A stretch of 64,000 bases of DNA, from the NCBI GenBank assembly GCA_902573015.1, contig CACGIE010000003.1:10589-74588 (forward strand). Reading direction: 5' to 3'. The DNA comes from an uncultured Candidatus Poseidoniales archaeon. Its GTDB lineage: Archaea > Thermoplasmatota > Poseidoniia > Poseidoniales > Thalassarchaeaceae. Of the stretch, positions 1 to 64,000 are shown in pieces (positions within the stretch are counted from its first letter, which is position 1; each line of letters starts with the position of its first letter). The translations under genes were made by a program, and so were the position numbers. A model generated the notes under the pieces. The model was not told where the DNA came from. It was given only the letters and a program-made list of their open reading frames with translations, and ran no database searches.

Positions 1-972
1 GTAACGAGTTGCCCATGATGGAGAACCCAGTAATTGCATGAAAAGAAAACAGAATAACTGCAGAGTCCCGGCCAAGAATAATGCTGAAGATTCCTTCTGA
101 AATAGCAATATTGGAGATGCATGTCCAATTCTTTGTAGGTTTTTCAAAAGACCAAAGATGGTTAATGGGCCAATAAATATAATCTCCCAATTCTCTGGAT
201 ATGGGAATAATATTTCCATTAGCTCTAGAGGAGCGTTCCAATCCGCGGAAGGCATCCACGAGTTATCGTTTACCGATGGATCCAAAGTCGGCTTCAGAGT
301 GATATATGTGGAAATTAATCCAGGGATAATATGCGGCCCATAGGCACACAAAAAAATTCTCAATCTATCTCTATTTTCTTGATAATTTAGAATGGTGGTG
401 GAAACTACGTGAGGAAAAAGAGCGACTGCAATGATCAGAATGAATAGATTGCTAGTAATTGCCAAAATCATCGATAAATGAAAAAACGCCCAGTCGTGCA
501 GGCGGATTTGCTTCTTTTTTATTGAGGAAGAAAAACGGAATGTAGCTAGTAAAAGAAAGGTACACCAAATCGGCCACATCCCGTAGGTGTATACTTGCTG
601 ACTCCAGTCAATTGAAAAGGGATTAAATGCCCAAGAAATTGTTACCAACCATGACATATCATTTTCACAGAATCTGGACGCTAACTTGTATACAAGCGGG
701 ATGCTCAAGGAGCAGGCAAAGGCGGAAGGAATTCGTAATCCCGATTCGCCATTATGGATGGTTCCGTCCGGCACAAAGAAGAGGATTATATCTCGAATTA
801 GAATGTCCCCGAGGTATAGGCCAGCACTCGAAGAGGTCCATGCTATTCTGTCCCTAGGTGTGTCGTATAATAGAAGTCTTGAGTTATCGGCCTCATTGAT
901 CCAAAAGGGAGCATCGCCTATCCCCCATAGTCTGACTGCGAACGATAAGAAAGACAAAACCAGGAGGGGCAT
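1..972 (-). CDS. GT-C fold glycosyltransferase (PMT_2/ArnT/GT39-like), N-terminal part. The ORF runs off the left edge of the window.
   Basis: My own reverse-strand translation from the ATG at 972..970 stays open to position 1, which is why it is absent from the ORF track. The N-terminus MPLLVLSFLSFAVRLWGIGDAPFWINEADNSRLL resembles the first loop of the ArnT/PMT family (RLxxLG..W.DEA). It is followed by many hydrophobic segments. Confidence 0.55.
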   Translation of the reverse strand, partial: MPLLVLSFLSFAVRLWGIGDAPFWINEADNSRLLLYDTPRDRIAWTSSSAGLYLGDILIRDIILFFVPDGTIHNGESGLRIPSAFACSLSIPLVYKLASRFCENDMSWLVTISWAFNPFSIDWSQQVYTYGMWPIWCTFLLLATFRFSSSIKKKQIRLHDWAFFHLSMILAITSNLFILIIAVALFPHVVSTTILNYQENRDRLRIFLCAYGPHIIPGLISTYITLKPTLDPSVNDNSWMPSADWNAPLELMEILFPYPENWEIIFIGPLTIFGLLKNLQRIGHASPILLFQKESSALFLAGTLQLFCFLFMQLLGSPSWATRY

Positions 973-1147
973 AAGGGGTGAATTTCTGAGAGTTTTGTCT
1001 ATTTCCAACTTGATAACCCGGTTTATACGACTAGAATTAGATATTTTATTCTAGAGGTAATTGAAAATTGAATAAAAATTTAGATTTAGCAGTAATATTT
1101 TCTTTGGACCCCAATTATTGGAATAGTAGAACATTTGCCACAAAGAT

Positions 1148-2650
1148 GTGAAGTTAGGCAGAGGCATCGTCGTAATATTGTTGATGACCTGCTGCTCACA
1201 GGCGGCTTTGGGCCTTTTCGATCAGATTGAGAGTAGGCAGAGTATCGGAGAGCATGTGGCTCACAACAAGGGCCTTGTGGAAAATTTCCCCGATGGAGGG
1301 ACAGATTGCTTCTCACAATCTAATTATTCCAGTGGGATGAGTTTTCCTGAGGTTGACGGTTGTTGGCATTATCGTTCAAGATACATAGTAGGGGAGTTGT
1401 TATGGGTTCCAGCAGGCATTATCGGTGTAGATTATCCTTCGATGAAGATATTTTCTTTACTTGTTGCGCTGACTGAGATTGTACTAATTTTTAGTTTCAT
1501 TTCAAAGTATTTTGGAAGAATCGAGGGTCAAAAAGCAGCCTTGGCCTATTCTACAGTTCCAGCATTCATTTATTATGCGCAGGCTCCCTTTATTGGTCAT
1601 TTTCGAGTGATTGCAGTCCTCCTAATTGCGAGGTTTGCAATTCCTCACTTCTCTAGGGATAGTTCTGAAGAGGAAGAATTAGGGGGAGTCTGGAAATTTG
1701 GTGCTTGGGCTTTAGTAGTAATCGGTCCAGGAATAGATAGTTTGCTGGCATTCGCTTGGGCGGGTTTTGGTTTGTCCTTAATTATCCTCAAAACAAGGGG
1801 TAGAAAGGTATCCATCAATGCCATTTTAGCGTTCTTTTCTTCGCCTGTTTTATGGTTTATTATTAGCAATAAAGTGAATGATATTTTTGGCTATAATAAT
1901 GAGTTATCTGCTAGGTTTGAGGCCAGAACAGACTTCTCGCTTTTCATGGATTCTGACTACTATGTCGCTTTCATAGACTCCTTTACTAACCAAGCCGGAC
2001 CTCTTGGTTTGGTTCTCCTTATTCTGCTATTTTCTGATCTAAAGAGATATTATGATGCTGGACCTGAAGTTTTTTCTGCGGTAGTTTCCCTTAGTTCGAT
2101 GCTATTCTTCACACTATTTGTTTTCCAGAGCACATTTATTGATTGTTGTCCTTATTTCGCGTATCCCGTGGTTGCACTATGTTCATTCGGAATGGCTGGA
2201 TTCAAATTAGATGCGCGCAAAAATGTATTAATTCTCTCGATACTGCTGTTTACCTCATTTTCCAGTGGATTACTACTTCATTCTGTAGAAAATAACTATT
2301 CCGAAAGAGAATTGCAGAGATATGTAATCGACAATATCGATGAAGAAGATGGGATGGTTATTACTGATCATAATATTGCGAGGTGGAACGCATATAGATG
2401 GCAAATCCCAGGAGGCACCATTCATATTTCAGAGGATTATTCGGCTGAAGAATTCAAACAATTGGTAGTATCGGCCCAACCAGAACACATCATACTATCA
2501 AATCAGTCATTTCATAATGTCAATGCGTCGATTCTGGAGAATGAAGGTTATTGCGTTACAGAGATAGAAACCGACGAAAGGATTCCACCCCATTGGATCG
2601 ATGGATGGATGTCAGACGTTTATCCCATAAGGGGAATCTGGAAGTGCTGA
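1148..2650 (+). CDS. Polytopic membrane protein with a C-terminal soluble domain, possibly a GT-C-like glycan-processing enzyme
   Basis: 500-aa ORF with a GTG start. It has about 10 or more hydrophobic helices followed by a ~110-aa hydrophilic tail. It is divergent from the GT-C-like gene and lies in the glycan cluster. Confidence 0.4.
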   Translation: MKLGRGIVVILLMTCCSQAALGLFDQIESRQSIGEHVAHNKGLVENFPDGGTDCFSQSNYSSGMSFPEVDGCWHYRSRYIVGELLWVPAGIIGVDYPSMKIFSLLVALTEIVLIFSFISKYFGRIEGQKAALAYSTVPAFIYYAQAPFIGHFRVIAVLLIARFAIPHFSRDSSEEEELGGVWKFGAWALVVIGPGIDSLLAFAWAGFGLSLIILKTRGRKVSINAILAFFSSPVLWFIISNKVNDIFGYNNELSARFEARTDFSLFMDSDYYVAFIDSFTNQAGPLGLVLLILLFSDLKRYYDAGPEVFSAVVSLSSMLFFTLFVFQSTFIDCCPYFAYPVVALCSFGMAGFKLDARKNVLILSILLFTSFSSGLLLHSVENNYSERELQRYVIDNIDEEDGMVITDHNIARWNAYRWQIPGGTIHISEDYSAEEFKQLVVSAQPEHIILSNQSFHNVNASILENEGYCVTEIETDERIPPHWIDGWMSDVYPIRGIWKC

Positions 2651-2651
2651 A

Positions 2652-3314
2652 ATGGAAACAAAAGAGAGTAGAATAGTTTGGTCGGCATTGATTGGGGCCA
2701 TGTTAGGAATCGGAGTGCTAGATTCTATTTCTTGGGAATCCTGGCCCGATGTAAACCTAGGATTTCAGTTACTTATTGTATCCTGTTCATTATTTCTATA
2801 TTCATTTTCTAGCTACATCGAGACCTACACAGATCTGAGATACGTTGTATACGGAATATCATTTGGTCTTCTATGTGGCCTCCTTTTCCTATCAGGAGAG
2901 CCGATATATGTCTCCATCGTGTTACTTCTTACTTCTATTTCTCTGATATTGAGAAAACATAATTTTGCAGATGAGTTGTCTTCTCTGGCAACCCTGCCCC
3001 TATTTGTGGGCATTCCAATCTCGATTTTGTCAATACTTTCGAAAGAGATAGAAATATTTGAAATTTTGATAGCTGCATCTATACTGATGACCATACTCTG
3101 GATGAAAAGAAAGATTGTAGAAGAAATTCGTAGGATTGTCGGATACATCCCCCTGAGTATTGTATTGGGGGCATGGATTTTTAGAGAGATAAACGGAAAC
3201 TTAGAGCTTGCAGGGGTTGATGCCTTTTTCAATATTTTACTGGTACTTTCTTGCTATGTTGTACTAATTATTGACAAAAAAAGTTTCTTCTCCAGTGAAG
3301 AAGATACCTATTAG
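2652..3314 (+). CDS. Integral membrane protein of unknown function
   Basis: 220-aa ORF starting 2 nt after the upstream stop. It is strongly hydrophobic throughout. Confidence 0.4.
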   Translation: METKESRIVWSALIGAMLGIGVLDSISWESWPDVNLGFQLLIVSCSLFLYSFSSYIETYTDLRYVVYGISFGLLCGLLFLSGEPIYVSIVLLLTSISLILRKHNFADELSSLATLPLFVGIPISILSILSKEIEIFEILIAASILMTILWMKRKIVEEIRRIVGYIPLSIVLGAWIFREINGNLELAGVDAFFNILLVLSCYVVLIIDKKSFFSSEEDTY

Positions 3315-3320
3315 ATTGAA

Positions 3321-4421
3321 TTGAAAGGTGATTGCATGGGCAAATTGGGGTTTGATTTCTCTCTGGAAAGGGAGACTGGGTGGCTCTTCGGTTCTGATGT
3401 TATTGCTATGTTATCCGGCCTTATCGGCCAGGCAATTCTCTTCTGGGCCCTATCGGGAGAGGATTATGGAATGTTTGTTATAGCCATGGATACTTGTTTC
3501 ACTGTACTAGTTCTACTAGATTCTGGATTATCGGCCAGAGTAACAAGAGACGTGGGTGCTTTGGGAGACTTGGGTGGCGTCCTAGTGAAAAGAGTCGTGG
3601 GCATACAACTTTTTTTGGGTGTGATATTTGGGGCGATTACTCTGTTCTTATTGATGAACTACTGGACAATCCCCTGGCAAATTGGTTCAATCCTAATCAT
3701 AACTGGAGTTGCCACTCACGTCATCTCAATGACTCACAGAGGGGCATTGAGAAGTATTGGTCTGGCGAAATATGAAGCAGGATCAAGAATAATCGAAAGG
3801 TTTGGAATGACCTGTGGATATGCAACTTTGGCCTTTTTTGGGGTGCATGAGGCCGAGGAATATGCCTCAGTTGCTGGTGTTTTTTTCCTGATGGGTGGTT
3901 TTTTCTCGATGCATAAATGGTCGAAGAATAAGGCCACTGAAATCGGAACTAATGAGTTGCAATGGAGCATAAAGGATCTAATTGTCCCATCTTTGCCGTT
4001 TGCTGCTGGATTTTTCCTATTAACTTTGAATTTTAGAATACCAAAGCTCCTCCTGGGATATTCGACGGGATTTGAAGAAGTTGGGATATTCAATGTTGCT
4101 ATGATAGGTTTCTCAGCGGCCCTAGCTGTACCCAATGCCATATGGCAAACTGCCCAACCAGCCTTTGGAAAGATGAATAATCAATCGGACAGGGGGGCGA
4201 GGTCTGAAATATTCTCAAGATCAAGAAGAATTGCGAGATTTGGTTTGATTATTGGATTGCCAACGGCATTAATAGCAGGGAAGATTGGATTTCCATTATT
4301 GTTTGTTGACTCGATTCCAGAAGAGGATTTCTCTATATTCGGAATATTCTCCATACTAATGCTTGGGTGGAGCGCTATATTACTTACATCTCCAGATTGG
4401 GGGGGGAGTAATGGGGAGTGA
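3321..4421 (+). CDS. Wzx/MOP-type polysaccharide flippase, N-terminal ~3/4. The ORF is broken at a G8 tract.
   Basis: Multi-TM ORF (an ATG also occurs at 3336) whose helix/loop pattern is typical of polysaccharide biosynthesis (Wzx-like) transporters. The frame ends ...LTSPDWGGSNGE* just after the G8 run at 4399-4406. Confidence 0.5.
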   Translation: MKGDCMGKLGFDFSLERETGWLFGSDVIAMLSGLIGQAILFWALSGEDYGMFVIAMDTCFTVLVLLDSGLSARVTRDVGALGDLGGVLVKRVVGIQLFLGVIFGAITLFLLMNYWTIPWQIGSILIITGVATHVISMTHRGALRSIGLAKYEAGSRIIERFGMTCGYATLAFFGVHEAEEYASVAGVFFLMGGFFSMHKWSKNKATEIGTNELQWSIKDLIVPSLPFAAGFFLLTLNFRIPKLLLGYSTGFEEVGIFNVAMIGFSAALAVPNAIWQTAQPAFGKMNNQSDRGARSEIFSRSRRIARFGLIIGLPTALIAGKIGFPLLFVDSIPEEDFSIFGIFSILMLGWSAILLTSPDWGGSNGE

Positions 4422-4767
4422 GAAGCCTGTAGGTTACTCTTTGTCCATAGGACTATTTGTGCTGATTCAAGTTTTTGGCTTCGTTTATTTTGGGCCAGAT
4501 TACGGAGTGGAAGAGTCTTCAATTTGTTTCTCCATCGGGGCGATGTCATCATCAGCAGTCTACCTGATTTGTACTGCCATTTCGGATGGGCTTCATGAGT
4601 TTTCGATTGGAATTTTGGAGTTCTCAATAGGAATTCTATACGCAATCTTAGCAATATGGAGTATTGTAGGGGGAAATATTGTTAGCATTGTCTCTTGTAT
4701 TGTAATTATGTTTCTGTGGGCTGTTTTGTCAGAAGTAATTAGTAAACCACAAGTCCTTAATTCTTGA
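4363..4767 (+). CDS. Probable C-terminal TM segments of the same flippase, in a different frame
   Basis: 134-aa hydrophobic ORF overlapping the previous one across the G8 tract. A 1-nt indel would join ...SPDWGG to VMGSEKPVGYSLSIGLFVLIQ..., giving a ~480-aa transporter. Confidence 0.45.
   Translation: MGGALYYLHLQIGGGVMGSEKPVGYSLSIGLFVLIQVFGFVYFGPDYGVEESSICFSIGAMSSSAVYLICTAISDGLHEFSIGILEFSIGILYAILAIWSIVGGNIVSIVSCIVIMFLWAVLSEVISKPQVLNS
4399..4406 (+). repeat. G8 homopolymer at a TGG-GGG-GG (Trp-Gly-Gly) site that coincides with the flippase ORF break
   Basis: Read directly: gattGGGGGGGGagta. Confidence 0.9.
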
Positions 4768-4803
4768 TAGATTTGTGATAAATGTAGTAATTTTGGAGTG
4801 AAT

Positions 4804-6759
4804 ATGTGCGGAATTGGTGGTTTCTGGGACCATAACGGACCAAATGATCCTAGGATCATGGAGAACATACTTCGCGAAATGGCAAACTCGCAGAAGCATC
4901 GAGGGCCTGATTCAGAGGGATTTTTCATTAACTCTGAAGAGGGCATAGGTTTCTGCCACAGAAGATTATCAATTATCGATCTATCTGAAACTGGTTCACA
5001 GCCAATGAAATCTAGAGACGGAAGATGGATTGTTGTTTACAATGGGGAGTGGTATAATCATCGGCAGATTAGAGATTCTCTAGGCAATCGAAGATGGAGG
5101 GGGAGTTCGGATACAGAGACCCTAGTGGAATGTCTCTCTTATTTTGGAATAGAAGATACATTGCCAAAAATGAATGGAATGTTTGCATTCTCTGCATGGG
5201 ACAGCGAGAAGAAGGAGCTGCACCTTGTTCGAGATAGGTTCGGAATAAAACCACTGTATTTCGGGCATCAGGATGGTCTGACCGTTTTCTCTTCTGAACT
5301 ATCTGGAATTTTTTCACAAGGTAATTTCAAGATGGAAATTGAACCATCAGCTGTACTTTCTTTCCTCCGACTGAACTATGTCCCTAGCCCTTTGTGCATT
5401 TGCAAAGATATAATCAAACTCCCTCCGGGTTATCATGCTAAAATTGGAAAGAAGGGGGAAGTCGTACAGAGGCAGTGGTACGATCTGACTAAAGAGCTTG
5501 AGAAGTCCGAAATTCTAAGTCTTCGGGGATTTGAAGAAGAAGTCATATGGATGGAGGAGCAAATCGAAAGATCGGTATCTATGAGAATGCTGTCTGATGT
5601 GCCACTGGGCTCTCTTCTTTCTGGAGGAATAGACTCTAGTCTAGTATCCTTATTCATGCAAAAAGGATCAAGTTCTCCGATTAGCACATTTAGCATAGGA
5701 TTCGCCGAGTCAGAATTCGATGAATCACAATATGCAAAAAAAGTATCTGAATTAATTGGCTCTCAGCATAATGAGCTGAATGTGTCCTCTGAAGATGTAA
5801 TGGATTTAATCCCGCATATGCCAGGGATCTTTTCAGAGCCACTTGGAGATTCATCACAGATTCCTACGTACATTGTATCTAGATTGGCCAGAGAGCAAGT
5901 GACTGTCGCACTAGGGGGGGATGGTGGTGACGAGGTTTTTGGAGGATATATGAGATATCCTCAGTCACTTGACGGGAGTCGTATTTTTTCAGGTCCATTT
6001 TCTATTTTCCGTGACCCTTCTGCCACGTTACTTAATACAATACCAGCCTCTCTTTGGGACCTTATTTTGGGTTGGCTTCCAAGAAATTTGAGACCTAGGT
6101 ATCCGGGCGATTGGGTTCATCGGTGGAGTCGAAGAGCGAAACTTCGACATCCTGAAGACAGGCACGCGGATCTTGTTGAGCAATGGATTGAACAAATTGA
6201 AAAGGGCTCGGGAAGGAGTTGGGAGAGATGCGATATTTTAGCTAAATCGGACCCTGGTGAACAATTTGCAGATCTTGATAGATTGCAAATCATCGATATG
6301 AAAACATGGATGGTTGATGATATTCTTGCCAAGGTGGATATTGCTGCGATGGCCTGCGGTCTTGAGGTTCGAGTCCCATTATTGGATCATAATGTAGTAG
6401 AGGGAGCACTATCACTGAGTCCTTCTTCCAGATATTCCCGTAGAACTGGGGGGAAGTGGATTCTGAAAAAGATCCTGTCTAGGCACCTTCCTAATGAGTT
6501 GTTCAATAGGCCCAAGCAGGGATTCGTCTTACCGATAGAGAAATGGATTAGGGGTCCGCTTAAGGAATGGGCAAGATTGACCCTAACTGAAGAAAACTTG
6601 ATTTCTGTTGGGATTACTAACCCCCAGGATTATATCAGGATTCTAGAAATGCACATAGAAGGTCGGGGAGAATATGCAACACCGATTTGGACGCTACTAT
6701 CCCTGCTGTCATGGAAGGAAAAATGGTTACCAAAGTCAAATGTTGATAGCATATATTGA
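4804..6759 (+). CDS. asnB: Asparagine synthase (glutamine-hydrolysing), AsnB family
   Basis: The N-terminal MCGIGG provides the Cys nucleophile directly after Met; the track ORF starts 2 codons upstream at a GTG. The SGGIDSS PP-loop is present. Length is ~650 aa. Confidence 0.9.
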   Translation: MCGIGGFWDHNGPNDPRIMENILREMANSQKHRGPDSEGFFINSEEGIGFCHRRLSIIDLSETGSQPMKSRDGRWIVVYNGEWYNHRQIRDSLGNRRWRGSSDTETLVECLSYFGIEDTLPKMNGMFAFSAWDSEKKELHLVRDRFGIKPLYFGHQDGLTVFSSELSGIFSQGNFKMEIEPSAVLSFLRLNYVPSPLCICKDIIKLPPGYHAKIGKKGEVVQRQWYDLTKELEKSEILSLRGFEEEVIWMEEQIERSVSMRMLSDVPLGSLLSGGIDSSLVSLFMQKGSSSPISTFSIGFAESEFDESQYAKKVSELIGSQHNELNVSSEDVMDLIPHMPGIFSEPLGDSSQIPTYIVSRLAREQVTVALGGDGGDEVFGGYMRYPQSLDGSRIFSGPFSIFRDPSATLLNTIPASLWDLILGWLPRNLRPRYPGDWVHRWSRRAKLRHPEDRHADLVEQWIEQIEKGSGRSWERCDILAKSDPGEQFADLDRLQIIDMKTWMVDDILAKVDIAAMACGLEVRVPLLDHNVVEGALSLSPSSRYSRRTGGKWILKKILSRHLPNELFNRPKQGFVLPIEKWIRGPLKEWARLTLTEENLISVGITNPQDYIRILEMHIEGRGEYATPIWTLLSLLSWKEKWLPKSNVDSIY

Positions 6760-6769
6760 GGTCTAAGTA

Positions 6770-8572
6770 ATGGGCGCAATTTCACTCAGAATTTCTCAGA
6801 TTAGAAGGCTCATCAGTAGAGACCCGAGGGATATTCTGAAATTCTCATTCTTTATGCTTAGGAGAATACCTCAATCAATTATTGACAGGTATGTGATTAG
6901 ATTTGGCCATTCTAACATTAGTATATCTGGACATCCAAAGAAAGTAACTAACGCAAAAAGTCCGATGATTGACTCTGAGGAATTGATTGAATTTGGAAGG
7001 AGAGCGATGAGTGAAAAGAAACTAGATTTATTAGGCAAGGAGATAGGTTTTACATGGCCTCCAAACTGGGAGGGAGGTGAATTGGGAGAATGGCCTAAAG
7101 GCCATAGTCAGGCCATACAATATTACGGAATCGATACGAAAAAGGACATTAAAATAATCTGGGAATTCCATAGGCTTCAATGGCTACCATCAATAGCTGC
7201 TTTGTCTAAAATTAATGAAGATAAAGTACTGGCAAGTGAAATTCTAGATCTCATTATAGATTATGAAGATAAACACATTGTGAATAAAACCGTTGCTTGG
7301 ATGGAGGGAATTGAAGTATCGATGAGGGCAATCTCGATACTAGAGGCTATGTCGTGGCTTGACGAAATAATAGAGGAAGATGAAAGATTTTCTAGAATAT
7401 ACCAATTCCTCTCCAAACATGCGGAATGGATATCGTCTCACTTATCTTTAAAATGGAGATTGAACAATAATCACCTCCTTGTAGAGTTAATCGGACTACT
7501 GGTTTTGAGTGAGAGAATTAGTTGGGATGCAAGGGCTCGGAAATGGAAGGAAAGGTCTCTCAGGATTCTGGAAAATGAGCTTAATGATCAAATAACAAAT
7601 GGAAGGAACTGGGAGCCTACCACATCATATCACAAACTAATTACTGAAGGTCTGTTGATTGTAAATCACCATTGCTTTGATGGAGAGATCGCAGAAAATT
7701 CGATTGGAGACATCACAAACAAGATGGTTAGAACGTTGTCATTACTTTCTGATTCTGAAGGCAATATGCCACTTGTCGGAGACGATGATGGCGGCTCTAT
7801 GCTACCAATTTACGTCGGAAAGGATATCAGAAAAAACTCGGAGATTTTTGAAATTGCCGCACGAATGGGTTTTGATTTGGAAACTCCAGAGTCGGTTTGC
7901 CATTATTGGGAGGGACAGGGGATGGGAGTGATTAGAAGCGAAGATAAACATGTACATTTTGTTTCCGGAGCCCCCCTGGGGAAAGCTCGACAAGGAAGTC
8001 ATAGACACCTGGATATGCTATCATTTACCTTAAGCATGGATGGAAAGCCAATAATATTCGACGGAGGTACAGGGCAATATTTCGGAGATGAAGAAATTAG
8101 AAACCAGTACAGATTGGAGGCTTTTCATTCTGGAATATACTCACGAACCTCACATTGGGCTGTAATAAAGGGACTATTCGAGATACCAAGACCCCCGGTT
8201 GGAAAATTCGAACTATATGGCGAGGATGTGAAAATTAGTTGCGAACATCCGTCGGGCGGGTGGGCTGAAAGAATAATTTCCCTAGAAAAATCTGAAGTCA
8301 GAATTTTAGACAGTTTAGAATTACAGGATCCTTCAGTCGTGTTCATTGTTTCGGAAGCCGGACATGTGGAGGTTTCCAACGGGACATGGTCAATGAAATG
8401 GGATGATTGGGAGATCGTACATGACCCCATTCCTGCAAAATTCATTGGGACTGAAGATATGAAGTCTATTGGATACGGAACATATGACGGGTGCTATAGA
8501 ATAGAATTTTACCATAATCAAGGTGTTAAGTGTACTACAAGAATCATCAATTTGAATGATGAGAAGAGTTAG
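6770..8572 (+). CDS. Heparinase II/III-like family protein
   Basis: 600 aa. NNHLLVEL and GSHRHLDMLSFTL...DGGTGQY motifs are typical of the heparinase II/III-like domain. This family commonly sits next to asnB in surface-polysaccharide clusters. Confidence 0.7.
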   Translation: MGAISLRISQIRRLISRDPRDILKFSFFMLRRIPQSIIDRYVIRFGHSNISISGHPKKVTNAKSPMIDSEELIEFGRRAMSEKKLDLLGKEIGFTWPPNWEGGELGEWPKGHSQAIQYYGIDTKKDIKIIWEFHRLQWLPSIAALSKINEDKVLASEILDLIIDYEDKHIVNKTVAWMEGIEVSMRAISILEAMSWLDEIIEEDERFSRIYQFLSKHAEWISSHLSLKWRLNNNHLLVELIGLLVLSERISWDARARKWKERSLRILENELNDQITNGRNWEPTTSYHKLITEGLLIVNHHCFDGEIAENSIGDITNKMVRTLSLLSDSEGNMPLVGDDDGGSMLPIYVGKDIRKNSEIFEIAARMGFDLETPESVCHYWEGQGMGVIRSEDKHVHFVSGAPLGKARQGSHRHLDMLSFTLSMDGKPIIFDGGTGQYFGDEEIRNQYRLEAFHSGIYSRTSHWAVIKGLFEIPRPPVGKFELYGEDVKISCEHPSGGWAERIISLEKSEVRILDSLELQDPSVVFIVSEAGHVEVSNGTWSMKWDDWEIVHDPIPAKFIGTEDMKSIGYGTYDGCYRIEFYHNQGVKCTTRIINLNDEKS

Positions 8573-9641
8573 AGTTTATCGATTTCAAATAAATTGAGAA
8601 TAGCTCTTTCCTATATCCTTGAACGTCCAATCTCTTTGCTGTTAATTTAGCTTGATTAGAGAGTCTTTCAAGAAGATCCTCGTCCCTCACTAATCGACAA
8701 ATTGCATCGGATATCGCCGTTATATCTCCCGGTTCAACGATCAAGCCATTTCTGTCATGCTCGATTACTTCAGGGATTCCTCCTACTGGCGTGACTATTG
8801 GGACTTGGCCAATTGCCATAGCTTCGATCATTGCCATAGGGAGGCCCTCATCATAAGATGGGAGCAGGAAAATTGATGCTGAGTTTCTAATTAATTGGAA
8901 TTCATTATTAGGTAGCCAGTGCTCAATCCTCGCTAATGTTCCTAGATTCTTCAGATCAACATATCTTTCCAACTTCTCATGCTCACCGTCTCCAGTAGCA
9001 ACGAATCTTACCTTCTCAGAGACATCTTGTGGTAGTTGAGAAAGTGCATCGATAGTGTCATAGCTTCCCTTTCTGACACCTATTCTACCATTTGATGTGA
9101 TTAATATCTTCTCAGATTTATTTTCTTCGAAATTCTGTGAAAGTGCATCGAAATCTACAGGATTCCGCATAACAACTATTCTTTCTGACGAGAGTGAACA
9201 AATGCCTGAGTAGAATTCCTTCCACGATTCTGACAGGACTACTAGAGATGACGCGCGATTGAGAAAAAGTCGAATTATTGCTTTCCTTATTGGGCCAGAC
9301 TCATTCTGATAGAATTTCTTGAATTCAGCACCATGAGAATGTAAAACGACTGGAATCCGAAAAAGAGAAGATAGTACTGCGAATGGTAATTTCCTCCAGG
9401 TACTTCCTCTTGAAGCGAAGTGGATATGTACTAAATCGGGTCTAAAAATAAGTTTCGGAAGGAAACGAATCCATGAAAAGATACCTTGGAATAATTTGAT
9501 TATTTTTCCTGTGTCAGTTGTTGTAGCTAGAAGAGTTACAGAAGCCCCGTCAATCTGATCTCCTACCAGTAACCTCTCCACCGAAGAGACTCCGCCTCTA
9601 ACCCTTAAATCTGGGCCAATCATTACTACTCTTTTTATCAT
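8547..9641 (-). CDS. Glycosyltransferase family 4 (GT-B, retaining)
   Basis: C-terminal EGLPMAMIEAMAIGQVPIVTPVGGIPEVI (E-x7-E region), N-terminal GGV motif, 364 aa. Confidence 0.85.
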   Translation of the reverse strand: MIKRVVMIGPDLRVRGGVSSVERLLVGDQIDGASVTLLATTTDTGKIIKLFQGIFSWIRFLPKLIFRPDLVHIHFASRGSTWRKLPFAVLSSLFRIPVVLHSHGAEFKKFYQNESGPIRKAIIRLFLNRASSLVVLSESWKEFYSGICSLSSERIVVMRNPVDFDALSQNFEENKSEKILITSNGRIGVRKGSYDTIDALSQLPQDVSEKVRFVATGDGEHEKLERYVDLKNLGTLARIEHWLPNNEFQLIRNSASIFLLPSYDEGLPMAMIEAMAIGQVPIVTPVGGIPEVIEHDRNGLIVEPGDITAISDAICRLVRDEDLLERLSNQAKLTAKRLDVQGYRKELFSIYLKSINSNSSHHSN

Positions 9642-10337
9642 CTTTGGCTACATCCTTCCCCAATTTAAAGATGGATCAAGAAGTTCGATATCGTTTGAAT
9701 CTACCCAGAACCTACAAGCTCCGGGTACTTCTCCTGCTAGATAAAAATCCGAATATAAGTCAGCTGGAAGGCCCGCACGAGTAAAGTCATCAGAGTCAAG
9801 ATCGGCTGTCTCTAGAACTGCTGAGAAGTATGTTCCTGAACCAGGAAATTGCTCCAAGAAAAATACTTGAGGTATAGCAATTTCATCGCCCAGCCTCTCA
9901 AAGTATTGGAAATTCTCATTGTCGGACATAGGAAGCATGGAATGTGAGAATAAAACGATATTTGTCTCTCGAGAATGCTCGTACATGAGGCCTACAATTC
10001 CAGCCTCTTCAGTCATCTCCCAGCATTTGTGAGTTTCACTTGGGAGAATCAGAGTTCGGGATGAGTAGTTCACATGAGCAAAGGAGGAAAGAGATCCTGA
10101 AATTATCGATAGGACTGCAAAGAATGTAACGGCCTTCTTCTTATCCCAAAATTCCACGTCAATCTTCTTATTGAGAAGTGATAGCCCAGCCATGAACCAT
10201 ATACAGAACGGAACAATGCTGTATGCCAGAAGTCTAGGAACTAATCTCGCTGCTCCCATTCTCGAGTCAATGAAAAACATCAGAGGTAACATCAGGATAC
10301 ATCCAATTACAATACTCAAATTGGTCGTTCCACTTTT

Positions 10338-10346
10338 CCCCCCCCC
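10338..10346 (-). repeat. G9 homopolymer on the coding strand at ...DIWGG, coinciding with an ORF break
   Basis: Read directly: ttttCCCCCCCCCaaat on the + strand. Confidence 0.9.
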
Positions 10347-10790
10347 AAATATCTCCATCTCTAATTCCAAATTTCCTCTCAACTATTTTGGAAACGAGTA
10401 TGGCAAAAACCAGAGGAGTTAGCAAATGCCAGAACTCAACAATTTCTCCCAATTCTCCTGGAAACTGTCTGATGAAGCTGAACTTTGCCACGGTAAAATT
10501 CCAGTAGATAAAAGAGGAACCTAGAACAAACGCCTGCTTCCTAGCGAGACTTGATCTCTCGACCCTCATAAATGACTCAGTAATTAGAATTGAGCCTAGA
10601 ATCAGAGAGGTCTGAAGATGGCAAGTGGGGATCAGAGCCAGAATTGCATAGCTTCCTAACTTTCCAATATCACTTCTTGGGGACCAGTGAATTACTGTCG
10701 CCGCCATCAAAAGGCTCAGCATTTGAGCAGTGTATTGTAGGGGACTCCACCATGATACCATAAGGAAACAAACAAATGTAAAAGTCGGCA

Positions 10791-10797
10791 CCCCCCC
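10791..10797 (-). repeat. G7 homopolymer on the coding strand at ...NTWGG, coinciding with an ORF break
   Basis: Read directly: ggcaCCCCCCCaag on the + strand. Confidence 0.9.
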
Positions 10798-11347
10798 AAG
10801 TATTCACAAATTCTGAGTCCTTTACAGAATTGGCAACCAGAGAAATCCACAAGCAACTGACGGCAATTCCACAGACGGCTGCAACAAGGGGCGGGGAGCC
10901 AGGAAATATTCTAGAGAATGTATCCAAGATAATCAATGAAAGCATACGAGACAGATAACCCTCTGTGTGGTCATTTCCATACTCTCCGTATCGATCTGCA
11001 ATTTGAACGAACCACCATCCATCTTCGGCAATAGGAGATGGTTCTGCGAATTGTGGACTTAGTATTATTAGAAGAAAAACAAGATTTATCGAAGTCAACC
11101 TTGTAATGGGAGTCAACTTATTCTGAAATCCTGCCATGGTAAGTGTGGCAATTGACGCCCCAATCATAATTGGAATCATGGGCGTCCACATGAATCTAGA
11201 AGCGTAAGGCGACGGAATCGACTCTTTTGGATCATCTGGGGATAGGAAATACAGAATAAAAACAAGGATCGCAAAAATATGTCCCAAAATTACGATTGGA
11301 TCGGTATTACGAATTTTCATTATCGCATCATTAACGCTGAATTTCAA

Positions 11348-14300
11348 CTATTCACCCCTTGTACTAATCCAAACTACCAATACAAAGTTGGCAAATAGGC
11401 CGTAAAGGATAAGCATTATCGGTAACTTATCACCTTTGATGTGAACTAAACTATCTTCTCGGTCTAATATCCCATCTCCGTCCTGATCGAATATGCAATC
11501 CGTCGATGAGGTTGAGGAGTTTTGCAGAGTATAACCTCCTGAGGTACACGGCCTAAATTCGGCAGAGCCGGATGTTGAAACAAATGTGTTTATCGGGGCA
11601 ACTAAGCATGAAGTGGCTCTGTTTTCGGGTTGGTATGTCCCTGGTGCGCACAGTGTTGGAGATGTTGATCCCTCCATTTCCGCAAATGTTCCCGGAATTG
11701 TCCCCCTGCAGTCCGAAGATGATTTTGCCCGGGGTTCGGGAGAAAATGTGCCAACAGGGCATAGACTAGGGGCTGAAGATCCAGCAAACGAGAATTTTCC
11801 TGCTGGAGTTTCGAGACATTCGTCCCCCCTTAGCCATTCTTCCGAGTTCCTATACGTCCCAGCAGGGCACATCTTTTGCTCAGAATTTGCTTCAGACTTG
11901 GCAAAATATCCATTTGAAACAGAAATACAGGATATCGATCCAAAATCGGGTTGATATGTTCCAGGCGGACAAGGTAGGGCGAGGTTTCTAGAATTAGTGG
12001 GAACATAATAACCCGGGTCAGAAGTCAAACATTCGTAAGATCCAGAGTGTGGTTGATAGGTCCCATTGGGGCAAGTTTTTTGTTCTGTGGAACCCATTGA
12101 ATCGACGAAACTTCCAGGATCAGAGAGTATACAAAATGAGGAGGAGTGCGATGGTTGGAAAGTTCCTAAGTCGCATGGCAACTGAGAAATTGTTCCGTTG
12201 TAGGGAGAAAAATATCCCGGATCTGTTTGAATGCAATTAGACATGCCCTGAACTGGCTGATATGACCCTGGTGGGCAAGGAATTTCGGAATTATTGTCCA
12301 TAGATAGATAGTATCCCTGTCTGACAATACGGCACTCATCTATTGAAATTGAAGACCAAATTTCATTGAAAGAACCATTTGGACATGGGGATTGAGATGT
12401 CGAACCCGTGGAATCGACGTAATTTCCGGGAGAGGATGCTAGACATTCTTGTTGTCCCAACAACGGTTGAAAGGTCCCTAAGGGGCAAATCTCCACATTA
12501 TTGTTGGGATTGATGAAAAATCCAGGCATTGATAAGCAATCTGATATGGATTTTGACGCTAAATTGACTGTAGTCGAGTTTCCAGGACACTGTATTTGAA
12601 AACTTGACATCGCAGAATCGACATAATATCCCAACTGAGACTTGATACAGCTTGAGGTCGATGTGTTTGGCTGAAAGAAACCAGGAACGCAAGGTAACTG
12701 CCTTGTTTCTCCAATTCCATTAGTGTAATTTCCAGGCGATGATTCTATGCATAGCGATTGTCCAGATATTGGTTGGAATGAACCTGGTTGACATGATATG
12801 GGAGAAGGGCTGCCAATCGGAGAATAGGTTCCAATCGGAGATTGCTGACAAGTGGCAATAGAAGTTGCGCCGATTACTGGTGAAAATGTGCCCGGAGGAC
12901 ATGGACTCGGTGAGGAAGAGCCCTCATAGTCGATGTAGTGACCGGGGGGAGAAGGTATTTGATTCGGTACACCACCAAGGGAGAAGTACCCAATTGATGT
13001 GTTTTGACAGGATTCTAGGGATGTTGCTGATTCTTGATTCGAATATGTTCCTGGTGGGCAGGGAATCTGCGATGATGCCCCTATTGAATCAACATAAAAT
13101 CCAGGAGTGGCTAATTGGCAACTAAACTGTCCAGGATATGGTTGGAATTCCCCTAGTGGGCAGGGAGAAAATGCAGATCCGCTATTTTCATCGATAAAGT
13201 TCCCCGGGAGTGGGCTCAGGCAGTCACTAATTGAAGTAGAATTAATTGATATTGTAGATGAGTTTTCTGGGCATTCATTCTGAGTGGAAGAGCCATTAGA
13301 ATCTACATAAAATCCTACATCAGAAGACAAGCAAGTAGACTGGCCCCCAAGAGGTTGAAATGTGCCCAATGAGCAATTATGGAAGGAGTCGCTGCCCGAT
13401 AATGAGTAGTTTCCGGGAGGCGTAATTTGGCATTGCAATATTGAAACGGAAGAGGAGTTGTAATTGTAGGTCCCCACTGGACAAGGTTTCTGTGATGATG
13501 CAGCGAAATCATCAACAAAATAACCCGGAGATGAAGGATGGCAATTAGACTGCCCTTCTAATGGCTGGAAAAATCCTCTAGGGCAAGGGAATGTCTGATT
13601 TGAGCCAATGATGTCAACATAATGTCCAGATGGGGAAATTAGGCATATTGATTGAGAAATATTGGGCTGAAAGTATCCAGCCCCACAGGCTATCTGGAAG
13701 GTAGAGTTCTCAGATTCAACGAAAAATCCTGGAGATGAGTCGATGCAATCGGAGCTCGACCAATCTGGTTGAAATTTCCCCGAGGGGCATGGTATCGGTT
13801 CGGAAAAACCCTGAAGAGAGAAGGTCCCTGGTGGACTTTTCTGACAACTATTTATCGAAGAAGAGCCAAAATCTGGGTTATAGGTCCCTGATGGACAAGG
13901 AGTCTCGAAAGAAGATCCATGTCCTGGGACATAATAACCTGGATTGGCCAGAATACAGTTATTTTTTCCGACGAGATTCTGAAATTCCCCAGGAGGGCAT
14001 TCTTTTCCAGAAGTTGCCGAGGCGACGTCGGAATAGTTTCCCTTGCCTGCATTAATGCAACTTCCTTGTCCCGAGGATGGTTGGAAGGTCCCTGGTTGAC
14101 AACTAAACTGGATTGGAGAACCTTCCGGAGTCCAATAGCCCGGGTCGGTAATTTGGCAGTTATCAGCTATCGAGCCACTTTCATTGGAAAATGTTCCAGG
14201 GGGGCATGGTATCGGAGATTCGGCTCCCATGAAATCAACATATGTGCCTGGAGGAGAAACTGTGCATGAAGTCTGTCCGAAGTTCGATTGGAACGTGCCC

Positions 14301-14680
14301 ATCGGGCAATTCTGGAATGAAATTGATTTAAACTCCGGAATGAAGGTTCCAGGAGGAGAGTCTTCGCAATAATGGTAGCCAAATGACCCGGGGGGACATA
14401 TTATCGATCGTTCGTAGTCTCTTGGGAAGTCATCTGCATGATTCAATACCCCATCTTTATCATAATCGAATGATTCCAGCTTAATTCCCCCCATGATAGC
14501 TGATTCAGTTTGCTGAACCCCAATTCTAGAGCAAGATAGTTCGGATGCGTTAACTTCTACGTAGCAATAATCATCCAATCCAATTGCCAAAGTAGGGTAT
14601 ATTGCCGGAATTAATGACGATTTCATCCCCCCCCCAGCAGTCAGATAGTCCGTCCAATTCAAGAATGCAAATTGAACCAA
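11348..14680 (-). CDS. Giant Cys-repeat cell-surface protein. It has GCC2_GCC3/ephrin-receptor-like CPxGT(F/Y)QP modules, Asp-rich Ca-binding-like motifs and a C-terminal TM anchor. It is probably the C-terminal part of a fusion with the upstream RCC1 ORF.
   Basis: By hand count there are ~28 C-x(9-16)-C modules, for example CPPGTYQPDFGSISC, CPLGTFQPLLGQQEC and CQPGSFQPISGQSLC. Each is followed by (S/D)PG(Y/F)(Y/F)V. DYDKDGVLNHADD lies near the N-terminus and DQDGDGILDRED near the C-terminus. The last ~25 aa are hydrophobic (LPIMLILYGLFANFVLVVWI). There is no convincing signal peptide of its own. Confidence 0.75.
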   Translation of the reverse strand: MVQFAFLNWTDYLTAGGGMKSSLIPAIYPTLAIGLDDYCYVEVNASELSCSRIGVQQTESAIMGGIKLESFDYDKDGVLNHADDFPRDYERSIICPPGSFGYHYCEDSPPGTFIPEFKSISFQNCPMGTFQSNFGQTSCTVSPPGTYVDFMGAESPIPCPPGTFSNESGSIADNCQITDPGYWTPEGSPIQFSCQPGTFQPSSGQGSCINAGKGNYSDVASATSGKECPPGEFQNLVGKNNCILANPGYYVPGHGSSFETPCPSGTYNPDFGSSSINSCQKSPPGTFSLQGFSEPIPCPSGKFQPDWSSSDCIDSSPGFFVESENSTFQIACGAGYFQPNISQSICLISPSGHYVDIIGSNQTFPCPRGFFQPLEGQSNCHPSSPGYFVDDFAASSQKPCPVGTYNYNSSSVSILQCQITPPGNYSLSGSDSFHNCSLGTFQPLGGQSTCLSSDVGFYVDSNGSSTQNECPENSSTISINSTSISDCLSPLPGNFIDENSGSAFSPCPLGEFQPYPGQFSCQLATPGFYVDSIGASSQIPCPPGTYSNQESATSLESCQNTSIGYFSLGGVPNQIPSPPGHYIDYEGSSSPSPCPPGTFSPVIGATSIATCQQSPIGTYSPIGSPSPISCQPGSFQPISGQSLCIESSPGNYTNGIGETRQLPCVPGFFQPNTSTSSCIKSQLGYYVDSAMSSFQIQCPGNSTTVNLASKSISDCLSMPGFFINPNNNVEICPLGTFQPLLGQQECLASSPGNYVDSTGSTSQSPCPNGSFNEIWSSISIDECRIVRQGYYLSMDNNSEIPCPPGSYQPVQGMSNCIQTDPGYFSPYNGTISQLPCDLGTFQPSHSSSFCILSDPGSFVDSMGSTEQKTCPNGTYQPHSGSYECLTSDPGYYVPTNSRNLALPCPPGTYQPDFGSISCISVSNGYFAKSEANSEQKMCPAGTYRNSEEWLRGDECLETPAGKFSFAGSSAPSLCPVGTFSPEPRAKSSSDCRGTIPGTFAEMEGSTSPTLCAPGTYQPENRATSCLVAPINTFVSTSGSAEFRPCTSGGYTLQNSSTSSTDCIFDQDGDGILDREDSLVHIKGDKLPIMLILYGLFANFVLVVWISTRGE
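11500..14401 (-). repeat. Degenerate in-frame tandem array of ~30-35 codons per unit that encodes the Cys-pair modules
   Basis: The periodicity is seen at protein level. The DNA copies are diverged, so this is not a CRISPR array or a satellite. Confidence 0.7.
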
Positions 14681-15647
14681 AACCAGAAGAAATTATCCTG
14701 GGATTTGTCAAATTGTGATCTATCTTTACAGGGGATTCCGTTGCTTCGAACCCAAGAGATTCGAGATTGCCCCAGCATTCAAAGTCGCCTGAAAAGGTAA
14801 GAGCGCATGTGTAATATTCTCCAAGTGAAATTGCTAAAATCCTACCGAAAACATGGGTTTCATTCCGCAAGGGTGGGCTATAGTCAATATTCTCCTCAGA
14901 AACTTGGTTATGCGAGTTATCGCCCCAGCATCTAACTGTTCTATCGGATAAAATAGAGCAAGCATGATGTTTCCCGCTCGAAATAGAGATTGCCTTCTCC
15001 GAACGTCCATCAATTATCTTAGTGGGAGGAAGGGGTGGGTTCTGTTGTGAATTGAGCGGATTATCTCCGAAATTCCCCCAGCACCAAACACTCCCTGCTA
15101 GCGTTAAAGCGCATGAGTGAAATTTCCCTGAAGAAGAAGAAATTGCCGCTTCTCCGCCAATACCGATAACAGAAGGAGGGGAGAAAAATTCATTCTCAAT
15201 CTTCCCGGAGCTTTGTCCGAACGAATCCTGACCCCAACAAATCACCAAAGATCTTTCAGAAATCGAGCATGTATGTCGATATCCAGAGCTAAGACTTGCA
15301 AAATTTCCGAATTCCCCTGTTTCGATAGAGAAAAAAGAAATTCCACTACCTTTAGAACCTAGTTGACCATAGAAATTTCCTCCCTTACAGTTAACTGATT
15401 CTTCTTGCGCTATCCAGCAAACGTGATCCTTTCCGACGGAGATTTTTGATCCCTCAAACCCTTCTTGGAAACCTATTGCCTCACTAATGCTCGAGCCTGA
15501 AGCGTCAGAATAGTTTTCGGAATCATCTACAACGAATGAGTTTTTCATTGACGGACTGACTAGATAAGACGACAATATGATCATTACCAGCACCAAGCGC
15601 CGAGAGTGAGAAGACACCTTTGGGCTCATGGTGATTCTTGGGGGCAA
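14571..15647 (-). CDS. Secreted RCC1-repeat (beta-propeller) protein, probably the N-terminal part of the giant surface protein
   Basis: The N-terminal hydrophobic signal is LVLVMIILSSYLV. At least 6 RCC1-like blades are present: CKGGNFYGQLG, CWGQDSFGQSSG, CWGNFGDN, CWGDNSHNQV, CWGNLES and CWGG. Confidence 0.75.
   Translation of the reverse strand: MPPRITMSPKVSSHSRRLVLVMIILSSYLVSPSMKNSFVVDDSENYSDASGSSISEAIGFQEGFEGSKISVGKDHVCWIAQEESVNCKGGNFYGQLGSKGSGISFFSIETGEFGNFASLSSGYRHTCSISERSLVICWGQDSFGQSSGKIENEFFSPPSVIGIGGEAAISSSSGKFHSCALTLAGSVWCWGNFGDNPLNSQQNPPLPPTKIIDGRSEKAISISSGKHHACSILSDRTVRCWGDNSHNQVSEENIDYSPPLRNETHVFGRILAISLGEYYTCALTFSGDFECWGNLESLGFEATESPVKIDHNLTNPRIISSGFGSICILELDGLSDCWGGDEIVINSGNIPYFGNWIG
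14627..14635 (-). repeat. G9 homopolymer on the coding strand at ...DCWGG, lying between the RCC1 ORF and the Cys-repeat ORF
   Basis: Read directly: catCCCCCCCCCagcag on the + strand. Removing one G reads ...LSDCWGGMKSSLIPAIYPTLAIGLDDYCYVEV... continuously. Confidence 0.9.
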
Positions 15648-15738
15648 CGTGTATTAAAAAATCCATTCTCGCACATCCTCGTAGAGTAGTTTACAAAGTA
15701 CTGAAATTTGGATTTGATACAAGGGAAATCGTGATAGC

Positions 15739-17448
15739 ATGAAGAAGACATGGGTTGCAATCATATTTTGCTCACTTGTCCTCTCTGTATTGATTGGAAA
15801 GTATTTCGAAGGAACGGATCCGTTGCCATCGGATTTTAATGATGACAGAAACAAGGAAGTTGTAATATTCTCATCATTCCAAGAGTTCTCTATTGACTCC
15901 GGGGTTGATTTCATGGAGAACGAAATGGATGTCATTCCACCTCTACCTGCAGGTACTAGAATCTTTCAAAGACAAATTGACATCATTGGGGATCCGATAG
16001 ATTCGATGGGAGATAGTGTTTGCATAATTACCGGAGACTTAGGGAGTCTTTGCTGGCAGGGAGACGAAGGAGAATATCAAGTTGAAAGAAGAAGTTCAAA
16101 GCATGTAGAAGGATTGCCAGAGGGAGGTTTCGTTTCCATTGCAACTGGACAGAACCATACATGTGCAATGCATGATTCACTCATTGGTATAAGTTTGGTT
16201 TGCTGGGGCTCAAACTGGTACGGGCAGACTGGCGGGAGTTCGCAAACTAGTACAAACTGGAATGTTCTGCAGGCCGAAAATGGAAATTGGACTTCACTGG
16301 ATGCAGGAAGAATTCACACTTGTGGAGTAAGCGGGGGCGATGTATTTTGTTGGGGGGATGGTTCAAGGGGGCAGATCGGAGATGGGTTTAGTTCGCAATC
16401 CAGTACCCCAATTGAAATCGAAATTGGCGCTGAAGAAATTGTGAAAGTTATCTCAGGCAGTTTTCATAATTGTGCCCTCACAGGGCTAGGAGACGTTTTC
16501 TGTTGGGGATGGAACGGATTTGGGCAGATTGGGGATGGTAGTTTTGATGATGCATTTGTTCCAAGAGAGGTGATCTTTCCTAACGGGGAAATCATTGAAG
16601 ACATAGAGGTAGGGGAATCCCACAATTGTGCAAAAGCAAGGAGTGGCTCGATATTCTGTTGGGGAAACAATCTAGAAAACCAGATCTCGCCAAACAGAAA
16701 TTATTCCTCCTCGATTCCAGTAAAAACATTTCAAAATGTTGCTAGAGATGAGGTTATTTCCTTGGGGGCTAGTAGTTCGTGTGTGATTTTCAGTCATGAT
16801 TACGAATGTCTGGGAGAATTTAGAGATCATCAAATTCCTGATTTGAGTAGAATTACGAGTTTTTCTTCTGGGAGTGGTTTTTTCTGCTACATTCTACATG
16901 GAGAAAATGTAAATTGTAGAGGTACGAATGTTGACTTTGTACCTAGGGAAGCTCTAACTATTTCTCCGCCGACTTCAGTATGGCCCGGGTTAATTTCAGG
17001 AGTTGTGCTCACCGAAGAAAGTTCAAATCATCGAATCATGAGAGTTAACGAAAGTGTTCCACTGGCAAACATTTCATTTGTAGTTCAATTGGGAAGCGAT
17101 ACGGATTTCGATGGATGGTCTGATCTAGAAGAGGAGGAGTGCGACTCAAATAGTGCAGAAAGACTGTCAAAGCCAATTGATACGGATAAGGATGGTGTCT
17201 GCAACCATATCGACAATGATGACGATAATGATGGTTTTTCAGATGATGATGATTCCTTCCCATTGGACGTAAATGAGTGGAAAGACAATGATAAAGACGG
17301 CATAGGGAGTAATAGTGATAGTTTCGAAGTTACTACCCCTGTGGTTGGCGCAATAATTACCGGTTCGATACTCTTGATTATTTTTCTCTTGGAGGCACGA
17401 GAGATTTTTCAACTCTCCAGAACTTTTAATCACGAGGAAGAGGAGTGA
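15739..17448 (+). CDS. RCC1-repeat surface protein with Asp-rich (thrombospondin type-3-like) Ca-binding motifs and a C-terminal TM anchor
   Basis: The signal anchor is WVAIIFCSLVLSVLI. About 7 blades are present, including CWGSNWYGQTGG, CWGDGSRGQIGDG, CWGWNGFGQIGDG and CWGNNLENQ. Asp-rich motifs are DTDFDGWSD, DTDKDGVCNHIDNDDDNDGFSDDDD and DNDKDGIGSNSD. The C-terminal TM segment is VVGAIITGSILLIIFLL. Confidence 0.8.
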   Translation: MKKTWVAIIFCSLVLSVLIGKYFEGTDPLPSDFNDDRNKEVVIFSSFQEFSIDSGVDFMENEMDVIPPLPAGTRIFQRQIDIIGDPIDSMGDSVCIITGDLGSLCWQGDEGEYQVERRSSKHVEGLPEGGFVSIATGQNHTCAMHDSLIGISLVCWGSNWYGQTGGSSQTSTNWNVLQAENGNWTSLDAGRIHTCGVSGGDVFCWGDGSRGQIGDGFSSQSSTPIEIEIGAEEIVKVISGSFHNCALTGLGDVFCWGWNGFGQIGDGSFDDAFVPREVIFPNGEIIEDIEVGESHNCAKARSGSIFCWGNNLENQISPNRNYSSSIPVKTFQNVARDEVISLGASSSCVIFSHDYECLGEFRDHQIPDLSRITSFSSGSGFFCYILHGENVNCRGTNVDFVPREALTISPPTSVWPGLISGVVLTEESSNHRIMRVNESVPLANISFVVQLGSDTDFDGWSDLEEEECDSNSAERLSKPIDTDKDGVCNHIDNDDDNDGFSDDDDSFPLDVNEWKDNDKDGIGSNSDSFEVTTPVVGAIITGSILLIIFLLEAREIFQLSRTFNHEEEE

Positions 17449-18848
17449 AAATAGTGATTTCTTTCGGCCTTGGAATAAAGATTTATGATTCTCTGCCTCA
17501 AACTATCCAAGGAATAATTGGGAAAATATTAGCTCCAATTCCACTGAGTTGGAGAGGTCACAGAGGAGTATTCAATTTGGCAGAAAGAATCTCCGAACCA
17601 ATTACAATCGATGAGTTAAATGAAAAAGAGAGTGAGGCCTTGTCGGAACTGGTAAGACATGCTTACGAAAATGTTCCGTACTACAAGGACTTGTTCTCAG
17701 AGAAGAAAATTGACCCTAGAGACGTAAGGTGCATCACAGACCTGCAAAGTTTACCAATACTAACAAAGAGCGATGTGAGAAAAAATGGAAGCGATCTTAT
17801 TGCCAGTGATGCAAAGAAATATTCTCCTGGAAAGGTTAGAACATCGGGCTCTACCGGGGAACCTCTAGAGTTCCTAATCGATCAAAGAACAAGACTCTCA
17901 GAATATGCAGCGGAATGGAGGTGCATCCTAGAAAATGATGGGGAACTAGGTGGTAAGACGGCAACATTTCGAGGAAATTACTACAGAAACCATCGAAAGG
18001 TCGGAGCAAGCTGGTTCAGACACGCATTGTCGGGGGATTTGATTTTCAATACGTTCTCGATGGACGAGGAAACCTGCAGGAAATATATTACAAAGTTAAG
18101 GAGTTTCAGTCCTGAAATCTTCAGAGCTTTCCCTTCAAGCCTATCCCATCTTGCTAGATTTGTTGAAAGAGGTAAAATCAACGAACATGCTATCGCCTTT
18201 TGCTCTTCTGAAATGATGAGCGAAGAAATGGAGGATTTGATTCAAACTAGAATTTGTAACACTGTAATAAACTGGTACAGCCAATCGGAGTATGTACTAT
18301 CTGCCGGAACGTGTAGAGAAGGAAACATGCACATCAACTCGGAGTTTGGAATAATCGAGGTTCTCGATGAAGAGGGAAAACCGGTTCCAGACGGTACAGT
18401 TGGAAGATTAGTAGGAACTAGTCTTACGAACTTCTCTCAGCCGTTTATAAGATATGATTTGGATGACTTGGGTGCAATATCGGAAACTCGCTGTAAATGT
18501 GGTAGGCCCCATAGGATCCTACAGAGAATATCGGGCAGGCATTCCGATCTGATAGTCACTCCCGATGATAGGACCCTGAGTACTGTACAAATGCAACATT
18601 GGTGGAAGCACCAAGCAGTCAAAGAATGGGATTTAGATCACTTTGATTGGATCCAGTTGATTCAAACCGATATTTGCTCTTTCAGAATTCTTGTAGTTTC
18701 AAAATCCGGAGTTGAGATTCAGAATTATCATGAAAATATGGAAATGGCATTATCGGATCTCTGGGGCACAGAAGTTTCAGTTTCTATTCAAGATTTAGAC
18801 ACGATGCCCCATGGGGAGAAGTGGAGATTCTCGAAATCAGAGATTTGA
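17445..18848 (+). CDS. Adenylate-forming enzyme of the phenylacetate-CoA ligase / coenzyme F390 synthetase (CapK-like) family
   Basis: RTSGSTGEPL AMP-binding motif, ~460 aa, layout typical of the PaaK/CapK family. Its GTG start overlaps the upstream stop as GTGA. Confidence 0.7.
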   Translation: MKIVISFGLGIKIYDSLPQTIQGIIGKILAPIPLSWRGHRGVFNLAERISEPITIDELNEKESEALSELVRHAYENVPYYKDLFSEKKIDPRDVRCITDLQSLPILTKSDVRKNGSDLIASDAKKYSPGKVRTSGSTGEPLEFLIDQRTRLSEYAAEWRCILENDGELGGKTATFRGNYYRNHRKVGASWFRHALSGDLIFNTFSMDEETCRKYITKLRSFSPEIFRAFPSSLSHLARFVERGKINEHAIAFCSSEMMSEEMEDLIQTRICNTVINWYSQSEYVLSAGTCREGNMHINSEFGIIEVLDEEGKPVPDGTVGRLVGTSLTNFSQPFIRYDLDDLGAISETRCKCGRPHRILQRISGRHSDLIVTPDDRTLSTVQMQHWWKHQAVKEWDLDHFDWIQLIQTDICSFRILVVSKSGVEIQNYHENMEMALSDLWGTEVSVSIQDLDTMPHGEKWRFSKSEI

Positions 18849-18925
18849 TGGTGGACGCTGGGGGATTTGAACCCCCGGCCTTCTGGTTGCAAACCAGACG
18901 ATCTTCCAGGCTGATCTAAGCGCCC
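18849..18925 (-). tRNA. tRNA-Ala (anticodon UGC) with genomically encoded 3' CCA
   Basis: Folded by hand: GGGCGCT/AGCGTCC acceptor stem with the G3:U70 Ala identity pair, anticodon loop TTTGCAA, T-loop GGGGG-TTCAAAT-CCCCC, then A-CCA. 77 nt. Confidence 0.9.
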
Positions 18926-18976
18926 TAACCAGTCGGAGAGGCAACTCATTATTGAGTCAAACCGTAGTAATGAAGT

Positions 18977-19615
18977 CTAATCACGAGTAATCAGGCTAGG
19001 AGAGATTGCCATGATTCCCATTAGAGAAGTGAATAGGATAACCACAAGAAGGTCCCTGCTGGCGTCCTCTGATCTTTCTTGAGATATTTGGGGCGGACCT
19101 ACTTCTGGTTCAGGCTGATTGTGCACGTCTTCCATGAAAGTTACAGACAAGTGCTCCTCTAACAGAAGGGAGTCATTCATTATTTGATGCCGTAGTTGGA
19201 TAGTTCCTGGCAGGAGACCGCTCTCCGGTCCCAGCAATATTGTCTCTGTTACCATACATGACTTGTCCGCCTTGCTGCCATTTTCGTCCAGATCACAAGA
19301 TCCGCTGAGCCAGTTAGTAGAGAAGTCATCTGAACCATTGAACAGACCGTCATCATCAGCATCGAACTGGATTCTGTGACTAACCCCCTCCCTATCGTCC
19401 ACGTTCATGAAGAACAGAAAGTCAGTCTGTACAAGGACATCGTCCGGAATGGTCTGAGGGGTCGTGCCCTCATGAGTCAGTAGAATCGTGTACTCCTTAG
19501 GCTCGTGAGCTGAAACTACCGACGAGAGAAATGAGGCTAGTAAGATGGAAGTGAATGCAAGTGCAGCTATTCTCACATGTCCCGGATAGTATGCGATGGC
19601 TTGAACATGACTCAC
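18977..19615 (-). CDS. Exported, C-terminally anchored small protein, possibly with a cupredoxin-like beta-sandwich; function unknown
   Basis: Signal peptide AALAFTSILLASFLSSVVSA, the segment FLFFMNVDDREGVSHRIQFDADDDGLFNGSDD, two Cys, an acidic linker and a terminal TM segment (LLVVILFTSLMGIMAI). The architecture matches ORF 23373-23906. Confidence 0.4.
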   Translation of the reverse strand: MSHVQAIAYYPGHVRIAALAFTSILLASFLSSVVSAHEPKEYTILLTHEGTTPQTIPDDVLVQTDFLFFMNVDDREGVSHRIQFDADDDGLFNGSDDFSTNWLSGSCDLDENGSKADKSCMVTETILLGPESGLLPGTIQLRHQIMNDSLLLEEHLSVTFMEDVHNQPEPEVGPPQISQERSEDASRDLLVVILFTSLMGIMAISPSLITRD

Positions 19616-19629
19616 CTTATGGGAGGGGC

Positions 19630-21378
19630 ATGGACAGGCAGAGGGCAGCTATGGCTTTGGCATTGACTGCTTGCGTAGTGGTAGCAGGAGCATCGACATT
19701 ACTGTTGTTGCAAGATAGCGAAGTCAGAATTTCGAATGATTCTGAATCAATGGTGGACCCATTACTGCAAGACGAGGGTCATGATCATAGGAATGCCAGC
19801 CAACACATCCTCTACACGGAAAACATCCAACCGGTTTCATTCAATGCTCTGACTGCGCCGGGCAATGCTGAGGTCCAGGTTTCAGACTCCCCGGATGGTA
19901 GGAGATACGCGTACATTGCAGGATGGAGCGAGATGCACATCGTCGATGTTACTGACCCAACTAATACTATTGTAACCGGGGTCTACGTGGACCCAAATAC
20001 CCAGGTTCTCGATGTCAAGTACCTAGTCTACAACAACAGGGAGTATGTGATTGTCCAAAACCAACTGGTTGACCCGGGGGCTGCAGATCCCAATGTCGGA
20101 GAGTGGGGCGATCCTGCTCAGGTTACGGTAACTCTCGTTGACGTGACTGACAAATATGAGCCTACATTCGTCGATGCCTGGTACGATGCAGATCACCCAA
20201 GCGGCCCCCACAACCTGTATACTCACATGATCGATAACGAGTGGTACATCTTCGTGGCCAACCCCGACTACGAGTCATGTGACATAGGGCAGGGAGATGC
20301 TTGTGGGGGGATCACGGTTGCGCATCTGAACTTCGCAGGATATGGGGATTTACCCCGGATCGTGAAAGTGGGAGAGGCAGAGGTGAGTTGGGAAACCACG
20401 AGAGGAGGATGGATCTACATACACGACATGACGGTCCAGACATGGCCTGGAGAGGACTCCAGTGATCCGCGATTTGGCAGGACATACGTCTATGGGGCAT
20501 ACTGGGAAGCCGGACTGAGGATTTTCGATGTATCCGATGTCCCGCATCCGGGCAAGGACATGGTTGAGTACCTAGCCATAGCAGCTGCCTGTCGTGGATC
20601 ATTCGGGACGCAATTGGGTTGCAACTGGAGAGCTCCGGAGGTAGGGCTATGGATGGACTTCGAGGACTTCGATGGCGACGGGCAACCAGACAGTGGGACA
20701 ACTGGGAATGAGAATGGGGGGAGGGCCTCATACATCCACTATGCCGAGCCAATAGACGAAATGGTAGATGCCACCCATCTTGGATACCCTTCTGGCAAGA
20801 TTCACATGACGATCATAGCTACTGAAGTCCTAGAGACCACAGTAGGCACAGGGATGGCATACCTGCTGGACACTACTCCCTATGAGGTCGTGAATGGGAA
20901 TGTAAGATTCCTGCCCCAGCTCATCCACGGTTGGGAGACCCCGTTCGCAGATCATCACTTCATCCCAGGGGGGGAAGAGTGGCTGCTATTCAGTCCGCAT
21001 AATGCCGATCATGAGATTTTCCAGACGGGTCTGCCAGGGTTTCCGGACAATAGCCATGGTGGTGCTTGGGACGGTAGGATATACATGGGCAACTACCACT
21101 CCGGACTGTGGGTTATCGACATCGAGTCCCTAATGGTGGCAGGACTTGAGAACGGTAACAAGACTGAGGCTCACATGGAGTCGACAGTTGGTTACCACCT
21201 CCCTCATGGAGCCGATGGGGCCCCGCTTGACAGTTCGTACTACGACTTCGGATGGACGCCATTCATCTGGGCGGCTGAGCACTACAAGGGCTATACGTAC
21301 TTGTCATGTATCACCACCGGATTGTACATTGTCCAACTCGATATAGACGAGCCCTATGGAAACTCTATCTCGTTATGA
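19630..21378 (+). CDS. LVIVD-repeat beta-propeller protein, exported via an N-terminal signal anchor
   Basis: LVIVD-type strands are EMHIVDVTDPTN, VTLVDVTDKYEP, GLRIFDVSDVPHP, GLWVIDIESL and GLYIVQLD. I chose the ATG at 19630 because it removes the overlap with the divergent gene and precedes the TM segment AAMALALTACVVVAGASTLLLL. Confidence 0.7.
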   Translation: MDRQRAAMALALTACVVVAGASTLLLLQDSEVRISNDSESMVDPLLQDEGHDHRNASQHILYTENIQPVSFNALTAPGNAEVQVSDSPDGRRYAYIAGWSEMHIVDVTDPTNTIVTGVYVDPNTQVLDVKYLVYNNREYVIVQNQLVDPGAADPNVGEWGDPAQVTVTLVDVTDKYEPTFVDAWYDADHPSGPHNLYTHMIDNEWYIFVANPDYESCDIGQGDACGGITVAHLNFAGYGDLPRIVKVGEAEVSWETTRGGWIYIHDMTVQTWPGEDSSDPRFGRTYVYGAYWEAGLRIFDVSDVPHPGKDMVEYLAIAAACRGSFGTQLGCNWRAPEVGLWMDFEDFDGDGQPDSGTTGNENGGRASYIHYAEPIDEMVDATHLGYPSGKIHMTIIATEVLETTVGTGMAYLLDTTPYEVVNGNVRFLPQLIHGWETPFADHHFIPGGEEWLLFSPHNADHEIFQTGLPGFPDNSHGGAWDGRIYMGNYHSGLWVIDIESLMVAGLENGNKTEAHMESTVGYHLPHGADGAPLDSSYYDFGWTPFIWAAEHYKGYTYLSCITTGLYIVQLDIDEPYGNSISL

Positions 21379-21406
21379 AGTGACCATACTAATTGGGTGC
21401 AGTTTC

Positions 21407-21414
21407 ATAAAATA
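21407..21414 (+). promoter_or_regulatory. Candidate archaeal TATA box (ATAAAATA) ~20-25 nt upstream of the ATG at 21434, which would imply a leaderless or near-leaderless transcript
   Basis: It is the only AT-rich block in the 55-nt intergenic spacer. The spacing fits a TATA-to-TSS distance. Confidence 0.3.
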
Positions 21415-21433
21415 GGTATCCCCGGATAGGGAC

Positions 21434-23371
21434 ATGGGCACTAGGGTTTGGCTAGCGGTTTCCATGGTGATGTTGGCTCCGGTATCTGGTTGTCTATCTT
21501 CTGAAAGCGAAGAGAGTAACGAAATCGGAGGCGAGGGTTGGTTAGATCCCGTTACCGAGATAGAGGATGCGAACCACTCTCACAGCGATCTATTGGCTCA
21601 CAGGTTGTCCACCTCAAATGCCAATCTAATCGACTACCATAACCTGAACTGCGACGGCGAGGTGTACCCCCCTCCAGAGTTAGACAACACTGCAGGAAGG
21701 CCTTGCTTCGATGAGTGGAAGAACGTTGGTCCGACCCCTGGAGACAACTCGGAAATCGCGATTGAAGGAAATTTCGACGAGGACTGCAAGATTCACGCGG
21801 ATGGCAGTGGTGGCTGCTTTGCCTACGTCTCGAGCTACAATCAGTTTGAAATTCTAGATATAAGCGAGCCGAATAACATCAGACTGCTTTCGACTTACTA
21901 TGCCGAGATTGCGAGGATGATTGACATCAAGGTGACCAAGGACAATAACTGGGTGCTAGTGAATCACGAATTGACTAACAGCGAGTTGGACCCAATACCC
22001 AATGATGATGATGCAAACAGCGGAATGAACAGATTGGACGTGATCTATGTGGGCGACAAGACAAGTCCAGTGAAGGTCGCAGAGTGGAACAATCCCCCAG
22101 CAGGATTCCACAATCAGGACCTAGCAGTATACTGCGATTGGGATGGAGCAGTAGATTTCAGGGAGGAATGTAGCCTCTTCCTATTCGGAGCCGACCCATA
22201 TCCCGAGATGGTAGAGGGCGGATCGGGGACATTCTACAAGGGGACCCAGATATTCTACGTCCCTAGAGGATTCGAGTCCTGGTTGCCGAATCAGAACGAT
22301 GAGCAGCAGAACTCTAGCAGGGAGATCATCAGGTGGGGAGGATACACGCCAGAGCCGGATACCACGTGCGGTGGTTCGATATTCAACCACGATCACGTGT
22401 ACTTCGTACACCCCATCACAGGACAGCGTCTCCTAGTAGCATCTTACTGGGGGGCTGGCCTCAGGATTGTAGATGTCAGCGAACCACCGATCCTAGCAGA
22501 CCCACTTGGAATCTCTTGGCCTCCCGAGGTAGGGAGATGGCTGGGTTGCCCCACTGCTGACGATGGTTGGTACGGTCCGGATGGAGGGGGGCACGCCAAT
22601 ATGACTCCCGAGGAATGGCTAGACGCGGAGCAGGGGAACGACAACATCCACTACGCGGTTCCCTACGACCATCTTGTTTGCAATGGGATAAGCGAGTACG
22701 TTCCTCAGTTAGAGTGGCCATCAGAGTGTGGCTCGGGCCCCAATGATGCGACTTACGGGGTAAACTGGCGCCACTACACGATCATCGCTCCGGAGTATGG
22801 CAGTAATGCTGGACACACTGGCTTCCTCTGGACTATAGACACGACAGATCCGACCAAACCGTTCCTTGTATCGAAATGGAGACTACCGGGAGAGGGGACG
22901 CTAGCAAATGGATCCAAGCACCCGCAGCACTACATCCCTGGAGGATACATCTACAGCCCCCATAATGGAGATACTGGTGTAAATGGTCATGTCTACTGGA
23001 CCCACTACCATGCGGGGAACTGGGTCACTGACCACGGAAGAATATGGGAGGAGCTGGTATGGGAGAACGGAGTGGCCGAACCAGACAGGGGTTTCCAGGC
23101 GATAGAGGAGCTAGCCCCAACTCACACTATCGGATACTACTTGCCATCTGGACCATACTGGATAGAAGACCCAACCACCACATTGGGGTATGACATGGCC
23201 GACTGCTGGGCCTCTTGCATGATTCCGTTCGATTGGGGACTGCAGTACGACCCCCGTGGATTCCTCTTCATCTCCGAGATGGTCAGTGGGATCTACGTGG
23301 TCCAGTTCGATGAGGACTTCGACCCGCGATACAACTATCCTGCGCTATGGACCATTGAAGATGATGATTGA
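21434..23371 (+). CDS. LVIVD-repeat beta-propeller protein, paralogue of the upstream gene, with a lipobox-like signal
   Basis: Strands FEILDISEPNN, GLRIVDVSEPP and GIYVVQFDED. ASYWGAGLRIVDVS parallels GAYWEAGLRIFDVS in the paralogue. The N-terminus is MGTRVWLAVSMVMLAPVSGC. Confidence 0.7.
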   Translation: MGTRVWLAVSMVMLAPVSGCLSSESEESNEIGGEGWLDPVTEIEDANHSHSDLLAHRLSTSNANLIDYHNLNCDGEVYPPPELDNTAGRPCFDEWKNVGPTPGDNSEIAIEGNFDEDCKIHADGSGGCFAYVSSYNQFEILDISEPNNIRLLSTYYAEIARMIDIKVTKDNNWVLVNHELTNSELDPIPNDDDANSGMNRLDVIYVGDKTSPVKVAEWNNPPAGFHNQDLAVYCDWDGAVDFREECSLFLFGADPYPEMVEGGSGTFYKGTQIFYVPRGFESWLPNQNDEQQNSSREIIRWGGYTPEPDTTCGGSIFNHDHVYFVHPITGQRLLVASYWGAGLRIVDVSEPPILADPLGISWPPEVGRWLGCPTADDGWYGPDGGGHANMTPEEWLDAEQGNDNIHYAVPYDHLVCNGISEYVPQLEWPSECGSGPNDATYGVNWRHYTIIAPEYGSNAGHTGFLWTIDTTDPTKPFLVSKWRLPGEGTLANGSKHPQHYIPGGYIYSPHNGDTGVNGHVYWTHYHAGNWVTDHGRIWEELVWENGVAEPDRGFQAIEELAPTHTIGYYLPSGPYWIEDPTTTLGYDMADCWASCMIPFDWGLQYDPRGFLFISEMVSGIYVVQFDEDFDPRYNYPALWTIEDDD

Positions 23372-23372
23372 A

Positions 23373-23906
23373 ATGAGCAGGGCACTCGTCATAGCACTTC
23401 TGATGTCCTCAATCGCAATGCCAATGGCATCTGGGCACGGAGCGAATGACTTCTCGATTATCATGAGGGGGTCTAGCCTTCAACCAGTAGTTGCCGAAGT
23501 GATGCAGAACGACTCCGTCACGTTCTACAACGTGGCTGACACCAACAGGACGATCAGAGTGGACCTGGATGGGGATGGCGAATACGATCAGAGGTGCGAG
23601 ACGGAGCCTAGTAACTCCTCGTCCATAAGGGATGAGTGCTCGTTCATACTGGACTGGGACAGATGGCCAGCGGGAAATTACTACCTTGAAGTATTCGAAA
23701 ATGGGACCATCTGGAACACGCTAAATCTGACTGTGATGCACGACTATCACGAGGAGGCGGGGCCCCCTACAGGATACTCATTCAACTCGGAGGACTCTGC
23801 GGATGAGGATTCGAGTGGTACAAGTGATGGCCTGCTAGCTATGTCAGTCATGCTTATTTTGGTTTTCTTAGTCGTAGTAAATAGGCTAATGGGGATGGAT
23901 GAATGA
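23373..23906 (+). CDS. Exported, C-terminally anchored small protein, paralogous in architecture to 18977-19615; cupredoxin-like?
   Basis: The ATG at 23373 gives the signal peptide MSRALVIALLMSSIAMPMASG. It also has VTFYNVADTNRTIRVDLDGDGEYDQRCE, an acidic linker and a terminal TM segment (LLAMSVMLILVFLVVV). No canonical type-1 Cu ligand set is evident. Confidence 0.4.
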   Translation: MSRALVIALLMSSIAMPMASGHGANDFSIIMRGSSLQPVVAEVMQNDSVTFYNVADTNRTIRVDLDGDGEYDQRCETEPSNSSSIRDECSFILDWDRWPAGNYYLEVFENGTIWNTLNLTVMHDYHEEAGPPTGYSFNSEDSADEDSSGTSDGLLAMSVMLILVFLVVVNRLMGMDE

Positions 23907-24631
23907 AGATGGGCAGGATGACCTCTTTTTTCCTATCTTTGTTGATAATTTCCTCTTCCGGATGCCTCTCCGGTGAGGTTGATGATTTCTACGGAGAGGA
24001 TATCTCCCCTCCCATTTCAGTGGATGATTTCGTTCTAGTTGATGAGAATGGGGATACTGTCTCTATGTCTGATTTCGAAGGGAAGGTGGTAGTGGTGGCC
24101 TTCCTATTCACAAGATGCCCGGATATCTGTCCAGTAGTCAGTGCCAATCTGGCATTCGTAGAGCAGGAACTGGGCGACCTGCATGGCTCTTCTGTTCAGA
24201 TCCTGACTGTTACAGTCGATCCGTGGACGGACAATGCAAGTGTTCTGAACAATTATGCCACTACCAGGGAACTCGGATGGCCGCATCTGACGGGTGCAGT
24301 CGAGGACTTGGAACCTGTTTGGATGAACTTCGACGTAGGCCTAACAACGTATGACACAGATGTGGACAACGACGGAGTCGCTGACGGATTCGACAGTTGC
24401 CCCGATACACCAGAGGGGGAAGAAGTCGATAACAACGGATGTGGGAAGGAGACCCAGCAGCCAGAGGGGGACGTGGTGACTAACCATCACCCACTTGACT
24501 ACTGGGTGGATCACACGACGGGCACGATCATAGTTGACAAGCAGATGAGGCAAAGGGTATGGTGGGGAGACACGGACTGGAACCCTGAGCTCGTTCTCGA
24601 AGACATACTGAGCCTAGTGGAAGAAGAGTGA
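23903..24631 (+). CDS. SCO1/SenC-family copper chaperone / thiol-disulfide protein with an inserted Asp-rich motif
   Basis: GKVVVVAFLFTRCPDICP provides the CxxxC motif, and a downstream conserved His lies in VDHTTGTIIVD. The insertion is DTDVDNDGVADGFDSCPDTPEGEEVDNNGCG. The lipobox-like N-terminus is LLIISSSGC. Confidence 0.8.
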   Translation: MKMGRMTSFFLSLLIISSSGCLSGEVDDFYGEDISPPISVDDFVLVDENGDTVSMSDFEGKVVVVAFLFTRCPDICPVVSANLAFVEQELGDLHGSSVQILTVTVDPWTDNASVLNNYATTRELGWPHLTGAVEDLEPVWMNFDVGLTTYDTDVDNDGVADGFDSCPDTPEGEEVDNNGCGKETQQPEGDVVTNHHPLDYWVDHTTGTIIVDKQMRQRVWWGDTDWNPELVLEDILSLVEEE

Positions 24632-24658
24632 AATAATCCCTAACTAGGAAGCAAGACT

Positions 24659-25768
24659 ATGTCTGTGAGAGTCAGAGCGGCGATTTTGGCCTTCTCCTTC
24701 CTACTTGTAGGATGCATTGGCCCTGAGGGGACGGAGATACTGGGGACAGAATACAGGAATCCGCCCGATGCGCCGGACTTTACTCTGGAAAACCAGTTCG
24801 GGGAGGATGTTTCTCTTTCCGATTTTGATGGGAAGGTCGTAGTTGTTGCTTTCATCTACACTGCCTGTCCGGATGTTTGTCTGATCATTTCATCCAACAT
24901 CGACTACGTGAGTCAGAATCTGGGAAGTGAATCAGAATTCGTCGAGTTCATCTCAATAACCATAGATCCTGCTAGGGATACCACTCAGAGGCTCTTGGAG
25001 TGGACCACTGCGAGAGGGTACGAATGGAACCACCTTACCCACGACAGGGGCTCTGTTATGCAAGCAGTATGGGACGAATGGAAGGTCGTGGTGGATGCCG
25101 ATCACATTGCGAACAGCCTTCCGCCGGAAGAGGCGATGCTGAGATTCGCAGTTTTGGGTCCTGACAACTCCACGGTAGTGACTGACAACCCATGTATAGA
25201 CGCATTCAACGTATCCTGCTACGATGATGGGGGAGAACTCGCTGAATACGCGCTAACAGTGAATGCCGAAATGGACTACGACATTAGGAATGGGACGATT
25301 GGGAATTGGACTGCGGATGACTCATGGGAGTGGGTTCTCCATATCTGGAATGACTCAGACGAAACATGGGATCCCACTGATGTTGGCATCTCTGAAATAG
25401 ACATTGGAATCGATACGCACTTAGCATGGATAGCGAGTAATGCAAATTTGAGCATTATGCCCCCGGGTGTTGATTGCGATGGCAGGGGATGGGTCATGGG
25501 AGCTGGAGCAAGCGCCCATTGCATGTGCGATGACGGATGGGACAGGGATTCCGATGACTGGATGTCTTGTGTTCCAGAAGGAAGCACCGAAGTGAATGAT
25601 GGAAATCTCACAGACCCTCATGAAGAGAGTCTGGGAGAATACGAGATTGGGCACTCGACAGTTACTTTCATCATTGACAAGGAGCAAAGGAAGAGGGTTG
25701 CATACTCGGGCATCCACTGGGATGTCGGAGATTTCCTACAGGATGTCAAGGCACTGGCAGAAGAGTGA
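24659..25768 (+). CDS. SCO1/SenC-family protein with a ~170-aa insertion between the CxxxC motif and the conserved His
   Basis: GKVVVVAFIYTACPDVCL places the Cys at positions 70 and 74, and GHSTVTFIIDKE places the His at 332. The insertion contains a Cys-rich EGF-like stretch, CDGRGWVMGAGASAHCMCDDGWDRDSDDWMSC. The N-terminus is lipobox-like (FLLVGC). Confidence 0.75.
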   Translation: MSVRVRAAILAFSFLLVGCIGPEGTEILGTEYRNPPDAPDFTLENQFGEDVSLSDFDGKVVVVAFIYTACPDVCLIISSNIDYVSQNLGSESEFVEFISITIDPARDTTQRLLEWTTARGYEWNHLTHDRGSVMQAVWDEWKVVVDADHIANSLPPEEAMLRFAVLGPDNSTVVTDNPCIDAFNVSCYDDGGELAEYALTVNAEMDYDIRNGTIGNWTADDSWEWVLHIWNDSDETWDPTDVGISEIDIGIDTHLAWIASNANLSIMPPGVDCDGRGWVMGAGASAHCMCDDGWDRDSDDWMSCVPEGSTEVNDGNLTDPHEESLGEYEIGHSTVTFIIDKEQRKRVAYSGIHWDVGDFLQDVKALAEE

Positions 25769-25781
25769 TTCAGGATCTTTG

Positions 25782-27311
25782 TCACAGCAGGGGCATCTTC
25801 CGCAGCCTCTCTAGGTCTGGCTGATACAGTTGCCTAATGTCGTCCAGACCTAGGACCAGCATCGCCAGTCTCTCGAGGCCCATCCCCCAGGCGCATACCG
25901 GCCACTCGGTACCCAATGGTTCTGTAACTTCTGGCCTGAAGATTCCGGACCCTCCGAGCTCGAGCCACTCTCCCTTCCAGAGTATATCGACCTCAGCGCT
26001 TGGTTCTGTATAAGGGAAGTACGCAGGTCTGACTCTGACATCTGGATATCCCATCTTTGAGTAGAAGGTCTTCAAGGTCGAAATTAGCATTGGTAGGCTG
26101 GCATCTGGCTCGTGGATTATTCCCTCTATCTGGTGGAACTCCGGCATATGAGTTCTGTCTATGGTCTCCTGCCTGAACACCCTCCCTATTCCGAAGACTC
26201 GGGAAGGAGTGTGGGGGTTGTCAGCGATATGCCTGACGGTGTTAACCGTGGTATGGGTCCTTAGCAAGGCTCTCTGAGACTCTTCTTTGTCGAAGGAGCC
26301 CCCCCATCCCTTGCTACCCGTGTCATGACCGTGCTCATGCACCCTGGCCCATAAATCGAGGTATTCCTCGTCGACTTCCACCTTTCTGGGCTTATTTAGA
26401 TAGAATGTGTCTTGCATGGTTCTTGCGGGGTGAGACTGGGGGATGAATAACGAATCCATGTTCCAGCCGGCTGATTGAACGTAGTCACCTTCTATCTCAG
26501 AGAAGCCCATCTCGAGGAAGACCGAACGGATCCGTTCGATTAGAGACTGCATTGGGTGCCTCCTCCCCCCAGTTGGCATGGGAGCAGGTGCCTCTACATC
26601 AAACGTCTTGAATTCCGCCCCTATCCATGACTCAGTCTGCAGCATCTCTGGAGTCAACTCGCCTATCAGTTCTGTCTCCTCCAGTGAGGAGGGATCCATC
26701 GAAGAGCCGGATTTGGTTAGTTTCCAAGTTCTGATGATTACGTCCTCGAAATCGAGCAACCCGCTTCTAGATGAGAAATGAGATAGCATCTCTGAATCCA
26801 AGTTAGAGGATTCAACTGCACCCTCTGAAAGAGACAGTATGAATTCGGACCTTCTTTCGATCTCTTGTGAGATCTTCGAGTCTTCTGAGATGATGAAAAT
26901 GCCTGATTCTATCTCGATACCTAGGCCCTTCAGAATCCCTATCCCCGGGCCGGTCTCGGATCTTTCGAAATCTGATGACATCAGAGACTTCATGGTTCTT
27001 TTTTCTCCATCTAACTCCAACATCCAGTCCCATAGTCTTGATTCCAAGAGTCCATTCTCAGAGGCTCTTTGGCCTTCATCGCCCAGAGAAACCATCCTAG
27101 AGGATGACTCACTCAATTCAAGCAAGCCCTCCTCTTCGAGCTTCTTTCCTGCTCCGGCAACGTGGACCTGGTCTTCCCACCCAGTTTCAGAGAGAAGTTG
27201 GCTCAAAGTCCACTCCCTTGAAGTGTCGGATAGCATCGCACGGAGCATTCTACGCTCATTGTTTCCGATATCCATATCTACGTCTCCGTTCATTCCAGAA
27301 GTCATCAACAC
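25782..27311 (-). CDS. pheS: Phenylalanine--tRNA ligase alpha subunit (archaeal/eukaryotic type)
   Basis: FRQETIDRTHMPEFHQIEG (class II motif 2), GMGLERLAMLV (motif 3), ~500 aa with a long N-terminal extension. Confidence 0.9.
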   Translation of the reverse strand: MLMTSGMNGDVDMDIGNNERRMLRAMLSDTSREWTLSQLLSETGWEDQVHVAGAGKKLEEEGLLELSESSSRMVSLGDEGQRASENGLLESRLWDWMLELDGEKRTMKSLMSSDFERSETGPGIGILKGLGIEIESGIFIISEDSKISQEIERRSEFILSLSEGAVESSNLDSEMLSHFSSRSGLLDFEDVIIRTWKLTKSGSSMDPSSLEETELIGELTPEMLQTESWIGAEFKTFDVEAPAPMPTGGRRHPMQSLIERIRSVFLEMGFSEIEGDYVQSAGWNMDSLFIPQSHPARTMQDTFYLNKPRKVEVDEEYLDLWARVHEHGHDTGSKGWGGSFDKEESQRALLRTHTTVNTVRHIADNPHTPSRVFGIGRVFRQETIDRTHMPEFHQIEGIIHEPDASLPMLISTLKTFYSKMGYPDVRVRPAYFPYTEPSAEVDILWKGEWLELGGSGIFRPEVTEPLGTEWPVCAWGMGLERLAMLVLGLDDIRQLYQPDLERLRKMPLL

Positions 27312-27342
27312 TTGACGGTTCCCGAGAATTGGCTTCCCTGGC

Positions 27343-27795
27343 TCACTCTTCCTCTGACTTCCACAGATCGACCCCGCAAGATGGGCATGTGAAGGTCTTG
27401 GGCTTCCTGCCCTCTACCCAAGTTATCTCAGTACATCTACCACACAGTATCGATGTTCTAATCGGCTTGTCCAAGGTAGTGTCAATTCTGAACATAGGCC
27501 TACCTGCGTCGCGCAACTCTATGGCCGAGGGTTCCCACTCTTCGTGTAAGGGAGATTTCTCGGCATCATTTCCCATGGCTATTCCCACGATCAATAGTAT
27601 CACCCCCCCGATGGAAAGGGGGGCTGAAAGTCCAATGGAGAACGTGGACCCGTCGCTTAGGGTGAGCCCGGAGCCAATAGCGATGCACAGCCAGGCAGAA
27701 ATGATGGTATTCAATTGGCGATTCGAGACTCGGGGTTTTGAGCCCATGGGGGCTCGACAGAATGACGAGATATGAGAACTTGCCACATCTCTCAA
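27343..27795 (-). CDS. Membrane protein with a C-terminal zinc ribbon; function unknown
   Basis: Two or three TM helices followed by CGRC...x17...CPSCG. Confidence 0.4.
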   Translation of the reverse strand: MRDVASSHISSFCRAPMGSKPRVSNRQLNTIISAWLCIAIGSGLTLSDGSTFSIGLSAPLSIGGVILLIVGIAMGNDAEKSPLHEEWEPSAIELRDAGRPMFRIDTTLDKPIRTSILCGRCTEITWVEGRKPKTFTCPSCGVDLWKSEEE

Positions 27796-27835
27796 TGTGG
27801 AGGGTTCAAGTGGAGGATGTCTTAGCGTAGTGCAA

Positions 27836-27912
27836 GCCTCAGTAGCTCAGCCTGGTAGAGCATCTGATTTGTAATCAGACGGCCGGGGGTTCGAATCCCT
27901 CCTGGGGCTCCA
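27836..27912 (+). tRNA. tRNA-Thr (anticodon UGU) with encoded 3' CCA
   Basis: Folded by hand: GCCTCAG/CTGGGGC acceptor stem, anticodon arm TCTGA-TTTGTAA-TCAGA, T-loop TTCGAAT, then T-CCA. 77 nt. Confidence 0.9.
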
Positions 27913-27986
27913 AAGTTGGAAGGGAGAGGTTTTACAGTGTATTCTGAAAAACAGTATTTTATAAGAAAGAACAACAGTAGTAATTT

Positions 27987-28220
27987 GTGAAGTTGGAGTG
28001 TAACATAGGCTCTAGAGGGAAATTCCTTCGCTTGATATCGGGATCTTTCGGAGTCCTAGTCGGAATTGTCGCAGCTTCTTTCCTCTATATTCAGGGGATT
28101 GACGTGGGCGCAATGTGGCTGGTTCCTGCCTCACTGATTGGAGGGGGGTCATTTGCTATCTTCGAAGGTTGGTCAGGTTGGTGCGTAGCTAGGGCTTTGG
28201 GATTTTGGACTCCGATATGA
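27987..28220 (+). CDS. Small two-TM membrane protein (YgaP/DUF2892-like?)
   Basis: 77 aa with two hydrophobic helices and a GWSGWC motif near the C-terminus. A TATA-like tattttataa lies ~25 nt upstream. Confidence 0.35.
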   Translation: MKLECNIGSRGKFLRLISGSFGVLVGIVAASFLYIQGIDVGAMWLVPASLIGGGSFAIFEGWSGWCVARALGFWTPI

Positions 28221-28232
28221 GCCAATTGTCAA

Positions 28233-29111
28233 ATGCCATGCTACGTTCGAGTTGACGTGGGCGCACGGATTGTTGATGGCAAGGCTCTTGGCATAAAAAT
28301 CCAAGAAGAGGTGTCGGAGAGAGTTTCTTCACTGAAGAGACAAGGAGTTGTTCCTCACCTTGCTGTAGTGATAGCGGGAGACGACCCTGCTAGCCATGTG
28401 TATGTAAGGAACAAAGAGCGAGCGTGTGAGAGGTGTGGAATAGTTAGCACTCGGATCGACATGCCGGGAAGTTCGAAACTAGAAGAAATCCTAGAAGTAG
28501 TTGGCTCTCTTAACTCGGACCCAGATATCCACGGGATACTAGTTCAAAGTCCGGCGCCGGATGGTGTTGACGAACTGGCAATCGCATCGTCCATACTTCC
28601 GCAAAAGGATGTGGACGGATTTCATCCTGTCAATCTTGGAAAACTGGTACAGGGACGAGTTGGCGGGCTAATGCCCTGTACTCCATCTGGAGTAATGAGG
28701 ATGCTAAAGTCTAGCGGAGTGAAAACTCGAGGAGCTAGGGCTGTGGTTCTGGGTCGCTCAAGGATAGTTGGGATGCCCATGGCGCTAATGCTGGCACAGC
28801 CTGGTTGTGATGCTTCGGTCACCATAGTTCACTCGAAGACCGAGGGTATTTCCTCAATATGCAATCAGGCAGACATACTGATTGCTGCAGTTGGTAGACC
28901 CCATATGGTGGGGAAGGAATGGGTGAAGCAGGGCGCTTTCGTCGTTGACGTTGGTATTTCTCGGGTAGAAGACGGGTTGGCAGGGGATGTTTCTCCCGAA
29001 GTTTCGGAGGTTGCAGGTTGGATCACCCCCGTCCCAGGAGGGGTAGGGCCAATGACAATAGCCATGTTGATGGAAAATACGCTCAGAGCCGCAGAGATGC
29101 AACTGGTTTAA
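28233..29111 (+). CDS. folD: Bifunctional methylene-tetrahydrofolate dehydrogenase / methenyl-THF cyclohydrolase
   Basis: KDVDGFHPVNLGKL, GRSRIVGMPMALML and PVPGGVGPMTIAMLMENT motifs. The true start may be the GTG at 28257. Confidence 0.9.
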   Translation: MPCYVRVDVGARIVDGKALGIKIQEEVSERVSSLKRQGVVPHLAVVIAGDDPASHVYVRNKERACERCGIVSTRIDMPGSSKLEEILEVVGSLNSDPDIHGILVQSPAPDGVDELAIASSILPQKDVDGFHPVNLGKLVQGRVGGLMPCTPSGVMRMLKSSGVKTRGARAVVLGRSRIVGMPMALMLAQPGCDASVTIVHSKTEGISSICNQADILIAAVGRPHMVGKEWVKQGAFVVDVGISRVEDGLAGDVSPEVSEVAGWITPVPGGVGPMTIAMLMENTLRAAEMQLV

Positions 29112-29413
29112 TCGAAAATTCCCATCTCGAACTTCGCATCCTCGGAAGAATGGATTCTAGGGTCCCATGGAGGCGAGAAAGTCAGGTTCACGTGAACGCT
29201 TTCGATTCCCTCGGTAGCCAAAGCTGCCCTATGCACAGCCGCCATCAACTCTGGAGCGACGGGACAACCCGGACTAGTGAGGGTCATCTCAACCTCTACA
29301 TGGTTTGAGCTAATATCCACGGAGTAAATCAGTCCCAAGTCGGTAACCTTCAGATTTAGTTCGGGATCCTCAACATTGGACAGAGAGTCCATCACTTCTG
29401 ATTCTGTGACCAA
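29108..29413 (-). CDS. DUF59 / MIP18-family Fe-S assembly protein (SufT-like)
   Basis: VEDPELNLKVTDLGLIYSV and LTSPGCPVAPEL motifs, 101 aa, downstream of sufS-sufE. Confidence 0.8.
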   Translation of the reverse strand: MVTESEVMDSLSNVEDPELNLKVTDLGLIYSVDISSNHVEVEMTLTSPGCPVAPELMAAVHRAALATEGIESVHVNLTFSPPWDPRIHSSEDAKFEMGIFD

Positions 29414-29414
29414 C

Positions 29415-29918
29415 CTAAGTCCTCCCCGATAGCGAGGAAGCCTCTTCTTGGACCCTCTTGAACATATTCAGAAAACCGTTTGCTCTGCTTGGCGTTAGGG
29501 ATGACCTTATGCCCATCGAGTCCGCGAATTCTGGAGACATTGCCGCGACATAGGAAGGACTCATGCCATTCACAGCAATCGCAGTTACCGCAATCAGGCC
29601 CTGCACAATCTGTGCATCGGCCCCGCCCCTCAGGACGAATTGCCCCTCGTCGTCAATGTCGCAAGAGACATGTGCGCGTGATTGGCAACCATGTACTTGG
29701 TTTCCATCGTCCCACTCTTCGACGGGCAATGGAGAGGGGTTCCTCTTTGCGTATTGGAAAAGAAGCTCGTACCTCTCCATGGAGTCGAAGCAAGATGAGA
29801 ACTCCTCGACAATGGAGTCCAACTGCTCTGGCCATCTCCTTCCATCATCCACAACATCGCCTCGGGACCATTCGACTTGAAACTGCTCATCACTTGTCGG
29901 AAAACCTATCGACAACAT
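29415..29918 (-). CDS. sufE: SufE-like sulfur acceptor
   Basis: VHGCQSRAHV (the conserved GC(Q/E)S Cys loop), ~150 aa, adjacent to sufS. Confidence 0.75.
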   Translation of the reverse strand: MLSIGFPTSDEQFQVEWSRGDVVDDGRRWPEQLDSIVEEFSSCFDSMERYELLFQYAKRNPSPLPVEEWDDGNQVHGCQSRAHVSCDIDDEGQFVLRGGADAQIVQGLIAVTAIAVNGMSPSYVAAMSPEFADSMGIRSSLTPSRANGFLNMFKRVQEEASSLSGRT

Positions 29919-31185
29919 ATCTCAGATGCTCGACGAATGCTTCTGCCTCGTCCATGGTATTGTAAAGCCAGAAAGAGGCCCTGTTGGTAGATGGGACCCC
30001 TAGAGCGTCCATTAGAGGCTGTGCACAGTGATGACCCGTCCTCACTGCAAATCCACCCTCGTCCAAAAGTAGGGCGAGATCCTGGGACTGTATTGATTCG
30101 TGGAGGAAAGAGACGGCCCCGCTGCTATCCCCTCTGGTTGGGTCTCCGTAGACGGTTATGCCTTCTATCTCGGATATTTGCTCAGCGGTCCAAGATGCGA
30201 TTCTGTTTATGTGCGAGTGTATCTCTTTCATGTCATGCCTGTCCAGCCATTCGACAGCAGCTCCCCAACCGATTGCTTCTGCGATCCTCGGGGTTCCGGT
30301 TTCCAGCATTGCATGTCCCTCCTGGAAGGTGGATCCTTCGACACTCACCGTCTTTATCATTGAGCCACCGGTCATGAACGGGGCCATCTGCTCCATTGCG
30401 TCTCGTTTCACCAAGAGGCACCCTATCCCAGTTGGACCTCCCATCTTATGAGCAGATATCGCCACGAAGTCTACTCCGGATTGATCGAAACTGATTCTCT
30501 CATGGGGGGCTCCCTGTGCACAGTCCAACAGAACTCTGGCACCTTGGGAATGGGAGAGTTCCACGATCCTCTCTATGGGGTTCCTGATTCCTAGAACATT
30601 GCTGGTATGCACCACACAGACGAGTGATGCTCCGGAAACGGCTACCTCGAACGCATCCATATCAAGAGTGAAAGAGTCTGTGTCGATTGGGACGTAACGA
30701 ACTTCTACACCTTTCTCCTTGGATAGTTGCTGCCATGGAACTATGTCAGCGTGATGCTCCATTTCAGTGAGAACAATCACATCTCCGGGGGAGAGGTTCT
30801 CTCTGGCCCATGCATAAGAGACCAGATTGATGGCCTCGGTGGCTCCGCTTGTGTAGACCATCTGTTCAGGAGAGGTTCCAAAAAAGGTGGAAATGGACTT
30901 CCTAGCCCCCTCAAGAGCGGTGGTTGCCTCATCTGCCAGAGTATGATTGGCCCTATGGGCATTTGAGTTGTATTCCGAGTAGTACTCAGACATCGCGTCT
31001 ATTACGCATTGGGGTTTCTGAGATGTCGCTGCATTATCGAAATAGACTAACTGCTTGCCATTCGGTAGTTTCCTATCAAGAATCGGGAAATCTTTCCTAA
31101 TCGATTCTACGTCCATTCCCATGTCATCAACTGAATAACGCAGAAGGTTATGAGTTTTGAATTCGTGTATGACCAAATGGGCCAT
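29890..31185 (-). CDS. sufS: Cysteine desulfurase, SufS (group II) type
   Basis: SAHKMGGPTGIG carries the PLP-Lys and RTGHHCAQP carries the catalytic Cys loop. The start may be the internal Met at 31122. Confidence 0.9.
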   Translation of the reverse strand: MAHLVIHEFKTHNLLRYSVDDMGMDVESIRKDFPILDRKLPNGKQLVYFDNAATSQKPQCVIDAMSEYYSEYNSNAHRANHTLADEATTALEGARKSISTFFGTSPEQMVYTSGATEAINLVSYAWARENLSPGDVIVLTEMEHHADIVPWQQLSKEKGVEVRYVPIDTDSFTLDMDAFEVAVSGASLVCVVHTSNVLGIRNPIERIVELSHSQGARVLLDCAQGAPHERISFDQSGVDFVAISAHKMGGPTGIGCLLVKRDAMEQMAPFMTGGSMIKTVSVEGSTFQEGHAMLETGTPRIAEAIGWGAAVEWLDRHDMKEIHSHINRIASWTAEQISEIEGITVYGDPTRGDSSGAVSFLHESIQSQDLALLLDEGGFAVRTGHHCAQPLMDALGVPSTNRASFWLYNTMDEAEAFVEHLRYVVDRFSDK

Positions 31186-31199
31186 TCTAGAGTCTGTCT

Positions 31200-31277
31200 T
31201 GGTGCTCCTGCCGGGATTTGAACCCGGGTCGCCGGGATGAAAACCCGGAATGATGGACCGTACTACACCACAGGAGC
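31200..31277 (-). tRNA. tRNA-Glu (anticodon UUC) with encoded 3' CCA
   Basis: Folded by hand: GCTCCTG/CAGGAGC acceptor stem, anticodon arm CCGGG-TTTTCAT-CCCGG, T-arm CCGGG-TTCAAAT-CCCGG, then A-CCA. 78 nt. Confidence 0.9.
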
Positions 31278-31308
31278 GGCATATTTCCGAGTTGCTACTT
31301 TCTCATAA

Positions 31309-31917
31309 TCAGTTCTGTTGCAGATGAGTGGCCGATTCATTGTCCAGACCCCTCCACCATTTGTTTAGAGGAATGAATGCTGCAAACGAAAACCCGCAGA
31401 CTAGTATCCAGAAGAGGGGGTTGTCCAAGTGATCAAGGAATTCATCCCCCCACACACCAATGAGTAGGACCTGTAGGCCGAACCGTATGCCTCTCCCAAA
31501 TATTCCAGCTAATACGAATGGTCTGATATCCATCCTTCCTGCACCTGCAGACCATGCAAGAAGTTTGTATGGAATTGGGGATAATGCTGCGACGAACACT
31601 CCCGTATCCCCATATCTGACCAATATCTCATCAAGTCTCCTGGATAAGGAAGGTCTGGCAAATCTACCAATAACCGGTCTTCCGGCATAAAGTCCAATCG
31701 CATATCCCCCCAATGAGCCTAGAACACTGGAAATGGTGACGACAAGGAATATCGCCATGAGTTCTAAGGTACTGGCTGCCTTTAGAGACATTGGAATGAC
31801 TAGTAAATCAGGAGGAACTGGTTGGATTATAGATTCTGTGAAAGAAACCAGAGCAAGCCCGACCAATCCGAAGTTGCTCCCCCAATCAATCACAGACGAC
31901 GTTATCTGTTCGAGCAC
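31309..31917 (-). CDS. DedA / VTT-domain (SNARE-associated) membrane protein
   Basis: 202 aa and multi-TM, with re-entrant-loop-like motifs (PVPPDLLVIP, PYKLLAWSAGAGRM) typical of the DedA family. Confidence 0.6.
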   Translation of the reverse strand: MLEQITSSVIDWGSNFGLVGLALVSFTESIIQPVPPDLLVIPMSLKAASTLELMAIFLVVTISSVLGSLGGYAIGLYAGRPVIGRFARPSLSRRLDEILVRYGDTGVFVAALSPIPYKLLAWSAGAGRMDIRPFVLAGIFGRGIRFGLQVLLIGVWGDEFLDHLDNPLFWILVCGFSFAAFIPLNKWWRGLDNESATHLQQN

Positions 31918-32013
31918 GTTTGTTCGCCGCGGGGCTTCTGCATAACCATTACTTCAGACTTCAGACTCAATTGGGATAATACAACTCTAATTGGAGATCC
32001 GCGACGCAGGAAC

Positions 32014-32508
32014 ATGGGTGTGCCGAATGTTCTGGACACGGCCGCCCTGATCAGTTGGCCGATCGAGTTACTTGATGGGGGATATGTCGTGGAAAATCAG
32101 AGGTTGGAGGTCAGCAGAGTTTCTCCCGAGCGGATGTTGTCTCTAGAAGCTGCGAATCTCATATGGAAGAGCCCATCAATAGAATCCATAGATCGGGCAA
32201 CGAAGATTTCTCGAGATACAGGTGACTTGGACGGCCTCTCAGAAACTGATCTGTCACTTCTTGCACTAGTTATCGATGTCAAGGGGCACTTGTATACTGA
32301 TGATTACAGGATACAGAATGTATGCAGTTCGAATGAGATTAAGTGGTCTCCCGTGGAGACGGTTGGAATCACAGAGACCTGGAAGTGGGAGTTGAAATGC
32401 AGAGGATGTGGGAGAGTGACTTCTGGGAGAGGGGGAACAAGGTTAGCCAGAGAGAGTCCTGGAGAGTGCGAGGACTGCGGATCAGAATTGAGGTTCAGGA
32501 AGATTTAG
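32014..32508 (+). CDS. nob1: Nob1-like endonuclease (PIN domain plus C-terminal zinc ribbon), for 16S rRNA 3'-end maturation
   Basis: VLDTAALI and TDDYRIQNV PIN motifs, plus CRGCG...x19...CEDCGSEL. I chose the ATG at 32014 because the track ORF's upstream extension overlaps the divergent DedA gene. Confidence 0.7.
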   Translation: MGVPNVLDTAALISWPIELLDGGYVVENQRLEVSRVSPERMLSLEAANLIWKSPSIESIDRATKISRDTGDLDGLSETDLSLLALVIDVKGHLYTDDYRIQNVCSSNEIKWSPVETVGITETWKWELKCRGCGRVTSGRGGTRLARESPGECEDCGSELRFRKI

Positions 32509-32715
32509 TCACTCTTGCTCGGAGGCGATGTCTTCAGTCATCCCCCCACGATCCATGTCCCCTATGGCTGCCATCTCGGACGCTTCCTTCATCCCCATCT
32601 GGAATTCGCCCTTGGCCCTTCCAACCCCTCTAGCCAGTTGTGGTATCTTGTTTGCTCCGAAAATTAGTATCCCGAACACTACCAGAATGACGATTTCTGT
32701 AGACCCTATTGCCAT
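32509..32715 (-). CDS. tatA: Twin-arginine translocase subunit TatA/E
   Basis: 68 aa. An N-terminal TM helix is followed by FG..K.P......G....F (ILIFGANKIPQLARGVGRAKGEF). Confidence 0.85.
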   Translation of the reverse strand: MAIGSTEIVILVVFGILIFGANKIPQLARGVGRAKGEFQMGMKEASEMAAIGDMDRGGMTEDIASEQE

Positions 32716-32770
32716 GCTAACAGGATGTTGTGTGGGGGTCTTTGTTCAAATGTTTTGGCATCTTTGCCCT

Positions 32771-33061
32771 TCAACCGCCTGAAACTGGAGGTAGGAAGGC
32801 AACTTCAGCCGAGTCGTAGAGCTCCCGGGATGTGTCCGGCTCGACAATACCATCGATTGCCACCCTCATTCCGGAATCCAGCATTCCCTCTAATTCGAAT
32901 CGTTCTGCTAATTGCATCAGAGTTGTCCCATCTGGCATATTTACCTCTATCTCTCTAGTCCCCATCTTCTCCGCCAATGGTCCGAACATGAGCATAGTTA
33001 CCTTGATCGCTCTGTCATAGTCCTGCGCATCCTCCATGTCAGAGGGGAGTGTTCCGAGCAA
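32771..33061 (-). CDS. MoaD/ThiS-family ubiquitin-like small protein (SAMP-like), C-terminal Gly-Gly
   Basis: It ends ...AFLPPVSGG and has a beta-grasp-like length. The real start is probably internal (Met at 33037 or 32995). Confidence 0.7.
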   Translation of the reverse strand: MLGTLPSDMEDAQDYDRAIKVTMLMFGPLAEKMGTREIEVNMPDGTTLMQLAERFELEGMLDSGMRVAIDGIVEPDTSRELYDSAEVAFLPPVSGG

Positions 33062-33110
33062 ATCAACTCACCTACCCAATTATTAGCCGTCTCCGGATAT
33101 CGACAAATCA

Positions 33111-33797
33111 GTGGTTAGAGCGGTTGTTTTCGATTGTGATGGGGTGCTATCTGACAATGGCTCCTCTTGGCAGATGATTCACAGAAGCTTCGGAACTGGG
33201 GAAGATGATGGGGGAGAACATCAGGAGGCTCTAGAGATGTTCTTGGATGGTAAAATCTCGGAGGAGGAGTTTGTTGCTCATGATATCAAACTATGGAGGG
33301 AGGTTCGTCCAGAAATCCATAGAGATGACATCATGCGTTGCTACAGCGGAGTAGGGCTAATTGAGGGTGCCAGAAAGGTTGTCGAGAACCTGAAGAAAAG
33401 AGGGGTTTTTGTGGCGATTGTTTCCTCTGGGGTGGACATCTTCGTAGGTGCTATCGCAAATATGCTGAAGGTTGACGACTGGGTTGCAAATGGTTTCGAA
33501 TGGGATGATGAAGGGTGGCTATTGGGTGGTCTCCCAACTAGGGTACTAACTCACGATAAGGGGATTATGGTTGAAAAATTAGCAAGAATAAACGGGTTCG
33601 AGCCATCACAGATTGTCTCTGTGGGAGATTCCAGCACAGACTTGTCAATGAAGATCGAGGGGTCCAAATTCATTGGATTCAATCCAAGAAGAGAGAGGGC
33701 ACTGGAGGCTTTCGTGGAAGCAGGTGTCCCTGTAGTTGAAGAGAAGGACTTGAGTCTGATATGGCCGTTAATTTTCCCTGGTGAGGAAATCTCTTAG
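33111..33797 (+). CDS. HAD-superfamily hydrolase (phosphoserine phosphatase-like, subfamily IB)
   Basis: VVFDCDGVL (motif I, DxD), VSSG (motif II) and GDSSTDLSM (motif IV). Confidence 0.7.
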   Translation: MVRAVVFDCDGVLSDNGSSWQMIHRSFGTGEDDGGEHQEALEMFLDGKISEEEFVAHDIKLWREVRPEIHRDDIMRCYSGVGLIEGARKVVENLKKRGVFVAIVSSGVDIFVGAIANMLKVDDWVANGFEWDDEGWLLGGLPTRVLTHDKGIMVEKLARINGFEPSQIVSVGDSSTDLSMKIEGSKFIGFNPRRERALEAFVEAGVPVVEEKDLSLIWPLIFPGEEIS

Positions 33798-35414
33798 CTA
33801 GACGAAATCGATTGATTCAGTGGCGAAAGTATGTAGGTTAACCACCGTGAGAATACATGGCTTTGGTTGAAATCCCAACATTCTCTGGAAATCTGTCTGA
33901 TCCTGCCAAGTGGAGCTGTGCACCATGAGTGTGCCCTTGTGATCCCCAACAAAATGCCCATGCACGTGCCCGGTCACGAAAATATCTGGAACCACTGGAA
34001 TAACCATCCTATCCTCTGGCTCTGGAGAAAGCGGCGTCTTGCCACCCCAAGAGGGAGCGAGGTGCCTCCTCTCAAGCATGGCACGCATGGCCATCTCCGG
34101 TTTGGAATAAGTGACTGACCTAAGCGTGGCTACGAAATCGTCAATACTCTTTCCGTGATAGGAGAGTATCCTAACGCCATGAAGGCTGAAGTCGCAGGGA
34201 TTTCCAACAAATGTGGTATTCGAATAGTCCTGTTGTACCTCCGGATCCAGGGCTGGTTGGGGCTCTGCTGGTCGGACGGCGTCATGATTTCCGGGGAGCA
34301 TCACTACATCGACCCAATCGGGTATATCTTCTAGCATCCTTGCCAGCTCCCCGTATTGATTGAATAAGTCGGTGATGGCTAGATGCCTCTCCTGGCCAGG
34401 ATAAATTCCTACACCATCTACTCCATCACCTGTGAGAACGAAGTATTTGACGGTCTTAGCCAGAGGGTCATTCTTGAACCATTGAACCATCTTCTCCCAC
34501 TGAGGTGCGAGGAAAGTCTTGCTTCCCAGGTGTACGTCGGACAGGAATGCTGCGGAAACGGCAGACTCCTCCCCTGCTTGGGATTTGGAATGCTGTCCCA
34601 ATGGAGGTTTGTGTATGTTCTGAACCCACAATATGGGCTCTCTCTCACCGGAAGAGAAATTACCACTAACTCCGACTATCTCGTCATCCATCAGTCCGTC
34701 TAGAGATGGATGCAAGGGCGAGGCATCAGAAGGTGGTTTGATCATGCACCTAATCTGGGTGCTCTCATCCTCCAAAAGGAAGCTCATCCAACCATTCTTA
34801 GTCCACCTTACATCACTTGATAGACCAATGATTGTGAATTCTGATTCCTTATTTGTTAGCCTCCGGCGATTCCTCCATGCTTCGGAGTTGCTGATCGGCC
34901 TTCTTGGAAGAACTCCGTGAGAAATCATCATGCTTCTAATCTGCGCAAGTCTACTCTTGAAGCAGGATTGCATATCTGAAATTCTCCCCTCAGTAGAAGA
35001 TTGCCCGGTTATATCGAAATGAATCTCGATCTCCGAGTCAACTTCTCTTGCTTCCAGGGGGAAGTCGGTGCTGTTGAATCCTGAAGACGATCTGGGCCTT
35101 GGGATTGTTTTGTCTGAGGCGGGAAGAATGGGGGCTAGGACCCTCCCATGAGGGGCATCTTGCTCGGGCCTAGGTAATGTCGACTGAGAGAGGGATTTTT
35201 GAGTTTCATCGGGGGACTCTGTTGGAGATGAAGAGATGGCCAGCAACTCATCTACCGTTGCTCCATTTAGTAGCCTAACACCTGATGAATTAGCGGCTTC
35301 TATCAGAGGGAGAACATTCTGTAGTTTTTCCAGCTTCTCCTTTGCACTAGTCTGAACGATCAAGCCCGCAGAGGAAAGTTGGCTGTGCATATCTTCCCAA
35401 CTCGGCGAGCGCAT
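33798..35414 (-). CDS. DNA polymerase II (PolD) small subunit DP1
   Basis: Calcineurin-like phosphodiesterase motifs are LSDVHLGS, GDGVDGVGIYPGQ, LPGNHD and TGHVHG. An OB-fold region lies upstream. 538 aa. The family is archaea-specific. Confidence 0.85.
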   Translation of the reverse strand: MRSPSWEDMHSQLSSAGLIVQTSAKEKLEKLQNVLPLIEAANSSGVRLLNGATVDELLAISSSPTESPDETQKSLSQSTLPRPEQDAPHGRVLAPILPASDKTIPRPRSSSGFNSTDFPLEAREVDSEIEIHFDITGQSSTEGRISDMQSCFKSRLAQIRSMMISHGVLPRRPISNSEAWRNRRRLTNKESEFTIIGLSSDVRWTKNGWMSFLLEDESTQIRCMIKPPSDASPLHPSLDGLMDDEIVGVSGNFSSGEREPILWVQNIHKPPLGQHSKSQAGEESAVSAAFLSDVHLGSKTFLAPQWEKMVQWFKNDPLAKTVKYFVLTGDGVDGVGIYPGQERHLAITDLFNQYGELARMLEDIPDWVDVVMLPGNHDAVRPAEPQPALDPEVQQDYSNTTFVGNPCDFSLHGVRILSYHGKSIDDFVATLRSVTYSKPEMAMRAMLERRHLAPSWGGKTPLSPEPEDRMVIPVVPDIFVTGHVHGHFVGDHKGTLMVHSSTWQDQTDFQRMLGFQPKPCILTVVNLHTFATESIDFV

Positions 35415-35476
35415 GCGGTGGACGTCATATGTGAACGCCCTTGATGGTATCTATCGATGGGATTCTTCCAGATGAA

Positions 35477-36184
35477 TTACTCGTCCCAATCGATCAGTGA
35501 TGCAAGATCTATCTTCTTCAGAGATTGAGAGACAGTTTTCTTCTCAGAGCCCCATGAAATCCCCCCTTCCCACTCGTCCGTACCCAGTAATGACTGATCT
35601 TCTGGGCCTTCTTCCGTGTTGACTCCCGCGGGATCGCTACTCAGTGAGGTCTCCTTCTTTGATCCATCATCTAGCCTATCAATAGCCTCCAAGGCCAATC
35701 TCAGAGCGAACGAAGCGAATGAACGCTTGTTATCGAGACGATCGTTATCTCCGAAATCCATTCTCCTGACCAAGAAGTAGTCCTCGGCAATTACTGCAAC
35801 GTGAACCCTCCCGACTTCCTTATGTTCGGAAGACCCGCTAGGACCTGCGATTCCTGTGACTGCAATAGAGATATTTGATCCGGACTTGTAACGTGCCCCA
35901 CGGGCCATTTGAACTGCAACCTTGTGAGAGACTGCCCCATAACCACCCTCATCAAAGGCGGAGCTTTCTACGCCCAGTTCCCTCATTTTTGACTCGTTGG
36001 AGTATACAATCCAACCTTGCTTGAACCAGGCACTAGCTCCGGAAATATCAGTAAGCAGTGATGATATCAATCCGCCAGTGCAAGATTCCGCGGTGGAAAT
36101 TGTCCAGTCCTTCTTGATTAGACGGTGCTTCAACCTAGAAGCGAGGGCAGCAGCCTCTTCGACCACGAAATTCTGTCTCTGCAC
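35477..36184 (-). CDS. CinA-family nicotinamide-nucleotide amidohydrolase (PncC domain) with a C-terminal acidic extension
   Basis: TAESCTGGL and GIAGPSG motifs. Confidence 0.75.
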   Translation of the reverse strand: MQRQNFVVEEAAALASRLKHRLIKKDWTISTAESCTGGLISSLLTDISGASAWFKQGWIVYSNESKMRELGVESSAFDEGGYGAVSHKVAVQMARGARYKSGSNISIAVTGIAGPSGSSEHKEVGRVHVAVIAEDYFLVRRMDFGDNDRLDNKRSFASFALRLALEAIDRLDDGSKKETSLSSDPAGVNTEEGPEDQSLLGTDEWEGGISWGSEKKTVSQSLKKIDLASLIDWDE

Positions 36185-36244
36185 ACACTATTGACCTTTT
36201 TCTGTAAATTTGGAGACGTAGCGTGCCCCCCTATCGATTATTAT

Positions 36245-36320
36245 TGGTGGGTCCGGCAGGAATTGAACCTGCGATCTTCGCTTTGTAAGAGCGACGTCAT
36301 AACCCCTAGACCACGGACCC
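36245..36320 (-). tRNA. tRNA-Val (anticodon UAC) with encoded 3' CCA
   Basis: Folded by hand: GGGTCCG/CGGACCC acceptor stem, anticodon arm TCGCT-CTTACAA-AGCGA, T-arm GCAGG-TTCAATT-CCTGC, then A-CCA. 76 nt. Confidence 0.9.
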
Positions 36321-36388
36321 CGGGAGGTCCGAAGAGCAATGCATTCAAATCCTCTATGGTGGTTATCACCGATTGAGGAGGGTTCTGA

Positions 36389-37375
36389 GTGTCAATGTCC
36401 GAATTAGTTGAGAGGCTCGAGGCTGCAGGAATACCAATAGACGATTTGACTAAATCTGCCATGATTGATATCGACCCAGGACATTTCACAGATCATGATT
36501 TGGAGGGTTTCTGGCACGATAGGCCGATACCCTTCCTATTCACTGGTTTTGGGGCAACTAGAACGATCTCAGCACCCCATATGATAGCGACCCTTCTCCA
36601 TCATCTTGAGATAAATAAGGGACAAGACATCATGCTAATTGGTTCTAAAGGAGGGTACCTCGCTGCAATAATAGACAGGATGGTTGGGGAGGAAGGAACA
36701 GTTACCATCCTTGAGCCTCACGAAGAGGTCAGGTTACACACCGAAGATAGGCTAGCGAGTCACCCATGTTCTGGAACGATCAGAGTTCTGCGACCAAATG
36801 ACGTCGGTGAAATAGAGCATCTTTCTGGAGGCTTCGGAAGGGTTCTGATTACTGGCTCAGTAAGAGAGATTCCGAATTCCATCGGAGAGTTAGTCATAGA
36901 TGGTGGTTTCGTACTAGGTCCTTTTGGCGGACCCGTGCACCAGAGACTATTGAAGAGGGAAAAGCAGGGCGGTGATTGGTTTGATACCGATCTAGGAGGG
37001 GTAGTTTTCGGACCGATGGATGTTGGAGAGTCTGAAACCAGTCCGCTTGATCCGATTTCCCTAGCCAATCACATCGAGGATGCATTTGATCTGGTTGGCG
37101 GGATGATCGAGATTGAAGAGAGCACTTGCGCGAGAGTTAGAAATCTCATTCTGGCATTACGAGAGATGCCACCGGATCTCCCATATATCGACGAGGAGTC
37201 TTCTGAAGAGGAGGTAATGGAACATCCAGTAGTAGACCTCCTGATGTCGGAAATTGAGTGGTTGGGGCCATTGTGGCCAATATTCAGTGAGTTTCTTTCG
37301 GTTGACCTTGCCAGCCCCGGTTCTCCCGAAGAGACCTCAGATTTCGCTGGCGGTCATGAGGATCTGATACCCTAA
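36389..37375 (+). CDS. Protein-L-isoaspartate O-methyltransferase-like protein with a ~120-aa C-terminal extension
   Basis: TISAPHMIATLLHHLEI...DIMLIGSKGGYLAAII matches the PCMT pre-motif and the SAM motif I region. 328 aa versus ~210 for canonical Pcm. Confidence 0.6.
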   Translation: MSMSELVERLEAAGIPIDDLTKSAMIDIDPGHFTDHDLEGFWHDRPIPFLFTGFGATRTISAPHMIATLLHHLEINKGQDIMLIGSKGGYLAAIIDRMVGEEGTVTILEPHEEVRLHTEDRLASHPCSGTIRVLRPNDVGEIEHLSGGFGRVLITGSVREIPNSIGELVIDGGFVLGPFGGPVHQRLLKREKQGGDWFDTDLGGVVFGPMDVGESETSPLDPISLANHIEDAFDLVGGMIEIEESTCARVRNLILALREMPPDLPYIDEESSEEEVMEHPVVDLLMSEIEWLGPLWPIFSEFLSVDLASPGSPEETSDFAGGHEDLIP

Positions 37376-37384
37376 TTTGGAATA

Positions 37385-37798
37385 CTATTCTTCTACTGCT
37401 GGTAGAAGAAGCCTATCCAGAGAAACTGATATTGGCGGGAGGTGGTCGGGAAGTCTATGTCGGCTAGTCTTTGGATCGAAGAGCTCTGCACTAAGTCCTG
37501 CTTGAATCACCTCTTCCTTAGTTACTGAATCCCTGCCACAATTTGGCCACACGTCTAACTCGATTGAGTCATCTCCCTGATAGTCGACCAAAACGCATGG
37601 AAGGCATTTCAGGCCTATTCGCAATGCCACCTGGTGACGATGGTGGCCATCTAGGATTACGCCCGTATTCCTGTCTACAACTAATGGCAGAACGTAGGCC
37701 TTCCAGCGATGTGTCATTTTTTCTAATTCATCGACCTTCTTGGGTATTGTCAGTTCATGGGGAAGAAGTATTTCCATGGGGACCAAATCGACCTGCAT
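37385..37798 (-). CDS. ParB/sulfiredoxin-like domain protein
   Basis: LLPHELT...VILDGHHRHQVALRIG carries the DGHHR signature of ParB N-terminal-like domains. 137 aa. Confidence 0.55.
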   Translation of the reverse strand: MQVDLVPMEILLPHELTIPKKVDELEKMTHRWKAYVLPLVVDRNTGVILDGHHRHQVALRIGLKCLPCVLVDYQGDDSIELDVWPNCGRDSVTKEEVIQAGLSAELFDPKTSRHRLPDHLPPISVSLDRLLLPAVEE

Positions 37799-37859
37799 GA
37801 CCTCGCCACGAGCCGTGATTCAATATATCTGCTCCTGTTGGGAGATTCGGGGTTAGAAC

Positions 37860-39137
37860 TTGGATGTTGACCTAGGTGACCTTTGCGAGGGGGCAAGAAT
37901 AGTCCTCGACAGACTTGGAGAGGAGGGGGACGTATGGATAGTTGGCGGCTGGGTCAGAGATAGGATAGCCGGAAAAGATAGTGAAGATTTGGATTTGGCT
38001 ACCAATTTAATTCCTTCAGAGGTAAAGAGTGCGTTTCCAAAGTCGATAATGGTGGGGGAGGAGTTTGGCACTGTCTTAGTGCGCGTGAGGGACTCAAAAG
38101 GTAGGGATTTCCAGTGCGAGGTGACCACCCTCAGGAAGGATGGAGGTTACAGTGACGGGAGGAGGCCCGATAAGGTAACCTTCGGGAACGATATAGCAGA
38201 AGACCTTGCAAGGAGGGATTTCACCATCAATGCGATGGCTATAGAGCCGATGAAGGGACTAGTGGGTGAAGAATGCCCATCTGGAAAACTGATTGACCTA
38301 GGTGGCAGAGGAGTAAAAGACCTTGAATCCGGACTTCTCAGGACTGTGGGCCAAGCAGAAGAGAGAATCGGAGAAGATGGATTGAGGATAGTTAGGGCAT
38401 TCAGGTTCTTGGACCTAGGAGAAGGAGGTCTTAGAGAGTTTAATCCGGAACTGAGTGCCGCAATATCGTCCAATCTTTCGATGCTAAGCAAGGTATCTAA
38501 AGAAAGGATCTGGAATGAGCTTCAAAAAGTCCTTTCCTGTTCGAATTCGATGCGAATAGTTGAGTCCATGGTAGAACACGGAATATTCGAGGAGATTCTT
38601 CCTGGAATCTCGATAAACACGAATACTGAACCGTCAGACGATTATATCGTAAATCTAGCACTAATCTGCAGAGATGAAGTGTCCGATGGGGCCGAGATGT
38701 CAGATAGAATTGCATCTCTTTTGAGGCTGTCAAGGAAAGAGAGTTCTGCGTTGTCGGACCTACATGAATGCAGAAAGATAGCCCTGGACCCATCAGTAGA
38801 GAGTGTTAGAAGATTCTCAGCCACCATGTCCGATACACAGAAATCTCAGATACTTGACTACAAGCGGGGATTGGGCGCTGATACGGAGGATTTCGAGTCT
38901 GAATTAGAAAAAAATTCCGATCTAAAGGCAGGTTCTGAACCTCTTGTTGATGGGTCTCGAATTTCAGAGATAACCGGACTAGAGGGCGGAAAAAGGCTCG
39001 GCAGACTAAAGGATTGGTTGCACAGAATTCAGGTTGAAAGGGACCTGGCTAGCGAAGAGGAAGTAGTCGAACTTTTGGCAGAGTTTGATTGGAAAAATTC
39101 TGACTTTGAAGAGTGGCAAGGACTTTCCTGGCCCTAG
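37860..39137 (+). CDS. cca: Class II nucleotidyltransferase (bacterial/eukaryotic-type CCA-adding enzyme / poly(A) polymerase family)
   Basis: VGGWVRDRIAGKDSEDLDLAT (GG-x-VRD ... DxD) and ARRDFTINAMA (RRD motif) define the class II PolyA_pol head domain. Confidence 0.75.
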   Translation: MDVDLGDLCEGARIVLDRLGEEGDVWIVGGWVRDRIAGKDSEDLDLATNLIPSEVKSAFPKSIMVGEEFGTVLVRVRDSKGRDFQCEVTTLRKDGGYSDGRRPDKVTFGNDIAEDLARRDFTINAMAIEPMKGLVGEECPSGKLIDLGGRGVKDLESGLLRTVGQAEERIGEDGLRIVRAFRFLDLGEGGLREFNPELSAAISSNLSMLSKVSKERIWNELQKVLSCSNSMRIVESMVEHGIFEEILPGISINTNTEPSDDYIVNLALICRDEVSDGAEMSDRIASLLRLSRKESSALSDLHECRKIALDPSVESVRRFSATMSDTQKSQILDYKRGLGADTEDFESELEKNSDLKAGSEPLVDGSRISEITGLEGGKRLGRLKDWLHRIQVERDLASEEEVVELLAEFDWKNSDFEEWQGLSWP

Positions 39138-39641
39138 TCAAATCTCGTTCAGGTACTCTATGTACTCTGATTCGTCGAGGTACATATCTTCGTCCCATTC
39201 GTGAGGTCTAACTATCATGCACCATCCGTCTTGGTAAGCATCCTCGTTGACAAGATCGGAATTATCCTCAACATCTCCGTTAAGTTCCACTATCTTGCAC
39301 GGAAATGGAGCATTAATCAGGACTCTGTCCTCTATGGTCCTGATTGTGATCATCAAATCATCAGTATCTAGCTCGTCCCCCCTAGAAATGGGTGCAGCAG
39401 GGGCGTCATCATCGTTTTGCGATTCTCCTTCGTCCGTATCAACTTGGAATTCACTATCGTCCTCTGGTTTTGAGAGAACAACACGCAGAATATCCCCGTA
39501 TTCGGCCCTGATGAACTCGCTAATCCCCAGCTTGACTGTCATATCGTCCTCATCATCATCGAGAACTTGGACCCATAAATGGTCCAGAGTATATTTCCTG
39601 TCATGGGCAATGCTGAATTCAAAGTAATCGCCGCTACTCAT
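39138..39641 (-). CDS. GcvH-like protein with an acidic insertion, apparently lacking the lipoyl-lysine
   Basis: LDHLWVQV...VKLGISEFIRAEYGDI aligns with E. coli GcvH HEWL...VGITEHAQELLGDM. NEDAYQDGWCMIVRP aligns with NSEPYAGGWIFKIK. At the ESVKA position the sequence reads TIRTIEDR. Confidence 0.5.
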   Translation of the reverse strand: MSSGDYFEFSIAHDRKYTLDHLWVQVLDDDEDDMTVKLGISEFIRAEYGDILRVVLSKPEDDSEFQVDTDEGESQNDDDAPAAPISRGDELDTDDLMITIRTIEDRVLINAPFPCKIVELNGDVEDNSDLVNEDAYQDGWCMIVRPHEWDEDMYLDESEYIEYLNEI

Positions 39642-39750
39642 CTATATCGTCCGCCGGCGCGGCAGTCCCTGATTTGAACTATTCGATTGAGAGAGAATTC
39701 CTCTTCTCAGAGAGATTAACAATATCCTCTTACTCCGAGTCGCTGAGAGC

Positions 39751-40926
39751 ATGGACTTCATCGAGACAGAAGAGCAAAGCATGATTCGAGAGATGGTAAG
39801 GGGGTTCGCCGAGGAAACATTGGCACCCACGTGCCTGGAACGTGATCGAGAGCAGCGAGCACCTCTGGAGGAGTGGTTGGAATTCTGCAAAGCTACCGGA
39901 CTCCAGGGAGTAACGATTCCAGACGAATACGGCGGAAATCAAGTGGACTCAGTATCTGAGTCAATAATCGTAGAAGAGCTGGCCAGAGTTGATCCCTCGT
40001 TCTCAGTAATGTACTGCGTCCACGTCGGACTTTGTTCAATGACTATCGCCCTGCATGGGAATGAGGAGCAGAAAAAAAAGTACCTTCCAAGACTTGCAGG
40101 AAATGAGATTGGTGCTTATTCCCTTTCAGAGGCAGGTGCTGGGACGGACGCTGCGGCCCTGGGGTGTAAGGCAAAGATCAGTGAAGACGGTAGCCACTAC
40201 ATCCTCAACGGGGAGAAGATGTGGGTGACGAATGGTGATAGCGCTGACATTTACGTCCTTTTCGCCAAGGACGTAGATCACCCTGAATTTGGAGACAAGA
40301 AGCATGGTGGAACTACGGCATTCATTGTCGAGAAGTCGTTCCATGGATTCACAGTAGGGAAGAAGGAGGATAAGCTGGGAATCCGCTCCAGTGACACATG
40401 CTCGTTGATTCTGAAGGACTGCAGAGTGCCTATTGAGAATGTGCTAAAGGGAGTAGGGGAGGGCTTTCCCATAGCCATGAATGCATTAGATAACTCAAGA
40501 ATTGGGATAGCCGCACAGGCACTCGGAATAGCCCAAGGAGCATTTGAGGCTGCTCTAAATTATGCTCATGAGCGAGTCGCATTCGGAAAGCCTATAGCTC
40601 ACCATCAAAGTGTAGGAAATTACCTAGCGGATATGGCAACTAGAACCGAGGCAGCCAGATTGATGGTTTACAAGGCATCCCTCTCGAAGCAGCTCCACTA
40701 TGAGGAAGGTGCGCCGAGGCACACAATGGACGCCAGTATGGCAAAACTCTTCGCGGGCGACACTGCAATGTGGGTTTCCGAAAGAGCGGTGCAAGTACTT
40801 GGAGGGTATGGGTATACTACGGACTTCCCAGTTGAGAGGTTCTTCAGGGATGCCAAGATTACTCAAATCTACGAGGGCACTCAAGAAGTACAGAGAATCG
40901 TGATAAATAGGTCAATTTCTCCTTAA
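39751..40926 (+). CDS. Acyl-CoA dehydrogenase (short/medium-chain type)
   Basis: YSLSEAGAGTDAAAL, WVTNG and IYEGTQEVQR motifs, 391 aa. Confidence 0.9.
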   Translation: MDFIETEEQSMIREMVRGFAEETLAPTCLERDREQRAPLEEWLEFCKATGLQGVTIPDEYGGNQVDSVSESIIVEELARVDPSFSVMYCVHVGLCSMTIALHGNEEQKKKYLPRLAGNEIGAYSLSEAGAGTDAAALGCKAKISEDGSHYILNGEKMWVTNGDSADIYVLFAKDVDHPEFGDKKHGGTTAFIVEKSFHGFTVGKKEDKLGIRSSDTCSLILKDCRVPIENVLKGVGEGFPIAMNALDNSRIGIAAQALGIAQGAFEAALNYAHERVAFGKPIAHHQSVGNYLADMATRTEAARLMVYKASLSKQLHYEEGAPRHTMDASMAKLFAGDTAMWVSERAVQVLGGYGYTTDFPVERFFRDAKITQIYEGTQEVQRIVINRSISP

Positions 40927-40939
40927 TGAGTCGGTCAGG

Positions 40940-42184
40940 ATGTACCCACTAGAGAAGATCAGAGGCTCTTTCCCGTCCCTCAGTAGAAAAATCGATGGAA
41001 GGGGAGCAGTTTACTTCGATGGACCCGGCGGTAGCCAGGTCCCACAATCCGTAGCAGATACTGTCAGTAATTACTTGTTGAATCACAATGCAAATACTGG
41101 AATGAGTTTTGCTACTTCAATGGAAACAGACGAAATAATCACTGAAACTCTGAGTGCTTGTGCCGAATTCCTAGGGTGCTCCGACCCTAATGAGATTGCA
41201 TTCGGCCAGAACATGACCAGTCTGAATATCCAACTAGCCAGCGCCCTCAGCAAGACATGGGGGCCGGGCGACGAGGTGGTAGTGACCAGACTAGACCACG
41301 ACGCGAACGTCAGGCCTTGGTCACTAGCGGCAGAGTGGTCCGGGGCCTCGTTGAAGAAAATTGAAGTAAATCCAGATGACTGTACTTTGGACATGGAATC
41401 GGTGGCTGAATCGATTTCCGAAAGTACCGTGCTCGTAGCAATTGGGGCTGCTTCGAATCTTTCTGGGACGATTAACAACGTCAGAGAACTGATAGGAATT
41501 GCACATGGTTTCGGTGCAGAGGTTGTTGTTGATGCGGTTCATTTTGCACCTCACTCCCTGATAGATGTGGAAGACATAGGGTGTGATTTCCTGCTATGCT
41601 CCCCGTACAAGTTCTTCGGCCCCCACCAGGGGATTCTTTGGGGGAAGAGGAGTAGAATGGAAGAACTTCCCGTTGCAAAGCTTCGAGTATCTACAGAGGA
41701 AGTCCCATTCAGATGGATGACGGGGACTCAGAGCCATGAAGGAATGGCCGGAACCAAGGCTGCGATTGACCATATCGCATGGATTGGTAGAGAAGTCTCA
41801 GGAAACGAAGGACTAGCGAGAAGAGAGGCCTTGAAAGTAGCATACACTGCTATCGAAGAGCATGAGCGAGAATTGTGCCTAAGAATGATCCATGGGCTGA
41901 CAGAAATTGACGGTTTGAAAATCTGGGGGATAACCAATCCAGAGAGAATTGCGGAAAGATCCCCCACCGTATCTTTCACCCATCCCAAGATGACAGCTAG
42001 CGAGATTGGTTCCCTGCTGGCTGAGAGGGGGATATTTGTCTGGGCAGGCAATTTCTACGCACTAGAGTTAACCGAAGCACTAGGACTTGAGCCAGAAGGA
42101 GTTTTGAGAGTGGGATTGCTGCACTACAACTCGATGGAGGAAGTAGACTTCTTCTTAGAATCTGTAAGAGAAATCTTGCGGTAG
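40940..42184 (+). CDS. Class V aminotransferase / cysteine desulfurase-like PLP enzyme
   Basis: DAVHFAPH and SPYKFFGPH (PLP-Lys) motifs, ~410 aa. Confidence 0.7.
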   Translation: MYPLEKIRGSFPSLSRKIDGRGAVYFDGPGGSQVPQSVADTVSNYLLNHNANTGMSFATSMETDEIITETLSACAEFLGCSDPNEIAFGQNMTSLNIQLASALSKTWGPGDEVVVTRLDHDANVRPWSLAAEWSGASLKKIEVNPDDCTLDMESVAESISESTVLVAIGAASNLSGTINNVRELIGIAHGFGAEVVVDAVHFAPHSLIDVEDIGCDFLLCSPYKFFGPHQGILWGKRSRMEELPVAKLRVSTEEVPFRWMTGTQSHEGMAGTKAAIDHIAWIGREVSGNEGLARREALKVAYTAIEEHERELCLRMIHGLTEIDGLKIWGITNPERIAERSPTVSFTHPKMTASEIGSLLAERGIFVWAGNFYALELTEALGLEPEGVLRVGLLHYNSMEEVDFFLESVREILR

Positions 42185-42186
42185 CC

Positions 42187-43737
42187 TCACTCCACCCACT
42201 GGTATCTCCTCTGCCCTTCTAGATCCCCTTCTAAACCGACGCTTACCAAGGCGAACTCGGTACTGGGCTTTACGACTGAACGCTTTCTCTTGCCCATATG
42301 CAAAGCCTCGTACACCGTCTTATTGATGGCATGACGAGTGGATAGTCGCTCGAATAGGTGGAATCTAGAGGCTATCTCCCTCCAACCTGGTTGGACGACT
42401 CCCTCGAAAACCTTAGCCTTAGCCCCTGAGCCATACCCGCAAAGACCAATGTGGCTTCCCTCCATCTCTACGTTCTCAATATAATCAGACTCCATTGCTG
42501 ACATCAGTGCAAGGAAAATTGACCCGGTATATTGGTTTCCAATCAAGCTAGAGGCTCTTTGTGTCTTCTCGATCCTCTGTTCCACGAAGGTCTTGAACTC
42601 CGGAGTCTTAGAAATGAGCCTCCTGTAGGAGTCATTCGCGGTTTCGAATTCTTCAATCCCGTCCGGAGTATCCGGGAAGTCTGAAGGTAAAGGCTCAGGA
42701 CCAATCTCCTCGACAATTCCCTCCCACATAGGGAGATTCCTACGATCATGACGGAAGACGTCGGGGAACATTCTCTTCCCCTGGAATGCATAGGGTAGAT
42801 GGACAATAATTCTGCTCCATTGGTTGGTGAGAATCTCATCTTTCTCTGGATTATACCTATCCTCCTCTATAGCCTTTTTACGGAAGTCTATGAACGCCTG
42901 TTTGACAGACTCGGAATAACATCGATTAGAGAACTGGCCATCGAAAACGGGAGTATCCTTGTGAATCATGATTTTCTCATTCTCGAAGATGGTCTGGTTC
43001 TTTTTCTTGGATCTGGGGAGTAATTTGAGTATCTTCTCTGCTAGGTTGGATGTGAACCTGGCACCGGATTCCTCTGCCAATTCCAGGACATTCTCGACTA
43101 CTGTACGCGTCTCGACCTCTCTCCGCGGCTTGAAGAAGTCATGAACCGGCATTGTGGAAACGCCCCAGATATCGGGAATTGCAAGTAATCTTGGATTATG
43201 ACGAATTAGTATCGCCCCTCCTCCTGCTCCCTGAGTGTACTCTCCAGAAGATCCGAGATCATATTTCGCGTTGTCAGCGAAAACCACTATTCCTGTCCTA
43301 TTTCTTTCCGGACCCCCCCTAGCCACCCAATCAAGGGTATTGTGCATCGCATCCACTGCACCAATGCAGGCGAATGTCATATCGACTACATCGCAATTCC
43401 TGAATGAGTGGTCGCCGAATTTCTCCGAATAGCGCTGTTCGAGCATGTCCATAATGTAAGTGGCGGTTGGCTTAGCGCCGTCCAAAGCCGATTCAGTGCC
43501 TAGGTAAATCCTACCTATCGAAGAAGGATCTAGGGAATTTCTGTCAATAAGTCTGGAAACAGCATTTGCACCCATTGTTGCGGTGTCTTCGTGCACGTCT
43601 GGTATCGCCATAGCCTCTAGTCCCAGACCTTTGCTTAGTTTGCCATAGTCGGCACCTCTGAACTCTGCAAAATCTTGCATTGCGAAATATAGTCTCGGGA
43701 AATGGAGTGCGATGTCATCAATGCCAACGACTGACAT
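42187..43737 (-). CDS. Hydroxymethylglutaryl-CoA synthase family, long form
   Basis: LGTESALDGAKP (catalytic Glu region), MTFACIGAVDAM (Cys), VHLPYAFQG (His) and CGYGSGAKA motifs. 516 aa. Confidence 0.7.
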   Translation of the reverse strand: MSVVGIDDIALHFPRLYFAMQDFAEFRGADYGKLSKGLGLEAMAIPDVHEDTATMGANAVSRLIDRNSLDPSSIGRIYLGTESALDGAKPTATYIMDMLEQRYSEKFGDHSFRNCDVVDMTFACIGAVDAMHNTLDWVARGGPERNRTGIVVFADNAKYDLGSSGEYTQGAGGGAILIRHNPRLLAIPDIWGVSTMPVHDFFKPRREVETRTVVENVLELAEESGARFTSNLAEKILKLLPRSKKKNQTIFENEKIMIHKDTPVFDGQFSNRCYSESVKQAFIDFRKKAIEEDRYNPEKDEILTNQWSRIIVHLPYAFQGKRMFPDVFRHDRRNLPMWEGIVEEIGPEPLPSDFPDTPDGIEEFETANDSYRRLISKTPEFKTFVEQRIEKTQRASSLIGNQYTGSIFLALMSAMESDYIENVEMEGSHIGLCGYGSGAKAKVFEGVVQPGWREIASRFHLFERLSTRHAINKTVYEALHMGKRKRSVVKPSTEFALVSVGLEGDLEGQRRYQWVE

Positions 43738-43815
43738 ACTACCAAGGCGACGCGGAATGGGCCTACATTATGATTCCTGTGGGGTCAATCTCTCCGGCAT
43801 CGATTCATAATGATT

Positions 43816-44934
43816 CTACGATTCACCGGAAATTCTGTTTATTGACTCGATTAGTTCGTGCTTATCTGAGAAATGCTGCGAGATAGGCTCTAAGACCTTG
43901 GATAGAGCATCGGCTATTGCTATCTTAGCATCCAGCGGGTGTATTTCTCCATTCGATACTGCATCTACAAATTGCTGTTGATCGGTCCATTCCGATGGTT
44001 TGCCGTACTTAGGGTCTGGTGAAACTACTATTCTCCCGAGTTTGGGGAGTATAACGTGTTGAGAAATCTCGAATATTGGGGATTTGTCGTTTCCCACCTC
44101 TAGGAAAGATTTCCTAATCTTGGATCTGATTGATTCTGAATCGTCATCCAAGAGGATCGCATTCCCCGGATCTGACTTGGACATTTTATGATCAAAGGAG
44201 TCCATCCTCCCTCCTGGTCCCTTTAGGCCAGAGAGCATGGGGGTGTGGATGCATGTCGGCTTTGTCCATTGATTCTTCTCCGCAACCTCTCGCATGTACA
44301 TGTGCGCCTTTCTCTGGTCCATGCCCCCAAAAGCTATGTCCACCTCAAGTTCGAAAATATCCGCGGCCTGCAGAGCGGGATAGTAGAATGCAGCCAAGTC
44401 GTGATCAGAAGAGTCCTCGTCCCTACCCATTATGCTGAAGGTTCTCCTCACTCTTGAGAGGCTCATGTTCTTCGAGCATCTCAGGACCCGTTCCCAGTAC
44501 TTCCCGGAGTCCATAACATCAGATGCGCGTATAAATTGGATTTCACCTGGTCCGGTCCCCTCTCTAGGATTCTCCAAAATTGCCCTAAACATCTCAGACA
44601 TGTATTCCGCAGCCATGGAAATCTTCCCCATGTCTCTTCCGAACTTATCGTTCACCCAAGCATGCCAATCTGCCAAAAGTATGATGACATTGACGCCCTC
44701 ATCCAATAAGTTCCTGATTGTATCTCCCAGGATAATCCAGCCAAGATGAGCCTTCCCACTAGGTTCTAAGCCTATGTAAGCAGAAAGTTGATCATCTCCG
44801 GAATGACTAGAAGCACCTCGAAATACAGACTCGAGATGTTCCACCCCAACTACTTCCTGGCATCCGAAGAACATCCTATCAATACGAGCCTGGGATTCGG
44901 CAGACAACTCGGGAAGAGTCACTTCTTCTACCAT
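43816..44934 (-). CDS. tyrS: Tyrosine--tRNA ligase (archaeal type)
   Basis: It aligns along its length with M. jannaschii TyrRS as I recall that sequence: SAYIGLEPSGKAHLGW, IILLADWHAW, YPALQAAD...GGMDQRKAHM, KMSKS and HPLDAKIAIADALSKVLEPI. Confidence 0.85.
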   Translation of the reverse strand: MVEEVTLPELSAESQARIDRMFFGCQEVVGVEHLESVFRGASSHSGDDQLSAYIGLEPSGKAHLGWIILGDTIRNLLDEGVNVIILLADWHAWVNDKFGRDMGKISMAAEYMSEMFRAILENPREGTGPGEIQFIRASDVMDSGKYWERVLRCSKNMSLSRVRRTFSIMGRDEDSSDHDLAAFYYPALQAADIFELEVDIAFGGMDQRKAHMYMREVAEKNQWTKPTCIHTPMLSGLKGPGGRMDSFDHKMSKSDPGNAILLDDDSESIRSKIRKSFLEVGNDKSPIFEISQHVILPKLGRIVVSPDPKYGKPSEWTDQQQFVDAVSNGEIHPLDAKIAIADALSKVLEPISQHFSDKHELIESINRISGES

Positions 44935-44942
44935 TGCCTCAC

Positions 44943-45590
44943 CTAATTGAGCAGTTTATTGAGCTTCTCTGCTCTCCCTTTAGCCTTGGTATTCTCATTT
45001 TCTTTCAGTAGGGACTCAATCTCCTCAATCAACGATTCCGCTTTCTCTATCTTGTCGGCAGGAACACTATCAGACATCTCCATGAAATGTCGTGCTGACG
45101 AAACGGCTGATTTGGCCTTTGCAGCCTTCTTGGCCCATTCCTTTGCCTTGTCCCCCCTCTGTTTGGAATTGTACCCTGTAGCCTTGTCTAGGAACGTAGT
45201 CCATCGCTTCCGGTCCTCCATCGCCGATTTCATTGATTCAGGATTATCGAAATCGGGAGCGACGTTAGTCACATCAACAATCAAAGCACCATTCTCGAAT
45301 CTTCCAACTATCGAGGTCATAACCCCGTGAGATCCCTCAAAAGATTCTTCAGAAGTCCTTTCCACTATTTCGAAGAACTCTTTCGCGAGTTCTGAAAGTC
45401 CTCCATTTTCTCCCACTTCTTTGATAATTCCTCTTCGAACGTCGAATCGCTCCATATGCCCTCGAAACGACATTGTCACTTCAATACTGCCGAACACAGA
45501 GGTTGGGAAGTCAGTAGAATACCTAAACGGTCGCCACCTTTCGGAGTCGTATGCACAGAGATATTGCGACGGCTTTAGTCGGATTATCAA
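44943..45590 (-). CDS. Hypothetical cytoplasmic protein with a Lys-rich C-terminal helix
   Basis: Clean ORF. The probable start is the Met at 45473 (MSFRGHMERFDV), which removes the overlap with the divergent gene. No motif recognised. Confidence 0.35.
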   Translation of the reverse strand: MIIRLKPSQYLCAYDSERWRPFRYSTDFPTSVFGSIEVTMSFRGHMERFDVRRGIIKEVGENGGLSELAKEFFEIVERTSEESFEGSHGVMTSIVGRFENGALIVDVTNVAPDFDNPESMKSAMEDRKRWTTFLDKATGYNSKQRGDKAKEWAKKAAKAKSAVSSARHFMEMSDSVPADKIEKAESLIEEIESLLKENENTKAKGRAEKLNKLLN

Positions 45591-46786
45591 TCATCCTTCT
45601 TGTACCATCATCACTGGCACAATCAACAGTGGTGCTAGGTGATTCAATCAGTGTGGCAGAAGGCGATATGGGCATTGAAGGGATTTCTGTTTCTGAAAAT
45701 CAAGATTTAATCCTGGCTCATGGTGCAAACTCGGGCATTTTCCTTATCGATTCCAATTCTCCCGAAAACAATTCACATATCGAATGGAGTGGTGACTATT
45801 CGCTTCTAGACTCTTCATTCCACCCCGGGGGGGAAACGGCCATCATGGTTGGAGAAGGTGGGAATGTCTTGAGAATGACCTTGGCGAACTCAAGTATAGA
45901 GCAGGCCGGTGGCCCCTCCACCTTCGGAGATACTCTGCTAACTTCCGTATCTTGGAATGGGGATGGAAGTTGGGCCTATATCGGAGGAGAGGATGGGTGG
46001 ATTTGGAGGTTCAGAGGAACCTCTGACGGAGGAATAGAGGCGATAGTTCTGGAAAATCGAGGAGATAGGGTCATCTCGGGCATCTCTTGTCTGAGAGGAC
46101 ACAATATCTGTGCGATAACCTCGACTTTGGGGGGCATAGGGATTATCGATCAGGAACATGGTTTGCACTGGATAGGCGGTTTCGGGACTCCATGGGTGGA
46201 TATTGTCTGTCACTCTTCAGAAGTGCCAGAATGCGTCGCAATATCTAGCGACTTAACCATTGCAAGTATTGTTGTAGTCGTTTCAGAACCCTCGGAAACC
46301 AGAGTCTTTGACAACGACATAGTTCAACTGCAAGGTTTCGTAGGGGCAATGACAGGGATAGAAGCACAATCTGACGGAATTTCCCTTATTTCACTGGCTC
46401 CATTCGGATTAATTGAGCACGACAAAGAAGCTGGGAAGTCATTCCACTGGCTCGATAATTTCGACGCTGTGGAATTTGACGTAGAAATCTCGGATCAGAG
46501 AATCGTTGGCACATGGGGATCTGGATTTTTCGAGGGGTGGCTAATTACCGATAGGGGCACATTAGTCTCTTTCGGACCCGTTGATCAGAGCGAGGACAAT
46601 TCAATGCTAGAAATTTGGATCGGGATAATTATCCTTGGTGGGGCCACATTGCTGGTGGCATCTCTGATGGTGAGTTCTTCTCCGAAACTAAGCAATTGGT
46701 TGACGAAAAGGATTGGTAGCGAGGAAGAGCGCAAAGATGTCGTGAGAAAGGAAAGGCGCCAGTCAAGGAAAAAAGGACGAGCATAG
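45551..46786 (+). CDS. Exported propeller-like protein with a C-terminal TM anchor and a basic tail
   Basis: Signal peptide LVGLSIILLVPSSLAQS, repeated G-x-G/W-rich beta-strand segments, the TM segment IGIIILGGATLLVASLMV and the tail KERRQSRKKGRA. Confidence 0.4.
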   Translation: MHRDIATALVGLSIILLVPSSLAQSTVVLGDSISVAEGDMGIEGISVSENQDLILAHGANSGIFLIDSNSPENNSHIEWSGDYSLLDSSFHPGGETAIMVGEGGNVLRMTLANSSIEQAGGPSTFGDTLLTSVSWNGDGSWAYIGGEDGWIWRFRGTSDGGIEAIVLENRGDRVISGISCLRGHNICAITSTLGGIGIIDQEHGLHWIGGFGTPWVDIVCHSSEVPECVAISSDLTIASIVVVVSEPSETRVFDNDIVQLQGFVGAMTGIEAQSDGISLISLAPFGLIEHDKEAGKSFHWLDNFDAVEFDVEISDQRIVGTWGSGFFEGWLITDRGTLVSFGPVDQSEDNSMLEIWIGIIILGGATLLVASLMVSSSPKLSNWLTKRIGSEEERKDVVRKERRQSRKKGRA

Positions 46787-46822
46787 ATTCATTTGCAAAC
46801 TTGCTTGCGGCGGTTCAATAAC

Positions 46823-47995
46823 ATGGCATACGAGGCGTTGGACTTCTACGATATCGATTCACTACTGACCGATGAAGAGAGAATGATTAGGGATGTTGTA
46901 CGGGACTGGGTGGAGGAAAGAATACTGCCAAACATCGAGGATGCATGCCGAGAAGGTGTTTTTCCTGACGAATGGAGGGCTGAGATCGGAGAAATGGGGA
47001 TTCTCGGAGCTCCATTGAAAGGGTATGGGTGCCCGGGACTCTCATACACCGCTTATGGCCTGATATGCCAGGAGTTGGAAAGGGGAGATAGCGGCGTACG
47101 CTCATTCGCTAGCGTTCAAGGATCTCTTGCGATGTACCCAATATGGGACTTTGGTAGCGAGGAGCAGAAGGAGAAATACTTGCCAGGAATGGCCAGTGGG
47201 GAGTTGGTTGGGTGCTTCGGTCTGACTGAGCCAGACTACGGTTCAAATCCCGGTGATATGCTAACTAAGGCAGAGGATATGGGCGACTACTTCCTACTCA
47301 ACGGCGCCAAGATGTGGATTACAAACGGAACTATAGCAGACTTAGCGGTCGTCTGGGCGAAGCTTGACGGTGTAATCAGAGGATTCATTGTAGAAAAAGA
47401 GGATGAGGGCTTCACTGCCCCTGAGATGAAGGGCAAGCACTCGCTAAAGGCCAGCATTACTAGTGAGCTGGTATTCCAAGATTGCAAAATACCCAAGGAC
47501 AGAATCCTACCTGATGTAAGGGGTCTGAGAGGGCCATTTAGCTGTCTCAATAATGCTAGGTTCGGGATCTCTTGGGGTGCAGTAGGGGCTGCTCAGTCGT
47601 GTTTCAATTCGGCTAAGGAGTATGCATTGAGTAGGATTCAATTCGGACATCCAATTGCATCATTCCAACTGGTCCAGAACAAGTTATCTTGGATGCTAAG
47701 AGAGATAACGAAGGGGCAATTACTTGCATATCACCTCGGTAAGAAAAAGGACGATGGGACTTGGATTCCAGAACAGATTTCTCTTGCAAAGATGAACAAC
47801 GTGGATATGGCGCTTGAGATAGCCAGAATGTCGAGAGATATTCACGGGGCGAATGGGATTCTCGATGAATACCCCGTCATGAGGCACATGGCAAATCTAG
47901 AATCTGTAAAGACATACGAGGGGACTCATGACATCCACAACCTAATTCTGGGAAGGCACATCACTGGAATTCAGTCATTCACCAGAGAGCCGTGA
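46823..47995 (+). CDS. gcdH: Glutaryl-CoA dehydrogenase-like acyl-CoA dehydrogenase
   Basis: GLTEPDYGSNPGDM, WITNG and TYEGTHDIHNLILGR are typical of the GCDH subfamily. I chose the ATG at 46823. Confidence 0.8.
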   Translation: MAYEALDFYDIDSLLTDEERMIRDVVRDWVEERILPNIEDACREGVFPDEWRAEIGEMGILGAPLKGYGCPGLSYTAYGLICQELERGDSGVRSFASVQGSLAMYPIWDFGSEEQKEKYLPGMASGELVGCFGLTEPDYGSNPGDMLTKAEDMGDYFLLNGAKMWITNGTIADLAVVWAKLDGVIRGFIVEKEDEGFTAPEMKGKHSLKASITSELVFQDCKIPKDRILPDVRGLRGPFSCLNNARFGISWGAVGAAQSCFNSAKEYALSRIQFGHPIASFQLVQNKLSWMLREITKGQLLAYHLGKKKDDGTWIPEQISLAKMNNVDMALEIARMSRDIHGANGILDEYPVMRHMANLESVKTYEGTHDIHNLILGRHITGIQSFTREP

Positions 47996-48059
47996 ATTGT
48001 CTAGAGAATGCGTACCAATATTGAAAGGTCCAGAACCTGCCCAGAGGTCAGGGATACTG

Positions 48060-48818
48060 ATGGGAGTTGCTGTTCTTCTCAAGCAAGTCCCAGACACCAC
48101 CGCGAAGATCAGCGTCTCGGGCTCGAGGGTGGATGAGTCCGCCATTACCAAGTGGTCGATTAGTCCCTATGACGAGTATGCTCTGGAAAGCGCGATAGCG
48201 CTGAAAGAATCAGGTGCTGATGAGTTGGTCGCGATAACTTGTGGGCCCCAGAGGGCCTCGAAATGTCTTACTGAAGCGGCAGCTGTTGGTGCGGATAGGC
48301 TGATTCACATTGTGACCGATGCGGATTTCATGGACAGTTGCACTGTTCAGTCTATTCTGTCCTCTGCAATCGAAAGGTCAGAGTGCGATATCGTCCTTTG
48401 TGGAAAACAGGCTGCTGATACGAACAGCGGTTCTACCGGCCCAGGAGTAGCTAGCCTGCTTGGGTACTCGTGCGTAGGCTCTGTTACAGAGGTCTCCATG
48501 GATGGGGGCAAACTCACTGCAACTAGGCTTGGGGCTACGGGATTGGAAAGGATCGAGGTCAGCGGCCCCTGCCTGTTCACATTCGATAAAGGCGAAGTTG
48601 AGTTGAGGAGACCTAACGTCAGAGGCATAATGATGGCGAAGAAGAAGCCGATAGAAAGCATCGGGATAGAAGAGCTGGGGATAGAAATTGGTAGCCCGAG
48701 AGCATCCCTACAATCCCACTCATCTCCTCCGGAGAAGCCCCCTGGCCAGAAGTTCGAGGGAGCCGGTTCAATCGAGATAGTCGTTGGCAAGTTGAGAGAT
48801 GAGGCCAACGTAATTTAG
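48060..48818 (+). CDS. etfB: Electron transfer flavoprotein beta subunit
   Basis: The start MGVAVLLKQVPDT is typical (KxVxD). It also has SPYDEYALESA, and it precedes etfA. Confidence 0.85.
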   Translation: MGVAVLLKQVPDTTAKISVSGSRVDESAITKWSISPYDEYALESAIALKESGADELVAITCGPQRASKCLTEAAAVGADRLIHIVTDADFMDSCTVQSILSSAIERSECDIVLCGKQAADTNSGSTGPGVASLLGYSCVGSVTEVSMDGGKLTATRLGATGLERIEVSGPCLFTFDKGEVELRRPNVRGIMMAKKKPIESIGIEELGIEIGSPRASLQSHSSPPEKPPGQKFEGAGSIEIVVGKLRDEANVI

Positions 48819-48828
48819 AGGTGTGAAA

Positions 48829-49758
48829 ATGGATATCGCGATAATTTCTGAAGCTAGCAACGAGTCTTTGCACCCCGTCACTGCGCAGTTGGTCGGGGCG
48901 GCGTCTTCTATCGGAGGGCAAATTAGCGTGATTTGCCCGGGAGGGGTTGGTTCACTAGAAGCCGCTAAGATTGCCGGGGTCAGCAAAGTCATCTCCGTTG
49001 AAGGGGATTGCTTCGACAGCTACGACTGCATGGCATGGTCTAATGCGATTGTACCCTTCATAGACGGGGATCTTGTGCTGACATCTTCCTCGGCAATTGG
49101 AAGGGAGGTGTCATCGGCCATTGCAGCGAACAAGGGTTTTCCTGTGGTTCAGGACATTACAAGTCTGAATGATGGAATCTCAGTGTCAAGGTCAATCTTC
49201 TCAGGGAAGGCAATCGAGGAAGTGGAAGTGTCATTGCCGTGCGCATTGAGCGTCCGTGCCAACACTTTCCAGCCTGCGGAGGGGGGAGGAAACGCGGAGA
49301 TATCCACGGTCAACGTGAGTCAGGAAGTTTCCGTGGCAGTAAAAGAGGCCCTGGCCAAAGCAGGGGAGAGACTAGATGTGGCAGAGGCGGACATTGTTAT
49401 CTCTGGTGGAAGGGGGATGGGCGATCCGTCAAACTTCTCGCATCTCTATGAGGTAGCAGAAGAGATAGGAGCCGCAGTTGGAGCTAGCAGGGCCGCAGTT
49501 GACACATGGGAGGAAATACCCCATAGCATGCAGGTAGGCCAGACAGGGAAGACCGTGACACCCAGTCTGTACATTGCAGTAGGAATCAGCGGCGCCATAC
49601 AGCATCTAGCTGGGATGAGGTCCAGCAAATACATCCTAGCGATAAACAAGGACCCGGAGGCCCCTATCTTCGGAGTGGCCGACTACGGCATTGTTGCCAC
49701 TTGGGAAGAGTCTATTCCCGCTCTGAAAGAGCACTTGTCTGCGATAATGTCAGACTGA
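48829..49758 (+). CDS. etfA: Electron transfer flavoprotein alpha subunit
   Basis: VISGGRGMG, QVGQTGKTVTPSLYIAVGISGAIQHLAGM (FAD-binding signature) and INKDPEAPIF motifs. Confidence 0.9.
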   Translation: MDIAIISEASNESLHPVTAQLVGAASSIGGQISVICPGGVGSLEAAKIAGVSKVISVEGDCFDSYDCMAWSNAIVPFIDGDLVLTSSSAIGREVSSAIAANKGFPVVQDITSLNDGISVSRSIFSGKAIEEVEVSLPCALSVRANTFQPAEGGGNAEISTVNVSQEVSVAVKEALAKAGERLDVAEADIVISGGRGMGDPSNFSHLYEVAEEIGAAVGASRAAVDTWEEIPHSMQVGQTGKTVTPSLYIAVGISGAIQHLAGMRSSKYILAINKDPEAPIFGVADYGIVATWEESIPALKEHLSAIMSD

Positions 49759-51252
49759 TGCCTGCTCTTTTCCTGAGTCGGAGCGAGTTCTACTTATCCT
49801 ACTCAGGTACTCCTCAGTAATTCCGCCTGTTACGTAAATTCCATTGAAGCATGAGCAATCGAATTCTTCGATTTGGCTACCGCTCGTTCCTGTGCAGGCA
49901 TCGACCAAGTCGCCCAGATCTTGGTATATCAGCCAATCAGCTCCGATTACCTGGCAGATTTCGTCGTTGGTCTTGCCATAAGCCACATACTCCTCCCTAG
50001 CGGGCATGTCTATCCCATACACATTAGGATGTACAATAGGGGGAGAAGAAGAAGCAAACAAGACTCGAGATGCCCCTGCATCTCTGGCCATCTGAACTAT
50101 CCTCCTGGAAGTATTACCCCTGACTATGCTATCATCAACGATCAACACAGTCTTTCCATTGAATTCCTCGGATATCGTATTCAGTTTCTTCCTGACGGAG
50201 TCCTTACGAATTTTCTGCCCTGGCATGATGAACGTCCTACCTATGTATCGATTCTTGACGAATCCCTCCCTGTATGGAACTCCAAGTGCGCTTGATAATC
50301 CTAGAGCGGCAATCCTTCCACTGTCCGGCACCGGAATAACGGCATCTATCCGATGGTCTGGAAATAATGACTCGATTCTACTAGCCAGAGCCTCTCCCAT
50401 CCTCAATCTAGCCTGGTGCACTGAAATTCCATCGATTACTGAGTCTGGCCTTGCAAAGTACACATGCTCGAAAACACATGGCGTGTGATTAACATCAGAG
50501 TGGCAATTCTTTGAGTGGGTCTCACCATCCATTCTCACTATTACTGCTTCTCCAGGAGATATGTCCCTGTCGTTCTCGAAACCTATGGACTGGCAGACTA
50601 CGCTTTCTGAGGATACTAGTCTCTCTGTGAATCCGTCGACCTCCCTCTTTCCGAGAAATAGGGGCCTTATCCCATGTGGATCCCTGAAAGCCACCATGCC
50701 CCAACCAGTAATTAGGCATACCACGCTGTAGCTTCCTTCCGCTCTCAAATGGGTCCTTTCTACGGCTCTGAAGATGTCGTCCTCTTTCAGTGCCGCCATC
50801 CCTCCTGGCCTCCCGTTTACGGATCTCTGAATCTCTGCGGCGAATAGATTGAGTAGGGCCTCTGAGTCTGAGCTTGTGTTAATCCTCCGATGATCATACT
50901 CTAGGAGTCCTGAAATTATATCCGGGGTGTTGTTCAGATTCCCATTGTGGGCCAAGCTGACTCCGAACGGGGTATTGGTGTAGAACGGTTGTGCCTCATC
51001 CGAAGAGCTAGAGCCTGCTGTTGGATATCTGACATGCCCGATTCCCATTGATCCGTGTAGCCTCTTCATGTGCCTATCTAGGAAAACATCGCGAACTAGT
51101 CCGTTCGCCCTCCTATGGCAAATGTTCTCAGAATCACTGGTAACAATTCCAGCAGCATCCTGCCCTCTGTGCTGAAGAACGATTAGCCCATCATACACAG
51201 ACGTAGCTACCTGGGTGCTAGGAGAGCCAACTATTCCGATGATGCCGCACAT
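49750..51252 (-). CDS. purF: Amidophosphoribosyltransferase
   Basis: MCGIIGIVG supplies the N-terminal Cys nucleophile; the start is set at Met-Cys, 9 codons inside the track ORF. Also VLIVDDSIVRGNTS (PRPP loop) and the C-terminal Cys cluster CTG...CxxC. Confidence 0.9.
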   Translation of the reverse strand: MCGIIGIVGSPSTQVATSVYDGLIVLQHRGQDAAGIVTSDSENICHRRANGLVRDVFLDRHMKRLHGSMGIGHVRYPTAGSSSSDEAQPFYTNTPFGVSLAHNGNLNNTPDIISGLLEYDHRRINTSSDSEALLNLFAAEIQRSVNGRPGGMAALKEDDIFRAVERTHLRAEGSYSVVCLITGWGMVAFRDPHGIRPLFLGKREVDGFTERLVSSESVVCQSIGFENDRDISPGEAVIVRMDGETHSKNCHSDVNHTPCVFEHVYFARPDSVIDGISVHQARLRMGEALASRIESLFPDHRIDAVIPVPDSGRIAALGLSSALGVPYREGFVKNRYIGRTFIMPGQKIRKDSVRKKLNTISEEFNGKTVLIVDDSIVRGNTSRRIVQMARDAGASRVLFASSSPPIVHPNVYGIDMPAREEYVAYGKTNDEICQVIGADWLIYQDLGDLVDACTGTSGSQIEEFDCSCFNGIYVTGGITEEYLSRISRTRSDSGKEQASV

Positions 51253-51302
51253 CGGTATCATCATCCGGTAAGAGAACAAGACTTAGGCATTTACGGCTTG
51301 TA

Positions 51303-51488
51303 TTACTTCTTCTGCCACATGGTTCTGTTGCGCTTATTCCACCTATACTTCCTCATTCTGGACGTAACTCCGTAACCACAACTTGCACACTGCCCCTTCT
51401 GCTTATGATAAGAATGGCGCCCACATCTACGACAGCGGATATGGGTGGACTTCTGCCTCTTTCCCATACTCGGGGTTCCCTTTGACAT
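51303..51488 (-). CDS. rpl37e: Ribosomal protein L37e (eL37)
   Basis: [40 protein letters not shown]. Confidence 0.95.
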
Positions 51489-51499
51489 GCACTACAACC

Positions 51500-51832
51500 T
51501 CACTGAGACGACGCGTCCACCGACCGATTTGTTAAGAGGGTTATCCTGAACAAGGCAATGGTCAGCATAGCGGCAAATATAGGAAACAGGCTGACTAAGG
51601 CAACTATTGATGAGGCGATTGAGTCCGTAAAAGAAGAAGTTGGTCCGGTGTCGGAAAGCATCATTGTCGTGTATATGGAAGCGCAGACGAGAACGATTGG
51701 AACAAATAGTGCGAGCGATCTGTTGAATCTGTTTAATGTAGAGGCGAAATGAATGAAGCAGAAAGACGCAGACAGGGCGACCCCCCCTGCAACTAGAAGC
51801 ATGAACTCTGAGAAGTCAATCTCCATGGCCAT
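51500..51832 (-). CDS. Small membrane protein of unknown function
   Basis: 110 aa with 3 hydrophobic helices. It overlaps the upstream ORF by 17 nt on the same strand. Confidence 0.35.
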   Translation of the reverse strand: MAMEIDFSEFMLLVAGGVALSASFCFIHFASTLNRFNRSLALFVPIVLVCASIYTTMMLSDTGPTSSFTDSIASSIVALVSLFPIFAAMLTIALFRITLLTNRSVDASSQ

Positions 51833-52376
51833 CTCCTCCCAGTCGTCTAAGTAGAATTGTCCGAACCAGTTCTCCCTCCTCTTCTGAAAGAGGATCGGAA
51901 TAGGATTCCAGTCTAACCGACCTCTCAGAAAAAGAAGCGCCGATGTAGACTAGGGCGATTCCCAATAAGATTCCCAGCAGGGAGGATGAGGCGCCAATTA
52001 CGTCTATGGTAGAAACTGAGACATGTTCGAGATAGGCAATTATCCATGAAATGGCGATTACTGCCCATCCTAGAAGCAGACCAGAAGAGGATGGCTCGCC
52101 ATATGTCGAAGAGCTCCTCAGGACGAGAATAGCACCCAAGACAAACGGGGCAGTCCATTTTACTAGTGCGATAATTGAGCCATACACTTCACTTTCGGGA
52201 TCGTCCAATTTTTCCGGTAACAGAAAGAAGGATGCTAATCCAAGGAGAGCTAAGGGGGAACCGAACCTACTCCTTTGGAAGGATGGCCCCATTCTATGTA
52301 GGCTGAGCCCTGTAGCTAGTAAAACCAGGGAGGACCAGAGGATGGCCTCATCGGCAACCATGGACTTCGGATGCAT
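51816..52376 (-). CDS. Membrane protein of unknown function
   Basis: 186 aa with ~5 hydrophobic helices. Confidence 0.35.
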   Translation of the reverse strand: MHPKSMVADEAILWSSLVLLATGLSLHRMGPSFQRSRFGSPLALLGLASFFLLPEKLDDPESEVYGSIIALVKWTAPFVLGAILVLRSSSTYGEPSSSGLLLGWAVIAISWIIAYLEHVSVSTIDVIGASSSLLGILLGIALVYIGASFSERSVRLESYSDPLSEEEGELVRTILLRRLGGDGHGD

Positions 52377-52478
52377 GAGAGATTCTTGTGTTTTTCTTGC
52401 GGCGGAGGGAGCACATCACCTAATCGCTCGACTAGATTCATATACGGGTCATCGGTGGCTTGCGGCGCACAAGCAGTT

Positions 52479-52488
52479 AGGAGGGTGA
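52479..52488 (+). promoter_or_regulatory. Shine-Dalgarno-like site AGGAGGGTGA, ending 3 nt before the rpl44e ATG
   Basis: It is complementary to the conserved 16S rRNA 3' end (GAUCACCUCCU). Confidence 0.5.
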
Positions 52489-52491
52489 CAA

Positions 52492-52773
52492 ATGGTAAAG
52501 ATGCCAAGGAAGGTTATGAGATACAGCCCCTCTGCTGGAAAGCATACTGAACACACGGTGGAGAGAGTCAAGAAGAGGAGGGCTAGCGAACTAAAGTGGG
52601 GCCAAAGAAGGTTCAGAAGAGTGACTGCTGGGTACAGAGGTTTCCCTCGTCCAAAGCCTTCCGGGGAGAAGCCTACGAAGAGGGTAAACTTGGTTTACAG
52701 ATGCACGGAGACCGGCAAAGCCCACTCCCCGAAGGGAAAGAGAGCAAGAAAATTCGAACTTGTAGATAATTGA
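52492..52773 (+). CDS. rpl44e: Ribosomal protein L44e (eL42)
   Basis: KHTEHTVERVKKRRASELKWGQRRF...GFPRPKP...RCTETGKAH. Confidence 0.9.
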   Translation: MVKMPRKVMRYSPSAGKHTEHTVERVKKRRASELKWGQRRFRRVTAGYRGFPRPKPSGEKPTKRVNLVYRCTETGKAHSPKGKRARKFELVDN

Positions 52774-52782
52774 GGAGAGAGA

Positions 52783-52953
52783 ATGGCGGGAAGGTTTCTG
52801 AGAGTTACTTGCAAGGATTGCGGTAGTGAGGCCATAATTTTCGATAGGGCAGCAACCACAGTTGCATGTGCTATTTGTGGATCGACTCTTGCAGTGCCAG
52901 CAGGTGGTCTGGCAGAACTTACAGGATGCACTGTCGTCGAGGTTCTGAACTAG
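52783..52953 (+). CDS. rps27e: Ribosomal protein S27e (eS27). The 56-aa ORF is below the ORF-track size cutoff.
   Basis: My translation is MAGRFLRVTCKDCGSEAIIFDRAATTVACAICGSTLAVPAGGLAELTGCTVVEVLN. It has the CxxC-x15-CxxC zinc ribbon and sits in the canonical position between L44e and aIF2-alpha. A GAGGAG lies upstream. Confidence 0.85.
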   Translation: MAGRFLRVTCKDCGSEAIIFDRAATTVACAICGSTLAVPAGGLAELTGCTVVEVLN

Positions 52954-52965
52954 AGAGGCAGAATC

Positions 52966-53754
52966 TTGGCGGATCAATCCAACGACTGGCCCGAGGAAGG
53001 GGAGTTGGTTGTCTGCTCCGTGAAAAGCGTGAAGGAGAACGGAGCTTACTTGTCCCTGGACACATATCCCGAAAGGGAAGGCTTCGTTTTCATTGGGGAG
53101 ATAGCTACTGGATGGGTCAGGAACATCAGAGCCCATGTCAGAGAGGGGCAGAGGTTGGTAGCCAAAGTAATCGGAGTGAAAAAGGATAGAGACAGCATCA
53201 CTCTCTCAATAAAATCAGTTTCCGAAGAGAGAAGAAGAGATGCCTTGCAGTCGTGGAAGAACGAGCAGCGTGCTTCCCAGATCATGAGGGTGGCTGCAGA
53301 GAGAATTGGTTGGAAAGAGAACAAGACTGAGGAAGTCTCGGAGGAAATGAAAGAGGCCTTCGGATCACTTTACGGGGCCTTGGAGGAGTGTGCGATAAAC
53401 GAGAGTGCGCTAGAGGAATCGGGGTTCGAAGGGGCTTGGATAGCAACGGTCACTGAGCTGGCAATAGAGAATATTATCCCTCCATTCGTGGAAATAAGAG
53501 GAATGTTCGAAATCAAGGTTTGGGGCCCTGAGGGAGTCAATGCCATCAGTAGCGCCCTGCAGGCTGCAGAGGATTGCGCTAAGAGCGAGGAGGAGGTCAC
53601 CCTCACCTGTCACTATGACGGGGCTCCTAATTACAGAGTAGACATCAAGGCTCCAGATTACCCATCTGCAGAGTCTGTCTGGGAAGCTGCTCAGGAGGCC
53701 GCTTCAGAACGAATAGGGTCAGTCGAGGGTTCCATATCCATAGAAAGGCTTTGA
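52966..53754 (+). CDS. eif2a: Translation initiation factor 2 alpha subunit (aIF2-alpha)
   Basis: S1 domain PEEGELVVCSVKSVKENGAYLSLDTYPEREGFVFIGEIATGWVRNIR, 262 aa, TTG start. Confidence 0.9.
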   Translation: MADQSNDWPEEGELVVCSVKSVKENGAYLSLDTYPEREGFVFIGEIATGWVRNIRAHVREGQRLVAKVIGVKKDRDSITLSIKSVSEERRRDALQSWKNEQRASQIMRVAAERIGWKENKTEEVSEEMKEAFGSLYGALEECAINESALEESGFEGAWIATVTELAIENIIPPFVEIRGMFEIKVWGPEGVNAISSALQAAEDCAKSEEEVTLTCHYDGAPNYRVDIKAPDYPSAESVWEAAQEAASERIGSVEGSISIERL

Positions 53755-53810
53755 ACGCGTTTCAGAAGGAACATAATTCATGAACCGAATCGAAAGGCCT
53801 AGTCTCAATC

Positions 53811-54023
53811 ATGGCTAGAACTAGACTCCAGAGATGCATCGAATGCAGAGAATTCGGTCTTGGGGAAAAGTGCAAGACCTGTGGAGGGAAGATGGAGTCT
53901 GCTGCTTCACTGAAATTCTCTCCCGAGGACCCCCAGGGGTCCAGACGGAGAAAGAGGCAGGATGCTGGAAGTGACAAGTGGGTCAAATCGCTACCCACCC
54001 CCAGGAAGGATGATGCTTCTTGA
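53811..54023 (+). CDS. nop10: H/ACA RNP protein Nop10
   Basis: LQRCIECREFGLGEKCKTCGGKMESAASLKFSPEDP (zinc ribbon plus FSPEDP). Confidence 0.85.
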   Translation: MARTRLQRCIECREFGLGEKCKTCGGKMESAASLKFSPEDPQGSRRRKRQDAGSDKWVKSLPTPRKDDAS

Positions 54024-54784
54024 ACAGGGCCAAGATTCACTGGCTTGAAGGGACAGGGCTTCCAGAGGGCTCCATTATTCTGGAGGCGGTGCCTGGAGTG
54101 GGCAATGTCGGCAAGATACTGATTGACGCAGTGGTAGAAAAGCACCCTTCGAGGACGATTGGCTGGATACTACATCCGGACTTCCCCCCTCATGCCACCT
54201 TATCCGAGACGGGTTTGATTGCTCCTCCAAGGTTGGACATCAGCAAGATAGTCCTCCCGGATGGGGAAGAACTGGTGACAATAACCGGAGTAATGCAACC
54301 AATGACAGCATCAGGTCAGTTCGAAGTGGCAGAGGCCGTTCTGGACCTTGCTGATGAATCGGGGGCGAGTCGGTTGCTCGTTCTAGCGGGCCTTGCCTCT
54401 GAGCCTGAACAGCGTTCGATTTTCGCAGTCTGCTCGGATAAGGAGATCCGCAAGGCTCTCGAGACAGATGACATTGAGGTCAGCAAAGACCAACCGAAGG
54501 CAGGAATGATCGGAGTGGCGGGGATGGTTCTTTCCTTGGCCCCAACCAAGGGAGTCCCTGCGATAGGGGTTATCGCAGAGACTATCGGAGCAAGTTCCGA
54601 CATTCTAGCCGCTGAGAGAATGTCGAGGTGGATAGAGCAGGCCTTCGATGTGACTCTGGATCTGGATCTGGACACCACGAAGGAGACAGCTGCTAGGCTG
54701 ATGGAGAGAATGGGAGAGGAGGGTTCCATCGATGATTACCTGAGGATGGACGAGAACGAGGCTTCCTCTGACTTCTACGTTTGA
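54020..54784 (+). CDS. PAC2-family proteasome assembly chaperone (COG1938-like)
   Basis: LEAVPGVGNVGKI matches the PAC2 GxPGxGxVG motif. It sits in the conserved position after nop10. The start overlaps the nop10 stop as TTGA. Confidence 0.65.
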   Translation: MNRAKIHWLEGTGLPEGSIILEAVPGVGNVGKILIDAVVEKHPSRTIGWILHPDFPPHATLSETGLIAPPRLDISKIVLPDGEELVTITGVMQPMTASGQFEVAEAVLDLADESGASRLLVLAGLASEPEQRSIFAVCSDKEIRKALETDDIEVSKDQPKAGMIGVAGMVLSLAPTKGVPAIGVIAETIGASSDILAAERMSRWIEQAFDVTLDLDLDTTKETAARLMERMGEEGSIDDYLRMDENEASSDFYV

Positions 54785-54792
54785 AGGGGGGC

Positions 54793-56049
54793 CTATCTTC
54801 TGGTTCTTCTCTTGCTCTTGCTTCTGCCACCGGAGGAGGATTCCTCTACGGAAATCTTCCTACCCTTGAACTCTGACTTATTCATCGCCTTTATCGCGGC
54901 CTTTGCCTCTTTCTTGTCTGCGAATGTAATGAAGGCAAAGCCGCGAGGCTTCTTCGTCTCCCTATCCAATGCCATGTGGACGTCGTTCAACTTTCCATGG
55001 ACTGAGAAGGCTTCTCTCAGATCATCCTCAGAGGCATCGTAGGACACGCCTCCCACGAATAGTTTGACTCCGTGCTCCTTCTGTGCCTTTGATCTCGCTC
55101 TCTTCATGACCTCCCTTTCCTTGGCAAGATCTTCCTTGGTTGCCTTGCCCGACTCGACCTTCTCCATGCAGTCTCGACACCTCAGAGGCTTACCTGGAGT
55201 GGGTTTGAAGGGCACCTTGGTATCAATGCCACAAAGAGTGCAAGTTGCGGGGAACATCTCCCTCTGAGGTCTACCCCCTCTGCCTCTTGGAGAAGGCGCC
55301 CTCTTTGCGGATTCGGGAATCTCATGAGTCCAGCCCCTCCTGTGATCCGCGGCAGGTGAAAGGTATGGCCTAGCGCCGTCGTGACCCAGCATGGACTCGG
55401 CCTCCTTGGACCAACGCTCACCTGGGCGATTTAGACTTTGGATATCGGAGTCAGAGGGTATCTCGAAACCATGCCCGAATCCGTTTGAGAGGGCTCTGAA
55501 TCCACTGTAGTCACATCGAGGGCATTCCACATTGAAGTCTGGCTTTCTGTCGCTGTCCAGAAGGTCTGCCCCGCATACGGGGCATGAAGCGTACAGGACG
55601 CCTAGTTTCGGGTCTCCCTTGGTGGAGGCTTTCAGCATGGGCTCCACGTTGATTACTCTTGCACGGACTATGTCCCGCTTCCTCATGCCGTCTCCTGCGG
55701 ATGGGATGAAACGGTCGACTATCTCTGAGACATAGATATCTGCGAAGAGTTTCAATGCTGGAACAGACCTGTGCCCTCCTTCATTGGTCTCTATGTGGAG
55801 GACTCTCAATTCGGCAGTCTTCTCATTGAGCCTATTGACCTCACCTATGATTACATCCCCCATCTTTGGCGAGTTTAATGGGGGTACGGTGGAATCAACC
55901 GAAATCACTCCTGAGTTATTCACAATGCTTCCAGATACTACTGCAACATGCCCTCTTTCTGTGGAGTGGATCCCACTTCCCAACTCTTCCCCGGTCCCGA
56001 TCTCAACGAGGTTTCCCGGCGTGACTTGGTCACCGACTGATGCTGCCAT
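54793..56049 (-). CDS. csl4: Exosome cap subunit Csl4 fused to a CxxC-x17-CxxC zinc ribbon and a C-terminal RRM domain
   Basis: The N-terminal ~190 aa are Csl4-like: VTPGNLVEIG...GSG, S1 region MGDVIIGEVNRL...DIVRARVINV, and Zn ribbon CPVCG...CPRCD. Next comes CTLCGIDTKVPFKPTPGKPLRCRDC. The RRM follows, with RNP2 KLFVGGV, RNP1 RGFAFITF and a basic tail. Confidence 0.8.
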   Translation of the reverse strand: MAASVGDQVTPGNLVEIGTGEELGSGIHSTERGHVAVVSGSIVNNSGVISVDSTVPPLNSPKMGDVIIGEVNRLNEKTAELRVLHIETNEGGHRSVPALKLFADIYVSEIVDRFIPSAGDGMRKRDIVRARVINVEPMLKASTKGDPKLGVLYASCPVCGADLLDSDRKPDFNVECPRCDYSGFRALSNGFGHGFEIPSDSDIQSLNRPGERWSKEAESMLGHDGARPYLSPAADHRRGWTHEIPESAKRAPSPRGRGGRPQREMFPATCTLCGIDTKVPFKPTPGKPLRCRDCMEKVESGKATKEDLAKEREVMKRARSKAQKEHGVKLFVGGVSYDASEDDLREAFSVHGKLNDVHMALDRETKKPRGFAFITFADKKEAKAAIKAMNKSEFKGRKISVEESSSGGRSKSKRRTRR

Positions 56050-56104
56050 CGGCCCACCGACCCGAAGACCCCCTATGAACGGTACGGCAGTAAAAGAAGA
56101 GGAA

Positions 56105-56719
56105 TCACTGGGGAGAAATACGCCAAAGTGAGGCTCTAGTTCTTCCCCTCATTCTTGAATGATGCCCATAAGTTGCGGGGAGGGCGAATTCTAGATTTCC
56201 GTATTCTTCAGAAGACCAGTCAAATTCCTTGAAGAAATTCCTGATGTGTGTCGCTCTTGAGCTATGCATCAAATGTGCAATGGTGCCGATTGAGATGATT
56301 TCCTCTAAAAATGGCCTATCAGAGGCTTTCTTTTGAGTTCCCCACGGAGGATTGGATACTACAATATCGGCTTCACGGATTTCAATATCCTTTTTACCGA
56401 TTTTAGAATTTATAATTTTAACACGATCACTGATTCCTAGAGACTGGGCATTTCTAGTGGAAACTTCACAAGATTCTACGTCTGAATCCACCAGTATTGC
56501 TGACCCCGCCCCCAATAGAACGGCTCCAATCCCCAGAATCCCGTTTCCACACCCCAAATCTACTACTCTACAACCGGGCTTTAGATCATTGAACGATTGA
56601 ATATCGAAAAGCCATCTTGCTGCAATTTCTCCCTCTGTCTGGTATTGCTCAAGATTCAGATCAGGGTCCGATATTCCCTCCAACTTTGAGAGTTTGATTG
56701 CTAACGAGCGTAGGCGCAT
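56105..56719 (-). CDS. SAM-dependent methyltransferase with an NPPW motif (COG2263/METTL5-like)
   Basis: VVDLGCGNGILGIG (motif I) and VVSNPPWG (motif IV). It is in a same-strand tandem immediately upstream of csl4. Confidence 0.75.
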   Translation of the reverse strand: MRLRSLAIKLSKLEGISDPDLNLEQYQTEGEIAARWLFDIQSFNDLKPGCRVVDLGCGNGILGIGAVLLGAGSAILVDSDVESCEVSTRNAQSLGISDRVKIINSKIGKKDIEIREADIVVSNPPWGTQKKASDRPFLEEIISIGTIAHLMHSSRATHIRNFFKEFDWSSEEYGNLEFALPATYGHHSRMRGRTRASLWRISPQ

Positions 56720-56806
56720 GGTTCGACATTACGCCGAGGTGTTTGAATTAATCCAAACGCTAGTTCGAATGCATAGTTCAAATACTCTCTATTATTTACT
56801 CCCATT

Positions 56807-58075
56807 ATGGAAGCAATGGGGCTGGCCTATGTGGCGTTGGGGATGCTAGCGGGTGCATCCTTGGGATGGGCACTGGCTAGGTCAAGAACCATGTCGGAAA
56901 CAAATTCAGTAGAAGAGGAACTGATTAGGACGAAGGCACTTCTGGAAGTTGGAAGCAAATCGGAAGAAAAGACACATCAGCAGATGCTGGATGGGTTCAG
57001 AATAGCAGCTGGAGAGGCCTTCTCTAAAGCTGTAGAGACTGCTGACAAGCAAAAAGAGTCCTCATTCAAGAAGGCTACAGAGGATCTTAGACAGGACCTT
57101 GGAGGATATATCGAAGCAATTCAAGACGCTAAGGAGAAAGACATTGCAAGAGTTGCCACATTAGGTGCCAAGGTCGACAATGTGAGTGCTCTGGGGACAA
57201 GCCTCGCCCAGGAAACAAGAGAGCTTACCTTGGCTCTGAGAGGTGATTCCCAGGCACAGGGAGCTTGGGGGGAAGTAGTAGTTGAGAACCTGTTGCAGAG
57301 TATGGGTTTTGTTGAGGGAAGGGGCTACATCAAGCAAGAGTGGGATAAAGGAAAGAATGGTGAGAAGGGTAAAAGGGCGGATTTCATACTGAAACTACCT
57401 GAAAACCGTCAAGTGGTAATCGATTCGAAGGTCTCCCTGACTGCTTATACAGAATTCGTGAATGCGGAAGATGATGCAACCTCTGATTCGGCGATGAAAG
57501 CGCATTGCAGGTCTATCAGAGAACATTCAAAGAAATTAGCTACTAAGAACTATGAGGACATGGAGGGGTACAACACTCCTGACTTCGTCCTAATGGTGGT
57601 CCCCCTGGAAGGAGCTTTCATCGATGCAATGAGAGCGGATCAGAATCTCTACGAGGATTTACTCGTAGACAGGAGGGTGAAGGTTGTTAGTGGTTCGAGT
57701 CTGATGCTTACTCTAATGCTCATTCAGGAATTATGGAAAAGAGAGAAACAAACTAGTAACCAGAAAGAGATAGTGGAAAGAGGAGGTAGGCTCCATGACA
57801 AGGTTGTTCTATTCTTGGAGACGTTTACAGCCTTGGGGTACGAACTGGGACAAGCTACAGATGCATATCAAAAGGCTCTGGAGCAACTTAGCTCGGGTTC
57901 GGGGAACGTCATAAGGCAAACTGAGATGCTAAAGGAGCTAGGTTCCAAGACTAAGAAGGACTTGCGCGAAAAGAGTGGTTTGAGAAGTCTAGCGGAGAGG
58001 GCGGAAGAGGAGGAGTCATTTCCTGAGTCTTCTTCGGAAGACCATGATAGATTGGGAGAAGCACAAATTCAATGA
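56807..58075 (+). CDS. rmuC: DNA recombination protein RmuC family
   Basis: An N-terminal TM helix and a coiled coil are followed by GAWGEVVVENLL...RADFILKLPENRQVVIDSKVSLTAY, which is the restriction-endonuclease-like core typical of RmuC. Confidence 0.8.
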   Translation: MEAMGLAYVALGMLAGASLGWALARSRTMSETNSVEEELIRTKALLEVGSKSEEKTHQQMLDGFRIAAGEAFSKAVETADKQKESSFKKATEDLRQDLGGYIEAIQDAKEKDIARVATLGAKVDNVSALGTSLAQETRELTLALRGDSQAQGAWGEVVVENLLQSMGFVEGRGYIKQEWDKGKNGEKGKRADFILKLPENRQVVIDSKVSLTAYTEFVNAEDDATSDSAMKAHCRSIREHSKKLATKNYEDMEGYNTPDFVLMVVPLEGAFIDAMRADQNLYEDLLVDRRVKVVSGSSLMLTLMLIQELWKREKQTSNQKEIVERGGRLHDKVVLFLETFTALGYELGQATDAYQKALEQLSSGSGNVIRQTEMLKELGSKTKKDLREKSGLRSLAERAEEEESFPESSSEDHDRLGEAQIQ

Positions 58076-58625
58076 AGTCGTCAATATCGTTGGCGAATAT
58101 ACTGTTCTAGATCTTTCCAAGGGCCATTGGGTAGCTCCTGAGACGGAGTTCAGCGTAGGGAAGTATGATGAGCTCAGACCTGGCATGTATAACACAGAGA
58201 TATTTGCTGGAGAACGCTTCCTCCACGTGGGCATCGATATTTGCGGACCTGTGGGCACCCCTTGTATGTCTTTCATGGAAGGGGAGATATCACACTTCGG
58301 ATACAACCCAGAACCAGGAGATTACGGAAATGTAATAATTTCCAAACACGATTTGGGCGGAGTAAGTCTGTGGGCCCTATATGGGCACCTGAGCGATGAG
58401 TCAATAGAAAAAATGAGAGTGGGCATGAAGATTTCTCGTGGAGAGGTAATTGCATGGTTCGGGGATTATCACGAGAACGGCGGATGGGAGCCTCACTTAC
58501 ACTTCCAACTATCTTTGGTTGAGCCGACTACTCACGACCTGCCAGGTGTCGTTTCCCCCCTAGAAAGAGAGCAGGCTCTCAGAGACTATCCAGATCCCAG
58601 ATTAGTTCTTGGGCCACTCTACTGA
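58044..58625 (+). CDS. M23 (LytM-type) metallopeptidase domain protein with no signal peptide
   Basis: HVGIDICGPVGTP (HxxxD), YGHL and PHLHFQL (HxH). It overlaps the rmuC 3' end by 32 nt. Confidence 0.65.
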   Translation: MIDWEKHKFNEVVNIVGEYTVLDLSKGHWVAPETEFSVGKYDELRPGMYNTEIFAGERFLHVGIDICGPVGTPCMSFMEGEISHFGYNPEPGDYGNVIISKHDLGGVSLWALYGHLSDESIEKMRVGMKISRGEVIAWFGDYHENGGWEPHLHFQLSLVEPTTHDLPGVVSPLEREQALRDYPDPRLVLGPLY

Positions 58626-59668
58626 AGAGATGAGAGGTGAGACTTCAGAGACTCTATGGCAGGCATATCCGATGGATCCTCGCCCGTCAGTAATGCTAGC
58701 CCAATTGAAACCCAATCTGTAACATGTGCAGCGTACAGTAGCCTTTCTAGAAGGCTCTCTCCTTCGCATTCTATGACCCAGGTCGGCTTGGCTTCGATTT
58801 CGTCCAGCATCCACTCAATCCTTGAGTTCGTTCTAGGGTGGATGTCCTTGCCAGTCAGAACAAGTAGTGCCCGGTCGTGAGGGGATTCGCTAGTCCATGC
58901 AACTATCTCGTTGTGGTTCATCTCAGGGACATCGGTAGCACCTGCAAACTTAGCAGAGTTCTCGTTCAGCTGACACGTGAAACGGTATGCTGCTGCTCCC
59001 AGGCATGTTGGGGAGACTATCCCGATCTCCCTCCCAACCAGTGATCTGGAGAGCGTAGCAGCCATCCCGGAGTTAGTAGAAAGGTCTGATTCTGAAGACG
59101 CCGTAGACAGTCTGCTGAGCATCTCTTCTATCTCAACAGAGCTGGGTTTTGGAAGAATTCCCAATGCCCAACAGGCCGATAATTGAGTCCCGAAGATATG
59201 CCCAAAGGCAGAGCGGGGCATTTGGCCCGGGGGCACATTGAGGCACGCCGATCCTTCGGATTGAGAGATGACGTCCTCCAACTCCCCTCCTGAGCAAATG
59301 CCTACAACGGTTCCACCGGCAGAGATAACCTCCCTGACGCCATCGAGGGTCTCCTCTGTATTGCCCGAGTATGAAGTAGCGATAACAAGCCACTCGGGCC
59401 CCCACCAGCTGGGCACTCCGTAGTCGGTCCAAACAACAAATGGAAGTCCTCCGGAGTCATCGGATAGGGCCTTCAGGAACAAGCCGCCTGCTCCAGACCC
59501 GCCCATGCCCAGGCATAGCACGCCACTCCAGTCCGTTTCTTCTTCCAAGTCCAATCCGGTAGTCAAAGACGATCTCAGATCCTCAACGAAGTTCCTGGTG
59601 AAACCTGCCATATCACGTAAGTCAAATTCGGAGAGAAGTGACTCAAAATCGGGCTCGTCCATCTTCAC
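58619..59668 (-). CDS. Bifunctional phosphoglucose/phosphomannose isomerase (SIS-domain, archaeal PGI/PMI type)
   Basis: CLGMGGSGAGG, SYSGNTEET and a C-terminal PGI/PMI-like domain. An ATG also occurs at 59662. Confidence 0.75.
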   Translation of the reverse strand: MKMDEPDFESLLSEFDLRDMAGFTRNFVEDLRSSLTTGLDLEEETDWSGVLCLGMGGSGAGGLFLKALSDDSGGLPFVVWTDYGVPSWWGPEWLVIATSYSGNTEETLDGVREVISAGGTVVGICSGGELEDVISQSEGSACLNVPPGQMPRSAFGHIFGTQLSACWALGILPKPSSVEIEEMLSRLSTASSESDLSTNSGMAATLSRSLVGREIGIVSPTCLGAAAYRFTCQLNENSAKFAGATDVPEMNHNEIVAWTSESPHDRALLVLTGKDIHPRTNSRIEWMLDEIEAKPTWVIECEGESLLERLLYAAHVTDWVSIGLALLTGEDPSDMPAIESLKSHLSSLQ

Positions 59669-60717
59669 TCACCTTTACCTGATACTGGCAGTGCTAGCCA
59701 CTCACCATCTATGAAACCAATGCGTAACTCTTCCGAAGACCCGTCATCGTCGTAGGGAAGGGCCACCGTCGACACCTTGTAGTCTCCGGGATCCATGAAT
59801 TCAGCACCGGAGGTGTCCCTGTTCAGGATCTGCACAACGCACTGGTCGAAAAAGGAGCAAACCACGGAGGAGGCCTCCATATCTCGCCATGTTGCTCCTG
59901 TCCTCTCAAACCTGTCCAGCCTTCTCAGAATCGGGCCCTCCTTCTGCCAGCTGTCGACTATCCACAGCGCCTTCCTGAGACGGATCACGTCGCCTACCGA
60001 ATATGCTGGCTTCCTGTAGCTTAGGGTCAGCCTAGTCACTTCCACTCCGTCATTTACTCCTACTACAGTCGAGCTCTCCTTCACCGAACCGCCAAACGAC
60101 TTTGTGAGCCTCCTACCCCAATTCCTAGCAAGGCTCTTGGATCCTAGTTGGAGGTCCCATCCCCCTGGAACTGGCCCTTCCTTCGATATGAAGAACATGG
60201 GGTTTGGTTCCATTGAGGCCAGTAAATCGTCCAAAGTTGAGCGGATTCGAGATAATTCATCTTCGTCTAGCTTCCTTCCTGCTGATCTTAGTTGTACCGT
60301 GGCCTCGAAGTAGTCGCCATCCTTCCTGGTGCATGGAGTGCAAACCGCATTACTAGTCTGTAACAATGGAGCATGGGAGTCTTGGAATTCGTAACCGTCT
60401 ATCGAACCCGAAACATCCACATGAAGTCTGTTTGTTCTCTGGTCTATCTCTTGAACAGAGAATGAGACTTTGACGTCCTTGGCCCTATCCTCAAGAGTCA
60501 GGTTCTCTCTGATTCTGAGATCTGCGACGCTATGGGCATCCATTGAGGACCAGCCCCCTCGTATCTCGAAGGCCTCACACTTTGCACATCTCTTCTGCTG
60601 GATTGTCTCTGGCATCTTTGACAGAGTGGTACGCTTCCTCAGACATACCTCACACAGCCTATCCGAGGAAAGCGGCGGATCAGCGCCGCAAGTGATACAG
60701 AACGACCCTCCAGACAT
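59665..60717 (-). CDS. NMD3-family protein (archaeal homologue of the 60S export adaptor)
   Basis: The N-terminal Cys clusters are CITCG...CEVCLRK and CAKCEAF... 350 aa. Confidence 0.7.
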   Translation of the reverse strand: MSGGSFCITCGADPPLSSDRLCEVCLRKRTTLSKMPETIQQKRCAKCEAFEIRGGWSSMDAHSVADLRIRENLTLEDRAKDVKVSFSVQEIDQRTNRLHVDVSGSIDGYEFQDSHAPLLQTSNAVCTPCTRKDGDYFEATVQLRSAGRKLDEDELSRIRSTLDDLLASMEPNPMFFISKEGPVPGGWDLQLGSKSLARNWGRRLTKSFGGSVKESSTVVGVNDGVEVTRLTLSYRKPAYSVGDVIRLRKALWIVDSWQKEGPILRRLDRFERTGATWRDMEASSVVCSFFDQCVVQILNRDTSGAEFMDPGDYKVSTVALPYDDDGSSEELRIGFIDGEWLALPVSGKGE

Positions 60718-60774
60718 GCTTCTCCCAGTTCTCCGCTCAACCTCCCCGTTAGAAGGCTTACCACCAGTTTGAGG

Positions 60775-60915
60775 CTATTCTTTGGAATCTTCTGTTGGCT
60801 TTCCTGCTATCTCTCTTTTCAGTTTTGACAGGGATGAAATCCTACTGAACGTGTAGGAGAAGAGCATAGCGGCCAGGATCGAATAGGTCACAATTGCCTC
60901 GATCTCGCCGTTCAT
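60775..60915 (-). CDS. ccmD: CcmD-like small single-TM protein. The 46-aa ORF is below the ORF-track cutoff.
   Basis: My translation is MNGEIEAIVTYSILAAMLFSYTFSRISSLSKLKREIAGKPTEDSKE. Its start overlaps the ccmC stop as ATGA. Position and topology match CcmD. Confidence 0.55.
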   Translation of the reverse strand: MNGEIEAIVTYSILAAMLFSYTFSRISSLSKLKREIAGKPTEDSKE

Positions 60916-61625
60916 GACAGCACTTCCTTGTCGATTTTCCTGTTCTCCTCCTCCAATTCCCTTCTCAGCGAGTATATCGAGTAGTTCAGTAATACTAGCC
61001 CGATGAACAGTACCAAGAAAGAGAATGCTCCAAAGCCCATTAGCTGCTTGATTTCCAAATCAACTCCCGTCTCCCCAGATTCCCTCAGAATCACACCTGG
61101 GTGTCGATTCCTCCATAGAGTGGTCGCAACAGCTGTGACGGGGACAAGAACGAAGCCGAACAAACCTATTGCAGCTAGGGTGTCTCTAGTTTCCTCGCCA
61201 TCTGGCTGGCTTCTAATCGACATAACCAGGAATAACGCGACTGACGTAAGAAGGGCGTATGAGTTCAGCCTCACGTCTCCCCAATCCCATGGAACCCCCC
61301 ATTCGGCAGAACCCCAGATAGGGCCTGAAATAATCACCCCAAGCCCGAAGAGAAGACCTAGTTGCGAGCCTATGACCAGCATTGTCCAACCACTCTCGGA
61401 CCTCCTTACATACCAAGATGAGGCCCCTATGAAGAGGAGGCAAAAGGATAGGAAAGAGGTCCAAGCGAATGGAACATGCCAGTACAGGATTCTATAGGCT
61501 TCGGGAGCATTCCATGAGTTCGGATCTACCAACGGTGCGTAGAAGAAGCCTAGTAGGGCCGTTATGACTACGCAAATCATACCAACGATTGTAATTGGAA
61601 TCGCCAAGGTACTGTAATTGGCCAT
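60912..61625 (-). CDS. ccmC: Heme exporter / heme lyase component CcmC
   Basis: The Trp-rich WWD-type motif is WGSAEWGVPWDWGDVRLN. The protein has 6 TM helices and is 237 aa. Confidence 0.85.
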   Translation of the reverse strand: MANYSTLAIPITIVGMICVVITALLGFFYAPLVDPNSWNAPEAYRILYWHVPFAWTSFLSFCLLFIGASSWYVRRSESGWTMLVIGSQLGLLFGLGVIISGPIWGSAEWGVPWDWGDVRLNSYALLTSVALFLVMSIRSQPDGEETRDTLAAIGLFGFVLVPVTAVATTLWRNRHPGVILRESGETGVDLEIKQLMGFGAFSFLVLFIGLVLLNYSIYSLRRELEEENRKIDKEVLS

Positions 61626-61663
61626 ATCGCTGGGATTTTATCATTAGTCATGAATGCTATTAG

Positions 61664-63097
61664 TCAGTAATCTGGAATCATCACTGCCGCCAACCAGACC
61701 AAGGCTGAGATTAGGCTAGCGACTATGCAACTAACTACTGGGTCATGTACTGAGAGACTCCATGACATTCCATTGTCCATAATAGAGGAAAGTGCATCGG
61801 TCAACTCTAGAAAAGGCCATACCAATACAATCAGGATTAGGGGAGCCGGGGCGGAAGACGATCTAGAGAGGTCGGAAACCAGTAGATGCAGAGCAGTAGC
61901 GGCTATTGCCAAATCCATTAGGGCTAGAGCCGGAATCCATAGCCAGATAGCCACATCTTCGTATTCCCCTCCGTTGAAAGTTCCCGAAAGGACAACCCAT
62001 GACAAGTAAGTAATGGGAATCGGCAGAAGAATAGAGGCTCCTGTGATTGAGAGTGCCGGTCGTGCTATGGGTCCCACTACTGCATTCCACCAACGCCCAC
62101 AGTCCGATTCAGAGAGTCGCTGCACCAGGGCAGGGGAGGAAACCGCGGCGATGAATGCGGGAGCTAGTATCAATGATGCGTGAAGACGGCTGTCTTGGAG
62201 TTGGAAATCCTGCCCAGATAGTAGAGCATATGATAGGAGGATTGCCACTAATGCCGGCGTGACTCTTCCAACGGTTTCTATGGGATTCCGCACCTCCATC
62301 TTCACAGACCACTTAACTAGTGATGAAACTGGATTTTTGTTGCCTCTTTCTCCAGATTGTGGCAGATCACATATGTCACCCGATGATTTTCCTATTTGCT
62401 CTTCTATGGAACCATCCCTGATGGTAACTACTCTATCCGCTGATGAGGAGATATCTTTGTCATGAGTTGCCATCAGAATAGCATGATTCCTGGAAGATAA
62501 GGATCTAATCCAGCTTCTCAGGAGATCCTTGGCGGAGTCGTCTAATCCCTCTGATGGTTCATCGAGAAGTACGACCAGTGGAGAGTTACTGAGAGCTGCT
62601 GGAGCCAAGCCACCCAGGATTGCCACCCTTCTCCTCAGTCCGCCGGACAGATGGGCCAACCTATCATTAGCCCTATGTTCTAGACCCCATAAAGACAATA
62701 GTTCCATAATTTGATCATCACTATGTTCTATTCCGGCCACTGAGAGTGAAACGGAAATTCTCTCCATGACGGTCTCGTCACCGCAGAATCCTCCTTTCTG
62801 CAGGGTCAAACCCATAGAAGGAGGTTGGTTTCGCCTTCCCTGTGAATCTCTGACAACTATCGAGTTTCCGTTTTCCGCCCAAATCACATCTCCTGACCGA
62901 AGTGGAAGAAGTCCTGCGAATGCCTCAATGAGGGTTGTCTTTCCGGACCCATTCTCACCCATGATTGCAACGACTTCCCCCTGGCAGAGAGTCTCGGAGA
63001 CTCCGTCCAGCACCCGCTGGGCCCCTCGATGTACAACTAACTCAACGACTCGAGCCAACACTGGCGAGGGCATGCTTGTACGAGGACGACTACTCAT
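61664..63097 (-). CDS. ccmAB: CcmA (ABC ATPase) - CcmB (permease) fusion protein
   Basis: The N-terminal half has Walker A GENGSGKTT, signature LSGGLRRRV and Walker B VLLDEPSEGLD. The C-terminal ~220 aa have ~6 TM helices. It lies immediately upstream of ccmC. Confidence 0.7.
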   Translation of the reverse strand: MSSRPRTSMPSPVLARVVELVVHRGAQRVLDGVSETLCQGEVVAIMGENGSGKTTLIEAFAGLLPLRSGDVIWAENGNSIVVRDSQGRRNQPPSMGLTLQKGGFCGDETVMERISVSLSVAGIEHSDDQIMELLSLWGLEHRANDRLAHLSGGLRRRVAILGGLAPAALSNSPLVVLLDEPSEGLDDSAKDLLRSWIRSLSSRNHAILMATHDKDISSSADRVVTIRDGSIEEQIGKSSGDICDLPQSGERGNKNPVSSLVKWSVKMEVRNPIETVGRVTPALVAILLSYALLSGQDFQLQDSRLHASLILAPAFIAAVSSPALVQRLSESDCGRWWNAVVGPIARPALSITGASILLPIPITYLSWVVLSGTFNGGEYEDVAIWLWIPALALMDLAIAATALHLLVSDLSRSSSAPAPLILIVLVWPFLELTDALSSIMDNGMSWSLSVHDPVVSCIVASLISALVWLAAVMIPDY

Positions 63098-63152
63098 ATT
63101 GATTATTCCACGACTACGAATCCCTCTTTAGAGCGGTCATACGGGAAGTGTC

Positions 63153-64000
63153 ATGCCAAGGGACCTCGACTTCACCTGGGCTCAGTTAGAGGGGTCAGAC
63201 CTAGTATGGATGGCTTTCCTTGTGATAATTGCAGTAATTCCAGTGGCGAATGCTGCCAGGAATAGGGACAGTATAGCCCTAGGAATGGTACTTTCCATAA
63301 TCCTCGTACATTTTGTACAGTTCTTCCTATCCTCTTTCGAAAGCGCTCTGGATTTCTACCCTGTCGACATATTCAGCGTCATTCCAGTTTTGGCTGACGA
63401 CCCTCTGCACCAACACAGGATCTTAACGTCTGCTTGGCTTCATGCAGACTTCATCCATGTCTTAGGAAACGCACTAGTGATCGCATTGGCAGGAGTGCCT
63501 CTGGAGCAGAGAATGGGCGGAAAGAGGTGGATTGCGATTTACATTATTGGATTGGTGGGGGGGAACCTAGCCTGGATCATTTCACATCAGGATTCAGCCG
63601 TTCCTGCAATAGGGGCCAGCGGTGCCGCATTTGGAATACTGGGAGCATACATGGCCTGCTGGCCGGAGGATAAAATCGAGTTTCCACTGATCTTCATGAT
63701 CAGGGCATGGCCTGTATGGTTGATTGCATTTGTACGACTTGGATTGGAGATCTTCCAGATGTACTCAATACAAAGTGGAACTGCAGGAGAGACGAACATT
63801 GCACATTTGGCCCACATTGGCGGCTTCTTCCTAGCATATGCGTTGGCCAGACCGATAGCGAAAGGAGCTCCCAGCCCCATCGGATTAACTGGGCATTCCA
63901 TGGGCGGGTCATCGATTACCGATCAGATCAGGGTACAAGCAACTGCAAGGATGGGAAATTTAGAGAATGATCCTTGGACAGTTGCAGGAAAACCCCTCGA
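63153..64000 (+). CDS. Rhomboid-family intramembrane serine protease. The ORF runs off the right edge of the window.
   Basis: My translation from the ATG at 63153 stays open to the window end. Motifs are HADFIHVLGNALV (H..xN), GASGAAFGILGAY (GxSG) and IAHLAHIGGF (catalytic His). Confidence 0.8.
   Translation, partial: MPRDLDFTWAQLEGSDLVWMAFLVIIAVIPVANAARNRDSIALGMVLSIILVHFVQFFLSSFESALDFYPVDIFSVIPVLADDPLHQHRILTSAWLHADFIHVLGNALVIALAGVPLEQRMGGKRWIAIYIIGLVGGNLAWIISHQDSAVPAIGASGAAFGILGAYMACWPEDKIEFPLIFMIRAWPVWLIAFVRLGLEIFQMYSIQSGTAGETNIAHLAHIGGFFLAYALARPIAKGAPSPIGLTGHSMGGSSITDQIRVQATARMGNLENDPWTVAGKPL

Follow-up and report, generated by a model that had tools for sequence, protein, structure and literature searches.

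A predicted Csl4 exosome cap subunit carrying a zinc finger and an RRM in Marine Group II archaea

The csl4 fusion gene and its neighborhood

The window (the whole 64-kb stretch of DNA that was analysed) carries on its minus strand, at positions 54793-56049, an open reading frame of 418 aa that starts with an ATG at 56047-56049 and has no internal stops. The initiating M1 is invariant in 19 of 19 aligned homologs, and it is across these 19 MGIIb sequences that residue invariance within MGIIb was scored. A METTL5/PH1948-type (NPPW) methyltransferase gene (56105-56719, minus strand) lies upstream on the same strand after a gap of 55 bp. Its identity comes from PDB and Pfam comparisons: the product holds the motif NPPWG, matches 1wy7 (E = 2e-27) and human METTL5 6h2u (E = 1e-24), and has a Pfam MTS/PrmA match. 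The methyltransferase gene and the fusion gene are probably co-transcribed. A reading of the DNA made earlier from the sequence alone (hereafter the sequence-only reading) had taken this tandem neighbor to be conserved. We found the adjacency kept in all MGII loci that reach far enough upstream, and also in loci of more distant variants with two RRMs or two zinc fingers. The order NMD3-PGI-M23...MTase-Csl4 is shared by MGIIb and MGIIa, and the genes of the two groups are positional orthologs. Ribosome and translation genes were also seen near the csl4 fusion gene.

The predicted joining of Csl4 to an RRM in one chain holds up, with matches far above chance in Pfam, NCBIfam and fold comparison. 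The fusion occurs in 29 Marine Group II (Poseidoniales) species-level genomes, among them three single-cell genomes (AH-287-M04, AG-343-E09, and AG-422-I20), and 21 of the 29 gave a complete, unbroken ORF (417-430 aa); more than 100 protein clusters have matching length (388-479 aa) and domains. The dN/dS ratio is 0.04-0.16 across all segments including the junction region, indicating purifying selection throughout, and the junction itself (dN/dS 0.08) ranks among the best-conserved stretches of the protein. Standalone zinc-finger/RRM genes were absent from the 64-kb window and from the first 29 loci. The competing explanation is that csl4 and a separate RRM/zinc-finger gene were joined near 55300-55500 by misassembly, a missed stop or a frameshift, and some NCBI MAG annotations do split the MGIIa variant into a 193-aa Csl4 fragment and a 115-aa "RNA-binding protein" (the P0290 and P0289 pair). 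However, these split entries start at an internal Met within RRM2 and border a GGC-rich Gly/Arg tract, a pattern that damage in assembly or gene calling typically leaves; their 90% cluster also holds full-length members. With 21 independent species-level genomes (single-cell ones included) giving an unbroken ORF, and with purifying selection acting over the junction, the assembly chimera is effectively refuted and we regard it as extremely improbable. We concluded that the gene is genuine and encodes a single protein with Csl4, zinc finger and RRM.

Domain composition of the fusion protein

The structure of the protein was modelled with AF2. A first run with 19 close homologs, in which the Csl4 half had pLDDT <50, was superseded by a run on a 79-sequence alignment with a mean pLDDT of 86.7; the pTM of this model is 0.51, its inter-domain geometry is uncertain, and aa 221-260 are unmodelled. 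The N-terminal part of the protein consists of an N-terminal domain (55876-56049, minus strand, aa 1-58), an S1/OB domain (55600-55875, minus strand, aa 59-150) and a C-terminal zinc ribbon CPVC...CPRC (55468-55599, minus strand, aa 151-194), the boundaries of the first two being approximate. The NCBIfam Csl4 model PRK09521 (arCOG00676) matched aa 8-191 over model positions 2-178 of 180 (E = 8.4e-25), scoring 87.6 bits, just under its curated cut-off of 90. By phmmer, aa 11-194 were aligned to A. fulgidus Csl4 (2ba1_A, E = 4e-11), including its zinc ribbon, and Pfam EXOSC1 gave a faint match to the Csl4 part. The AF2 model contains the three-domain Csl4 fold (N-terminal, S1, and zinc ribbon), and most residues among aa 1-220 have a pLDDT >90; in the N-terminal domain the pLDDT is ∼90, with strands at aa 27-52. 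When the model was compared with solved structures by Foldseek, the best PDB match was 2ba1_A (E = 1e-15, TM 0.73 normalised to target), and the top matches were Csl4 chains from the exosomes of archaea, yeast, and human (E = 1e-15 to 1e-10), ahead of Rrp4/Rrp40; RRMs were matched after the Csl4 chains. The Csl4 identity put forward earlier is thus borne out by the fold comparison, with the PRK09521 match just short of its cut-off.

The whole Csl4 part (aa 1-194) has a dN/dS of 0.07. The zinc-ribbon residues C156, C159, C176, and C179 are invariant in the 19 MGIIb homologs; across 79 Csl4 sequences, C156 and C176 are invariant and C159 and C179 are at least 90% conserved. In the S1/OB domain, D65, R125, D126, R129, and G150 are among the residues invariant in all architectural variants. 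Canonical archaeal Csl4 (A. fulgidus AF_0206, PDB 2ba1/3m7n, PRK09521) has the same N-terminal domain, S1 domain and four-Cys zinc ribbon in identical order, but stops ∼5 residues past the zinc ribbon (179-200 aa), whereas the window protein goes on for another 224 aa, through a conserved motif and an RGG hinge to a zinc finger, a helix, an RRM and finally a basic tail. The sequence-only reading had given this extension as ∼230 aa; the long tail is there, at an exact length of 224 aa.

That reading had described the region between the Csl4 part and the zinc finger as a Gly/Arg-rich linker. The quoted PSPRGRGGRPQ (aa 252-262) is indeed part of a short Arg/Gly (RGG-like) linker, APSPRGRGGRPQ (55264-55299, minus strand, aa 251-262), which has a net charge of +3 and pLDDT <50 and differs in length among homologs by inserted G/R runs. 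The intervening region is more than a Gly/Arg linker, however: aa ∼200-245 are occupied by a motif with strong conservation that had been overlooked. This clade-specific motif, LNRPGERWSKEAESMLGHDGARPYLSPAADHRRGWTHEIP (55300-55467, minus strand, aa 195-250), directly follows the zinc ribbon, comprises ∼55 aa (LNRPGxRWSxEAE...), and is unannotated, with no Pfam or NCBIfam match to aa 195-250. Within it, 25 residues are invariant in the 19 MGIIb sequences, and the dN/dS is 0.08. Among all architectural variants, W213 is invariant and N207, G210, R212, E218, and D235 are at least 90% conserved. In the model, aa 191-220 have pLDDT 86-95 and contain two short helices, so that the first half of the motif is modelled confidently; the pLDDT of aa 221-260 is 52 or lower.

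The CxxC-x17-CxxC zinc finger (zf_Tbcl_2/TIGR04272; 55150-55263, minus strand, aa 263-300) was recognized above cut-off by both Pfam zf_Tbcl_2 (PF23477; aa 263-297, 48.1 bits vs. GA 27, E = 9e-13) and NCBIfam TIGR04272 (49.6 bits vs. 36). The cysteines are spaced C270-x2-C273-x17-C291-x2-C294, and all four are invariant in the 19 homologs together with the stretch VPFKPTPGKP. The finger has the lowest dN/dS in the protein (0.04) and a pLDDT of 89-95. The sequence-only reading described this kind of zinc ribbon as one often attached to bacterial RNA-binding proteins. Small M. mazei proteins with the CxxC-x17-CxxC domain bind zinc (PMC12704099). A charged Glu/Lys/Arg segment (55069-55149, minus strand, aa 301-327) bridges the zinc finger and the RRM, and was modelled by AF2 as a helix at aa 305-326 with pLDDT >90. 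Finger and helix together are 55-62% identical over 47 aa to each of the two copies in protein P0126, and the helix belongs to a zinc-finger-plus-helix cassette.

The RRM (54838-55068, minus strand, aa 328-404) is canonical, with RNP2 LFVGGV and RNP1 RGFAFITF. Pfam RRM_1 (PF00076) matched aa 330-399 over model positions 1-69 of 70 (73.9 bits vs. 20.7, E = 9.5e-21). The domain has the beta-alpha-beta-beta-alpha-beta fold in the AF2 model (strands 328-333, 354-361, 368-376, and 400-403; helices 341-349 and 379-389), TM scores of 0.73-0.96 (normalised to target) against solved RRMs in Foldseek, and 44% identity to the CIRBP/hnRNP A18 RRM (5tbx). F331, G370, F371, F373, and F376 are invariant in 19 of 19 homologs, and the dN/dS is 0.06. 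The label of "textbook RRM" therefore fits, with the RRM_1 score above threshold and both fold and aromatic residues in agreement. RRM domains are considered uncommon among archaea and a typical component of RNA processing in eukaryotes. The protein ends in a basic tail, SSGGRSKSKRRTRR (54793-54837 with the stop codon, minus strand, aa 405-418), with a net charge of +7 and pLDDT <50, which varies in sequence among homologs and remains basic. All sequences quoted in the sequence-only reading were found in the protein, namely CTLCGIDTKVPFKPTPGKPLRCRDC, KLFVGGV, RGFAFITF and the linker sequence given above; the basic tail that it had mentioned is present as SKSKRRTRR.

Architectural variants across the clade

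A survey of Csl4 architectures shows that the fusion is no one-off: the window gene belongs to a clade-wide family in which Csl4 carries RRM or zinc-finger tails of several kinds. In MGIIa (Poseidoniaceae), the positional ortholog is a Csl4 with two RRMs, an arrangement that is also found in several related marine lineages, two of them named only Ca. Thermoplasmatota; the two-RRM proteins of MGIIa and these lineages include P0140/P0311, P0136, P0141, and P0123. The variant with one RRM likewise occurs on the Csl4-plus-motif scaffold in related lineages. One lineage has Csl4 with two zinc fingers and an RGG tract, and another (P0142) has Csl4 and the motif without RRM or zinc finger. The LNxxGxRW motif is common to all architectural variants. 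The nearest canonical ∼190-aa Csl4 proteins score far below this extended family, and no canonical-length csl4 paralog of the clade was seen in the Csl4 survey. Other long Csl4 representatives, extended at either end, were considered as comparable fusions and rejected, carrying no extra Pfam domain except for one Prok-RING match.

The two-RRM proteins share with the window protein the Csl4 body, LNxxGxRW, C-terminal RRM(s), and synteny. They differ in lacking the zinc finger, in having a second RRM and in carrying a further conserved motif of acidic character at the C-terminus, SxRExxAxxEEG, whereas the window protein combines the zinc finger and helix cassette with a single RRM and an exclusively basic tail. 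Because its RRM gave mixed scores against RRM1 and RRM2 of the two-RRM variants, its assignment to either is ambiguous. The occurrence of alternative RNA-binding cassettes on one Csl4-plus-motif scaffold fits selection for some RNA-binding module on Csl4. In databases, these proteins are mostly named "CxxC-x17-CxxC domain-containing protein", "hypothetical" or "cold-inducible RNA-binding protein", and no description of a Csl4-zinc finger-RRM fusion was found in the literature.

Predicted role at the exosome cap and known systems

The protein is likely the MGIIb (Thalassarchaeaceae-type) ortholog of Csl4, a predicted exosome cap subunit to which an arm for RNA capture is tethered; we infer exosome assembly, RNA binding and an effect on substrate choice. 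In the proposed mechanism, the three-domain body would be seated on the Rrp41-Rrp42 ring as in any Csl4, and the 224-aa tail would leave from the zinc ribbon at the cap periphery, in the order LNxxGxRW motif, RGG-like hinge, zinc finger, stiff charged helix, RRM and basic tail. A cap could hold as many as three of these flexible arms, which would capture single-stranded RNA and so concentrate it locally at the S1-lined pore. The RNA would be contacted by the RNP1/RNP2 aromatic residues of the RRM, and the zinc finger, RGG and basic segments may assist. The cysteines of zinc ribbon and zinc finger, four in each, are invariant, as are the aromatic RNP1/RNP2 residues through which RRMs contact RNA. 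An exosome with flexible RNA-binding arms on its cap would thus carry its own substrate adaptor, replacing or supplementing trans-acting partners such as DnaG. In S. solfataricus, DnaG binds only Csl4-exosomes and gives them a poly(A) preference (PMC3672285, PMC4227792), which gives a precedent for Csl4 as the docking site of an additional RNA-binding subunit that sets substrate preference.

Csl4 and Rrp41 are reported to be jointly absent from Halobacteria, Methanomicrobiales, and Methanococci (PMC7144898), and for this reason the retention of Csl4 under selection argues for an exosome. The supplement of a study on Undinarchaeota records Rrp41 in 46 of 49 archaeal clades. No RNase PH-type gene, and none for Rrp41, Rrp42, or Rrp4, was found in the 64-kb window or in 35 related loci; a metagenome scan with a Sso/Pab/8xfx Rrp41 profile returned only thermophile-like relatives, 59-69% identical to Sso Rrp41 and none evidently from MGII, and we found nothing explicit in the literature on Rrp41 or an exosome complex in Marine Group II. 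An alternative in keeping with these negative results is an exosome-independent RNA-binding protein or RNA chaperone, in which the Csl4 scaffold would be reused with RRM and zinc finger as a free RNA binder, for example as a cold/mesophile RNA chaperone or as a ribosome-biogenesis factor alongside the METTL5-like rRNA methyltransferase. Such a role would also accord with the divergence of the Csl4 part below curated thresholds, with an RRM closest to those of cold-inducible, glycine-rich single-RRM proteins (5tbx, 44% identity; 4c7q), and with the tight linkage to the METTL5-type gene and the translation genes nearby. It is rather unlikely, however, as the three Csl4 domains are intact with Csl4 chains from solved exosome complexes as the best fold matches, and the gene is the positional ortholog of csl4 with no canonical-length paralog of the clade in the survey; there is no report of Csl4 without the exosome core, the two being jointly absent in three orders (PMC7144898).

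Another possibility is that the protein is an exosome subunit whose tail is regulatory or structural, acting in S1 pore gating (auto-inhibition), in docking of partners (DnaG, Nop5, a helicase or the ribosome), or in localisation. Of the new elements, the motif at aa 195-250 is the most conserved; it is without a nucleic-acid-binding signature and persists in the P0142 variant, which has neither RRMs nor zinc fingers; protein contacts are known for some RRMs, and the conserved acidic tail of the two-RRM variants resembles a peptide ligand. Against this, the base-stacking aromatic residues of RNP1/RNP2 are invariant, the accompanying modules (RGG hinge and basic tail) are basic, and what is shared by the RRM and zinc-finger/RGG cassettes exchanged between lineages is nucleic-acid binding. 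We consider a purely regulatory or structural tail quite unlikely.

With the RNA-capture arm as the preferred reading, a broader scenario can be put forward tentatively. In Poseidoniales and related marine lineages, the exosome cap may have been rebuilt by fusing the LNxxGxRW anchor and interchangeable cassettes to Csl4 (RRM-RRM in MGIIa, zinc finger-RRM in MGIIb, and zinc finger-zinc finger-RGG elsewhere). The product would be a built-in adaptor of eukaryotic style (NEXT/TRAMP-like) that takes over or adds to the role of DnaG, and swapping of cassettes between sister families would shift the choice of RNAs for degradation or tailing. A helicase-poor archaeon of mesophilic or cold-water habit may in this way have adapted to structured RNA. 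Marine Group II counts among the most abundant archaeal groups of the surface ocean and is uncultured, so its RNA metabolism is almost uncharted. To our knowledge, all characterised archaeal exosomes come from thermophiles, all have a ∼190-aa Csl4, and their substrate choice is tuned by separate proteins, e.g., DnaG. An adaptor fused to the core exosome, with modules exchanged among sister lineages, would be a different solution from a separate DnaG, and it seems that one of the most abundant archaeal groups in the ocean has an arm for catching substrates as an integral part of its exosome. A further outcome is a newly defined conserved motif, together with a correction of database names that obscure the connection to the exosome.

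The closest functional analogy is the S. solfataricus Csl4-DnaG pair, in which an extra RNA-binding module likewise reaches the exosome via Csl4 and alters substrate preference. DnaG, however, is a separate protein of the TOPRIM family that is bound non-covalently, whereas the modules of the window protein are a covalent RRM and zinc finger; there is no homology between the two. In eukaryotes, RRM and zinc-knuckle RNA binders deliver substrates to the RNase PH-ring exosome in NEXT (RBM7, ZCCHC8, and MTR4), TRAMP (Air1/2), and Nrd1-Nab3. These are separate complexes that act through a helicase, while the modules described here lie within a core cap subunit and no helicase was seen, so the likeness is one of analogy only. 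Bacterial PNPase has an RNase PH-like core with covalent KH and S1 domains and resembles the predicted cap in that a phosphorolytic ring enzyme has RNA-binding domains permanently attached. The PNPase domains sit on the catalytic chain and belong to the KH and S1 types, which archaeal caps already possess, whereas the RRM and CxxC-x17-CxxC finger of the window protein are added atop the S1 cap.

Domain identity and integrity of the fusion

The ORF at 54793-56049 (-) is a single 418-aa frame with an ATG start and no internal stops. Pfam assigned RRM_1 to aa 330-399 (73.9 bits vs. a gathering score of 20.7) and zf_Tbcl_2 to aa 263-297 (48.1 bits vs. 27), and NCBIfam detected the CxxC-x17-CxxC domain TIGR04272 (49.6 bits vs. 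36). The NCBIfam Csl4 equivalog PRK09521 covers aa 8-191 (model positions 2-178 of 180, E=8.4e-25) at 87.6 bits vs. the curated 90. For the N-terminal half alone, the only significant PDB sequence match is A. fulgidus Csl4 (2ba1_A, E=4e-11, aa 11-194). An AlphaFold2 model computed from a 79-sequence alignment has a mean pLDDT of 86.7, and its top structural matches are Csl4 chains from exosome structures of archaea, yeast, and human (2ba1_A, E=1e-15, TM 0.73 target-normalised), followed by Rrp4/Rrp40 chains and then by RRMs (TM 0.73-0.96 target-normalised; CIRBP RRM 5tbx, 44% identity). We concluded from the predicted fold, the cysteines, and the genomic position that the protein is Csl4; its sequence score narrowly misses the curated threshold. 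The sequence-only reading, which had called Csl4, a CxxC-x17-CxxC zinc finger, and an RRM, is borne out by the Pfam, NCBIfam, PDB sequence, and fold matches.

The N-terminal domain and S1 are followed by a zinc ribbon with four invariant Cys; together they make up the Csl4 body (aa 1-194). What follows had been taken for a linker. A short RGG-like hinge of variable length among homologs is indeed present, but aa 195-250 form a strongly conserved motif (LNRPGxRWSxEAExxLGHDGARPYLSPxADHRRG; 25 invariant positions in 19 sequences from MGIIb, the window's group), which ranks among the best-conserved stretches of the protein and has no match in Pfam or NCBIfam. In the model, the first half of the motif (aa 191-220) consists of two short helices (pLDDT 86-95); aa 221-260 are of low confidence. 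The four Cys and VPFKPTPGKP of the zinc finger are invariant, as are F331 (RNP2) and G370, F371, F373, and F376 (RNP1) of the RRM, and the C-terminal tail carries a net charge of +7. The zinc finger and a charged helix of 22 residues (aa 305-326) share 55-62% identity over 47 aa with either copy in a distant two-zinc-finger variant; the two behave as one cassette. Zinc binding has been demonstrated for small M. mazei proteins with this type of domain (PMC12704099).

The window comes from an archaeon of Marine Group II (MGII, Poseidoniales); a counterpart in MAG REDSEA-S43_B8 is 99% identical to the window protein. Whole-protein relatives were found in 29 species-representative genomes, every one of them MGII, and three of these are single-cell genomes, which have no binning artefacts. 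ORFs extracted from 21 of the 29 genomes are all 417-430 aa with no internal stops. Among protein database entries, the best 120 of 340 matches reach down to 60% identity, and all are 388-479 aa with RRM_1 and zf_Tbcl_2. In segment-wise comparison with the window gene, the median dN/dS was 0.07 for the Csl4 part, 0.08 for the junction motif, 0.04 for the zinc finger, 0.06 for the RRM, 0.15 for the connecting helix, and 0.16 for the basic tail. The frameshift or chimeric join that the sequence-only reading had considered is therefore excluded by the conserved length and domains, the uninterrupted ORF, and the low dN/dS in every segment, junction included, short of contrary reads from the window genome; a chimera is extremely improbable.

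Two halves of the Csl4-2xRRM protein of MGIIa (Poseidoniaceae) are annotated separately: P0290 (193 aa), the Csl4 half, as a partial hypothetical protein, and P0289 (115 aa; HIA39672.1 and others), an NCBI "RNA-binding protein" of Poseidoniales MAGs that is RRM2 with an internal-Met start. The break falls around a GGC-rich Gly/Arg tract, and this suggests damage from assembly or gene calling, not a natural two-gene state.

Start codon and genomic neighborhood

There is no start codon upstream of the csl4 ATG in the window and M1 is invariant; 56049 is therefore likely the true start. The preceding 36 nt (56050-56085, -) would translate as PFIGGLRVGGP and are read as an N-terminal extension in homolog gene calls of 437-446 aa. 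A G-rich GGTGG 5 nt upstream of the ATG looks like a Shine-Dalgarno site within an operon.

csl4 begins 55 bp downstream of a same-strand NPPW methyltransferase (MTase) gene (56105-56719, -), whose product matches 1wy7 (E=2e-27) and human METTL5 (E=1e-24). This MTase is closely homologous to P. horikoshii PH1948 and to METTL5, the human enzyme for m6A in 18S rRNA, with NPPW replacing NPPF. The tandem neighbor, cited earlier in support of the Csl4 identity, was confirmed as METTL5/PH1948-type by the PDB matches and recurs in MGII loci and at loci of distant architectural variants, with tight linkage in every variant examined. csl4 is convergent with an L44e-S27e-eIF2alpha-Nop10-PAC2 cluster, a layout retained in MGII loci, and the MGIIa locus has the same wider NMD3-PGI-M23...MTase-Csl4 synteny. 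The pairing and this synteny thus make the variants positional orthologs of a single csl4 gene. In contrast, a canonical Thermoplasmata Csl4 lies in another context (MiaB-like-Csl4-RpoL-TruD).

Several other features of the region were recorded. A radical-SAM protein (364-602 aa) is encoded directly downstream of extended csl4 in several MGII lineages and 2xRRM variants (loci L018, 7270-9078; L030, 11407-12501; L114, 11429-13204); the window has no such gene, and csl4 converges directly on PAC2. Beside the translation/exosome genes lie two overlapping genes (56807-58625, +), one for a bacterial-type RmuC (Pfam 268 bits) and one for an M23 peptidase; some MGII loci show a replaced or highly divergent RmuC (identity 26-57%, or no match). 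S27e is a 56-aa ORF (52783-52953, +; PF01667, 63.1 bits vs. 24.5) between L44e and eIF2alpha and is conserved in this position in 25 MGII loci. Rps27e was reported absent from Poseidoniales and Pontarchaea (PMC7414124 supplement); it was probably overlooked because it is short, at least for MGIIb. Positions 1 to ∼19000 are of low GC (0.41-0.44 vs. ∼0.50 elsewhere), bounded by a tRNA gene (18852-18925), and encode a polysaccharide flippase, AsnB-type asparagine synthase, heparinase II/III-like protein, GT1/GT4 glycosyltransferase, a 1092-aa Ephrin_rec_like-repeat protein, and an RCC1-repeat protein. The block resembles a variable genomic island for cell-surface or glycan functions.

The wider family of extended Csl4 proteins

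With aa 1-202 as the query, 253 matches were obtained in an unfiltered search of 1.84 billion representatives. The full-length ones above 97 bits are all 387-487 aa, and canonical Csl4 proteins of ∼190 aa first appear at about 75 bits. Pfam assignment on long representatives gave Csl4 with two RRMs in seven (P0123, P0125, P0129, P0136, P0137, P0140, and P0141), with one RRM in P0134, with two zinc fingers and a long RGG tract in P0126 (on a 3.0-Mb contig), and with the motif only in P0142; other long representatives, extended at either end, had no recognisable extra domain. By source name, P0140 is from Poseidoniaceae (MGIIa), and P0136 from Poseidoniales, whereas the names of P0123 and P0141 go no further than Ca. 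Thermoplasmatota. An LNxxGxRW motif is common to all variants: W213 is invariant, and N207, G210, R212, E218, and D235 are at least 90% conserved. The 2xRRM forms carry a conserved acidic C-terminal motif, whereas the window protein does not, and its RRM gives mixed scores against RRM1 and RRM2 of those forms. The simplest reading is one ancestral gain of a motif-bearing extension, after which RNA-binding cassettes were exchanged.

Possible role at the exosome and comparison with known systems

A complete Csl4 is fused to modules with invariant RNA-contacting residues, and this arrangement is real, conserved, and selected. The archaeal cap is a trimer of Rrp4 and/or Csl4 on the Rrp41-Rrp42 hexamer. 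As the favored reading, held with moderate confidence, we infer a Csl4 mounted on the exosome ring with an RNA-capture arm serving the S1 pore. The Csl4 body would sit on the Rrp41-Rrp42 ring, the aa 195-220 motif may contact the ring or pack against the zinc-ribbon side of the cap, and the RGG hinge would give the arm its swing; single-stranded RNA would be captured by the RRM, assisted by the zinc finger and the basic segments, and then passed to the S1 pore, and up to three arms per cap could provide avidity.

It is rather unlikely that the protein is an exosome-independent RNA chaperone or ribosome-biogenesis factor. The weakest point of the favored reading is the exosome core: Rrp41, Rrp42, and Rrp4 genes were found neither within the window nor in 35 related loci, and a metagenome scan for Rrp41 returned thermophile-like genes only. 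The reading gains indirect support from reports that Csl4 and Rrp41 are jointly absent from Halobacteria, Methanomicrobiales, and Methanococci (PMC7144898) and that Rrp41 occurs in 46 of the 49 archaeal clades of a collection including Poseidoniales (PMC7414124 supplement). It is also unlikely that the protein is a genuine exosome subunit whose tail serves regulation or protein docking; the RNA-contacting residues of the added modules are invariant.

Full-text literature searches found no description of a Csl4-RRM or Csl4-zinc-finger fusion. Database names of the family are inconsistent ("CxxC-x17-CxxC domain-containing protein," "hypothetical," "cold-inducible RNA-binding protein," "nucleolin," and occasionally "Csl4" or "RRM-containing protein/Csl4") and conceal the exosome link. 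The proposed working analog is the Sulfolobus Csl4-DnaG module: S. solfataricus DnaG, an extra RNA-binding subunit, docks only on Csl4-exosomes and confers a preference for A-rich RNA (PMC3672285, PMC4227792). NEXT and TRAMP, with eukaryotic RRM and zinc-knuckle adaptors, and PNPase, with hard-wired KH/S1 domains, may be compared more loosely, in each case by analogy and not by membership.
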